A stretch of DNA of 64,000 nucleotides, from positions 13,826,001-13,890,000 of the forward strand of contig OZ281497.1 in NCBI GenBank assembly GCA_965637545.1, read 5' to 3'. The notes beneath the pieces are model-generated. The model ran no database searches. It saw nothing but the letters and a program-made list of their open reading frames with translations, and was not told the DNA's origin. This DNA comes from Phallusia mammillata. Taxonomy: Eukaryota. Shown piece by piece: positions 1 to 64,000 of this stretch (the stretch's first letter is position 1; each line of letters opens with the position of its first letter). The position numbers and the translations under genes were made by a program.

Positions 1-291
1 GCAGTCAAGAAAACAAAAACAAAAGAGAAAACAAAAACAAAAGAGTTCTAACTATATGATTGCATTTGTGTTTAAATAGTTAGTTGTTTTACCTTTTTGT
101 TACATATTTGGACATTTTGAATGTTAGGCGGCCATAACTTGGGTATTCTCATGTTGTACTGAGACTATATGCCTCATTTTTTGGACTAAAATCAGAGGTC
201 ATTGGACTAAATCAGTTTGAGAAACAATGTTCTGTTTGAATAGTTTGTTTTTGGTGGACACATTACCACCAATTTGTATTTCTTTCTTTAG

Positions 292-3200
292 GACTGTGCT
301 CAATGGTCAAACTGGGGAAGTTGGTCAGGTTGCAGTTTGACCTGTGGTGGTGGTGGAACGCGATCTATGAAAAGATTTTGCTACAACTACGAAGAAGCAA
401 TAAACGAGTGCGAAGGACCGGACGAGAGCATGGAGGCTTGCAACAATCAGGTAGAGTAAAACCGTCTCTGCGTTAGTTGACTTTAACTTTCAGTTTACTA
501 TAACAAAAATTGTTTGTTCAGAACTGCCCTGAATGGACAGCATGGCAGCAGTGGGGTGAATGTGATAAGAATTGCGGAGGTGGATCACGAATCAGAATCC
601 GCGCTTGTTCAGTGGACGAAGAAGGAGTTCTAGGATGTATCGGTCGATCATTCGACACAGAGTATTGCAACGGTCAGGTATGTATCGCAGTGTATAAATA
701 TTAGTAAAAACTTGTCAAATGGACACACCAAAGTATCGAACACGTGAACAACTTTCAACGTGTGTTTTCTCTTTCAAATAACTGGGGACTTCTAAGTTCT
801 AACTATAGCGGGTTTAAGTCCTGCTTTGCTGTTAAGTCGGTAGAAAGCTTCCTAAATTGCATAGGGTCGGCGCTGGAAATGCGAATATTTTTCTAAAAGC
901 TTTTTGCTCCCAGCTGTAGCGCTTACCGCCCGCAGGTATTCCAAAAACTTTCTACATGTATCGTTTACTAAGCCCTCTAAGTCTGTTTTCAAATGCAATA
1001 CCCTGTTTTGTTCCCGACAATTTTCGATTTTTCAGTGGGTTAGCCTGTAAATAAAACTTTTTTGTCTTTTTTATTCTCAGGCTTGTGCTTATTGGTCGTT
1101 GTGGAGTGAATGGAGCGGGTGTGGAGTTACTTGCGGTCAATCTACTCAGACAAGACGTCGTATTTGTGTGAACAGGATCGAGGGCGTACAAACTTGCGAA
1201 GGCGCTAGTTCGGAAACAATACAATGCACCGACCTACCAGTAGGTTTTTATTGTAATCTAACACTAAATCTAACTTTCCTTTGATCATGGTTAAAGAACT
1301 GCAACATCAATCTACAACACAGCGCAAACAATTAGTTATACAGGAAATTTAGCGAAAGGTCATAGTTAGTCGCCGAATCATGAAAACACTAATAGGTTTG
1401 TTGGATATGAGTGTATACCTTTACCTAAGTTAGGCAATATTTCCTAGTGCTGGCAATAAAAATCATTATTAACTTCCAATTTTACATATAATGTTTGGTT
1501 ACACATTTTGCTCTTTTTGTTTATTGTTGAAAGCTTCGCTAGACTCTGGTTTCTGTGTATGTTTTCTTAAATCTTGACTTGTGTTCAGAACTGTCCAACC
1601 TGGAGCAATTGGAACAACTGGTCGCCGTGCAATGTGCCTTGCGGTCAAGGAATCCGCGAACGCACCAGAGTTTGTAACAATGATGCAGAACAGTTTGGTC
1701 TCTGTTACGGACCCGACAAACAAACTGACATCTGCCAAGATCTGGTAAATCATCTTCAATTATTCACAACATTTTTTCCGATTTTTTTATTTTATTTTAG
1801 TTATCCAAAAAAGGCTCTAGTCTAAAGTTAGGCTAATGTCTTGGCACTAGGTGGGACACATGAAACGCCAATAAAGACAAAAAATGTGATCACTACGCAC
1901 TTATAAACCGTTTACATTTTTTAAAGCATTTTAACCAAAATTGACATTGAAATTCTGATTTCTGTTTCTGGGTCACAAAAAAGCTTAAGTTAATATCAAG
2001 CTCAAGTAATAAATAAAATTTGCTCAGGTTTGTCCATACTGGTCAGAGTGGACGGGATACAGTTCATGTACGGATTCTTGCGGTGGTGGAAGCCGAACAC
2101 GAACAAGATCCTGTTTGCCAGAAGGAGCAGACTGTTCCGAACTTGGTCCTCTGCTGGAAACATTGAAATGCAACGAACATGTAAGACAAAGTTACATATT
2201 TTTGGGCGCCCAAATATCGAAGTGATGTGTAACCTTACCAATTTGAACAAAGGCAACCTTTAATTTTCTTACACAATTTTGAGTTAAACGCTTTGTATAT
2301 CGGCTATTGTAGAAATGTCCAGAATGGTCGAAATGGACGCCATGGAGAGACTGCTCCTTGACGTGTGGATCAGGTGAAAGGTCAAGAATGCGTATGTGTC
2401 TGAACGAATACGGAGAAGGTGGTTGTGATGGTGACGATCAGATGATCGAGGTCTGCAACAACCAGGTATGTCTTTATTAATTACAAATCACTACGGGTAT
2501 AGCATGCACTATTGAAACAAACTGTTTGTGTCCATAGCAATGTCCATCATGGGCTTCTTGGTCGGATTGGAGCGACTGCAGCGAAACCTGTGCCGGTGGC
2601 GTCAGACGGAGAAAACGAACTTGCTCGAACGGATTTCCAGGCGAACTTGGATGTCTGGGCGACGAAAGCAATGAAGAAACTTGTAACCTGCAGGTTTGTA
2701 TTTACAACAAAAAGTAAATACGAAGTTGTCCGTATTCCCCTTTCTCGTTGCCTTGTGCACTGACTTTAATAGAAAAGTTAAATACAGAGATCTATGTGAT
2801 GGAAGTTTTAACTTCCACTTTGCTTTTAGATTGTACATTTACATAACTTCTGACACCTATTTATTCAATTCTGTGCAGCCCTGTCCTGAATGGACAACTT
2901 GGGGAGAATGGACAAGTTGCTCGGAATCATGTGGCAGTTTTGCGAGTAGGTCACGTGTTCGTGGATGCAGTAACGGTATGCCGGGACAATATGGATGTAT
3001 GGGAGATGATTCCCAAACCGAATCTTGCAAATTAGGAGTAAGTTTCGGGTTTTGAGCCTTTTTGTTGGGACTGGTAAATGACATGTGCACGTGTAATGCG
3101 ATATAGGTAAAAGAGTTTTTAAGTTTTGTAAGGTGCAAGCAAACCAGAACCGTTTAAAAACTAATCTACCACCATATAAAGTTCAAACAATTCAGCATGG

Positions 3201-6200
3201 TAGATTTTATAGTCGAGACTAAACCATACCTACACACATTTAAGGTTGCAATCGGCTTACTGCTGAGTGCAGAACAAACTTTTGTATAGTAATCCACACA
3301 AAGCTAGGCAAAAATTAAGATCTTGAGGCAAATATTCTGACAGCGTAGTGATTATTTGTCAATTTCTAGATGTGTCCATTCTGGTCGACTTGGGCGCCAT
3401 GGCAACAGTGTACTGCCCCGTGCGCAGGTGGAACCAGGTCACGTGTTCGACTTTGTGTGAACGGTCGCACCGGATTCAACGATTGCGAAGGAGACGTTTC
3501 CATGACGGTTGCATGCAACATACAGGTTTGTATTGTAATTTCGTACGCTCCGTGATATGACCTAAATATTTCATTTGCATTTAAAATAATTTGAAAGCGT
3601 GAACTATTTTTTATGTTTTAAATCAGAGCTTGTTTTAATTATAAATTAGAACTTTTTTTAATTAACCGATTTCTGCATTTTTTTCTAAATAAGAATCCTT
3701 TGAACACAAAAAGCAATTTTATGTATTGACTTAACCCGCCTAGTTGTACCAAACGCCAGTAAGTGGGCGGTACTGAGTATGAAAAACCCTTTATCAGACC
3801 GGGAAATAAACAAAGTCTTAAGCTTCACAATGTTTTTTTTCAGGAGTGTCCAACGTGGAGTCAATGGGGTGAATTCGACGAATGCAGTAATGATTGTGGA
3901 GTTGGAATGCAAACGCGCAACAGGACATGCTTGAATGGTTATGCCGGTGACGTGGGCTGCGAAGGGTCCGACGTCGACCGCATTGCTTGTGTTGGAGAGG
4001 TGAGCAGTTGTTTTTGGCGTTCATTTTTACCTTTAGTGCGACGTTTATTACCAACATAAAATTTGAAGCGCAAAATGTATGTACAGTAAAATAAGCCTTG
4101 ATTAAATAAGTTCTGATTAAATATGATAAACCCTTTTAAAGGGGGGTTTGTTTGCAGTTTGTGATCTTTTTGTTTGTGGGCAGCATAGCGTTTATAAACT
4201 TAATATACTAATAATGTTAAATTTTAGGTTTATTAAGTTCAGTGTATCTTGTAGAACTGTGCAACTTGGACACCGTGGACAACCTGGACTCAATGTACTC
4301 AGACTTGTGGCATTGGAACACGTTCTCATCGACGAACTTGCCTGAGAAATAGCATTCCTAGTGTTGGATGTAGGGGATACGCGGTTGTCGAAGAACCTTG
4401 CTATGGAACGGTAAGTTACGCGATATTATTCAGTTTGTTGTCTAATATATCATTTAAATCGCTTCTTATACGAAGTTGAAAAAAACTTAAACTTTCCATA
4501 TGAATATTTACTTCGGATTTAACCTGTGCTGACGAATATTGGTAATGGATATTATTTAATTAAGTATTTCGTGCCAAAAATAGTGGCTTGGTGCTGGACA
4601 ATGACTACAATTACCAGTAGTTAAACAACATCATTTTACGTTTCAACATACATCTACCTACTGTCTAACTCTAAAACATACCCATAAAACCCAAATCTGA
4701 AAACACTATAATTTTAAATGAACAAGTCGAGAACTGCTTAATTGTAACGCCTCGATCTGCGCTTTCGGTTAAAACTCTGCCGCTATATCCATAGTCTTTA
4801 TTTTAAAATATTGTTAATTTTCAGGCCTGTCCGACTTGGTCACACTGGGGTTACTGGACAGCTTGCTCCCAAACATGCGCTGGAGGTTTCCGTGACAGGA
4901 TGCGAGTTTGTATCAACGTTGGAAATGATGAAGCTGGTTGTCCTGGATCTGACACCATGACTGATGAATGCAACATATTTGTAAGAATCCCACAATTATT
5001 TATGTACTGAGAATAGTTTATGTATTTTAGAATGTTTATTTTCTTAAAACTTGACAACGAGGCAATGGAAATATTCTGTCGAAATAGATAGTCCAAAATT
5101 ACGCAAAACATTTGGTAATGAGTCAGTTGTTCAGATAATGGGTCACGCCTGTCTTAGACCTTATCTGAAACATATTTAAAGGTTTATCAAGTAGCTATAT
5201 CACTGTTATACTCGACTTGTAATAAAAATGAAGAGATAAAAAGCATACAAATTGACTTTGATACACATAAAACTACTTTAAGCGCCATATTTTTGAAGCA
5301 AACTTACACCTGATCTTTACAATAAATTGACAGGATTGTCCGACCTGGTCATCATGGTCCGAAACAGTTTCATGTTCTGCTGCATGTGGAGGTGGAGTTC
5401 GTGTGGTGACCAGAACTTGTATTGGAGCGGCACAAGGAAGAACATGTGTTGGTGTCAGCAGACGGGAAGATTTCTGCAATGCTCAGGTTAGTTCCTTAAC
5501 CGACAAATTGTTTTTACACAACCTTTACTGAAATACTCAAATGCAAGTGAATCTTGGTAATAGTGTTTGTTGCCAAAAATTGGGTACTTTATGTTTCATC
5601 TTTTACCAATTGCCTAAATTGCGTTTGTTTTACAGCCTTGTCCAACTTGGTCGATGTGGGGTCAGTGGTCAGTGTGTTCAGCCCCCTGTGGCGAAGGAGT
5701 TCGTTCTCACACTCGAACTTGTCTGTATGGTGAAGTTGGAGATAACGGTTGTACCGGTGACGTGTCGGAATCATCCACATGTTTTGTCCGGGTAATTTAC
5801 GTTCTATGCGTTACGCTCCAAAACGTTGTCATGTCTCTTCTTTTATAAAAAGAAATCTTATTATTTTCACTTTTTTAATATCCAAAAAAGTGTTTGTTAG
5901 TAGTAAAGATAATTGGCATCATAAAAATTAAAAATAGAGTACAATCAGTTTGACTCAACCCAAAACCCGGTTATTATAACAGTAAGGCGATCTTACATCG
6001 TTATGACGAAATATGTGGGGATTGTAATCTTCTTTCAACCTTTAGAACTGTCCGTCGTGGGAGGAATGGAAGGAATGGTCTGGTTGCTCTCGAACTTGTG
6101 GTGGTGGCAGACGCAGCAGAGTGCGATATTGCTTAAACGGGGATCGTGGAGTGGAAGGTTGTTTGGGAGATTTCGTGCAAAGCACCGCATGCAGCACACA

Positions 6201-9200
6201 GGTTTGGGAAAATTGTTGAATTGAAAATTATTATTTGTCCACTTGTGTTTATTTAGCAAGCTTTATTTCTAATTTTTAGCCGTGTCCATACTGGAACAAC
6301 TGGGGTGAATGGACAAGTTGTTCAGAGACATGTGGTGGTGGAACTCGCACACATATTAGGACTTGCAACAACGGTATCCCTGGTGATGCTGGGTGTCGAG
6401 GTGTCACTGAACAAACCGGACACTGCAACGTACAGGTACACTTCATTTGGTTTTCTTAAAACAACAATTTTCCGTTTAACAAACCGTATGTTACAATGTT
6501 CTAAGACAATCGATTTGTAAAATTTAATTACAAACATTAAAGTTTTGCCTTCAGTTGTAATGTAAAATAAAAGAAGCTTGCATAGATTTAAAAAAAATAC
6601 TTATATATTTTTACTTACTTATGCATATTAATGGTCTGAACTTGTTTTATTTGTTGTTTAGGATTGCCCGATGTTTTCTGATTGGTCAGAATGGTCGTCA
6701 TGTGGTGTGACGTGTGGACAGGGTATGAGGTCACATGTTCGTAGTTGTTTGTACGGAGTATTCGGGGATGTAGGATGCAACGATGGAGAACTCGCTGAAA
6801 AAGCAGATTGTTCAGTCGGGGTTAGTTGTCTCTTCTTTAATTTCTTGTTAATTTTGCTTAAAGTCAAAGTTTCAAAAATAAGTGACTCATATTGGTAACA
6901 GAATGTGGGGAACAGTCAATCAATTGTTTAAAAACGTCTTAGCAAACAATTTATAATTTTGGACTAAAATACTAAGAAATGAGTGATTCGCTTTTACCAA
7001 AAGTCACGCAGTAAAGTTAGGTCTTAATATAACTGCCATGCTTGGTTTTGTAAAGCTGTATCTATGTAGACCTTTGATTAAAATTACTCGCGATTTCTTC
7101 ATACCTAATGCCAGATATATATGTATCTAGTATTATCAGCTTAATGGGTGAAGTTATCAATGTGTTTGTTCTTTACAGTCTTGTCCCGCATGGTCTTCGT
7201 GGGAATCATGGAGTGATTGTAGTGAGGCATGTGGTGGAGGCTTCCAAACCCACTCCCGTGTTTGTGTTGTAGATGGGGACATCGCAATCGGATGCCCTGG
7301 ACCTTCCTCTGAGTATCAGACCTGCAATTCTGACGTAAGGATTGTGTTGAGGCTTTGAAAGCTACCACAATGAAAACTGTTTAATAAATAAATCTCCTGC
7401 CACACATCGCCACAGTGGCAGTTTTTAATTAAATTTTTTGCAAACTTGTATATTACGAACATTATATTTTCCTTTGCACTGATGATGACAAAAGCGATTT
7501 TGTTTGTTGGCTTTTGGGCAGTTTTTCGGGTCAACGTAGATTATTAAACAAAAGTGCTAAATCAAAAACCTTGCACATTTTTTGTTCAAATAAAAAAGTA
7601 GATTTTTTTGGTCTAAAAATCCCAACATGTGTTGTAGGCTTGTGTTTTCTGGAGCCCTTGGAACCCTTGGCGTCACTGTAGTTTCACATGTGGTGGCGGT
7701 AAAAGGTTAAGGTCTCGTATGTGTCTGAACGGAGAGGCAGGTCAACTCGGCTGTGAAGGACCAACGGCGGAAGAGCTATCTTGCAACACACAGGTACTAA
7801 AACTCAATGCTAAAACAAAGTCCAGTTTGAACTAAAGCGAAACATGCGTGGTTCTTAAACCTAATGTTTAAATATGTCAATTTACAAAGATGTTTCACAA
7901 TAAAGGTCGATTTTAAGTGGCTTTTAAAATTGTGTCATTAACAAACTGAATCAAAGTAATTTGATAAACCTTTCTATTGTTTGAGGAAAAAATTAAACAA
8001 GTGTTTGAAAAAGCTGAGATAATATAATTTTTTAAAGCTGCAATGGTATAAACGGTAGAAAACATGTCACCATAGAAATATGCATTTACGGTCGGTTGTG
8101 TTTTTTAGGAATGTCCGACATGGGCGCCATGGGAAGAGTGGGACGGTTGTAGCGCCCCTTGTGGTGGCGGACGAACTTTCAGGTCACGTACTTGTGTGAA
8201 CGGTGGATTCGGTTCACAAGGTTGCGAAGGTTCTTACGTTGAAAGCAACGAATGCAACACTCAGGTAATGAATCCAAACTGTTTTCATATGTTCATACGC
8301 TTTCTTATTTTAATGTTCTAATTGTTAAATTCAGGCTTGTCCGACGTGGACTCAGTGGTCACCATACAGTGATTGTTCGGTAACATGTGGACGTGGAACT
8401 CGATTCAGAACTCGCAAATGTTCAGGACTTGGCTGTTTTAACTCAACAAGTGAACGGAGAACCATCAGCTGCGTCCGCGGGGTAGGAGCATATCTTTAGA
8501 TATTGTTTATGTCGAGTGTGTTTGCCACAACTTATGCATACACATTTAAAGTTGTTTTAAAACTTTGCAAAAAGGATTTTTGTTCATTTTAAACCACTGT
8601 CGCAGTGTAAACGTTAATCGACGTTTCTCAAAAAATGCAATTGTTTGAAAAAATGCCGAGTTAAAAAGTGCGCTTGGATTGGTATTTAACCACTTAAAGG
8701 CGTTCTACGCTATAAACGTCTGTGTACAAAATTCCATGTGCCGAATGAGTTTTATTTTTTCCCAATACCACATCTTTTGTTTTGTTGAAACAATTGCTAT
8801 ATATTTAGCTAGATATTTTTGAGTGATTCCAGGCAAATTTACTTTTGTTTAATAAACAATGTGTTTTAATTCAGCAATGCGCCTATTGGACGGACTGGGG
8901 CGACTGGTCATCATGCAGTCGTTCGTGTGGTGAAACTGGAACTTACACAAGATACAGAATATGTGTGGGTGGAAATGCTGGGGATGCCGGCTGTGAAGGA
9001 ACTGCGTCAGAAGAAGGATTGTGCGGAGGCGGGGTAGGTTTCCACTGTGAACGATGTGCAAAATACAGTGTTGATATTTGAAACAAGTCTAGTTGCAACC
9101 TGATTTTTGTCTTAAGTGACCTAAAAGTTATCAAAACATGTTAGGCGTTTGGTACGAGTTCTGTACAACTAAACAGTTGTCTTAACTTTTTATTGCAAAA

Positions 9201-12200
9201 TATTTCCTGAACCCGAGTAGTCGGTACCGAGCACCGCTGTTTTTGATGCTCGGTGCTCGGCCGAGCAGTTGCACAAACTGGCCCGAGCATTAAGTTTGCA
9301 TTACTATGCCCTGTAAACGAAACTATTGCTCGAAAGGGTATCCAAGAACAAAAATCACTGTTTTATTAAATGCGTCAGATTTTGGAATAACGCGTCTTTC
9401 TTGGGTCTGTGTAGCTTAACAAACCGCTGGTCACTTAAGGGATCTTGGAAAGCTACAAAACTAACGTGGAATTAAGAATGTTTGTAACGTCACGACACAC
9501 CGACCGTTCTCGAGCACCGAGCATTAATGTGAGATGGTCGGTGCTCGACCAAACAGAACATTGACAGTTCTGGCACATCCCTAAAACCTCGCATTATTTT
9601 TAGACTTGCCCGAGCTGGTCATCCTGGGAGAACTGGAGTGATTGCAGTGAACAATGTGGAGGAGGAATTCAAACTCACACAAGAGAGTGTTTGAACGGAA
9701 TGGCTGGACAAAGCGGATGTACTGGTCCTTATGTTGAACAGAAGTTCTGCAATGGAAATGTAAGTTGGGATTCCAATTTAAAGTAAATTTAAAGCGAGTA
9801 TTGTTAAAATAGTCCTAAACGATTTAAGTATATGATGTCGAATTTGTCTGCTGCAAGTAATACAAACAAATTTAAATGGCGCACTGTACAAACAAAACCG
9901 ACAGAGTTATGGACCGCTTTTCTCGAAAATCAAGCAGAGTTTGTCGTCTAAAAAGTATGTTATTGATGTAGGAATAGAAAATGATTTCCTGAATATTTTC
10001 AAAATTACAAAAATCGTATCGATATATCTGTGTTTATCGACACACGCGCTTCAGGTTTCTCGTCAAAAAAACGCAAAAATGAATGCGATGTCAAATAAGC
10101 GCACTTAATCCATACTTACAAAATTTAATAAATTATTAATAATAAGTGAAAAAGTCCGATAAAGTACAAAATTTAATTGCGGAAGATTTCTCTAAACCTG
10201 AATATCGTGTTACAGGCATGTCCACACTGGACGTTGTGGGGATTCTGGAGTTCCTGTACATTGGCTTGTGGAGGCGGAAGCAGATCACGAACACGAGCTT
10301 GTGTGAATAGTGGAGATGCGTTGACCTGCTTTGATGGAGTGCCGAGCGAAACAGAAAACTGCAACTCATTTGTAAGTTCAACGAAGACGTGATTTTCTGT
10401 GTACTATATTTGCCATATTTCGTTGACTGAAAATTATCACACGACAAGCAAGTTAACCAAAAATGAGACAGTTTCTTTTTAACGTTTTCAGGAGTGTCCG
10501 ACTTGGTCAGAATGGCAATCGTGGGGAGATTGCAGTAAGGATTGTGGAGGCGGACACAGGAGTAGGTCACGTGTTTGCAATAAAGTCGATGACGGATTTT
10601 ACCTCGACTGTCCTGGAAATATTATGGAGTCGGAACAATGCAATGAAGACGTAAGAATTTTTACTTAACTTGTGATTCATAGGTTAAGTAGTTTTTCGAT
10701 AACTATGGGTGTAATGAACACACAGTAAATGTTTCGCTTTAGTCAAACAACCAAAACCATAAAAATCGGGATATTTTGTTCGGTGCAATGTTGTTGCACA
10801 AGTTCGTTTTTTTTAACTTGGCGCATTGTGGTCCAATAATGTTTTACGTATTGCAGGTATCTAATTTTGTCGATTTTCTGCTAAGAAATATATAAAATGA
10901 CCTTGAACTTGAAAGGCTTTTTAACATTATAAAGCAAGCTAATTAGGCCATTTAATTTTTTAGAAACCAAAATATTTGAACTTGAACTTGACCTAAACAT
11001 AACCTTTAAACCTGAACTTGACCTAAACATGACCTTTTTGCGATTGTAAAGCATTTTGTTTTTATGTACCTTTTTATGCAGAATGGGTGTTTCTATGCGA
11101 TTTTTTTAAAGGTGACCTTGGCCTTAACATTAAACTTGTCCTTGGACTAGATTCATACCTTAACTTTCTATGTAGCAATGTGCGGTGTGGAGCGGCTGGA
11201 GCAGTTGGTCGTCATGTACCGTCGATTGTGGCAGAGGAACTCGCTCTCGATCCAGGGAATGTCCCTCTGGTTTGCCGGGTTTTATCGGCGAATGTTCAGG
11301 AGACAGTGATGAAACAGAAGATTGTGTTATCGGGGTAAGACACCTTCTAATATCTCGTAAAGTTATCGGTTCGATCTCCCATTGTTTTGCACGAATTTAT
11401 CTCTATTGTCCTTCCCTTCGTTGACGAATCCAGACAACTAGAAATGAACAATCACATCTACTCTTTGTAGGCGCTTCAGGGCTGATCCCAGTTATGAATT
11501 TATGTTCATCTTATCTACTCTTTGTATTCATTTGAGTACATATCGAAGATATTATTATTTTACAATGCTTTATCTACAAACATGCTAATTTACCAATCTA
11601 GGTAACTTCTGCCTACAATAGAGAATTTCTGGGAAACCATTGTGAAGTAGATTCCTTACACTTTGAAATAACATTTATTACCTGAACAACATGAAAAATA
11701 ATTGGTTCCCTATGTAACTTTGATTTGAAGGAATGTCCGTTTTACACTGAATGGTCTGAGTGGAGTAAATGTAGTTTGACGTGTGGTGGTGGGGAGCAAT
11801 CAAGAAAACGGCGATGTGAATACGGAATATCGATAATCGACTGTCTTGGGGATCCAGTTGAAAGAAGGACTTGCAACAACGTTGTAAGTATACGCTATTG
11901 CGAAAATCTAATATTCAATTGTCATTTTACAATATTTTATGTGTCATGCACGTGGACTGTATCTACAAGTTGTTTTTATTAAATCGGTCGGATTTATAGG
12001 TAAACTGTTTTTACAAATAAAAGCTTGTTAAAGGTCACTTTATGATGATTGTTAGCGAATAAATCATTAGCACAAATTGAATTGAAAATCTCTTTGTTTT
12101 ATTTTGATTGTATTTGTTTCCGCAGGAATGCCCAGATTGGTCAGATTGGTCACCATGGTCAGTTTGTACAAAGACATGTGGTGGTGGAATTCGTACGCAC

Positions 12201-15200
12201 TCCAGAATCTGCTTGGGTGGAGATGAGAATGAGATCGGGTGTGTTGGTGCCACAGAAGAAGAGGAATATTGTAATGGAAGGGTACGAGAAGCATTTGTGT
12301 ACTTTTAAATCATAAAACTACTTCTAAGCGAATTGTTACAAATGGTCATTATTTTTTTTTCAGGTTAGTTTTCCCCCCAAAAAAATTGAATTTTAACTTA
12401 AGTACATGGCTTAACTGAAACTTTACAGTGTATACCCATGGCAATAAGCAATATACTTCTAATGTACATTGCAAACGTGTGCCTTTCTTTGTATCTTCAA
12501 GAAGTGTAATTTACTGTATACTTTGTTTCCACAAGAAAACTTTTCTATCGTAATGTATCAAAAAATTCCAACTGACTGGTATTTTTTAGTGTATTTTTTG
12601 TACGTATTTTTTCAATATTTATTGTAACAAATATTGTTCCCTTTGTAACAGGCGTGTCCGTACTTCTCACCATGGAGTCAGTGGGGAGGTTGCTTTGTGA
12701 CGTGTGGTGGAGGATCGCAAATGAGAGCTCGTGTTTGTGTGAATGGGGAACAAGGAGAGATCGGTTGTATCGGAGATGTTGCGGAAGATCAGTTATGTAA
12801 CAGCCAGGTTGGTGAATCACTCATTTGATTGTTGTCCTACTCGTATAAATACAAATATTGTCGATCCCATGTGTTAGCTTATTTTTTTAGTTTTTATTTA
12901 ATCTAAATTTGGTGTCAATTTTTCCTGAACAATAATATAATGACACTTTGTCTTTGTTGATACTTTAGACTTGTCCAAGATACGGTGAATGGGGAAGTTG
13001 GTCGTCATGCAGTGCCACTTGTGGTGGTGGAAGTACGTCACGGACAAGATCATGTCTTTTCGGCTCGTTTGGAATGATCGGATGTACTGATGTTTCCGAA
13101 CAAATTGATTCATGCAATGAACAGGTAACTGTAAAAACCTCGATTTACCATTCATGTAATGCTTTTGAAGTGATGTAGGCTCCACCACAGCGTTGCCTTT
13201 GGTTTTGTTACCAATCTTGTGCTAAACATCAAATCAGGTTTATCCTTGTATAGACTGTTACTGTGGTTTTTTAAAAAAACCTAATAAATGAACATATCTC
13301 TTAATTACCCTTGGTTTATTTTGTAATCATTTACTTCAATTCGTTTAATTACTAGGTTTGTCCGGAGTTTTCTGACTGGTCCGAATGGACAGAATGTTCA
13401 AGGACATGCGGTCAAGGTGAACGACAAAGAGTTCGAAACTGCATCAACGGTGAAGTTGGTGAACGAGGTTGTATCGGTTTGGTCGATAACGAGGAAGTTT
13501 GCGTGCGAGGGGTAAGAACCATTAACTTGTTGATTAATTGTTAATGATTGATTGTTAGTTTGATAATTTATAACATATTTTTTTTAGTAATTAACATTTT
13601 GTCACGGGCAGTAGGCTATTATGTCTATGTTACCTTTAATCAAAGTTGTTACGAAACTTGTAACTTAGTTTGGAGTTAGTAGTGTTTTATTCTCAAATAC
13701 AACCTGGCTGTGTTCTCCAACACGAATAAAGCTTTTAGTCACCGCCTCTTTACAAGTGAAATTTGTACACATGTCTAAGGCACAAACGGAAGTGTTAGAT
13801 TTTGCAAAAGTAACACTAATAAAGCCAGGATATGTTTTATTTACAATTTTTGTTTTTGCATTAATTTTGTTTGTTTTCACTTTTTCTTACAAAAAATTTT
13901 TTTAAGACCTGTGCATACGGAAACTGATATAAACAACTTTTCCTGCAGCATTGTCCGTATTTAACCTTCTGGTCGCAATGGAGCAGCTGTAATGCTTCTT
14001 GTGGTGAAGCGATCAGATACAGACAAAGGACATGTGTCAATGGTGATTTCGGCGCACCAGGATGTATCGCTTCAGACAGAGATTCTTCTCTTTGTCCATT
14101 AGGAGTAAGTCAATAACGCTGTGGTTTAAAAATGTTCAATTTAAATATTTTTTTCACTGACCTTGGATTTAAAACCAAGCGAAGGCGCGAAGTGTTACCC
14201 TTATATCAAAATATTTATCATATTACGAAATATTATCGAATTTGTATTTTTTAGCCATGTCCGTTCTGGTCGGAATGGACACCCTTTACCAATTGCAGCG
14301 AGCTTTGCAATGGTGGCCTCAAGTCTAGGTCACGTGTCTGCGTTAACGGAGGTCTTCTTAACGACGGCTGCTATGGACCGGCAATTGATGAGAGATTCTG
14401 CAACGGTCATGTAAGCATTAATTCATTTAGTGTCGCGTTTCAAGTAAAAAAATAATGTTTACAAAGACTGATAAACAATGTATTTAATAGTTAAGTACTA
14501 TTTTAGTAATTAATTCAAATTAAAAAATGTAAAAGAAAACAAAACTTGTAAGTTTCGTGTAAAAAACGTTTTGTCAAATTTTTGGACACAGCTATTGCGA
14601 AACCACATTTCAGTGCAAAACAAAGTTTTAATTTTAGTCATGTCCTTACTGGAGTTCTTGGTCGTCATGGAGCGGGTGTAACGCAAACTGTGGAACTGGA
14701 ATAAGAGGCCGAAGACGAACTTGTGTTAACGATGGTTCGGGCGGACTTACTTGCGATGGATTTGACGAAGATACTTCACTCTGTGCAACCCAGGTTTGTA
14801 TGCATTTATATTTCTTGTGCCCCCTACCCAAGATAGACGCTGTTAAGAAAATTACAGAACCTTGTAAATAGCAGAAAGAGTATCAATGTTGCAATGAAAC
14901 TAAACAAAAGTAGTACAGGTAGCTTTTTTCTGTTTTTGTTCAAAAAATATATTTAAGATCATAATATTTTCATCGTGAATATCTTTTGCCATGTTAGTGG
15001 TAAAATAAATTACTTTAATTTTTTGCAGCCTTGTCCAACTTGGGCTGAATGGGCGAACTGGGGTGATTGTAGCCTTCCATGTGGTGGTGGTACAAGCCGA
15101 CGTATCCGTGTTTGCCTAGCAACCGGAGGACTTCGATGCCCCGGATCAAGCGACCAATACCGGGACTGCAACGTTGAGGTATCTTTTAGTACAGCGCCTA

Positions 15201-18200
15201 GTAAAAGTCTGTCCCATTGGTTAGATTGTTAAATTTGTGTCAGCAAAGAGGATAGCATCATTTCACTGTAGTGTCATAGTACAATGTTGTTTTTAGTGAA
15301 TATCAGTCACGAAACATTTAATGTACATCAAACTCATTGTACTTTAACTACAATCAAATTGTATGAGGAAATTCATTGGTAAACGTCATGATTAATTTCT
15401 ATTTAGAATTGTCCAACATGGCAATCATGGAGAGAGTGGAGTAGTTGTAGTCAGGCTTGTGGACGAGGTACAAGAAGACGAAGTAGGGATTGTGATGATG
15501 GGCTGATCGGTGAACCTGGATGTGAAGGTCCCGCTGTAATGGATGAATCCTGTATAAGAGGGGTAAGCGTGTTAGCAAAGTTGCGAAGTGCTCAGATGCT
15601 TCGAAGTCATTATACATCCAATACACTATTTTCCATGTGTACATATTGCCAAACTTTTGTACTCAGTGCATGCAGTAAATCAAAAGTCACGAAATAACAT
15701 AACTGTCATAAGTATGCGGTGATTTCGCGTTGTTTTGACCAAGCGAAAGGGACTAATTTTTTTATAACCAAATAACGATTTATCATGCGTCAGTGTCTTG
15801 AAAATTGTTTTCTATTGTAGTTCTGTCCGTACTTCAGCGAATGGAGTTTCTGGTCAAATTGTGATGTGACATGTGGTGGAGGCGGAACTCGAACCCGATC
15901 ACGACTTTGTGTGAATGAAAATCCACTGCTCGGACAAACATGTGAAGACGGTGCAACCAACGAACTGCAAAACTGCGGCGAACAGGTAATAAATAAATGC
16001 TAAACACAATTATCTGATTTTTTTAATGATAAAGTTCGGACAAAACTTAAAGTTTAAGGACAAATGGTAAATCGCTTTTTTAATCAGGCTAGAGTTAGAC
16101 CATCACGCAACAAAAAAATGGTATCTACGAAACTTTTGTTTCTCAAAAAGCAACAAATAGAATAGTTTGTAGTGCAAAGGAGTCCATTTTAATTTTGTGT
16201 TTAAACCTTTACAGTTACTAAACCTTTACAGTTAAGGCTTTTCACACACTCGTGCTTAAGGTTAATCGTGCTTAAGGTTGTTTTCTGCGCATTACAGAAT
16301 TGTCCTTCATGGAGCTTGTGGACATCATGGGATGCTTGTGATGTGGCTTGTGGTGGTGCGATTCGACACCGAACAAGGCAATGCAGGTTTGGATTCCCTG
16401 GTATGATTGGATGCACCGGGCAAACCTCACAGGACGATTACTGCAATTCTGAAGTACGTTGTTTGGATTTGCCAACGAAGTTTTTAATTACTTGTTGGGA
16501 AATATTTTAAATCTTGTCTTAACAGCCGTGTCCGACGTGGTCGAACTGGGGATCATGGACAGATTGCACTAAATCATGCGCCAGTGGACTTAAATCTCGC
16601 TCAAGAACTTGTACAAACGAAAACTCTCTACTTGAACTGTTTTGCGATGGATCTTCCAGTATGAGTGTGTTCTGTAATGTTATGGTAAGTCTAACTATTT
16701 CTTCTTCCTATGCACATTTGGGCTTAGTTTATTCAGTAGATTTAAAACCTAAAACGGATTTAATATTTTGCCTTTAAAGTGTGGTTTGAATTAAATCGTG
16801 ATTTTTGAGCTTTCGGGCAGTGTGAATGCAGGTTTATGGGTAGACTTCATGTAACTTATTTTTTGTGCGTAGGATTGTCCATTCTGGGAAGACTGGAGTG
16901 AATGGTCGAGCTGTAGCGTCCCTTGTGGTGGAGGATTAAGTCGTCGTGAAAGAATTTGCCAGAACGGTTACCCTGGTGATGAGGGTTGTCTTGGAGATCC
17001 TAAAGAACAAAGAGAATGCAACAGCAGGGTAAAAAATTGTGTTTTAGCTGCCAAATATGTTGAACTTGTTTGATTAACTTGCTTTCCTTTGAACTAATAC
17101 ATTCGTAACGTTTTATCGTATTTGGTTCAGTTATGTTCTTACTGGAGTGAGTGGGAGAATTGGTCACGGTGCAGCAGTGATTGTGGTCGTGGAGAAAGAG
17201 GCCGTGAACGAACCTGTGTAAACGAAAACGAAGAAAATCCATGTATCGGAGGAAACTCACAAATTGAAGACTGCATCATTGGCGTAAGTTAACACCCCTG
17301 ACAGAATAAACCACATGGTGCTTTCCGTTTGATTTCAAAACCATTTGCTCACTTTGTATTTTAGTACTTGCATGCAAATCGTTAATATGTTTACTTTGCT
17401 GAGAGTATTTGAACTGAACAGTGCTTGGAAAATGCTTTCCATTCTTAGTTATATTTACTTTGCAAATCGAAATTTTACTAAAATTAGTTTAAGTTTTTGT
17501 TGAGAATCTTGATTTAAACATCAAATCGTTAAATCCGTTTTTGTTTGCTATTATAGAACTGTCCGTTCTGGAACGACTGGTCGGAATGGAGTAGTTGTTC
17601 TGCTACATGTGGTGGCGGAAGTCAAGATAGAACACGAAGATGTGTGAACGGTGTTGCTGGTGTCGGGTGCGAGGGTGAAGGTTCAGACTTAAGAGATTGC
17701 CAAATCCAGGTTAGTATTATAAATATCTTCCGTTTGCCGTGCGAAGGAGAGATATGTTAACTTTTTATGTATTATGTTCAGAGTTGTCCAACTTGGTCCT
17801 CGTGGGGAAATTGGACAGATTGCTCTAAATCGTGTGGAGGTGGCCGACGAACTCACAGCAGATTGTGCATCAATGGACTTCCTGGTGATTACGGTTGTCA
17901 TGGACCGGTCACGACCGACCAGTTCTGCAACGGCCACGTAAGTACAAAACCGTTTTAATTTTTGTTCATACGTTTAAGTCCAGTAAAAATGAACTTACGT
18001 TTTGAAACGTTTGTGTGCTTGTCATAATTAATTATGATGTATAAATGTAGTTCACCTAATCAGCGACATTTTTTACAACTTAGTCATGTCCGTACTGGTC
18101 AAACTGGAATTTCTGGAGTGGATGCAGTCATACCTGCGGATCGGGAAGCACTTCCAGATCTCGTCAGTGCATTAACGGAGTCGACGGAGAAGCAGGTTGC

Positions 18201-21200
18201 TTAGGAAGCGCAGGAGAAACAGCGACATGTAGTGACAGGGTACTACTTATTGTTATATTTTAACAATTTTCTGCAAAAAAACTTGTTGAATAAAGGTTTT
18301 GCTGTTGCAATAACGTACAATGGCAAAGTTAAAACCAGCAAATATTTCAAGTTACTAGTTATATTGAAAAGGAAAAGAAAACTTCAATATTATGTAATAG
18401 GCTATTGCTGCCAGGCATACTGTATAACAAAGTATTGCTCATCCAGCAGTTTTTATTATAAATAATCGACGTTTCGACGTCCTATACAAGACGCCTTCAT
18501 CAGGATAATGACGTAACTTGGAGAACAAAATTCTTATAAAGCGACAAATTGCAAAACACACACACAAAAATAGCGATAAGAAGATCGCGCGGCTGCAAAC
18601 TCGCACCACGCAATGATAACACAGCTCAGTGCTGTAAATTATCGGGCGCTTTTACAGCACTGAGCTGTGTTATCATTGCGTGGTGCGAGTTTGCAGCCGC
18701 GCGATCTTCTTATCGCTATTTTTGTGTGTGTGTTTTGCAATTTGTCGCTTTATAAGAATTTTGTTCTCCAAGTTACGTCATTATCCTGATGAAGGCGTCT
18801 TGTATAGGACGTCGAAACGTCGATTATTTATAATAAAAACTGCTGGATGAGCAATACTTTGTTATATTCAATATTATGTGTTCGCCCGTGACTAAAACGT
18901 TGTTTTTATCCTTTCTCGGTTGACCACGAAAAAAATCAAAAACATTCATCTGATATGCACGTTACAATTCTAACGGTATTCCAACATTAAGGCATGTCCG
19001 GAATGGGATTTCTGGACCAACTGGTCGCAGTGTTCAAAATCTTGCGGTAGTGGATATCAGTCACGTGCCAGGACATGCATCAATGGGCGTCCGGGTCACA
19101 CCGGATGCGATGGACTCGATTACGAGGAACTTGATTGTAATACTCAAGTAAGTTATCCTCTGAAAAAAAATTCAATTGTCGTCTGAGTACACAACGAAAA
19201 ATGTTCGCAGGAATGTTCTGTCTGGCGAGAGTGGGTTGCTTGGTCGGTGTGTAGTAAATCTTGCGACGGTGGAGTACGCAGCAGGTCGAGAACTTGTACA
19301 TCGTTTGGTGGGTGCACTGGACATAGTCAAGAAGAACAGTCGTGCGGCGATCGAGTAAGTGAAAACATATTACATTATTTTCTAATTCCGTTTACATACA
19401 TTTGATGCCCCTTTCCTCGTAAGTATGAGTAGAAATATTTCTATTTAGCAGTTTAAGTACTAAAAGGTGTTAATTAGAATGATTAAACTTTGTAATTATA
19501 AATTAATAAAACGTTTACAGCCTTGTCCAAGATGGTCTTTCTGGTCACCCTGGAGAGCTTGCTCGAAGACTTGTGGTAGTGGAAGCACAAGCAGAACCCG
19601 AACCTGCCTCAACGAAAACAGCTTGCTCGAAGAGTTCTGCGAAGGCCCTAAATCCGAAGATTCTGATTGTAACACTAGGGTCAGTAAAGCTGAAAACGTT
19701 ACACCTTGTGTTATTATTTAAAACGTTAACTGCAATTTGTCAAACTTAATCGCCTTAAAGACTGCGTTTAAAACGAATGACCTTACTCATTACAGAGTTG
19801 TCCAGTATGGCAGAACTGGAGTGAATGGTCAGTCTGCAGCAAAACTTGTGGATCAGGACGACAAGAACGAAGACGTACTTGTCAGAACGGAATAATGGGT
19901 GTTCCAGGATGCATTGGTTCAACCAGTGACTTCCAAACATGCAATACAGACGTAAGTGACACATGTAATATGAACCATCATCCGAAACATTGGATGTCTT
20001 TAAAACAACATATTAAAACAAATATGACACAGAGAACTACAGTGCATACAGTTTCCTGGCTGAATGAAAATTTACAATTAGGCTTTGCCACTTTGTTGTT
20101 TGTTGCGTACTTTTGATAATATAAAACGCAAGACTCGAATAGTAAACTTTGCGTTCACCAGGAATGCCCAACTTATTCAGACTGGGGTGAATGGACTGCG
20201 TGCTCGTCTGCCTGTGGGTTCGGAACAATCTCCAGATCCCGTGTTTGTTCGAGTGTAAACGGAGGTTGCAGAGGACCAGCTGAAGAAAACGACGTTTGTG
20301 AAGTCGGGGTGAGTATTCAAATGTCAATAAAAGACAACAAATTTTCGATTAAAATTGCTTTAGTTTCAAAAGAAACCAAAGCTTCTAACAAAGCTCGAAC
20401 GTCTAAATTCATTACTTAGAACACAATGATGTAGTTAAATGATAGTCACAGATAGTGCATTGTTAATCGTGTATATTTTCATAGAACTGTCCATACTGGA
20501 GTCACTGGGGTTCATGGTCTCAGTGCAGCCTGACATGTGGAAGTGGATCCTATGCGCGTGAACGTATTTGTGTGAACGGACAGGATCCCGCAGACTGCCC
20601 TGGAGAACCGAGCGAACTAGCAAACTGCAATACCCAGGTACACATTATGTCAACAACATGTACTCGGATCAATACATATTAAAAGATGTTACAATTGTTT
20701 TACCGTTTTGCCAACTTATTTGAACAGTTAATGTTGCAAAAACATATGAATGTTTTTCTTTTTGTAACAACTCTGCCGTTAAGTGTTACCAAACAATCCT
20801 ATCAAATCAAAACTTGTAAGCAAATTAAACTTGTTTATTGTGGTTTAAGCCCTGCCCGATACTTTCCGATTTCAACCCGTGGAGTGATTGTAGCGCTACT
20901 TGTGGCGGCGGTGTACGAAAAAGATCACGTGCCTGTATGGCTGGCAAGTGCGTGGGAAGTCTTGATGAAGAGGCCGAGTGTAATGTGCAGGTACGTGATT
21001 TCAATTGCTTAACAAAACCAAATAAACTAACTATGGGTTATTATTTTTCCGGCTGTTTAAAAACGCGATCAGTCATATTGATGCGTTTAAACAGTTTCTT
21101 GGCAAATACTTTATTATGTTAACACTGCAATATTTATATTTACCGGTTTTGGATTTTTTTGACAAGTTATGGTTTGAAAGCGAAAAAGCGGCTTGAAAGT

Positions 21201-24200
21201 TTTCTTTTACAAACTCATGACTTGTTTTATGTTTAGCCGTGTCCTGCTTGGACATCTTGGTACGAATTCGGACCATGTTCCCATTCTTGTGAAGGAGGTT
21301 TAAGGATCCACTACAGACAGTGTCTCCATGGCGACCCTGGTGATCGTGGATGCGAAGGAAGCAATAACGAAACTGATGTTTGTAACCAACAGGTAAATGC
21401 AGGTCAAATGCTAAATAACCATGTAGGTCTACCATATGGTGTAGCTGCTAGATTAATGTTGGATATGCCTAAAAGGTAATGTGGGCAATTGCTAAAAGTA
21501 AGCAGTTTGCTAAATGAAACGAACGAACTAATATATCTGACTTGTTTAGGAATGTCCCGAATTCGGTCCATGGTCAGAATGGGGAGACTGCAGTATGACG
21601 TGTGGAGGAGGCGTACAAGTGAGAACGCGAAGCTGTGCCACATTTGGTTGTATTGGTCCATCACTTGGACAACGCAGCTGCGCTATCAACGTAAGTGTGG
21701 TCTACAGGGCAACGAATATTTGCTCAATTCTTATTCCAACCTACCACAAAGTGAAAAAACGTTTAATTTAAAATTTTCAACCAAACTTGCAACACTTCTT
21801 TGAAATGATACCGTTTTTGCCTACGTTTATTGAAAACATAATCTAACACAAGAGCTCTTATTCAGACTCCAAAATTTAAATGAGTAGATAAACCATTTTG
21901 CTTGTAGGTTATAAATGCCAGATTATCAATAGTTATATTCATATTTGCAGTTTTGTTAACATCAACTATTTATCTTTAGCCATGTCCATATCTCTCACAA
22001 TGGTCGTCGTGGTCTGCTTGCAACGCTTCTTGTGGGTTTGGACTTCGCACTCACTCGAGAGTCTGCATTAACGGAGAGTTCGGTGACATCGGTTGTGAAG
22101 ACATACTAGTCGCCTTCGACGTGTGCGACCGCGGAGTAAGTATCCTAAATCGTTCGAAATCCTTTTGTCAAAAGTGTTTCTTCGATTTTTGAACCTTTTT
22201 GAACATGGATAATTACATTCTACCTTTTGCTTGCCTTTGATTGTCGTTACTTGGACAATAATGTCGCGTTTTAGCCAACATTGGCAATTTAAGTGCTCAA
22301 CTTTTATTTGAAAGGACTAGTTGGCATAGAAAATCACCATGGTTAATTTACTTGTAAATATTACTTGTTCTCATCATGGGAACCAAAATGATAAAAATAT
22401 TGGCTATTAAATTTTATCAGCCAAACTGTACGTAAATAACGTGTCCGGGAATTATAAACTCTTTTATTTTTGCAGGCTTGCAGATACTTCGGAGATTGGC
22501 AGAACTGGGGAGGATGTACCCTGACATGCGGCGGAGGAACAAGGTCCCGGTCACGTAGCTGCGTTGGAGGTGAAGTTGGAGAGGGTGGATGTATTGGAGA
22601 CGATACTGCCACTATTTCATGCAATCCACAGGTATGAATGGCAAACATGTATTTGTTAGCGAAATGTAAATATTTTCCGCTTATTTACCTATACTACTGT
22701 GTATGGCAAACAAGCTTCTTATAGAACGTCTAAAATTGTGATTATTTACTTATTTTAGATGATTAGTTTCATCATTAACGTCGAGTAAAGTTTTTTATAT
22801 TAACGACCAAAGTAAAATCTACACATAAACGAGTTTCATGCCAAACATTTCTTCGTTTTTTAATTGTTCTTGTAATAAATAAATTTTATCGTGTAGGATT
22901 GTCCTGTGTGGGATAATTGGCAAAACTGGGGAGACTGCTCAGCCACTTGCGGCGGAGGTAGAGTTGTCCGAAGAAGAGTTTGCCTGTTTGGTTTCTATGG
23001 CGACATTGGATGCCACGAAGGTTCACTAGAAGAATCTGACAGTTGCAATTCACAGGTCATTATATATTCTTCACTGACAATGTGTCACGTATTCAAGATT
23101 AGGCCACAAAGTTGGTCCATCAAATCTTTGTGGAAGCTTTTCTTTTGTACAAAGTTGAAGGCGACGTAACTAAATTTATAACATGCTGTAACTGAAGGTA
23201 TTGTTGAAGTCAAAAAAAATCTTTTTAAAAAAAACTGCTAAAAAGGAAAAGCTTAAAAAAATGTTTCTGCAAATACAAACTAAATATTCAAGAAGGTCTA
23301 CGTAAAAACGAAAGATGTTTTTATTTAATCTTTCTTGTGCTTTCAGGAATGTCCGACTTGGTCTGGTTGGGCTTTATGGTCGGGATGTAGTGTTACATGC
23401 GGTAGAGGTGAAAGGACACACAGAAGAACTTGTTTGAACGGAGAAGTTGGTGACATCGGATGTAGCGGGGCCGTCGACAAAAAGACGGTCTGCATCCAAG
23501 GAGTAAGTAGTCAAGCACATTTATTCAAGCACATAACAACTTTTGTTTGAAAGCAGTGTGGTTGGTGGTTGAATAAGTGTTGTTTAATGAAATCCGTAAA
23601 GCTATACTGATTAAGATCAACAGCTAATTTTCGGTATCATCGGTTTTAACCGTGTGTACTTGTATTATAGGTTTGTCCATACTGGGCAGATTGGAGTACC
23701 TGGTCTGGTTGTAGCGAGCAATGCGGTGGAGGCACCAGGAATCGATACAGGAACTGTGTGAACGGAGGACCCGGTGATGGAGAGTGCACTGGACCTACTA
23801 GAGAAGAAGAAGTGTGCAACAACCAGGTAACAACCACATCACATCTTTTTTATCGTTGAACAAATATATAAGTGACATGGATCTGTCGAGTAAAGTCAGT
23901 ACTCCTATATCAGTTCCAAGCAACGCTGTTTTTTATTTGTGGTGCCGGACATAACATACGGATCACCCCCGTACGCAAAACCGGCAAAATATCAGCTTAA
24001 ATACAAAAAAATCAGGGGGGAGGATGGTGTTACGGTATATACTTTATAAGTTTTATTAACTTAGCTTTAATATGCTAGGTTCCCATACAACCAATAACTC
24101 CTTTTGGTTAGACAGTACTTGTGATTACGGTAATCTTGACTTGTGCAACAATTGTGAATATCGTGGTTGAAGAAATTGCATATGTAGGCTTGTTCGGCTT

Positions 24201-27200
24201 GGTCGGATTGGAACACTTGGTCATCCTGCTCTCAAACTTGCAACGGTGGCGTTCGAACGAGAGAACGGAATTGTCTCAATGGTGATGTTGGAAGCAAGGG
24301 ATGTCGTGGTATTGCTGCTGCGGAGGAATACTGTAATGCATTGGTAAGTAGTTGTTCTTTTTGAAATGTTTTTTGTAATATCTGTCACGTTAAATAGAGT
24401 TTTGCCGCCGAAAATCAAGCAACAGACACAAACAAGATGTCCGAGTTATAATTACAAATTTGCAAATGATTTTAGTGCACACTATTAAGCATTGGGTGTG
24501 ATTACCAATTGGGAAATACATAAGCTGTTATATGTTTTATAGACATTTTACTATGCTGCTTTCTTTTTTAAGGTTAATGGAAATTTACGCCATTGTCAAC
24601 GAATGTTTAAATCGTTTGCATTGAGATTCTGTTAAAATAGCGATATGAACATTTCAATGATTTTGTTTAGCCATGTCCGACCTGGTCAACTTGGTTGAGT
24701 TGGGGACGTTGCACGGAAGATTGCGGTGGCGGTTCACGAACCAGGACGAGGTTTTGTATCAACGGCGACCCAGGTTTACTTGGCTGTGAAGATGGTGGAA
24801 TTGATGAAGCTGAACTTTGCAACAATTTCGTAAGTTCATTTCTCCTAATTCTCCCTTTAAAATGGCCACAAGTATAAAAGATTGTTCTTCTAAGGACTGT
24901 CCTTCATGGTCTGATTGGGAGCAATGGGGAACTTGCACAGCATCATGTGGTCCAGGATATCGCAGAAGAACCAGAGTTTGCTTCTCATCAGAGTTCGGTT
25001 TAACACGCTGTAACGGAGACAGCGAGGAATACGAAGATTGCAATGATCGCGTATGTTTCTGTTTAGAATTTTACATTCTTCTGGTTTTTGCGCGTGGTGG
25101 AAAAGCATCGTTTTAGTATAGTATTAAAAAAGCCTAACCGTATAAAGTGATTTGACAACCAGTGATAAATTTTGTAGCTTTATTCTGCTTTATTTGCTTG
25201 TGTCACGTGTTTTAAGGCCAACATGCGCCATTTTCAAATTGAAAATATCTCAAATTAGGATGCACAGTTTACCTAAAAAAAATAATTTAAAAGTTAAAAA
25301 TTTGAGCATAACGTAGCGATTACCCTTTGTGACATACTTTAATTAAAGCGTCTTACTTCTTTTCCGTTTGTAAAGTTTGTACAAAACGTAAATTTCATTT
25401 TAGACTTGCCCGTCATGGGGAGCTTGGAGCAGTTGGACTGGATGCAGTCTTACATGTGGAAGAGGAGAAACTTCGAGAAGCAGAATATGTTTGGGTAGTG
25501 AAGCTGGTGAAGGAGGTTGTGAAGGACAAGCATCGGTGATCGTTTCTTGCATCAGAGGAGTAAGTACCAATAATATGTATTTGTAAACAGTTTAATTTCG
25601 TCTTTTTCGTCTTTTCAAAGAAATGCAATCGGAAACAACTCCTGGTTTGAAATCATAAACAGCCTTAACCACCCCGTATAAAAATAAAACTAATAGAACT
25701 AAAATGCTCAACAAACTTTTCACATGCTTTAAAAGTTCAAGCAACGGTGCTGTATGTAACCTCGTATGTTTATTGTACATGAATAGCTAAAATTTGACTT
25801 GAAAACCAAACAAATAAAACCTTTGCATTAAAATAACAATTTAGCATATTGGCTTTAATTTTGAATTTTTTCTTCCAGCAATGTCCGTTCTGGAGTGACT
25901 GGGCTCCATGGAGTGATTGTAGCGCCTCATGTGGTGGAGGTAACCAGAGACAATCCCGACGTTGTATGAATGGAAGAGCTGGTGATTCGGGATGCGAAGG
26001 TGAAGATATTGATCTGAGGGTCTGCAACCTTAACGTAAGTGACAAGAGTTTTTAAATCTTTTAAAAGTGTTACATTCCTTTACTGTTTATCTTTTAGGCT
26101 ATAACTTATGCAAACATTGGTAAAAGATTGATGCACGTTGAGAAAAGATGTTTGTGAAACGTTTCTTGTTGCTAAAGTATATTGATTATGCTCTATTTTA
26201 ATCAGTACATGTATTGTATAAATCGTATAGTAACCTCTCTTAGTGGCCTGAAACAACTTAAACAAGCATGTTTACGAGAGTCAGGCACAAATAAATTGCT
26301 AAAGTTTTAATTCTTGTAGTTTAGTCGAACCAAAGTTTCAGACAAAACCCTTTGAAACTGTTTTCGACTTTTATAGACTTGTCCAACATGGACCGCGTGG
26401 GGCAACTGGACGACGTGCAGTTTAACTTGTGGTGGCGGAGTTCGATCCCGACGCAGACTGTGCGCGTTTGGTGAAATCGGCCAGTCCGGATGTCATGGTA
26501 AAGAATTGGAAAACTCGTACTGCAACGGACACGTAAGGACCTAGACGAAAACAATATACGAGCAAGAGGATTAGAATGTACGTTTTTTTAGGTTTGTCCA
26601 AACTGGTCGCCATGGAGTCCGTTTAGTGAATGTGACGTCAGCTGCGGTGGTGGCATTCAAAGCAAGGTCAGACAATGTTTGAATGGGGTACAAGGTCAAC
26701 GTGGATGTATTGGACCTCTACAAACATTCGAAAGTTGTCGGGAAGTGGTAAGTTTGCAGTTAAAACTTCCTACTGATTTTTTTAGGAATAAATATTTTGC
26801 TTACCCAACCATAAGTGCATGTATAAAAGTGTTTATATTTCCGTTGCAAATGATTCATTATGATTTTTTTTGGATTTTTTTTAAGAGTGCGATACATAAA
26901 ATATTTCTAAATATCTTTCCTGCTACTGACACAAACATAGTGCTTGAAAACTAGTTTTTGGGTTTAACTTACCTAATACATTGGTTTTTATTCCACCATT
27001 GGTTTTGAATTTTTAGGTTATGCTGTAGTGAGTAAGTTTAATGACTACAAACTACCTTATAGCACCTTCTTGTTTTAGCCGTGTCCTACTTGGAACGAGT
27101 GGGAATCGTGGTCAACTTGCAGCAGACGTTGTGGTGGTGGACGCAGACAAAGAGTCAGGTTGTGTCAAAATGGTCTGCCCGGTGACGTAGGCTGTGACGA

Positions 27201-30200
27201 AAACTTCATCCAATCACAGAATTGCAACAGCGAGGTAATTTAAACCACGTATAGTTGTAGTTAACCTTTAACATCGCTGCTTTAATCTTGTTGGGACCGT
27301 TACATGACATTTTCCCATGGTGTTTGGTTGGTATGTACCCAGGTACGAACTTACGTTGCCAGATTCATTTTTACGTCTATGCTAAGCGGACTTAACAAGC
27401 GTAGAAAGGTGATCGTTTATTAAAAAAACTGATTACAGACCTGTCCATCCTGGACTGCATGGAGTTCATGGACATCGTGCAGTGAGACTTGTGGAATCGG
27501 TGTTCGTTCCCACTCACGTGACTGTCAGTTTGGCGTCATAGGCGAGATCGGCTGCATTGGTGAAGCAAGTGAAGAAGTCGACTGCGTTGAATCGGTAACA
27601 ACTAATCTTTCCTTTACTTTCTGCTAAAAGACTTACTAAATAACATCAATTTCATTTGTGTGATAGGATTGTGCATACTGGTCGAGTTGGAGCGAGTACG
27701 GATTCTGTAGTGAATCATGTGGAGGTGGAAGTCAGACGAGATACCGACGATGTGTGAACGGAAGATCTGGTGTTGATTGCGTTGGAAGTTCGGAGGAAAG
27801 CGCGGATTGTAATCAACAGGTCAGGACTTCGTCCCGTAATATTGTGTTTTTGTCCGTTTTTTTTTGTAGTTTATGCCACAATGCGAGTTACGTTAATGAT
27901 TTTTCTGGACTAACTTGTTTGATTTTAGTCAGCGGTAACTTTGTTACAGTGGTTCTGCCAAGAAATTGTGACGTCACACATAATTTGTACAATACTAATG
28001 ACGGAATTTCGGATGAAAGTAACATTATTCTAACTCACAAATCCTTTACATACAAAGTGGAGATTGTCTCCTCGGCGTGCAATTTTGTATCTTGTGTTTT
28101 AACTGTATTGTATTGTTTCACCATACAGTTGTGTGTGTCCTGGTCTGCATGGGAACAATGGTCGGAATGTTCGGAGACGTGTGGTGTAGGATCAGTTATA
28201 CGAATTCGTGAATGTATAAACGGTTTGGAAGGAGATGCAGGTTGCTATGGAAAATCCACAGCAACTCGCGACTGTTATATCCGGGTGAGTGAAATTTGTA
28301 TTCTATGTATCGCCATGATACTAAAGCAAAATAATTTCTATGCGTTTATTTCGAGTAATAAATCTGCTCTTTTGAAATGTTTGAAGTATTCACTAAACAA
28401 AAAGCGCACCATTTCCACTGCCAACTTGGTCTAGCGGGACGATTTGACTTTATTGGGTTTTTACTTGTATCACCAGTACATCCTTGTCTCAACTAGTCCG
28501 TTCTATAGTATGTACTTTAGAACAAAAATTACCTATGCTTTTTGTATGTTACGTCATGAATGTCACAGACGTTTAAAAGCAAGGGCTAGGTGTAAGCTGA
28601 AACAAAATCGAAAGTTAGGGTTTTGTATTTAAAAATTTGGTGTATATTGTAAACGTTTTGTAATTTTTTGCAGGCCTGTCCATATTATGGGGAGTGGAGC
28701 TTTTTCACGAGCTGCACAAATTCGTGTGGAGGTGGAAGCAAAACCAGGAGTCGGGTTTGCTTCAACTCTGAGGGACCGAATGATTGTGGTGGAGACCTCA
28801 CCGAAACTATTTCCTGTAATACTGGGGTAAGTCGAACCTAATACGTTTGTCATAAGGAGCAGTCAATAAAAAATGTGGAAAACACCAGGTAAAAATTCTA
28901 TTCAGCCAAGAAATAAGGCATCACTGTACTGTGCTTTCACCCAAAATTGCCTTTCAAAACACAGTGGTATTTGAATCCGTGATTTGTCTACTGATAAAGA
29001 TGTATTGCATAAGATATTTTGTATGCAGGTTTGCCCGTCATGGAGTGCATGGTCCGAGTACTCGGTCTGTTCAGAATCATGCGGTGGCGGATTGCAATCC
29101 AGAACAAGACGTTGTTTGAATGGAATTTACGGTGTGCTGGGATGCAGAGGAGTCAGAAAGGAATATGCAGCTTGTGGCGTTCAGGTACGTGATACTGTCC
29201 ATAGTTTTGTATTTATTAATGGTAGTTTTCTTTTTTCGTGCATGGTGTGAAAGTATACCGCTGAAAAAGTCTGTAATGATATTTTTTGTATTTGCAGGAG
29301 TGTCCGTCGTGGAGCTCGTGGGACAGCTGGTCTTCATGCAGTGTAACTTGTGGCATCGGAACCCGCTCACATTCGCGAGTTTGTATCAGTTCAGATGGAA
29401 GTGTTGGATGTGTGGGACCAAGTGAAGAAAAAGATCAATGTATTGTAGAGGTAAGTAAAAAATGTACCCAAAGGCAAATGGTCGCATTTTTTTCTTTTTT
29501 AGAGTAGACTTTCATTTTTTGGGATTTTTTTTACAGATTCGTGTACCTTTTCCCCGGTCGTTAAAATTGCAAAGAAATACATAATTTGTTATATATAGGT
29601 TTTGATTGTAAATAAAAATGAGTATCCTTTCCTTGTCAGACATGTCCATACTGGAGCACATGGGACAACTGGTCACAGTGTAATGCCAGATGTGATGGTG
29701 GAATTCAGTCGCGAGTTCGTTTCTGCGTCCATTCCGGATCCGAAGATTTCTTGTGTGAGGGAGAAAACGCTGAAACACGGGACTGCGGAACAGATGTAAG
29801 TTCGCAATCTCAACTTTTTAAGTGCTTATTATAAATATATATTGCGTTGCTAAAATAAAAAGCCTTTGCAGTTTACACAAGTAATGGATTTTCAATTTTT
29901 TTTCAATTAATGGAAACTTAAGCTCAACGTTTTTAAATATTTTGTACTTAATTTTGACCAAGTGACTTTCGTGCCACGATCCTAAATTGTAAAGAAATAA
30001 CTTTTGACAATAAAAAACCGAAACGAACCCGGTTTGAATTTTTGCAATTTGGAAAAAATTTACCTTTTTGCGATCCATTTAAACAATCATTTTTTGACCT
30101 ATATTTATCATTTATTGTGGTGTGATGAGAAATAACATTGGTATTGTTTTGTGCAGTTGTGTGCAATCTGGACTCCATACGGCAACTACTCTGCTTGCAG

Positions 30201-33200
30201 CCGATCTTGTGGTGGTGGAATTCGCACCAGATCTCGTACATGTAGAAATGGAAGTCCTGGAACGTTAGGATGCCCTGGAACAGCTGACGATGAAAGCTAC
30301 TGCAACCCTCAAGTAAGTCATTTTTAGAACGAATGTATACAAACTGTTGAGTAAAATCCCACATAATTAGAGAATAGTGTCATAATAATTCTATTCATGT
30401 ATTTTATATTACTCGGTTACTTAAAATTTATGTCTGCAAACTCAACTTAGGCGTTTTTCGTAGTTTGGTTTACAGGCAACGAATTATTTTTTCAGCCTTG
30501 CCCTTACTTTTCACCATGGAGCGCATGGAGGGATTGTACGAACACATGCGGCGGAGGAACCAGAACACGTACTCGAATTTGCGTGAACGGGTTCGTCGGA
30601 CAAGTTGGTTGTTTGGGATTCCTATCTGAAAGGGATAATTGCAACCAACAGGTAAATGTTTAGTAGCTTATATTTTTCAAGTTAGACTTTCAATTCACTT
30701 ATTGCTGTGAATAGGAATGTCCGACCTGGTCGAACTGGCAGCAGTGGGAGTCTTGCTCTCGAACTTGCGGAGGTGGAAGACAATTCCGACGAAGATCATG
30801 CAACAATGGATTGTATGGACAAATCGGTTGCCATGACGGACCGCTCAGTGAAGGAAGGCGATGCAACGAAGCTGTAAGTTAAAATAACTTTAGTAACACT
30901 TTTCTTAGCCACAGTTGCACAGATATTACACATTTTTGTTTGCGTCTTCTTTATCCGCCGTAACATATTAGTGTTTTAACACAAAAAATGTTGAATAACG
31001 TACGGCCCTTAATACATTAGCAACAACACAGACTTTGCATGTTCTTGGTTTAAACTTTAAATCCTCGTTAAGTGTGTTCAGTTTGAACAAGTGGTCCTGT
31101 TACCTATCGTTTGCCGTCACTAAGTAAAATAAATAGCTATTGCATTTTACACAGCCTTGCGAGATGTGGTCATCATGGGGAAATTGGGCAGAGTGCAGTG
31201 AAGAGTGTGGCAGAGGTGAAAGGTCACGTTTAAGGTCATGCGTAAATGGTGAAATCGGATTTGGTGCGTGCATCGGGAGAAGCGTTATCACTGAAATGTG
31301 CCAACAAGGGGTGAGTTTGCTAAATGAAAAATTACTATGGCTGAAGCGTGGAATTTATAATCGTTTGTCGACATAAATAACTTGATTGAATTTAACAACA
31401 AATTTCACGATTAACTTTAATTGTAGAATCTTGGTTTAAACTTTGCAGCGACGAATGCTTCTTAAGTTATCCTAACTATTTCTGGGTAATATTTGGACTA
31501 AACTATTTTTACCTGTTTTTTTTTTTTTCTTTTTAACATCCAACCACGAAACAAAGGCATTTGCTGTAGTTAGTAACGTCCTTTGTTTGCTTTTAGGATT
31601 GTGCATTCTGGGATGACTGGACTTCATGGAGCAATTGTCCAGTGTCATGTGGACGCGGATCTAGAATGCGAACAAGAAGTTGTCATAATGGTGTGGTTGG
31701 AGATTTTGGTTGCAGCGGAAATAATCTAATCGTGGAAACCTGTGCCGATGTGGTAAGGAAAAAAAATATTGCTAATTTTCTATTTTTTAGCTTCCGTTTC
31801 TATTTGGAAAAGTGTAGTGTGTTTTCCCTTTTGACTATCGAAAAGGTTGATTATTTTTTTTGTCGTAAAGCCTTTTTTGGCACTAGAAATTTACTATGAT
31901 CATTTCTATGTGTGTGTTTTTTGCAGCCATGTCCTAGGTGGAGTGAATACGGCAACTGGACCGCTTGTAGTTTGTCTTGTGGTATTGGAACTAGGTCCCA
32001 TTCAAGAATCTGTATCGATGGTATACCGGGTCAACTTGGCTGCATCGGTGCTTTATCTGAGCAGGAAGTTTGCTTTAACCGCGTAAGTTTTTTTTGTTTT
32101 GTTACATGGGACGTGTTTGGTTATTTTCGTCGATAATTTTTTTTCAATACAAATTAATACAATTTAGGACATGTTTTTAAAAGGTACGATGCACAAATTA
32201 TAAGTTTTTTAAAAATTTATAAATTTTCATTAAAATAGTTTAAAATGGGAAGGGTTATGCAAAAATACGGTAATATACTATTGACAATCGGTTGTAATTT
32301 TGCTAATACTTATATGACAAAACATAATGTGAAAAAAGAGAATCACCAAAATTTTTCGTACTTTAGCATTGTCCGACCATATCGAACTGGGGAAGATGGA
32401 CGGAGTGCTCAAGAACTTGCGGATCCGGAATTTCTTCGAGAATACGGCATTGCCTCAATGGAGTGTTTGGTGAACGTGGGTGTAGCGTTCCTGCACAAGA
32501 ATTCAGAGAATGTAGCACCAACGTAAGTTTGTCTTTGAACATGTCAACACAACTTGAGTCCATATTTTGTAAAAACACTACTCAATCGTTTTGGGTGATT
32601 TGTAAATACGCTATGCTTTTCAAAGTTTAATTAGACCGAGTTATCAAATTAAAATAAAGTATTGTAGAAATCACATTGAAAACTGTGAGACTCTAATGCC
32701 ATATTTAGTCTTTCATAACTTAACTTGCTTTAAACTTAAAATGGAAACTGAGCTTGTTAACTTTTTAGTCTTGCCCCATCTGGGAACTTTGGGGCTCGTG
32801 GTCGTCATGCAGCGTCGATTGTGGCGGAGGTGAAAGGTCACGAACTCGTCTTTGTGGCGGAGGTTTACCAGGGGATGACGGTTGCGACGGATCAGATCGT
32901 CAGACAAATATATGCAATCTTGATGTGAGTTTTCTTCTCTAAGATATCGTATACCAATCTCCCCTTAATCGAATTATTGTTAAGTATTTATAATGTGCTC
33001 GTAAAACCGGTTGTGTTGATTTCTTAATTATGCTATTTTTAGCCGTGTCCGTTATGGTCATCCTGGGGATCTTGGAGCGAATGCGATACTACATGTGGTA
33101 GAGGTGTACAGTCACACACTAGAACTTGTACAATCGAAGGAGCTTGTAATGGAGATTCCGTAGCTCTGCAGTCTTGTATCCGTGGAGTAAGTTTATCTGT

Positions 33201-36200
33201 TCATTGCCGATATTTTAATTGACAATATGTAGTTGCTTCTGAATGAAAATCCGAACAAAAATATTTTGTCTTTACAGAGTTGTGAATACTGGACTGAATG
33301 GAGCGAATGGAGCAGGTGCAGCCGACAATGTAACGGTGGTTTCCGTACACACATACGTACTTGTGTTAACGGTCTTCAAGGAGATAATGGATGTCAAGGT
33401 AGCAGCAGTGAACAAGAGGAGTGCAACTTTGTGGTAAGTAAAAATAGGAATACATAAACCGTTCATATCATATTGAAACAACTGTTTAGCTACTTAAACA
33501 TCTTTTATCTTTGCAGGACTGTCCGTTCTGGCAGAACTGGTCTAGTTGGACAAGTTGTACGGCTTCGTGTGGTGGAGGAACTCGCTCTCACAACAGAACG
33601 TGTGCTCTCGGCCAACCAGGGGATTTCGGATGTATCGGTCCAGTTTACGAAGAGCAATTCTGCGGTGGCGCGGTAAGTCATATACTATCAAACAGTATTT
33701 CATTTGTAAACACAAATCACTTTGACAGGCATGGTAGCCGTGCTAAGTAAATATCTCTACAGGTCTAAAGAAAACCTTAAGTTTGCACCGGGTCTGAATA
33801 TGCTTTCAGAATAATTTTGCCACATGATAATTTTTAGATGGCGACAATAATAAATTTATTCCAAATGTTTAGACATGTCCTAGCTGGTCATCTTGGAGTC
33901 GATGGAGTTTCTGCAGCAAGTCTTGCGAGTCTGGTGATAGAGTGAGAACGCGAAAATGCGTCGCAGGAAACATCGGTGACATCGGGTGCGAGGAAGGCGA
34001 TTTGTTCATAGAACCTTGCAACCTTCAGGTAAAGAAAATACACTGTACTTTGTAAAATTAAAGGCGACTATAAAAAGTAATTAAATAATACCCCGAAAGA
34101 ATATAAAGTTGTAAAGGTTAATCTTAGATACACTTCTTTTACTAAAGCAATTAAACTAAATAACAAAAACCCCTCGTTTTCATTCTTAGTTTTAGTAACC
34201 TTAACTGAACGTAATATTTTCCCACCAGCCGTGTCCAGCCTACCGTGACTGGAGCGAGTGGAGTTCTTGCTCGAAGACTTGTGGACGTGGATTACGTAGT
34301 CGATCGCGGTCGTGCTTTGCTGGTGACCTTCCTTCATTCTTCTGCTCTGGACTTAGTCGGGAAGAAGAGTTCTGCAACCAACAGGTCGGTAGACTGTCAA
34401 AAATAAAAGATTTTAAGTCTTTGGAGCGACATAACGTTTTGACAATCCTTATGTTATTCTCATATGAAATGTAAAACCCAAGGAAGTTAACCAGTAAAAA
34501 CAGCACAAGTTTTTCTGTAGCAATGTCCATTCTGGGATTTGTGGAGCCACTGGACTCCATGCGATATTACCTGCGGTCGTGGAACTTCCATCAGAACACG
34601 TCAGTGCGTAAACGGTGAAGTCAGCGAAATCGGATGTGTGGGTGACGTCACGGAGCAGCGAACTTGTATTCACGGAGTAAGTTTTATGTTTTGGTTTGAC
34701 AAAAAACATACAAAACGTAAAAACGCATTGAGTTCTCGTAACCTGGCGTTGAATGTTTTGCTGTGTGAGTGTTAATGAATATGTGAAAAAATGGCTAAAC
34801 TAAAAAGTAAAAGTAAAAAATAGAGTATTTCTATTAAGGCGTGTGTAGCTAAATTCGTATGTAAAAACGGCACAAACATACGATAAAGCAGAGATGTGAT
34901 TTCAGAACTGTCCATTCTGGACTGCATGGGACGATTGGGGACCGTGTGATAGGACTTGTGCAATTGGAAACCGTGTAAGATACAGGAAATGTATGAACGG
35001 CGGAGAAGGAGCAGTAACTGGATGTCAGGGTGGTGCAATGGAGAGAGGAGAATGCAACAATATTGTAAGTAAAGTATTTGAATTTATTTTCAAACTACAA
35101 AGGTATACTAAACTCGATTTTACACATCTAAATCCTAAATAAACAATGTTGTTATTAGTTGCGGAGTTCTTACGTGTTTCAGTTTCTTTGATTCAATAAG
35201 CAAACAAAATAAACATTACTTTTATGTAGCCTTGTCCGTTCTGGACTGATTACGGACCTCCTGGCTCTTGCTCTCATTCCTGTGGTGGTGGAACAGCAAG
35301 CCGCTCAAGAATTTGTGTAAATGGTGTTCCTGGTGAAGTTGGATGTTTGGGAAGTGAAGTGTTAGTGTCTCACTGCAACGTTCACGTAAGTTCTTGTTTG
35401 TCACCAGGGTTTAAATATTATTGCGATAAAGTTAACATAAACTAATCAGATTTATAATCCGTGTTCAGTCGCACTTCTCATTTAATTTGGATGAGATTCT
35501 AATCCAATCGTTGAAAGCGCAAACAGCTGCAGAATGTTTCAAACAATACACGGAAATTAATCGTTTGTAATGTTTTTGGGATTAGAAGGTGCTTTAAAAG
35601 TCAGCATCAGTTTAAAAGTCAACGAGACTTATTATAGTACTCCTAACAAACATGTTTCTATTTATTGCTCAGTTCGCCGTTTTTTCAAATTGATAAAATA
35701 TGAATTGTGCAAAAATGCCAACTTCAACTGTCTATATTTTCTGCCTGTTTTGATTTTTTTGTTTTTTGTAAAGACAATTGTGTTGAAGTGTTCGGATATT
35801 TAACTGACCGCTAATCCGTTTCTTCGCTGTTCAGACTTGTCCTTCGTGGTCTCGATGGGGAAGTTGGGGAAGCTGCGATGTGGTTTGTGGAGGTGGAAAC
35901 ATGAGAAGGTTCCGCGTATGTCTTTATGCACGGGACGGTGATGTTTGCTCTGGAAACAATGAAGAAATCGCTAGTTGTGGCGACGCGGTACGACATAATT
36001 TCGTGACATTGAACAATTTTTACAAACAGTACTTTTCAATTGCTTAACTCGTGTCCTGTAAATATTTGCAAATTAAAAACTTTAATACGGTTTTGTGATA
36101 AGACTGGTGATAACGCACTCAATCAATGGTGATGGTTAAACGTCACATCGAGGGACCTAGCTTCTACCAATTGAATCCAATCCTTTACTTTGTGTAAATT

Positions 36201-39200
36201 TTTTAAACAATAAAATTGGCATTATGCATAACTAATGCGTCAAGGTGTTGTAACAAAAATTGTGTTGGATTTAGACTTGCGCATCTTGGTCGTCTTGGGG
36301 ATCATGGAGTTCGTGTAGCAAGAGTTGTTCTGGTGGAACTCGAAGTCAACAGAGAGTCTGTGTTGGTGACGTCGGATCGTGTGACGGATCATACGAAAAC
36401 ACCGAAACTTGTAACACCGGAGTAAGTTTAAGATGAATGCACTAAAATACCTCATGTAAAATACCTCATGTTGAAAGAAAGTCTCAAGAGGCAAACAGAT
36501 TAAGTGTTTTTTCGGATATTGGAAGTTTTCAAAACATTAAAAAACGCACACATCGGGCCGTTGTGTTTAGCAGTAAAATTAATAAACTTGTTAATTACCA
36601 CGGCTGAAACTTTTCTCAAATATGTTTTGTTGAATATATAAAAAAATCAAAGTGTTTGAGCATATCTTGATCAAAGCTTCTAAGTATTTTATGTAATTAT
36701 CGACTTGTGTTTTACAAGCTACAATCGCCATTGTTTTAGAACTGTCCATCTTGGACGGACTGGACGTTGTGGACTGACTGTAGCAAGACCTGCGGAGTTG
36801 GCAAACAATCCCGACAACGTGGTTGTAACTTCGGTAACCCAGGACAACAAGGATGTATCGGCGATGTCAACGAAGAACAAAATTGCTTGGCTAAGGTGCG
36901 TGCGTTTCACCATTTTAATTGGAACCATTTCATATAAAACAGGATTGTACTTTTGTTTGCTGCCCTTGCAGTTTAAACTGTTATATGAATTATGTCAGCT
37001 GATCAAGATTACAGAGATTTCTTATGAATTTGATTAAAATAAACGAAATTTAAAAGAGACCCAACCGAAAATACATGTTACCCAACAAAATTGACGAAGG
37101 TCATAAAAATATTGGTCAATTTTCTTTTACTCTTGTTTCCCTTTGCACTGCATGCGGCTGCAATGTTTTTGAAACCGCCTTTTCTCAAGAAATGTTTACA
37201 ATTTTACGGTGACTTTCTAATCACAACCGATAATTACTTCGCGCGATCAAAACATTGATCAATAGCGCCCGCTCAATAAAGCCTGGGTTCTATGACCCAC
37301 GGCAATTTGCGAGCCAGTGTTGTGAAGGGATTTAGAAGGTTTAAAACTTCGCTTGTAAAAAAAACGGAAATATTTTTACTGTCCTTTGGAACTGTTTGTA
37401 ATGTTAGTATGTGCGCACTAGTTTAATCAGACCGCATCAGCAAACAGGTACATTCATCTGTACTTGCAAATGTAATTATTTTCGGCGTGTAATATACCTA
37501 CAAACTACAAACTTCAGCGCTTTTTAGGTGGATTTTCTGGTTACAACTCGTGAGCGTTTATACCTGCAATATTTGCGATTTTATACTCAGGTGTGTGCTT
37601 ACTGGGGAACCTGGGGTCCGTGGGCTCGTTGTACAGAGGCATGTGGCGTCGGAGTTCGAACTCACACACGAGAATGCATCAATGGTTCACCGGGAGATGT
37701 TGGATGTGAGGATAGCGATAGTGAAAGCACAAGTTGCGAGAATGCGGTGAGTGTCAAATGCCCTGTATTTTTGTTCGTGTAAAAATGACGGTAAATTTTT
37801 AGTTTGTATCCAGCCGTTTTTGCAACTGATGAGTTTATTCGTTGGTTTTTAGGGGTGACGCTTACTTAATATAAATTTTCAGTATGAATTCGACAAGTCG
37901 CTCGTTTTTTTATTTCGTAAATGCAATATTTGCGTTTTATAGATCGCCTTGCCATATTATTAACCTAACCACTTTTAACCTAAATTTAAAGGCAGTCGCA
38001 TTTTAACCGAGTATCACTGGAGAACACCATAATGTATTGTTGTTGGAGAGAGTAGTGAGCAAAAAAAGCCAGCTGATTGACTGTTATTTGTGTCTGTATA
38101 GCCTTGTAAAATCGAGTTTGAATGGTCACCATGGAGCAGTTGCACTAAGACTTGTGGCGTGGGAAAACGTTTCCGATCACGAGTGTGTGGAGGACCTCGC
38201 TCTGCTGAATGTGAAGATCTACCAGGACAAGAGGAAGTTTGCAACATCGTGGTATGCCCTGTTGAATAGAATTTTTCTTCTCTTCAAAATCAAATTAAAA
38301 TTGAACATTCCAACCCCTGTAATTTTAAAACTTTCTTTCGTTAAAAAACGGTTTTTCTGTGCCTAAATTTACCTTTTAACATACTAACCTTGTTTCTGTT
38401 TTGCAGTAACGCATTTAATGCTTGGATCTTACACTTGTGTTCTTCTATTCCATTGGAAAGAAGTTCCAACTAACATTTTCTCTTCATTAACCTTTACAAT
38501 ACAACGTTTGTTGTAGCACTAACAAGCTTTGTTTTACAGGATTTAAACACTAACCTTGTATTTTGATATGTGACATAATTGTATTAGTGCAAAAATCTTA
38601 ATCATATTTTTTACTATTTTAACTTGTTTTTTGTTTGTTTGTTAATTTTAACTGTATTTACTAACCATATTAACCCTTTTCTCCTTCTCTTCTTTTTTAC
38701 ACTTTCTTGCAGGTTAATTAACCCAATTTCAGATTAAACTATTTTTTGGTAGTTACCAATCAGTAAAATAAAAACACCTTTTTATTTGTTTTTTGATGAT
38801 ATGTTTACTATGTTTAATCTTTGACTAATTTCATTACTCTTAACCACACTAACCAAATCTTCTTTCCCAATAACCAAGATGTTTTTTCTTTGTTGTTTGA
38901 ATATGTTTTGCTTTTGAATACTTGTTGTTTGTTATTTGCTTTTAACATTTTGTAACGATAAGTTAATAACTAACTTATTATACTAACCACTAACCCTTTT
39001 TTCCTTTAACCAACTACTAACGTGTTTTTTTAATTAAGTAATTACCAATACTCCAATTAACTAATAAAGTGTGTTTAACCTAAAGTAACTCTCGTATATA
39101 AATTTTCTTATTTTTGGATTAATTGTTAAATTTAAATGCAAAACGTAGCACTTGAAAAAACTTACTCAACAATCAATTTGCAACACAGAGTTGCCCGTCG

Positions 39201-42200
39201 TGGACGCAGTGGTCGTCATGGAGCAGATGCAGTCGAACTTGTGGTGGTGGAGAAAGTTCCAGAAACCGTGTTTGCACCAACGGGGAAATCGGAGACATCG
39301 GATGCGGCGGAGAGGCGGCAGAATATAGAAACTGCAGCCAAAGCGTAAGTTCTATCAACGAAAAATAATGTTTGCATTAAAAAAAAATATTCTTGATGTC
39401 TACAAAATAATAGATGCACAGTAAATCTTTGGCCGAATTGGCGTAGTATAACTAAGATCCAACCTTCCTTGCATACTGCTTGGAGATAACGCTATAATAT
39501 ACTTCCATGTTTTTTGCAAATATTTTGTGATTAAGTTTGCTTACTATTCTCCTTTGGTGTTGTGTCGATTTTGGCCCTTCTAATTACTGTTTTTGTTTTT
39601 TTGTTACAAACTTAACATTGCATCACAAATTGTATTTGTAGGTCTGCCCATCATGGACTACCTGGTCTTCTTGGGGAGATTGTAGCGCCACATGTGGTGT
39701 CGGTTATTACTCGAGACAGCGATCTTGTCAGAACGGCATGATCGGCGACATTGGATGTAACGATGTTGCGAGTGAAAGGGATTCGTGCGGAAGTCTGGTA
39801 ATTATTAAAAACAAATTGTTTGAGAACAACATACGGCTACTTGACTTGAAACTATATGTATATTTAAAGTGTACATTTTATATCAATTACACGTGCATAC
39901 TTTATCATACAACACAAGTCTTGTACATTGTTATACACACTGTATTTTTATTTAGTGGTTTGCTGTATATCAACTTTAAAGCTTTTACATCCTTGTTTAC
40001 AAGCGCCTGCGTTACTGCCTTTGAATTTAACCCAACTATTTGATTAACAGTTGGATCGTTGTCCGACCTGGGCCGAATGGGGATCGTGGAGTCAGTGCAC
40101 AAAGACATGTGCGGGTGGTGACAGAACTCATGTTCGTATTTGTTTGAATGGAAATGTTGGTGATATCGGATGTGATACTGGAGAGCAAGAAACAGAAGCT
40201 TGCAACTCGATGGTAAGTAAACATATTTTTAGACAACTTTGATGTTTTTTTAAAGAATATGTTTTTTCGGCTAATTCACGAGGCAACCGATTTTTGAAAC
40301 CAATTTTGTGGGCTGTATGGAAACCCTTTATCGCTTTATGTAAATGAAAAGTTTTGTTGTCTACCTTTTTTCAATTGTCGTTAACTTTCAGGTTTGTCCT
40401 ACTTGGACACCATGGTCAAGTTGGTCTGCATGTTCACTCACCTGTGGTTCCGGCTCGCGCTACAGAACTCGCGGATGCCAGGGTGGCAAGTTTGGTGAAG
40501 TCGGTTGTGACGGCGATATCCGAATTGACGAAAACTGTAACGTTCAGGTACAAAATATAAGTAAATTAAAAACCGTAAATTTGTGCTAACATTTGTTTAC
40601 TTTTAAACAACAACCATTTAGCGTATTTTTTTCACGTCAGATCTTTACGAATATATATGTATCTCTTATCAGACCTTATACTATGTTAACTTTTACAAAG
40701 CCACTTATCTGATGATTTTTTTTGTAGAACTGCCCGACTTGGTCTGCGTGGGGTGCGTGGAGCGATTGTAGCAAAACGTGTGGTGAGGGCATTTACTCTC
40801 ATGAAAGAGAATGTATTAACGGTCAAGTTGGTGATCTTGGATGTGACGGACCCACGGTGGTCGAAAATGTTTGTCAAGTGAAGGTATGGTGCCATTTTGA
40901 TTTCTTTTGTTTCTTTTGAAGTTAATATTTTTTTTGCCATCCAAGTAAAAATGTAAGCGCTATTTGAATGTCAATAACATGTAAAAACGCATAATAAACA
41001 AATTTCTAATCATTCGTATTTATCAACACATTTCCGTTTTGGGGGCATTACGTAGTATTTTTGCACTTTTTACGCATATACGTGAGTTTTTGGCATATTT
41101 TTAAAGTTATATATGTTCTTTGTGTAGTACAGTATTACATACACCACGTCCACGCTCGTATTTTCGTTAAATTTTTGGCATATTTTGTGTGTAGCCGTGT
41201 GCGTATTGGTCACAATGGAGTGAATATGGCAAGTGCACGAGAACATGCGGTGGTGGTCTTAAGAGCAGGGAGAGACTTTGTGTGAATGGACAAGCTGGTG
41301 ATGAAGGTTGTGAGGGATTACTAGATGAATCTGTCACCTGCGCATCAATGGTAAATAACACCGAATCAATTACATGTTACAAAATATAACATTTGATGTT
41401 GGCTATTGCACAAGTTTTCCACATACATTACATACAACTTGTGATTTAGCTTTGCCCGGTCTGGGGACCTTGGTCATCTTGGGAAGAATGTACTCGCTCA
41501 TGCGGAGGGGGAACCACCCAGAGAACTCGATCATGCGAGAACGGAGTTCAAGGACAGATCGGTTGTGAAGGATACGTGCTCGATTCACAATCTTGTGGAA
41601 CTGAAGTAAGTTGAAATAAGAGGCATGATTTTCAACCGTAAACTTGTTATTCAAAATCACTTTTTCAAAAATCTTGCATTTCTTGTTTATGCTCCTTTTG
41701 AGTATAGATGGTTGTACCAAGTAAAGAGTTAAAGCCGCTGTATGTTGAGTGTGTTAGAATTGTCTGACGTTAGTGCAAAATGATTAACTTTGCAATTTTT
41801 ACCCGAACAGCAATGCGCCACTTGGACAAGCTGGGATGAATGGTCGTCTTGCACACTCACATGTGGGGGTGGTTCACAAAAGAGATCACGTGAGTGCTCG
41901 GGTGGTGATGAAGCCGAAGAATGTTTGGGACCAGCGGAAATGACCAGAGGATGTAACTACCTGGTAAATAATCTGCTTGCGATTGTACTACCTCTTAAAA
42001 TATATCATTGATTAATTCCTATTCTAACTTTTACAACTAGTCGTGTCCTCACTGGTCTCCATGGTCGCGAGCTGATTCATGCAGTAAATCATGTGGCGGC
42101 GGACAAAGACGTGAAAGCAGAAGTTGCTTTGATGGTGAAGTCGGTGATATTGGATGTGATGGAGACGCTGAACGCTTTGTGGATTGTAACAGCCAGACTT

Positions 42201-45200
42201 GCCCAACCTGGTCGTCGTGGGGCAATTACACCAGCTGCTCGCGTTCATGCGGTGGAGGCGTCAGAAAACGACTCCGTACCTGCATTGGTGGTATAGCCGG
42301 CGTAGATGGATGTGAAGGAAGCACACAAGATCAAGTTGTCTGCCAATCTCAGGTAAATTTAAACAACCACATAAAACTCTAGGCTACACAGGATACTTTT
42401 AGTTTGGCTTTTCCATATCATAGGACCATTGTCTATTTTATTCTATATTTAACTTTTAAATTTTGAAATGTGTCACAGGAATGCCCATACTGGACAGCAT
42501 GGAGTGAATTCGGACCATGCAGTAAAACGTGCGGTGTTGCTTTGCACAAACACACTCGTACTTGTGTGAATGGCGAACCTGGAGTGCATGGCTGCGAAGG
42601 GAGCGATGAGGAAAGCGGAGTCTGTAATCTCGGAGTAAGTACTGTTTTTTTTTCTAATTTAATTAAATTCTCGTGGAAAGAACAACACCAGAGCCCGCCG
42701 TCGTCGTGTCTCTTTGTAGTTTCGTTTGGTGAATAATCTCTATAAAATTAATTTACTTTAACCCACCAAGTTTGGGTTGGCTAAAGCAATTCCGCTTAAG
42801 AATCTTGCTCTGGAGGCCAAGATAGGATTATAAACCAGAACACGCTTATCCCTTTTTTTGCTTTTTATTTGAAAGTTTTATGTACGATGACCCAAACGAT
42901 TTAAGCCGTACCTATTTGTAATACTGTTACAACTTTAAATTGTTTTTTGGTAACTTTCAAATATTTTTTGTAATCGCAGAATTGTCCACGTTTCGAACCA
43001 TGGGGATCATGGTCGCCGTGCAGCCGCACATGCGGGGGTGGTAGAACTGAACGAACGCGTTCTTGTATTGATGGGGAGATCGGAGATATTGGATGCGATG
43101 GCCCTGGCTCGGAAGAAATTGATTGTAGCCTAAGGGTAAGAGACCAAAGCGTATTGCAACTAGAAGTCATTTTATTAGCTAACGGGGTTTTAGTAGCTTA
43201 AAAAAACACAACAGTGTTTTTCTGGTTGGCCTAAGCTAATACGTTAACCATTGAGAAAATGGTTGATTCATAGTTTTAAGTGAGTTTTTAACCTAATCAC
43301 ACATTGACCAAATAAAAATATTTCAGGAATGTCCATTCTGGGGTCCATGGGGATCATGGAGTTCGTGTCCAATAACTTGTGGGTTCGGTAGAGTCACTCG
43401 ATCACGTGATTGTACTAATGGTGGAATTGATGGATCTGGTTGTGAAGGTTTCCCGGTAGAAGAACAATCGTGTGCCGAATCGGTATGTGGTGCAGAAAAA
43501 AGTCTCTTTGAAACATCTTAAATATTTAGTCAACACTGGTATTATAAGATTTAATTCAGTAAATTGCGTTCGAAAACCGATTTTGAGGTTAATTGTGTTA
43601 TGCGGTTTACTCAGAGTTAAAAGGAATTGTTTTGGTTTAGTTTTGTAATTAAGTACACTTTGCCTATTTAGGTTTGTCCCACGTGGAACAACTGGTCGGA
43701 ATGGGGAGGATGTGACGTCACATGTGGTGGAGGAAGACGCGGACGAAGTAGAACTTGTCAAAACGGCGAGGTTGGTCAGATTGGATGTGAAGGTGCAAGC
43801 AGCGAACGACAAGGCTGCAACGAACAAGTAAGTTAAAAAAATGTAATAAATATTCGTTAAAAAGAATTAGGTATTAAGTATAAATTGTTGGAGTTTGTTT
43901 ATATTCTAACGACTTGTTGCTACACAAACGCTGGTGAAACTTAAACATAGACTAAAATAAAGTTTGGTTGGACTTCACAATTCGGGCAATAGCTTCCAGA
44001 AAAACAAATGCTTTACTAAACTGATTTGTAAAAACTTTGTTGCGAAAACAAAAGATTAATACGGAGGCAATGCATACATTTAATATTCTACTATTCGTTT
44101 GCAGCAATGTCCATCGTGGGTAACATGGTCGTCATGGAGTCAATGTTCACATACTTGCGGAGGTGGAACTTACTCTAGAACTCGTTCCTGCTTGTTCGGA
44201 GAGGCTGGTCAAATCGGATGTCTTGGATTCACGCAGGAACTTGCCAATTGCCAAACCAACGTAAGTAAACTTGGTTCATTTTCTGTTCAAATGAAATCAA
44301 AAACAAAGCAAATATTTTACACGTGATAACCGCCATGTTTTTACCTTGCTAAAAATGCTTTTTGTGCGAATGCATGACTTGGTTTCAAAAAGAACTTTCT
44401 AACGCAAGGATCTACAAACCAACAGCAGAAAATGGTATTGAGTCAAAATCTTTTAAAATCACTGTTGAAATTTGAAATTTTGACGTGACTTTTTGTTTGT
44501 AGGATTGTCCATCGTGGTCAGTGTGGGCTAGCTGGACAGATTGTAGCAAAACTTGCGGTAGTGGATCTCGTTCACGATCCCGAAATTGTCAGGTCGGATC
44601 AAATCTCGTGTTAGGGTGTGAGGGAGCCAACGAACAAGTTGAAAATTGTCAAACTCAGGTAAGAATTTAAGTAAAATCGTAATTTTGTCCCCATTTGTAT
44701 GTCGCCTTTTAAATATTTCAAATTTCAAATAAAGATTTTTTTGTCTAATTTACCTTCAAAAAGTGTAATAAAACTTAAACTACAACGACAAACTTTTCAG
44801 ACTTGCCCAAGCTGGACGAGCTGGGGTCAGTGGGAAAGTTGTGATGCTGAATGTGGTGGAGGAACTCAAACAAGAAGAAGATTCTGTGACAATGGAGTTC
44901 CTGGTGACAGAGGTTGCACCGATTTGCCTACAGATTCGATTTCTTGCAATGAACAGGTACCTAAAAATGTTTATTTTTGTCGACTTAAGTTTTCCAAATA
45001 TAAATAAGCAAGATCTATTTCTAACTGTTTTTTTAAAAAAGCTCTACATTACAATTAAAAGGTGTCAACCACAAAATCTAATTGTTAACCCACAAATTTA
45101 AAATTTATACTACTGCTTTCGCTTTGGACATTTACATTGTCACACATCTAGCACAAGTGAACAAATGTCTCATTGTACACACCTTTAGATTTTAAATTGC

Positions 45201-48200
45201 CAATCAACTAACAGAATTATTGTTTATCCAACAGCCTTGCTCTCAATGGTCATCTTGGGGACAATGGGGACAATGTTCTAAAACATGTGGAGGTGGACAG
45301 CAAAGTCGTGAACGAATTTGTTTGAATGGAAATGCAGGCGACGCTGGTTGTCCTGGTTCCGCCCGAGTAACACAGATTTGTAGCGGGCAATCATGTCCTG
45401 GTAAGCATTTACTTTCACCACAACTTTTTTTTACGTTGTTTTATTTACTGATGTGTCTTCGTTTCTTATTTTTTATAATCATTTACTTTTGTGTCGTTGA
45501 ACAGTGTGCTTTAGGCAGAAACGTTATGTTATAATCTATTGTCCTGGTTAAATTTTGGCTATTTGCACTCTTAATCGACAAAAACACCTTGACAAATTTG
45601 TGCTTTATGTGATGTATTGTTTTAAACAAACATTGAACGTGTGATCCCCATTTAATATTGTTGTGATTTTCAGTATGTTCACCCAACTACGAGGATGTTG
45701 GAATGGAATCAGGTTTCGTTGTGTGCAGTGACGGTGTTGAAATCGGATCAGTTTGCACGTTCAACTGCAGAGCTGGATATCAGATTGTCGGCATGTCCAA
45801 CCTTGTATGTGAATCAGTTGCAGGTGTAGCTGCGTGGAGCAATTTACCACCAACCTGCTCAAGTAAGTTTCAAATCTTAAGTTATCTCAATTTTGTTCAT
45901 TTTTGCCGTGGCGATAAGGTTCAGTGGAGGATTTTGTAGGATTAAAACATTATTTTTTCTTTGCAGAGAAATGCAGTGACCAGGTGGACGTAGTGTTTGT
46001 CCTGGACAGCTCGTCTAGTATCAGAGCTGTCAATTTCCAGGTGGTGCGAAAGTTCTTGACCAGCCTCGTTGAGAGGTTTAACGTCGGCCCAGAAGATGCA
46101 TTGGTAAGACACCCAACTTCCTAAAATAAAAAAACAACATTTACAACAAACAGTTGTGGCAAACATATTACTTTTGGCGAAACAAAAATTGCGTTCAGTA
46201 AGAGTTAATTTGCAACTTTTGCGCAGTTTGGAGCGATTCGTTACAATAATCTCATCGACCGTCTGTGGGATCTCAACGCTTTCACCAACAAGGCCGGAGT
46301 GTTGCAGGCCATCCAACGTATTCCATACGATGGTTTCGGAACTTTAACCGGAAACGCTATAAACTACACACAACAGTTTATGTTTACCGAATCTACCGGT
46401 CGAAGAAGTGGAGTCCCGAAAATCGTAGTGGTCATCACTGATGGTAAGTCGTCTAAACAGCTTTATGTGCTCGAATAAAAATAATAGTGTTGACAATTTC
46501 GTATGTACGCGATTTGCCGATACGATAACAGGCTAACAAATTGGGAATCGTATGAATATGTCCCTCTTTTGGACTAATTTTGGGGGGTGACAGTATTTTT
46601 TTCATAATATACTACTATTTTGTGCAATGTACGAAAATAAATACCAAATTCCCTTTTTTGCCAAATTCGTTCTCCAATATACTTATTCTAATTAAAATTT
46701 GTTCTTTACACTTTAGGTATCTCGTTTGACGACGTCCAAGTACCTTCGCTACTGCTGAAGGCTGACAACACGCTGGTGGTGGCTGTTGGTATTGGTAATG
46801 TTGACATTACACAAATCAACGAGATTGCTTCCGATCCAGACGCAGACTTTGCCACGACTGTGGACGATTTCAACTCTCTCACCAAAGTGGTGAACAGCAT
46901 CACAAACCAGATTAAACTCTGTCAGGTACATGTTTTAAAAAAAAAACTTTGTTAAAACTGTATTCTTGTTGTGTTTTTTTTTTAATTACACGGTGGAGTT
47001 ACGTATGTTTAATACGAACCTGCTCCAAACTCCGTTAAAGTTTGGGGTTGGGGATCAGTTGTTATATACTAACCAAATTACGTAAAAAATACTAAAATGA
47101 CATGTTGCAAATTTGAGACAACTAAAAAGCACGCCGCAATTAATCATTTTTACTTCTATTTTCCAGGGTATTGTCAACGTTACGGATTGTCCGTCCGAAC
47201 CGGTGATGGATGTTGTGTTCGTTGTGGACAGCTCCTCTAGTATTGGGGCAGCAAACTTTGAACTTATGAGACAATTTATCACCAACCTTATCGAAGTTTT
47301 TACCGTTTCACCTTCGACTACACAGGTAAAAAATATTGTAAAAATATGTTGAATTACGTTTAGTGGCATTATGTTGCTCTTTATAATAGAAATATATGAG
47401 GTCTGATAGCAAAAGAAAAAAGTTTAACGAAAATGTTGTGTAAAAGTCAAGTTTTAAAATCATGACTATTTGGATGCGTTAACTGGATAGCGCAAGTTCA
47501 CGACAGTATGTGGGTTTACGTCAACATTTTATTTAAATCTTGTTGGTGATTCAAATACCAGTCATAGGTTACAATTAAAACAACCGTGATGTTTTTATGT
47601 CATCTGGCTTTTGGTAACATCTACCTTTACTTGCTTTCAGGTCGGGTTCTTAAGATACAATAGAGACGTTGATCCCATTTTTGAACTCAACACGCACACC
47701 ACCACGGAAAGTGTTATTACTGGTAGGTGTATTTTATATGTGCGTAAAATAACTAGAAGGGATTCACAATAACCTCGATCTAACCTTTTCACAGCCGTAA
47801 ACGGTATTGTTTATTCGGGATCTGGCACAAGAACCGGACAAGCTTTGTCGTATGCATCGACTAATTCTTTCCGGGCTTTCAACGGACGTCGACCTGGAGT
47901 ACCTGCTGTTGCTATTGTGATTACTGACGGTAAGAATTATTGTGTATAGTACAGTAATTAATGGTACAGTTTAATTTGGGTTATGAATTTGGTTGGCTGA
48001 AATTAAGTATTTTTTTTGCTGCGCTAACTTCATTTTTGTCTGGTAATATCCTAGTTTGGCCAAATCTGCCTACCAATGCTCGATCGGGGTTTAGTTGATT
48101 TTATTTCGCTCGAAGAACAGAAGCATAATAGTAAAAAATATACACATTAGCCGTAAATAGCTGTGCACTATAAGCCTACGAAGCACAAATGATGACAGTC

Positions 48201-48498
48201 CGAAACTAGTAAATCAGTAGCACGCGGGTTTCTTGACACATTTTAACATTTTTTTCCTTTCACAGGCAAAGCACAAGATCAAGTTGCCGGACCAGCCAGC
48301 GCATTACGTTTGTCCGCAGAAGTCATTGCTATTGGTATCCAGGGAGCGATTGACAGCGAACTGAGAGAAATTGCCGGACCGCCGCCAGAGGGCACTGATG
48401 CGCAGAACGTCTACAGTGTTCAAGACTTCGCAGCTCTAGCAAGTCTTATCGAGAACATCAGTCGCGCTGTGTGCTTTGCTGGCCGTGGCTCGGGCTAA
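292..48498 (+). CDS. Giant multi-exon gene (5'-partial): at least 112 tandem thrombospondin type-1 repeats + Sushi/CCP + 2 x vWA; probably a secreted extracellular-matrix/adhesive protein of more than 6,250 aa
   Basis: Read directly from the sequence: AG/GT-bounded exons join into one open frame of 18,768 nt (6,255 aa + TAA). TSR exons: 292-450, 522-677, 1081-1239, 1589-1744, 2028-2180, 2313-2465, 2538-2693, 2879-3037, 3370-3525, 3844-3999, 4255-4410, 4825-4980, 5334-5486, 5636-5791, 6046-6201, 6280-6435, 6662-6820, 7179-7334, 7638-7793, 8109-8264, 8335-8481, 8875-9033, 9604-9759, 10216-10371, 10492-10650, 11176-11334, 11731-11883, 12126-12281, 12652-12807, 12969-13124, 13356-13511, 13949-14104, 14255-14410, 14638-14793, 15029-15178, 15407-15562, 15821-15985, 16298-16453, 16526-16684, 16873-17028, 17131-17283, 17557-17709, 17782-17937, 18084-18239, 18992-19147, 19211-19354, 19521-19679, 19796-19951, 20162-20308, 20485-20637, 20850-20990, 21237-21392, 21550-21690, 21980-22135, 22476-22631, 22897-23055, 23347-23502, 23671-23826, 24188-24343, 24671-24829, 24895-25050, 25404-25559, 25879-26034, 26377-26532, 26592-26747, 27079-27234, 27439-27594, 27667-27819, 28129-28284, 28674-28826, 29029-29184, 29298-29450, 29640-29795, 30157-30312, 30496-30651, 30715-30873, 31155-31310, 31597-31752, 31927-32082, 32367-32522, 32769-32924, 33043-33186, 33278-33433, 33517-33672, 33873-34028, 34229-34384, 34521-34676, 34906-35064, 35230-35385, 35835-35987, 36275-36421, 36740-36895, 37591-37746, 38102-38251, 39189-39344, 39642-39797, 40051-40212, 40392-40547, 40728-40883, 41195-41350, 41450-41605, 41811-41963, 42041-42352, 42479-42634, 42980-43135, 43327-43482, 43672-43827, 44105-44260, 44503-44658, 44801-44956, 45235-45400. 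Then 45674-45862 (Sushi), 45967-46103, 46227-46443, 46717-46925 (vWA1), 47167-47325, 47641-47722, 47795-47929, 48266-48498 (vWA2, stop). Phases are compatible at every junction. That all exons belong to one transcript is inference. Confidence 0.88.
9211..9583. mobile_element. Probable non-autonomous element fragment with two related hairpins (intron 22)
   Basis: CCGAGCACCG (9227-9236) pairs with CGGTGCTCGG (9251-9260); CGAGCACCGA (9511-9520) pairs with TCGGTGCTCG (9538-9547). It is richer in GC than the rest of the intron and ends in CACATCCCTA. No TSD identified. Confidence 0.45.
10895..11125. repeat. 30-bp tandem duplication and scattered (T)GACCTT/GAACTT motifs (intron 25)
   Basis: cttgaacttgacctaaacataacctttaaa (10981-11010) is followed by cctgaacttgacctaaacatgacctttttg (11011-11040); related TGACCTTG motifs occur near 10899 and 11112. 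Confidence 0.6.
18462..18508 (-). ncRNA. Mirror copy of the minimal hammerhead motif on the minus strand
   Basis: Exact reverse complement of 18781-18827 within the left arm of the palindrome. Confidence 0.65.
18781..18827 (+). ncRNA. Minimal type I hammerhead ribozyme motif (Penelope-like-element type)
   Basis: CTGATGA (18786-18792), an extra A, stem II G-GCGTCTT gtat AGGACGT-C, GAAA (18814-18817), then C-GTC: palindromic ACGT stem III and a GUC cleavage triplet ending at 18821. A short stem I forms (ATC/GAT). Confidence 0.7.
38383..39068 (+). promoter_or_regulatory. ACTAAC/ACTAAY (branch-point / STAR-Quaking element) cluster with stacked 3' splice sites and AATAAA signals in intron 94
   Basis: ACTAAC at 38383, 38469, 38518, 38549, 38660, 38848, 38969, 38982, 38989 and 39016; ACTAAT at 38824 and 39060; many TAAC half-sites. 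Polypyrimidine-CAG acceptors end at 38406, 38539 and 38712. AATAAA at 38767 and 39063. Confidence 0.7.
45674..45862 (+). CDS. Sushi/CCP (SCR) domain exon of the giant gene (phase 1-1)
   Basis: Translates to (V)[62 protein letters not shown]. The motifs 'C-x-F-x-C-x-x-GY' and 'W-S-x-x-P-P-x-C' are CCP hallmarks. Acceptor tttcag at 45673, donor gtaagt at 45863. Confidence 0.9.
45967..46925 (+). CDS. von Willebrand factor A domain 1 (3 exons)
   Basis: [12 protein letters not shown] (MIDAS DxSxS), [38 protein letters not shown]: a canonical vWA fold with all MIDAS ligands apparently present. Confidence 0.95.
47167..48498 (+). CDS. von Willebrand factor A domain 2 and C-terminus (4 exons)
   Basis: [50 protein letters not shown]; ends ...[11 protein letters not shown] (TAA 48496-48498). 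No hydrophobic tail. Confidence 0.95.
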
Positions 48499-50634
48499 TT
48501 CGTCGATTATTATTCTTTGTATTATTTTAACGCAATTGTGCACTAACTTATGAGCATGCCTTTACGTCATATTAGTTTCGCTACGGGTGCCAAGAGTATA
48601 GGTGGGAAAACTTGCGGTGAATTTGTCGTAGTTTAGCTTGGTAGCGTCCAGTCTTCTACATCGTGTGTACATATCTTCACAGTCCCGCTCACCCACCGTT
48701 GCCAAATAAAATATTTGCAACCCAACGTTGCAGTGTGCTGCTTGATTTCAAGGATAGAGCAGTACGTGTTTTTCCGCCCAGAATACATACTCGACCATCT
48801 CTTGACATACAAGATTTTTTTTTACCATTTATAATTGCAAGTTGTTTCAAACCCGCGAATAGTGATGCTGGGACAAAATTAGCCCCAAAGGTTGAGCTGC
48901 ATTGGGTGATGTTGAGTTTATTCGGTTGGTGAAAGAAAACATATACATAGCACTAAACCAATCACTTTATAGCTGCACAACGTTGAAACGTTATGGTGAA
49001 TGGCGGTGGATGAATGCGCTGCAGTAAGTTCATCAAATAGTCACAGCGCAAGGCAGTGGTTGTCGTTTCTTGTCAAGCTGCCTATATTATTGCGTCCCTT
49101 GAATCATTTTTTATTTGTTTGTTTCGAACTATAGAGTTGTGACTCTTAATTTAACTTATCTGCTGCCATTGGGTTAACGCAATGCCACCAAGAAACGCAA
49201 AATAGCTGAAATGATTTAAACCTATAGCGGTAACCACTAGCCACCTTGATTGTGGGTCTTTTATATCTTCGCAGTCATAATTTGAAATTACTTAATGCAG
49301 ATACCAACCTTCCATATTAACTAAAAAGTTAATTAAAAAAAACTGTATTGTCTTGGATGAATGTATTTTTCGCCATGAAAGCTAGAAAAAACATAAGGCG
49401 TTATTGCACAAAATAACGAAACAGATATTTTAAACAAAAAGCTTTGCGTAAGGGAACTAGGCACAGCAGATAAATGCATATCGCACACTGAGTAAAAAAG
49501 TACAAAAACTGCACTGTTTTACCAAGTACATAGATTGAGATTTACACATTGGTTATTTATGTTTTTATGATGTAATCTACAGTTGTGGTAAACTTAAACT
49601 AAACAATTCTCAAAGCAAAAAACACAATATTTTACAAATGTAAACCAAATATGTTTAATATCAAAACAACAAAAAGTGCTCACAACTAAAATATTTTAGA
49701 CAGCTAAATCCAGAAATTTGTACCACTCCACTGTAGTCAGTTTGGGAAACAAAGGCACATTTTAAAAGTGAAAACATGATAAATCATGCATGGACAAAAT
49801 CACCCATATCTTCATCATCAGTAATACTGAACATTCTCTCTGCCTGCGTTCGTGGATCTTCATCATTGCTCCGACTAAAAACAATTATGACTGATAATTA
49901 TGACACACAGTTATTGTTTTCTTTCAGATATATATACAGAAAAAGTTACAATGAAAAACCTGAGTATGTAAAATTATATATGCTACAATAACAGATACAA
50001 TGATTCATCAAATTTACTGATATTTTCAAAAAACAATAAATCATGTTTCAATGGGTTGGCTATTTTTTTAAGCACAGAAGAAAAATTACTGCTTCCTGGC
50101 ATTGGGAAACAAAATCTGTTTCCATGCAAAAGAATTAAACACATACAAACTTACCACTTTTTCGTATCTGAATTTTCCGGTGAACCTATTCCAACGGGAT
50201 CCAACCTTTTCTCAAGAGGCTTTTCGTGTGCTTGTTTCCCACTTTTGCTTACTCCTTTACAAAAAATACATAGCAGTGTTTCTGTGATGATCATTATGCT
50301 TGTATTTTACAAATCACATGAAAAATTGGTATTTTAATGATATAACCATACTTAGGAGATACCATTAAACATGTCCTAAATATTTACTCTGTAGTCTCGA
50401 TTCAAATTATCCCAAGATTACAGAAAGGTTAAGAAGTGACAGAATAGGCACATAAAAATGTTATCGAACAAAGTTCATCACAATTTCATTTGTTTTGACA
50501 CATTAGTGAATGAAACTAATAACAAAGGCTTAAAGTTGAATTGTTAACACACATGATACTTGTTTGCAACACAGTTACATTCTATGTCTATGCCAGTGAA
50601 AACATTTGATTACACTTGTTTGATCCAAACATAG

Positions 50635-53183
50635 CTAACCTGATGTGTAGGAATCCCATTCAGGTTCTTCTCTAGATTTGGCTTTAGGTTTTGAATGTGA
50701 AAATTCAGATGTTACAAAATCTTCCTCACTCGACATTCCATCACCACCTCGATCAAATGATAACGAATCAAGTGTTGTGTTACAGTGATCAGATGTAGAA
50801 GATGTATTGGCTGCTGTTTCTATATGTAAGGTACACAACAAAGTCAAGTTTGTCTCAAACAAGTACCTTTTTGCCACTTTGCATGTAGGTAAATATTGCA
50901 CTTGCAAAAAGCGCAACAAAAATCGTAATATAGTTTGTTGACAAATTCATAAACTTACCTTTGCTTCTGCTTGCAACTTGGTTGCGGAAAGCTATGGAAC
51001 GTGATCGAACTTCTTCAAGAAAGTCTTCAAAATCATCTTCCACCTCTTCACTAAAAATTTACAAAACTAATTGAACAGTGTTTTGTTCAAACAAGTAAAT
51101 AATACAACATACAGGGTCAAACTGTGTCGACTAGTTGAGTCTCCACCTGGCGTTGATAAACCTGCTGCTTTTTCCTGCAAAAAACATACAAAAAAATCTT
51201 TAGAAATAAAAACCTTCAGTAGGGTACAAAATCTGCAGTATATATTGTTTGATAGTTGTGACATCAGAGTTGTTTTAATTTTATTTCAAAAAACTATTAC
51301 TTTACTATTTTCGCCATATTTATGCAGCTTATCTAAAAATGCTCAAAAATCAAGTACTGATCAATCAAATGCAGTGTAAACTAACGAAAGGCTTCACCCA
51401 GTACACTAAACTTAAAAATGTATTCAAGAAGATACTTACTTTTAGGGAGAGTGTCATTGAAGTCGCTCTTTCAGCTTCACGCTGGGCTTCCAAAAAGGAT
51501 TCTTCTTCAACCCTGATTTGTTCTTCTTCTTCAAATAGCTGAAAACAAACTAGGATTTAAAAAATGCTTGTTACAATGTTAGGATAATTAATTGATAGGT
51601 ATAAATATCCGTAGTAAATTTATGCTACTAACCTGTTTATTAATCTGTTCATCAACCTTTTTCTGTTCTTCAATGATTTTATTGTAATCACGTTTGGCAA
51701 TATATTCCCGCTCTTCTTGAGTGATAACACTAAACAAATAGCATGATTTACTGTGTGAACTGACAAAACAAAATTATTAAAAATGTAAACATATTCTGTA
51801 CAAAGGTAAAAGAATTCATCAACTTTAACTTATTGGCATTTTTGCTATCTAATATCATATCATAAGCACATTGGAAGCAAACTACATATATCTGCACTGT
51901 TGTATCACTGAATATCACTTATACCCAGACAAAGGGCAGATGAATTGCAATTGACCACAATAAGTCTGTTCACATGCACAAATTTACCCAGGTAAATTAT
52001 GAAAATTTACCCTGTTTTGTCGGAAAAGAGAAAAAGAAATAAGGCAAATGGAGTGAATTACTGGGTAAATTATGAAAAATTTACCCGAGTAAATTTGGTG
52101 GGTAAATTTCAAAAACACACTGGGTAAATTTTACCGGATGCTCTTCTCACAACATCTGTGGCTTCACAGACGCAATGTGTTTTAAAAATATGTTGGTAGA
52201 AACTTTGACAACATGCAAACAGCAACGATCATTAAAAATTTGTTTACTGCTAATAAACACAATTGACTTTGCATTATATGACTTAACAAGGTTGTGTTGT
52301 TTTGTTTTATAAAAGTTTAAATGCTCAGACAATGGACAATAGGCTGAAAATTTAATACATGTTTAAAAAGGTGTCATAAAAGAAGAACGCTGTCCAGTAA
52401 GCCGTTACACCTAACCGACGCTAATTTGATTCCTGAGAATATGTTTTATTACATTAAAATCAGGGTAAATTTTTCGTCATGTGAGCAGAGGGCATTTTGG
52501 AGTAAAAATTTACCCTGAATGTGACGTCAGAAACCGGAGTCAATTTGAGGGTAAATTTTGAAATTTACCTGCTCATGTGAACAGGCTTAATGTTTTAGAA
52601 TTGGAAAAGTTTGGAAACAAACAAATAAACAAAGAAATGTGTTAAATTGGTGGCTACATTAGCTAAAACGCCCAATCTTTTGTCACTAACTGCACTGATA
52701 GACCTTATAGGATAAAACAATGTGCACGGGCTACTCTAAAATAGGAGCCCGTGTGCACTGTCTGCAGCTTATTTGTCATGTCAATGCTTTTGAATAAAAT
52801 ACGTCTGCTTTGGCAATTTGGTTTAATGGTTGATTACAAATATGTTTGTTTATTAAACTGAATACACCTACGGCAAATCAGATCCATAATTTGGCTTATG
52901 TTCATCCAACATTAGGTTTTCAAATTCAACTCCAATATTTCGTGAAACGTCATCTTTGTATTTGACCAGATGTCGCAACCTGCAACGCATCACTACGTTG
53001 TATTGTATAAACATGTAAAAAACACTGAATTCCACTAAAATTGTTGTTTTAATTAGTGTATACTTTAAGACAGTAACTGTATAGCATTAACAAGTGTTCG
53101 GATGAGCTTTAACACCACATAACATACCTTTGTCTTCTTCGATTGCCGAATATAATGCCAAGACATCCAAAACATTGCTCCAT
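50635..53183 (-). CDS. AP1AR: AP-1 complex-associated regulatory protein (gadkin) homolog, 7 exons, 232 aa
   Basis: Exons (minus strand): 53183-53128, 52979-52872, 51729-51633, 51538-51440, 51174-51113, 51050-50959, 50819-50635; all GT-AG, phases compatible, total 699 nt. Motifs resemble human AP1AR as I recall it: QCFG, IGVEFENL (human IEFENL), QEEREYIAKRDYNKIIEEQKKVDEQI, EEEQIRVEEESFLEAQREA (human EEKLRLEEEALYAAQREA), EDDFEDFL (human EDDFESCL), EEDFV. Confidence 0.9.
51963..52587. mobile_element. TA-flanked MITE / non-autonomous DNA transposon with internal GGGTAAATT repeats (AP1AR intron 2)
   Basis: Terminal inverted repeats AGTCTGTTCACATG (51963-) and CATGTGAACAGGCT (-52587) have 1 mismatch, with TA on both outer sides. 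Many (G)GGTAAATTT / AAATTTACCC motifs lie in both orientations near each end. Confidence 0.75.
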
Positions 53184-53522
53184 AATTATATTTGCACTTG
53201 TTTTGTCAATGACGAATCGTCAGTCGTCACACACAAACAGAAATCGACAAAACCATTAAGTTCACATGTTTAAACAAAGTTAAATACTTAAAATTCTAGT
53301 ACACAAACACTTGTTTACGCAATGAAGAACTGGATAAGATAACTTCCAATTGCTGCTCTCGTGACCAGCAGCTATTAACAATGATGCTGCACGTCAGCCT
53401 ACATAAATGACGTCATAATAGTCAACAGAACGATACGTTTATGAATGTTGGTCCATAGAAATAAAAAAATGCTTTAAAAAAACTCTCAACGTCATTGCAA
53501 CATTTTGTCAACATTTATGATA

Positions 53523-53931
53523 CCGACTGTAAACGCAATTCCGCCTTCGTTTATAAGCCGCCCTCGATTGTAAGCCGCATGTTGAGGAGTTAAAAAACGC
53601 TGGATTTTTAGATACGATTGTTTCATAATCATAATACATCTTTTAGTTGTTACATAGTATAATTATTTGCCCACATCTGTTAGTTACGTTGATAACTGTG
53701 CTCAACAGAACGTTTATCGACGTATAATCAAATTTTGAACCCCAAATAAATTAAAAAGTTGGAGTGTAGAAATAACATCGGTATAAAATTAAAATGTAAG
53801 CCGCCCTCGATTGTAAGCCGACCTCGATTGTAAGCCGCCCTCGATTGTAAGCCGCCCCCGACTGTAAGCTGCACAAACCACAGGTAAAAACACAACAATA
53901 TAAGCCGCGGCTTATGATCGAGTAAATACGG
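53523..53931. mobile_element. Tc1/mariner (Tc2/pogo-like) non-autonomous element with a 17-bp internal tandem repeat
   Basis: The right end reads TATAAGCCGCGGCTTATGATCGAGTAAATACGG|TA, a typical CCGTATTT-type terminus; the left end TA|CCGAC is degenerate. TGTAAGCCGCCCTCGAT occurs about 4.6 times at 53795-53872, with further copies near 53553-53579. Confidence 0.7.
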
Positions 53932-54008
53932 TACTTACATGGCTGCTTTAAGTTAGACTTTTAAGTTGGAAGCAATGTTACTGCTTTTCGTTCGCCATTC
54001 GCTTAAAG

Positions 54009-54399
54009 CAAGGGTGGGCAACCTACGGCCCGCGGTTGTGTAATTAAATGGTTTGATTGTTATCAGTTTATCATTAAGAATAGGCATCTTTACGTACAAA
54101 CGCACTATTGTTGTGTGTAAGTGGGCTTGGAACTGTGTCATAGAGGTGTGTTAAAGTTCATCAAATGTGAGCATGATTTGTTAGTATTCTAAACAAACCT
54201 GTTTAAGGTTGAAGTTTGAGCAAGCAAGTAATGTATATTTTACTTGATATTGTATATATGTTCACAATTCACATCGAACAAATACGAGTTAAAGTTGAGT
54301 TCGCATAAGCGCTTGTGTTATTGAATTACCATCGTTGCGGCTCGCCTCCGTAATATCACTATTTTTTGGCCCGCACGTGCAAAAAGGTTGCCACCTCTA
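54009..54399. mobile_element. hAT-superfamily (Charlie-like) MITE with a perfect 8-bp TSD
   Basis: Left end CAAGGGTGGGCAACCTACGGCCCGCG; right end GGCCCGC...AAAAAGGTTGCCACCTCTA. GCTTAAAG is duplicated at 54001-54008 and 54400-54407; an 8-bp TSD is the hAT signature. Confidence 0.85.
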
Positions 54400-55077
54400 G
54401 CTTAAAGTATGCATTCATGTTGTACAATCCAATTATTATGCACTCGAAACATTTTGAATTTAAACGTAAAAAACATTTAAATGTTTAAGGGCAGAAGTTT
54501 TCTGATCTTATTGCTTATCCCTATCAGCATGTGTTGCATGATTATTTCTGTGCACTGTAAACAAAACAAATAAATATGATGATGCACAGGCGCAGCCACC
54601 TAGGCCTACTGTACCTTTTTTGGTAGACATGTTTTTCCTAATTAAAGAATTTCAAACTTGTCCTTCAGACAAAAAAAGAGTCAAATATCCCCCCATTTAC
54701 CTAGTTTAAATATCATGCTAAACTTCAAATAAGTACAGAATAGATACAGATAGATTTAAACAGCAGCAAAGATTGTTGTCGAGTGTCGAGACCCACACAA
54801 AACAGTCCCATGGTCTGAATCGAAACTCCAATGAGCTGTGATGTTAGTAACAGACAGTGGTTACTCGCTGCGACCCACAAAATTAAAGGCCGATTTATTT
54901 TGTCTTGTTAAAATGTTGGGCATAAAGTTTATTCCACCTCTAATCGTACACTTCGTTCAATCACCACATTACTCGAAATACGAAAAGCAGCTCTGCTGGC
55001 AGCTGAAATCATACGATTTATTGTTGTAAACGAGTTTGTGACTCAAGTTTGTAGAGCTCTTCCGGCAAATGTAAATT

Positions 55078-55116
55078 TTATTCCGACGTCCTATACAGGT
55101 CGTCTTCATCAGGGTA
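55078..55116 (-). mobile_element. Degenerate hammerhead-like remnant related to the intron-44 element
   Basis: The minus strand reads CCTGATGAAGACGACCTGTATAGGACGTCGGAA, matching CCTGATGAAGGCGTCTTGTATAGGACGTCGAAA (18785-18817) at 29 of 33 positions. The GAAA core is altered and stem III is lost. Confidence 0.55.
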
Positions 55117-55728
55117 AATAACACTGAATGCGACTAGTACAGTGCACGATAAGTTTATGATTAATGAGGTATTGCAACTAATTTTGCTCCTACCTTGTGT
55201 GTATTAATTTGGGACATAAAAGATACAAAACTTCTTACGAGTCTCTAAACTTTCATCTACACGTAAAATGTGTAGGTCTATATGCTGTTATATTTTTAGC
55301 ATTAACCATACGCTTATTCAAACTTCGTAAATAGCCCACTGAAGCTTCATTCCTTTTTGTACGTTATTTCGGGCCCTGATTAGCTTTAGAATGTTAAAGC
55401 TCGCCAAAACAAAAGAGTGGTTGAAATATGGTTACAGTTTTGAGTAGGTTGATAGTTTAATTAAAATCCTTTTATAAAACGTAACTTTTGACCTCCGAAA
55501 AGAACTCATACACTTATCTTAAGTTTTTACGTATTATATTACATTTTCGAACGAAAAGATCAGCTAGAAAACAAGGCAACAATTTATGAAATGAAAAACT
55601 TTAGCTACAATAGCATGTTGGAACAGAAGAGAAAAAAGTTTGCAGAATTCAGTCTTGTTGATGCAGTTGTTTCATGTAGTTGTCGATCTAAAATAAGAAA
55701 AAAAATATTAAAAGTGGCAACGTAATAA

Positions 55729-58700
55729 CTACCAATATGTACTTGCCATAACATGTCCAAGCAGCGGGTTTTCGTTCGAATGTATTTCCTGTAGCTGTCT
55801 GTGTATTTCGCTTTCCATGTTGATGGCAAGAACATTCGCTTTGTCACGGTCTCCAGGCGACATCAGCAAACAAGCTTAATACGAAAAATACATTAGGACG
55901 ATCGCAACATAAACATACATTGCTATTTTTGTACAATTACTGTAACAACTCACTTACCTAACGCAAGAGCATGTAGATTGAGAATTTCAAAATGTTGGGC
56001 AACATTTGCGAGATCAATCCGTAGAAGAACAGGACATTTAATAAGAAATCGATAGGATGAGAGGGCGGTATTTCTCTGAAACACAACACACAAGTTTTGA
56101 ACATAAATAAAGCCAAAAAACATCTACATTTCGTACAAAGTTTACTGTTCGATACAATTAACAACAATTTTGTTGGGGCTTATTAAGTTCGTCATACCTG
56201 ACTTTCTTCTAGTGGTGGAGTAAGAGCAACTAGTGGCAGAGTAACGCATGACTGCCAGACAGATGGGAGACAAGAGAGAGATCGTACACTCGGTAAACGG
56301 CAAATTTCAGGAAGCAATTGATGCAAATAAGACACCTTGCATACAAATAAAAAAATTAATAATGTAGAATTGCAATAGAGAAAAATAAACCAATAGTCAT
56401 ATATCGAACATAAAAACAGACCAACAATACCTGCTGCAAAGAAACAAGTTGTTGAAGCAAAACCACCCAAGTATCGGATGAGACCGAACCAAATTCACGA
56501 CACAAGTCAGCAGCAACACGTAGAGCGAGTGGATTGTGTCGATGGGAAGGTGATGCGATGATACTGCGTGCCACAGCTGATTTATCGGCTCGTTTGAGGT
56601 TTGAACTCGTGATCTTAAAGTTGGCTGCCTCCAGCTCCGTAAGATATACCAAGACACGTAACTCAGCCCTAAAAAGTAGTTTAAATACTAACAAGGCATT
56701 CTAATAGATTTTTGGTTCTGGCGTTAGTTTGTACATTCAAACATTAAAATGAGGGTGTAAAACAAACCAGCAAATATAAATTAGGTTTCGACTGGACAAC
56801 TGCAGAGCAGGATTTAAATAAACAAGATTTCTTTATCCACGCTCCATACGATAAATGCAGAGAAGTAATTCTTGTCATACAAATTATGGATGCCAAAAAG
56901 ATTTTAGATTTTTAATTGGATGATATGAGATGCATCTTTTGACTGTGATTATTATTCAGACAAACACAAATTTTTAATTTCGGTAATTACCGTAGGTCTT
57001 CAGATCGCATCCCACACATTGAGAAAATGGTGTCGTCGTCAGCAACGTCCAAGAGACATTTAAGACCACGAACTCGACAGGGGTTAGTAAATTTTTTGTT
57101 CTTGTGATCTCCAACCCACCGTACAAGTAATCTACAATAGTTACAATTAGCCACGGGATTATAAAGAATTTTAGAAAAAAAAACTTTTAAATGAAAATTC
57201 GAGGGGTTAAGGGTTTATAAAGTATGTATTTTTTTACTTTGCTTGTTGCAAGGGATTTGCGTGCGAAATCAGATAAAGTAGAAATATGGTTTCTTCCTCA
57301 TCTGGACTAGGTTGAGTTGATGATTGCGCGAGTGCCTTTGCCCTCATCCGATCAATCACCACTGTCTGTAAACCAATTAGGGTATGTATTTGTAATGCTA
57401 ACCAGACTTGGATCAAGTTACTAATTTTTGTTTTAATCGTTTAACGAATGAGAGTAAAATTTTAGTGGATATTATCGAACTATGGACAGTATAGGTATAG
57501 GCAACCAAACGTTACCGATTCCTCGTCAGCTTGTGGATCAGGTTTGTCAGCAGCTAACAGGAGTTGATAGATAAGAGCTCGTTGTAGACCTGCGATGTCT
57601 AGGTCGTGGATTTCAGCAAGGCGATTAACAACCTTATGAATATCTGAAACCATAAATTTTTAGTCATTTGTTTGACGATGTGAAAAATCATCTGATTTTA
57701 TGCGCTCCATTAGAAGTAATAAAAAAACTCCAAAATTAATTTCCCATCAGTTTTTTGCAGCGAATATTACCCAAGACCAAAAATTGGCATCAAGAACGGC
57801 CCAGTTGTAAAACAAATCAGTTGTTACAATCCAAACAACATCCAATGGAATAAGTTGCTTTACTTTATCTTTGCCTCGTATAAAGGAATAGTGATAAACA
57901 TTGCCGAAATACAAATTAAAAAAGCTACCAAATTTTCGCAAAGCTGAATAAAAGATGTAATACGTCATGCACGGCAGTGACAGTTGGTACGCTTCAACAT
58001 TTTATGTTAGCAACATTATCCAGATACTGGTACAGATCAATATCATACCTGGGTATCTATCACCAGGTTGAAAGAAGCGATGCAGTATTGTGTTGTGTTT
58101 GTACAACATCATCACTAACTCGGTTGGTTTGTTAATAAGAGCTAAAAGATCCGCAGAGTCGAGTTCGTTTTCTTTTAGTAGCAAGTGAGTGTCGGCTTGT
58201 TTGTAATTCCGCGCAAGTGTGTTGAAAGCATTGGAAATGGTTTTGTGCTGCGGAGAATCTTCTGGAACGTTGTTAAGCCACCGAGTTACCAGTTCCATGC
58301 ACCTTAACAAAAACATTCAATTTGTGGACAGAAAACAGGAGAGTAAAATATTTTTTTAATGTCAAAAAAACACTGTGAATGACATCACCCTAAATAGATG
58401 TTTGATAACGAACCTGCAAAATGTTTGTAACTATTGTTGTCAAAAAGTAAAAAAATACGGTAAAAAGACAAATGTCGGGATATCATTTGTTTACATGTGT
58501 CATAGACCAGGGTAAACAAATGTGAGAGTCTTGGCAATGAGTATAAAAGGAAAATAACGAGAAGAAGGTTTGTTTTAAATATTCTACTATTACGTTCTTA
58601 ACTGTGCCCCATTTCTCCTTGTTTGTCGGTGATTCAAACATTTTCGACAAGTAACAGAAGTTTCTATGATCAGTCATCATTGTAAAAAAACTACTTATTT

Positions 58701-61700
58701 TACCATTTATACGCTGCAACTTTATTTTCACCAGATGGCAGAATTTGGGAAACACGTTTTGCCATAGCAACTGCCATATCGAAGTGTTCCATACGTTCTG
58801 TAAGTGCTTGAATTTTCTGCAACAACTTGTTGTCTGACAACATACTTTCCTGGCCTTTTTCCTACAATCAAAAAACAAGTTAATACAGCACTAAAACAGT
58901 ACCAACTCACTTCTTACTGTGTAGAGTTTCAGGACATTTTCCGCTGCGGTTAAGTAAAGTGTGTCAACATTTAGATCCAGTAGCTTAGCAACGGGAGCTA
59001 GGAAGCAAGCTGAATTTTCATCGGCCTCCGCTGTCAAAATCTTCCACGACTGTGATGCGTCACCGAACAAGAAGGGATGTAAAGGTAATCTGTCAACAAC
59101 AAGAAGTCGATATGAAAGAGTCGGCGAAGTACCCAACGACTTTTAATACTGCATTAGCGTCTATGGATTATGAGGAGCGTGGTAAATGCAGTCACGACAT
59201 AATTTTGCACTCATCATCAAAATTGCCATTGTTTCAACGTTTTCATAAAACTGTATTCGCACAGATTGATCAAAATACTTTTTAGCCAATGTGCGGTGTA
59301 TCTAAACTATTTTATTAGGCTGAATGATGAGTATTTAGTATTTTGGCATATAACAAAATGTCCTTATACCTCTGGCTGGATTGCTTAAACAGAGAAGATT
59401 TGATTGTGAGGTTTTCCCGCTGATCCGGATTCCACAGACGGTAAAGTTCGTAATCGGTTGGCGGCTTGTGATGTTTCACGTTGCGCAGTGAATTGATCAA
59501 GCGCAAACCCTATACATTTTTTTTACAAAATGATAATAAATCAACGAAAAGATTATGTGGTAAACATATGTGTTCGTCTCGAGATAATGAAATCAATAAA
59601 AAAATATTAACGGTAATAAATCAACTAAACGGTAACTCACAATTTAAAACACAGTTTCTTTACCTTGCCAACATTGATGGAACCATCAGTAGCACATTTG
59701 CATGATTCGATCACGTGAAGCAGAAATTCACAACGGTCGTAATCGTAAGGTGACACGTGATTTCGAAAACACTTTTCGAGCTGACGGCGCAATTCGTGTT
59801 TGTCGCAGATTCGTGGAACCAGCCATTCTACACAAAAGAACATAAATATTTCATAATCTATTAAACCAGCGTGCCCCTCTCGTGCGGGAAAACGTTATCT
59901 GCTAAACGACTACCTTGAGTATTATTTTGTTAATTACGCCATTGCCTTTTGTAAAGAGCCCCTAATTGACAGTATTCTGTGCATATCTTTTTCGAATCTG
60001 ATTCAATGACCCGTTTTCTATTCGATTATGCCGTGAAAAATTGCAATCTACAATTTCATTGATAAGTTGGGGGAACGAGTAAGGGTTAACTTAAAGCGGC
60101 AAAAGATTAATAACTATCAACACCTTGTTATATTATAACAACCCATTTCAACTGCCCTAATTACTCAAACAAAATATCAAAATCTTTAAAATGTTACTTA
60201 ATTCTTCCTTGACTTTGCTCCACGGAACCTTTTCTTCACTTTCTTCGTTCTCACGAGACGAGTTTGGCGATCTGAACGTTTGACCGACGGCAAGTAAGGC
60301 GGTGGAGGTTTGTGAGATTGGCATTAGACAAGAACTGGGTGAAATCGGATTGTTTACGTCCATAACATTGTGCAGATCGGCACCAAGCAACACTTTCACG
60401 TATTGAATAAGAGCTTGATCCCGGTCCAGGTTATAATTCCTGAAAAGCAAATTAAGTCCGAAATAAAAACAAAACTACCTGTAAAAAAACACGAATAGTT
60501 TGGAAGATAAAGTGGCCTTGAGGAAAAGCCTCATATCTGACGTAACAACGGACCAAGTTGAAGTCAAATTTATCACTCAAGACGTTTTTTACAAATAGCG
60601 TTTTGCCAAACAAAGGTATCTTGAATGGTCAAAAGGGTAAATGATGAGTTAGAGCAAACGATATGCAGACTGAATCATTGTGACGTCCATGTTTTACATA
60701 CTTGCAGTATTTCAATATAAGCGATCCAGTGATTTGAGGTTGGGCGATGATTTGCAGCAAAAATTTTTGCTTCCATTGTTGCGGTGAGTTAATCAAGCTT
60801 TCGGCAGCAATCTGCAAAACAATCAAAACTTATGTAAAATATATATTTTATAAAAGTAAAATCGAAACTAATTCGCTAAAAACGAGGAAAAGCACACCAA
60901 CCGACATTACCAACATACACGTTGGTACTTATATGTACGTATTTTAATATGGTTTAAGATTAGCTTTCAACCCAGCTAAGTAACAATTAAAAAGGGAAAC
61001 TTGACCTTTGAGGTAAACGATTCATAGCAGGTTAATTGGATGCCAAGTGAGACATTTTCTGGATTTGAAGTTAAATTTACTTGGTATTGTAAATTTAGAA
61101 AAACCCGAAACCGCCCCATGCAAAAATACTAAATAGAAATGTAATCCGAAACCTGCACCTGTATCAAAATTTTCGACTAGCGGATAGGATATCACAATTA
61201 CAAATTACCTGTATTGATGAAAGTTCCTCAGCCCATTTAGCGTCAAGTAATAGTGCCTCAAATCGAGGTGCGTGGTTGAACATGCAACGTAATCTTGCTA
61301 CTGCCAAACCGGTTTGGGCAACACCCTTTAAAATAAGTATCATTCGATTAGCTTGAAAGCACACGTCGTTGACCTAGCTTAAAAGCAGCTTTGATCCCAA
61401 GTTTATTTTATATTGCACTACCATTATCTTTTTGTAGTTTTTCCCTCCATTTTGCTGCACGTTGTTCAGGATTTGGAAACACTGATCTGAATCAAGATCG
61501 AGCAGTAAACCAACAGCAAATGGAACATCCGGGTCACGACTCATCAAAATCTGACAAATGTTATATTTTTTAGCAAACATTATTGTTGTGTTGCTGATGC
61601 AGCGAGGTGGTTTCCAACATACCAGCAGCCCCTTGGGAAGTTAACTGGGTGATTTGGGCGCATCAAGAGAAAACCGGATCGTTCAAAAGGAATATAACGA

Positions 61701-62953
61701 CAAATTTTGTCGCATATATATTTTAACGCATGTAAAGTACAGTATTTGAACAAATGTTATTACAATAATGGATTATTCTAGCCCAAAACCCTTTAAAAAA
61801 GAAAATAGTAAATTAACTGATATGTTTACGGTTAAATGTATTTGTTTCTGCTTGTTCTACATTGCTGGCAATTTGGTTCTTACAGTAAATATATTGTTCA
61901 AGTCCGTGTCTTGTGTACGTAAATACTTTCTTTCAGTTTTGTGTAAAAATGGGTGTTTCAATTGAACTAGCTGTTTACAGGGAGGCACAGATAAAAGTTT
62001 GAAAGCCACTCGTCCAGTGACAAACAAGGTAAACATTGCAGTCCAAAAGTGAATACTGTATCCAAAAAAGTATTTAATATTTTACTAAAGTAAGATTTAT
62101 TACCTTTTCAATGAGAGTTTCCATGTAACTTTTTATTTCGGTTCTTGCCTGTTTAATCGCTGTAACGATCAAATCGGTCATATTTTTTCTGGTTGCAACA
62201 TCTCCCTGAAAAAAACACGTTTCACACTAAATCATTGATTCCAGTGGAGAAGTAGTTGATAACAAACAAACTTCTGATTCCTATACCTGATAAAATATTT
62301 TGTGGTTTATCAAATGACTAATAGTTTTATACAGACATGTGACGATGAGATGCAAAGCAAGCACACAATGTCGAGCACTTGCAAGTTGACCAGCTATTTG
62401 CATGGAAACTTCGCCGAGTCGACTCAGCATAGTCTTACATTTCTCCATGCTGGTTGGTTGAGTGCAAGCAAACGATGTTCCTGTTGCGAAAGAAAGAAAT
62501 TTTGTGAAACTTGGAGCTGCTGCTGATATGTGGACTAAGATTTGGCCTTCGTTCGTTCTTTTTGTGTAAAGTAAAACGACTAAACTATGGCTAGGAATAT
62601 AATAATAGAGACTGTGTACTTATAACAAAACATATTCCAACTAAAATTGCTTAACAACTACTATTAAATTTGGCCAAAGATTGAATTCAAGCACAATCTT
62701 TAATTTAAATAGTCAGATTGGCTTTACAATTGGTTAGCGCGTTTTATAGTTTTATACAAAACAAGTATTTTAAAGTTTCCATAACATGACTATAGAGACC
62801 TTGTGGGGTAAGAAGGCAATCCCGTAACTTGGCAACAAGTGGAATAACTTCAGCCGCTCGCAAATTTAATCCGTCGTCCTCGTGATACCAGTTGTGGAGC
62901 CACTCACTGTGCTCGTACTTGGAGCGACGAACTTTGGGTCCACTCGAAACACA
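55729..62953 (-). CDS. KNTC1: Kinetochore-associated protein 1 / Rough Deal (ROD), 3' portion, 5'-partial, multi-exon
   Basis: Exons read with confidence (minus strand): 59827-59664, 59509-59370, 59089-58918, 58861-58732, 58302-58049, 57643-57516, 57365-57238, 57131-56991, 56668-56431, 56335-56198, 56075-55958, 55874-(55729). Further coding blocks lie at about 60198-60439, 60700-60810, 61210-61350, 61420-61560, 62105-62207, 62287-62525 and 62800-62953. Peptides resemble human KNTC1 as I recall it: WYHEDDGLNLRAAEVIPLV, LLDAKWA, VSPYDYD, RLPLHPFLFG...LDTLYLTAA, INKPTELVMMLYKH...YPDIH, CRVRGLKCLL, LRVAADLCREF, KCPV...DLANVAQHF...ALALACLLMSP. The last exon and the small exons near 58400 and 59950 are uncertain. 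Confidence 0.88.
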
Positions 62954-64000
62954 CTGAAGTATAGAATAACATGAATGTGCTTAGTCACCAAAAAATACTC
63001 TTCTTGAAAAGGCAGCATTAAGAACGAAACCTCATGAAATAACGTGCTAGGTCAGTGGTTCCTAGGGATGTTCAAAGTAGAATAATTGAGTATTCTAGAA
63101 TAATTGATGCGAATCTAGAATATCGAATCCAATTCTTATATTCATTTTGACTGAGCAATCATTAATCTTGACAACAACTAAAGTAGACCAGTTTAATACA
63201 TTATAAAACATATGTTTCATTTATAATGTAAAAAAAGAACCAACCAAAACAAAGAAAAACACTAGGAAAAAACTTTGCACAACTGCATTGAAACTAAATG
63301 ATCCAAAATCAACTTAGCCAGAAAAATTAGCATAAGGTTAAAAATAACTTTTACAATTTTATTTAGTGACTATTATTGCCTTCAGTAGAAGTAATTATGT
63401 TGTAAGCATAATTGTGGTAATTTGATTTGTTGATGGTAGAGGAATGACATAGACTCCCTAGTGTACTAATATATAACGTTTGTTAACCTAAAACAACTGC
63501 AAAAACAGGTACCCTAGCAAAGTTAAAACATTGGGTGATGTAAAGCTGGGACATTGGGTAGTTTTAAATTCCAATTAAACTACCAGCGATTTTGCAACAC
63601 AAAATGTGAACTTTGCAGCGTGTACTAACTGCATTCTTATGTTTGGATGAGGTTAAAAAATGATGCCAACGTCATATGTTATGGGATTCCATCACTGTTT
63701 TTGGGATATTAACATACAATCCTATGCTTCCAATCGCTGCCTAACGCCATGACCGTTAAATTTTTGTTGTGTCGGAAAAAACGTCGGAAACAATTAGATG
63801 CTAGTAAGACGTTGCAAAAAGTCGCCGGTATGTCATTTAATGGCATAAGCATAATCACGTGATCAGATGCGTAACAAGTGCGCTAATCGTTAATTATGCC
63901 TCCAACGCACAACCGTCGTTATGGCGTTGTTATAGCGACTCGTGACTTGGCGTTATAACGTTGTATAGCGCTCACTGCTTTGACGGCGACGATGCGCTTG

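What the first reader, a model, noticed from the sequence alone, without database searches (positions are those of the whole stretch)
38383..39065. Intron 94 is packed with ACTAAC (Quaking/STAR, branch-point) elements, unlike the other TSR introns
Seen: 10 ACTAAC plus 2 ACTAAT in about 690 nt, with many TAAC half-sites and U-rich tracts. From base composition alone well under one ACTAAC would be expected (rough estimate), and I saw no comparable cluster in the other introns of the array. Established: ACUAAY with a nearby UAAY is the QKI/HOW/GLD-1 (STAR family) response element and the SF1 branch-point motif; QKI controls tissue-specific splicing, 3'UTR regulation and circRNA formation. Inference: this is the regulatory hub of the giant gene, a tissue-specific switch at the TSR94/95 boundary.
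Basis: partly seen in the sequence, partly recalled or inferred. Interest (0 to 1): 0.76.

Follow-up and report, generated by a model that had tools for sequence, protein, structure and literature searches.

The report
Branch-point-motif cluster in an unspliced transcript tail
A real, very dense cluster of ACTAAC motifs (the sites read by Quaking-type RNA-binding proteins and by the branch-point factor SF1) lies in a stretch that the available RNA data show is not cut out as an intron. It stays attached as a tail behind a stop codon, at the exact point where a giant repeat gene splits into two kinds of transcript.

Summary
There are 10 ACTAAC and 2 ACTAAT on the sense strand in 38383-39065, against 0.14 ACTAAC expected from the 84 other inter-exon gaps of the array (P about 6e-16). 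ACTAAC is the most enriched hexamer in an unbiased test. No repeat or mobile element explains it.

The "intron 94" label does not hold in the RNA seen. Assembled RNA contigs from three studies cut out every neighbouring intron, but none joins 38251 to 39189. Spliced upstream exons instead run unbroken from exon 94 into this stretch, as far as 39212 in two runs. There is an in-frame stop five codons in, and AATAAA at 38767 and 39063. All 12 motifs lie between the stop and the distal AATAAA.

Exon 95 is joined to a different thrombospondin (TSR) exon that is absent from the 64-kb window.

So the cluster sits in the unspliced 3' tail (a 3'UTR or a retained intron) of an upstream-array transcript, at a true transcript boundary. 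The likely mechanism is that a STAR protein (Quaking orthologue) or SF1 occupies the array. This is inferred and was not tested. Conservation could not be tested either.

The parts
38102..38251 (+). TSR exon 94 ([14 protein letters not shown]...CNIV)
   Evidence: Pfam TSP_1, E 2.4e-11. RNA joint 37745->38101 in three runs.
38252..38257 (+). Donor-like GTATGC at the canonical TSR exon boundary; no use of it is seen in the RNA contigs
   Evidence: No joint starts at 38251 in 4 runs. Its leave-one-out PWM score of 4.3 bits ranks 8th from the bottom of 78 exons.
38267..38269 (+). In-frame TAG stop, five codons after exon 94 (...CNIVVCPVE*)
   Evidence: Translation of the exon frame.
38383..39065 (+). 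Cluster of 10 ACTAAC (38383, 38469, 38518, 38549, 38660, 38848, 38969, 38982, 38989, 39016) and 2 ACTAAT (38824, 39060). Four are full TACTAAC boxes, and 10 of 12 have a TAAY half-site within 20 nt.
   Evidence: The motifs are predicted to be mostly unpaired (0.69 vs 0.50 for the rest of the stretch).
38370..38406 (+). 3' splice-site-like module 1: TACTAAC + pyrimidine tract + CAG, followed at once by TAA
   Evidence: Sequence. Acceptor PWM score 7.7 bits, close to the array median. No RNA joint here.
38518..38539 (+). 3' splice-site-like module 2: ACTAAC + TTTGTTTTACAG
   Evidence: Sequence. No RNA joint here.
38660..38712 (+). 3' splice-site-like module 3: ACTAAC + long CT-rich tract + TGCAG, with a stop two codons later
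   Evidence: Sequence. Acceptor PWM score 9.6 bits. No RNA joint here.
38767..38772 (+). Proximal AATAAA, followed by a T/GT-rich tract
   Evidence: and the sequence. Its use as a poly(A) signal is not shown.
39063..39068 (+). Distal AATAAA, overlapping the last ACTAAT and followed by GTGTGTTT. No ACTAAY lies between here and exon 95.
   Evidence: Its use as a poly(A) signal is not shown.
38252..39188 (+). The whole stretch kept in RNA. It is G-poor (9.8% G), T-rich and weakly folded.
   Evidence: Contigs X25 record 4 (11,887 nt, otherwise fully spliced) and X6 record 7 cover 38101-39212 without a break. X14 record 2 covers 38101-38590. Runs of study P4 hold 100% of the stretch's sampled words, P5 66-72% and P6 17-27%.
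39164..39188 (+). Weak acceptor of exon 95 (poor pyrimidine tract, ...caatttgcaacacag)
   Evidence: Leave-one-out PWM score of 1.7 bits ranks 3rd from the bottom of 78. It is nevertheless used, by another upstream exon.
39189..39344 (+). TSR exon 95. In the RNA it follows a TSR-exon end '...GSEVNSTDCNTQ' that is not in the window.
   Evidence: Loose end at 39183 in X6, X10 and X14. X14 record 3 carries 2.4 kb upstream of the joint. The 30-mer is absent from the window on both strands at up to 3 mismatches. Pfam TSP_1.

Best explanation
What is shown:
- 38252-39188 is transcribed on the sense strand, continuous with the spliced exons up to exon 94.
- It is not removed in the dominant RNA form.
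- It opens with a stop codon after five codons.
- It holds two AATAAA signals, and all twelve ACTAAY motifs lie between the stop and the second signal.
- Exon 95 and the exons after it belong, in the abundant RNA, to a transcript that enters from a TSR exon outside the window.

What is inferred:
- The stretch is the 3' tail of a rarer 'upstream-array' transcript that ends with TSR 94. This would be a composite terminal exon whose 3'UTR has tandem poly(A) signals, with some read-through into exon 95.
- The G-poor, weakly folded ACUAAC/UAAY array is a single-stranded landing platform for a STAR-family protein (the animal's Quaking orthologue), in competition with SF1.
- Occupancy would do two things. 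First, it would mask the consensus branch points, so that the weak exon-94 donor is spliced neither to the three strong internal acceptors nor to exon 95. Tandem ACUAAC elements are reported to silence branch-point use in this way. Second, it would set the stability, translation or localisation of the truncated isoform, as STAR sites do in other 3'UTRs.
For: - The cluster is statistically real and unique in the array.
- The runs are RNA. Ten neighbouring introns are removed at GT..AG, and intron-only bins have zero depth. No 38251->39189 joint appears in 4 runs from 3 studies, while contigs pass from exon 94 into the stretch without a branch.
- Word shares fall from the 5' end: P6 17-27%, P5 66-72%, P4 100%. 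This pattern hints at 3' ends lying inside the stretch.
- There is an in-frame stop at 38267 and AATAAA at 38767 and 39063. The motifs are confined to 38383-39065.
- The flanking donor and acceptor are among the weakest of 78.
- No decayed TSR exon lies inside the stretch (nhmmer, with a positive control).
- Predicted structure is low and the motifs are predicted unpaired.
- Ten of 12 motifs fit the bipartite QKI element.
- Literature: SF1 and QKI compete for ACUAA branch points, and tandem ACUAAC give high-affinity QKI binding and splicing repression (PMC11483029, abstract). Ci-quaking is expressed in ascidian notochord and muscle (PMC3034685).
Against: - There is no evidence that any protein binds here.
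- Contigs cannot show RNA ends, levels or strand, so no poly(A) site is demonstrated.
- In two runs the contig continues past the distal AATAAA into exon 95. That fits intron retention at least as well as termination.
- The assembler may have dropped a minor 94->95 isoform.
- The exon-94 donor sits exactly at the canonical TSR exon boundary, as expected of a true intron.
- One motif is lost by a C>T polymorphism in one strain.
- Conservation in other species could not be examined.
- The identification of the animal as an ascidian comes from earlier notes of this scan and was not tested here.
Confidence: 0.5

Rival explanations
1. It is a regulated (detained) intron, essentially the first reader's idea. 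The stretch is a true intron of one giant gene. It stays unspliced in the sampled material and is removed (94->95) only in some cells. The ACUAAC array would be the switch: QKI bound means splicing is blocked, and SF1 bound means it is allowed.
For: - The donor lies at the canonical phase-0 TSR boundary.
- Contigs in X25 and X6 run through the whole stretch into exon 95, past both AATAAA.
- Both splice sites are weak, as is typical of retained introns.
- QKI/SF1 competition at tandem ACUAAC is published (PMC11483029).
Against: - No 94->95 joint appears in any of 4 runs from 3 studies.
- Exon 95 has another upstream partner, which dominates.
- Coverage of the stretch appears to stop early in studies P5 and P6 (X14 contig ends at 38590). 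A uniformly retained intron would not predict that.
Confidence: 0.25
2. The motifs are working branch points of three stacked internal acceptors (38406, 38539, 38712). These would create alternative terminal exons that stop at once.
For: Three motifs are followed by pyrimidine tracts and CAG at 17-47 nt. Modules 1 and 3 score at or above the array median as acceptors, and stops follow within 0-8 codons.
Against: No joint ends at any of these acceptors in four RNA runs, and the contigs pass straight through them. The other seven ACTAAC and the two ACTAAT have no acceptor behind them.
Confidence: 0.08
3. The cluster is a neutral by-product. Local duplication and compositional drift in a G-poor, T-rich non-coding stretch happened to multiply a TAAC-containing word, and it has no function.
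For: One ~47-nt internal duplication is significant (score 44 vs null maximum 38). One motif is polymorphic. No conservation data exist.
Against: Composition-matched shuffles never exceed 5 copies in 5000 trials. Apart from the one 47-nt pair, the flanks of the motifs are unrelated, so most copies arose independently. There is no tandem array.
Confidence: 0.12
4. The repeated word is a target site for something else, for example a microRNA whose seed pairs with ACUAAC(C), or another RNA-binding protein.
For: Six of the ten sites share the 7-mer ACTAACC. The stretch behaves like a 3'UTR.
Against: No matching small RNA was identified. A text search for the complementary word returned only tRNA and Y-RNA fragments. 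The TAAY half-sites and the TACTAAC extension fit STAR/SF1 better than a seed match.
Confidence: 0.05

Closest known systems
Quaking response element (bipartite NACUAAY + UAAY) and related STAR sites (GLD-1, HOW) in 3'UTRs
   Same: It has the same core word and the same half-site spacing (10 of 12). It lies in single-stranded, transcribed, non-coding RNA behind a stop codon.
   Different: Twelve cores in about 680 nt is far denser than the one or two sites of typical targets. Binding is untested. It is uncertain whether the stretch is a 3'UTR or a retained intron.
Tandem ACUAAC branch-point elements repressed by QKI in competition with SF1 (RAI14 intron 10; PMC11483029)
   Same: Consensus branch-point boxes occur in multiple copies next to splice sites that are not used. 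Pairs lie only 7-31 nt apart (38982/38989, 38518/38549, 38824/38848).
   Different: The published case has two elements just upstream of a cassette exon. Here a dozen are spread over an entire unspliced stretch, and the outcome is a transcript end or boundary rather than exon skipping.
Internal alternative terminal exons of giant repeat genes (for example the titin Novex-3 exon; recalled from memory)
   Same: A repeat-domain exon in the middle of a giant array continues into a stop codon and a tail, giving a truncated isoform beside the isoform that goes on.
   Different: Here the ongoing isoform does not contain the preceding 94 exons of the window at all. No poly(A) site has been mapped.
Yeast-type UACUAAC branch-point box read by SF1/BBP
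   Same: Four perfect TACTAAC boxes are present, and three motifs have a pyrimidine tract and AG at textbook distance.
   Different: No splicing to those AGs is seen. The other 84 inter-exon gaps of the same gene hold only 4 ACTAAC among them, so most of its introns do not use this box.

Membership tests
Quaking/STAR response element cluster | Core NACUAAY present on the transcribed strand | tested here: met
   12 cores on the + strand and none on the - strand. The sense strand is continuous with spliced exons in the RNA contigs.
Quaking/STAR response element cluster | UAAY half-site within 1-20 nt of the core | tested here: met
   10 of 12 cores.
Quaking/STAR response element cluster | Present in stable RNA, not removed with an intron | tested here: met
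   Contigs from three studies keep the stretch or its 5' part while all neighbouring introns are removed.
Quaking/STAR response element cluster | A STAR protein of the organism binds it and changes the RNA's fate | not testable with these tools
   Literature shows only that an ascidian quaking gene exists and is expressed in notochord and muscle (PMC3034685).
Quaking/STAR response element cluster | Conservation of the sites in related species | tested here: inconclusive
   No orthologous DNA could be reached. One site is polymorphic within the species.
Functional intron branch points | Lies 15-50 nt upstream of a 3' splice site that is used | tested here: not met
   Only 3 of 10 have a pyrimidine tract and AG behind them, and none of those AGs is a joint in four RNA runs. 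The last ACTAAC is 172 nt from the used acceptor at 39188, with several AGs in between.
Ordinary constitutive intron of the TSR array | Removed from mature RNA at GT..AG like its neighbours | tested here: not met
   Ten neighbouring introns give joints and this one gives none. A rare spliced form cannot be excluded from contigs.
Composite terminal exon / intronic polyadenylation | Exon reads on past an unused donor into an in-frame stop | tested here: met
Composite terminal exon / intronic polyadenylation | Poly(A) signal with mapped cleavage sites and a drop of coverage behind it | tested here: inconclusive
   AATAAA at 38767 and 39063, and word shares decline from the 5' end. Against this, contigs cannot show RNA ends, and two runs read through to 39212.
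Retained / detained intron | Both flanking exons on the same molecule as the intron | tested here: inconclusive
   Contigs reach only 24 nt into exon 95, where the assembly graph branches.
Repeat or mobile element | Tandem units or further copies elsewhere | tested here: not met
   No tandem array and no other copy in the 64 kb. There is only one 47-nt internal pair. The rest of the genome was not searchable.

The most novel reading that the evidence does not exclude
The ACUAAC array is a STAR-protein-operated gate in a giant extracellular-matrix gene. Where the Quaking orthologue is present, it blankets a dozen consensus branch points. The exon-94 donor then stays unspliced and the upstream 94-TSR block ends here as its own product. 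Where the orthologue is absent, SF1 takes the sites and the block is spliced onward to exon 95. One locus would then yield either two separate proteins or one protein of more than 110 TSRs.
Probability: 0.15. Interest if true: 0.7.

Novelty: new member of a known kind. Interest (0 to 1): 0.5.

Why it matters
If the array is a working STAR/SF1 platform, it would be one of the densest natural clusters of such sites. It sits at a decision point (end the transcript, or go on) in a giant repeat gene of an invertebrate chordate in which quaking is a notochord and muscle gene. That makes the published idea of branch-point competition between QKI and SF1 directly testable in a simple embryo.

Apart from the mechanism, the RNA evidence corrects the gene model. 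The '112-TSR gene' is read out as at least two transcript classes that meet at this stretch. The abundant class reaches exon 95 from an exon more than 38.9 kb away or placed elsewhere in the assembly.

Tried and rejected
- **Chance or composition:** rejected by shuffles and by comparison with the other introns.
- **Tandem repeat, mobile element or second copy in the window:** none found. One 47-nt internal duplication only.
- **Decayed TSR exons, whose old intron ends might have piled up:** an nhmmer profile of the exons finds nothing in the stretch. It does find two real exons in a control gap.
- **Known RNA families:** no Rfam match at E up to 1 in 37800-39600.
- **Recursive splice sites:** no AG|GTRAG in the stretch.
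- **Distant branch points for exon 95:** unlikely, because several AGs lie between the last motif and 39188.
- **Genomic-DNA contamination as the source of the retained stretch:** rejected, because intron-only bins nearby have zero depth in the same runs.
- **Spliced-leader trans-splicing at the internal acceptors:** no loose ends there.
- **Looking for orthologous or other-haplotype DNA:** two exact-protein look-ups found nothing. The metagenome scan gave only generic TSR exons at 33-52% identity. The word-based protein search with exon 94 found no candidate in its length range. A by-sequence look-up of the outside partner exon in the scan's notes was blank.
- **Literature search for the gene itself:** gave nothing specific.
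- **The large representative-protein search:** not used, as the operators advised.

Full report
**1. The observation**

The window has no N and is 38% G+C. On the + strand, ACTAAC starts at 38383, 38469, 38518, 38549, 38660, 38848, 38969, 38982, 38989 and 39016, and ACTAAT at 38824 and 39060. The rest of the 64 kb holds 12 further + strand copies. Both strands together hold 42, which is no more than a shuffle of the whole window gives. The excess is therefore purely local and strand-specific.

I called 86 TSR exons by a simple rule and used the 84 other gaps between them (30.5 kb) as background.
- They hold 4 ACTAAC, never more than one per gap, which gives an expectation of 0.14 for this stretch (P about 6e-16).
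- In an unbiased comparison of all k-mers, ACTAAC is the most enriched hexamer.
- ACTAACC (6 vs 0.02) and TACTAAC (4 vs 0.02) are the most enriched heptamers, TAACC the top pentamer and TAAC the top tetramer (26 vs 5.4).
- The stretch has only 9.8% G, against 16-22% in the other gaps. Even so, 5000 dinucleotide-preserving shuffles of the stretch itself gave a mean of 0.77 and a maximum of 5.
- Ten of the twelve cores have a TAAY within 20 nt.

**2. What it is not**

- It is not a tandem repeat.
- No other copy exists in the window.
- It has no Rfam family.
- It holds no decayed TSR exon. An nhmmer profile of the exons found nothing here, but recovered two real exons that my caller had missed in a control gap.
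- The only significant internal similarity is a pair of about 47 nt, 38640-38686 / 38961-39006 (score 44, null maximum 38). This explains at most two or three motifs. Elsewhere the motifs have unrelated flanks.

**3. The RNA evidence changes the anatomy**

Public runs of the same coded organism hold the stretch. Four of them, from three studies, were laid on 36100-41900. They are RNA. Ten neighbouring introns are skipped at GT..AG, and intron-only bins have zero depth. That also rules out genomic DNA as the source of what follows.

No run has a joint from 38251 to 39189.
- An otherwise fully spliced 11,887-nt contig (X25 record 4) carries exons 36274-36421, 36740-36893 and 37589-37745. It then covers 38101-39212 without a break.
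- X6 record 7 does the same.
- X14 record 2 runs 38101-38590.
- The word index agrees. Runs of study P4 hold 100% of the sampled words of 38260-39180, P5 66-72% and P6 17-27%. The shares for the larger stretch 37400-40700 are what exons plus this one 'intron' would give.

Reading on from exon 94, the frame stops after five codons (…[12 protein letters not shown] at 38267). AATAAA occurs at 38767, followed by a T/GT-rich tract. It occurs again at 39063, overlapping the last ACTAAT and followed by GTGTGTTT. All twelve motifs lie between the stop and the second AATAAA.

**4. Exon 95 belongs to something else**

The contigs with exons 95 onward are separate from those above. In X6, X10 and X14 they continue upstream of 39183 with '...GGATCGGAAGTCAACAGCACCGACTGCAAT'. 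Together with the next six bases this reads GSEVNSTDCNTQ, a typical TSR exon end. X14 record 3 has 2.4 kb upstream of that joint.

That 30-mer is nowhere in the window on either strand, even with three mismatches. The other loose ends (39228, 40156, 36296) are short local matches of contigs that belong to other TSR exons and mean nothing here.

The downstream contigs carry 5- to 45-fold higher contig depth than the upstream ones. The tool warns that contig depth is a poor measure, so I take this only as a hint that the two classes are regulated apart.

The single '112-TSR gene' model is therefore not what is expressed. A rarer transcript contains the window's exons up to 94 and keeps this stretch. 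An abundant transcript reaches exon 95 from an exon at least 38.9 kb upstream or misplaced in the assembly.

**5. Splice signals**

In leave-one-out weight matrices built from 78 TSR exons:
- The exon-94 donor (GTG|GTATGC) ranks 8th from the bottom.
- The exon-95 acceptor, which has almost no pyrimidine tract, ranks 3rd from the bottom.

Inside the stretch, three motifs head textbook 3' splice-site modules ending at 38406, 38539 and 38712. Modules 1 and 3 score at or above the array median. No RNA joint uses any of them.

So strong branch-point, pyrimidine-tract and AG modules lie unused 150-460 nt behind a donor. The abundant transcript also bypasses them in favour of a much weaker acceptor. 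Active masking of these sites would explain that behaviour.

**6. Mechanism**

ACUAAY with a nearby UAAY is the bipartite Quaking element, and UACUAAC is the SF1/BBP box (established knowledge). A recent study reports that SF1 and QKI compete for ACUAA branch points. It also reports that tandem ACUAAC elements give high-affinity QKI binding that prevents either from serving as a branch point (PMC11483029, abstract).

Earlier notes of this scan take the genome for a sea squirt (I did not test this). Ascidian quaking is expressed in notochord and muscle (PMC3034685).

The stretch is predicted to fold weakly: -0.135 kcal/mol per nt, against -0.18 to -0.25 in six other introns. The motifs are predicted to be mostly unpaired, 0.69 against 0.50. 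That suits a platform for single-strand binders.

My best reading (confidence 0.5) is that the stretch is the 3' tail of the upstream-array transcript. The array would be occupied by a STAR protein, in competition with SF1. This would keep the stretch unspliced and govern the fate of that RNA.

Contigs cannot separate the two readings. They show neither RNA ends nor rare isoforms. In two runs they read through both AATAAA into exon 95, while in other studies coverage seems to stop earlier.

Lesser rivals are:
- working branch points of alternative terminal exons (0.08; no joints seen);
- neutral drift (0.12; one motif is lost by C>T at 38550 in X14);
- another trans-factor, such as a microRNA (0.05; one search gave no lead).

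**7. What could not be done**

Conservation could not be tested. Exact-protein look-ups, a metagenome scan and the word-based protein search reached no orthologous or other-haplotype DNA. The partner exon of exon 95 could not be located.

**8. Verdict**

- It is a new member of a known kind (a cluster of STAR/SF1-type sites in an unspliced transcript tail), remarkable for its density and for its position at a transcript boundary in a giant gene.
- Interest 0.5.

Noticed in passing
window 39183-39344 and beyond the window: In RNA contigs from three studies, exon 95 is spliced to a TSR-exon end (...GSEVNSTDCNTQ) that is absent from the whole 64-kb window. One contig carries 2.4 kb upstream of that joint. 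The abundant transcript therefore skips, or never contains, the window's 94 upstream TSR exons. The partner lies more than 38.9 kb away or the assembly is wrong here.
   Followed up: partly
window 37420-37588: A contig of run X6 starts inside the intron before exon 37589 and keeps 169 nt of it. That run therefore contains some unspliced precursor of the upstream transcript.
   Followed up: no
window 38248, 38257, 38550: Run X14 (another strain or individual) shows C>T at these three places. The one at 38550 turns the fourth ACTAAC into ATTAAC.
   Followed up: no
window 35835-35980 and 36274-36421: Two real TSR exons lie in what my simple exon caller treated as one long gap. They were found by the nhmmer exon profile, and the second was confirmed by RNA joints.
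   Followed up: partly
window 42041-42352: A single exon encodes two TSRs with no intron between them (...CNSQ TCPTW...). This is an exception to the one-TSR-per-exon rule of the array.
   Followed up: no
window 45703-45939 and 47113-47352: Downstream of the last TSR exon lie exons with a Sushi domain (E 9e-8) and the start of a VWA domain (E 7e-11). On the + strand these form the C-terminal part of the abundant transcript, not a 'head'.
   Followed up: partly
window 39164-39188: The acceptor of exon 95 has almost no pyrimidine tract and ranks 3rd weakest of 78. It is nonetheless the one used by the abundant transcript, across a very long distance.
   Followed up: partly
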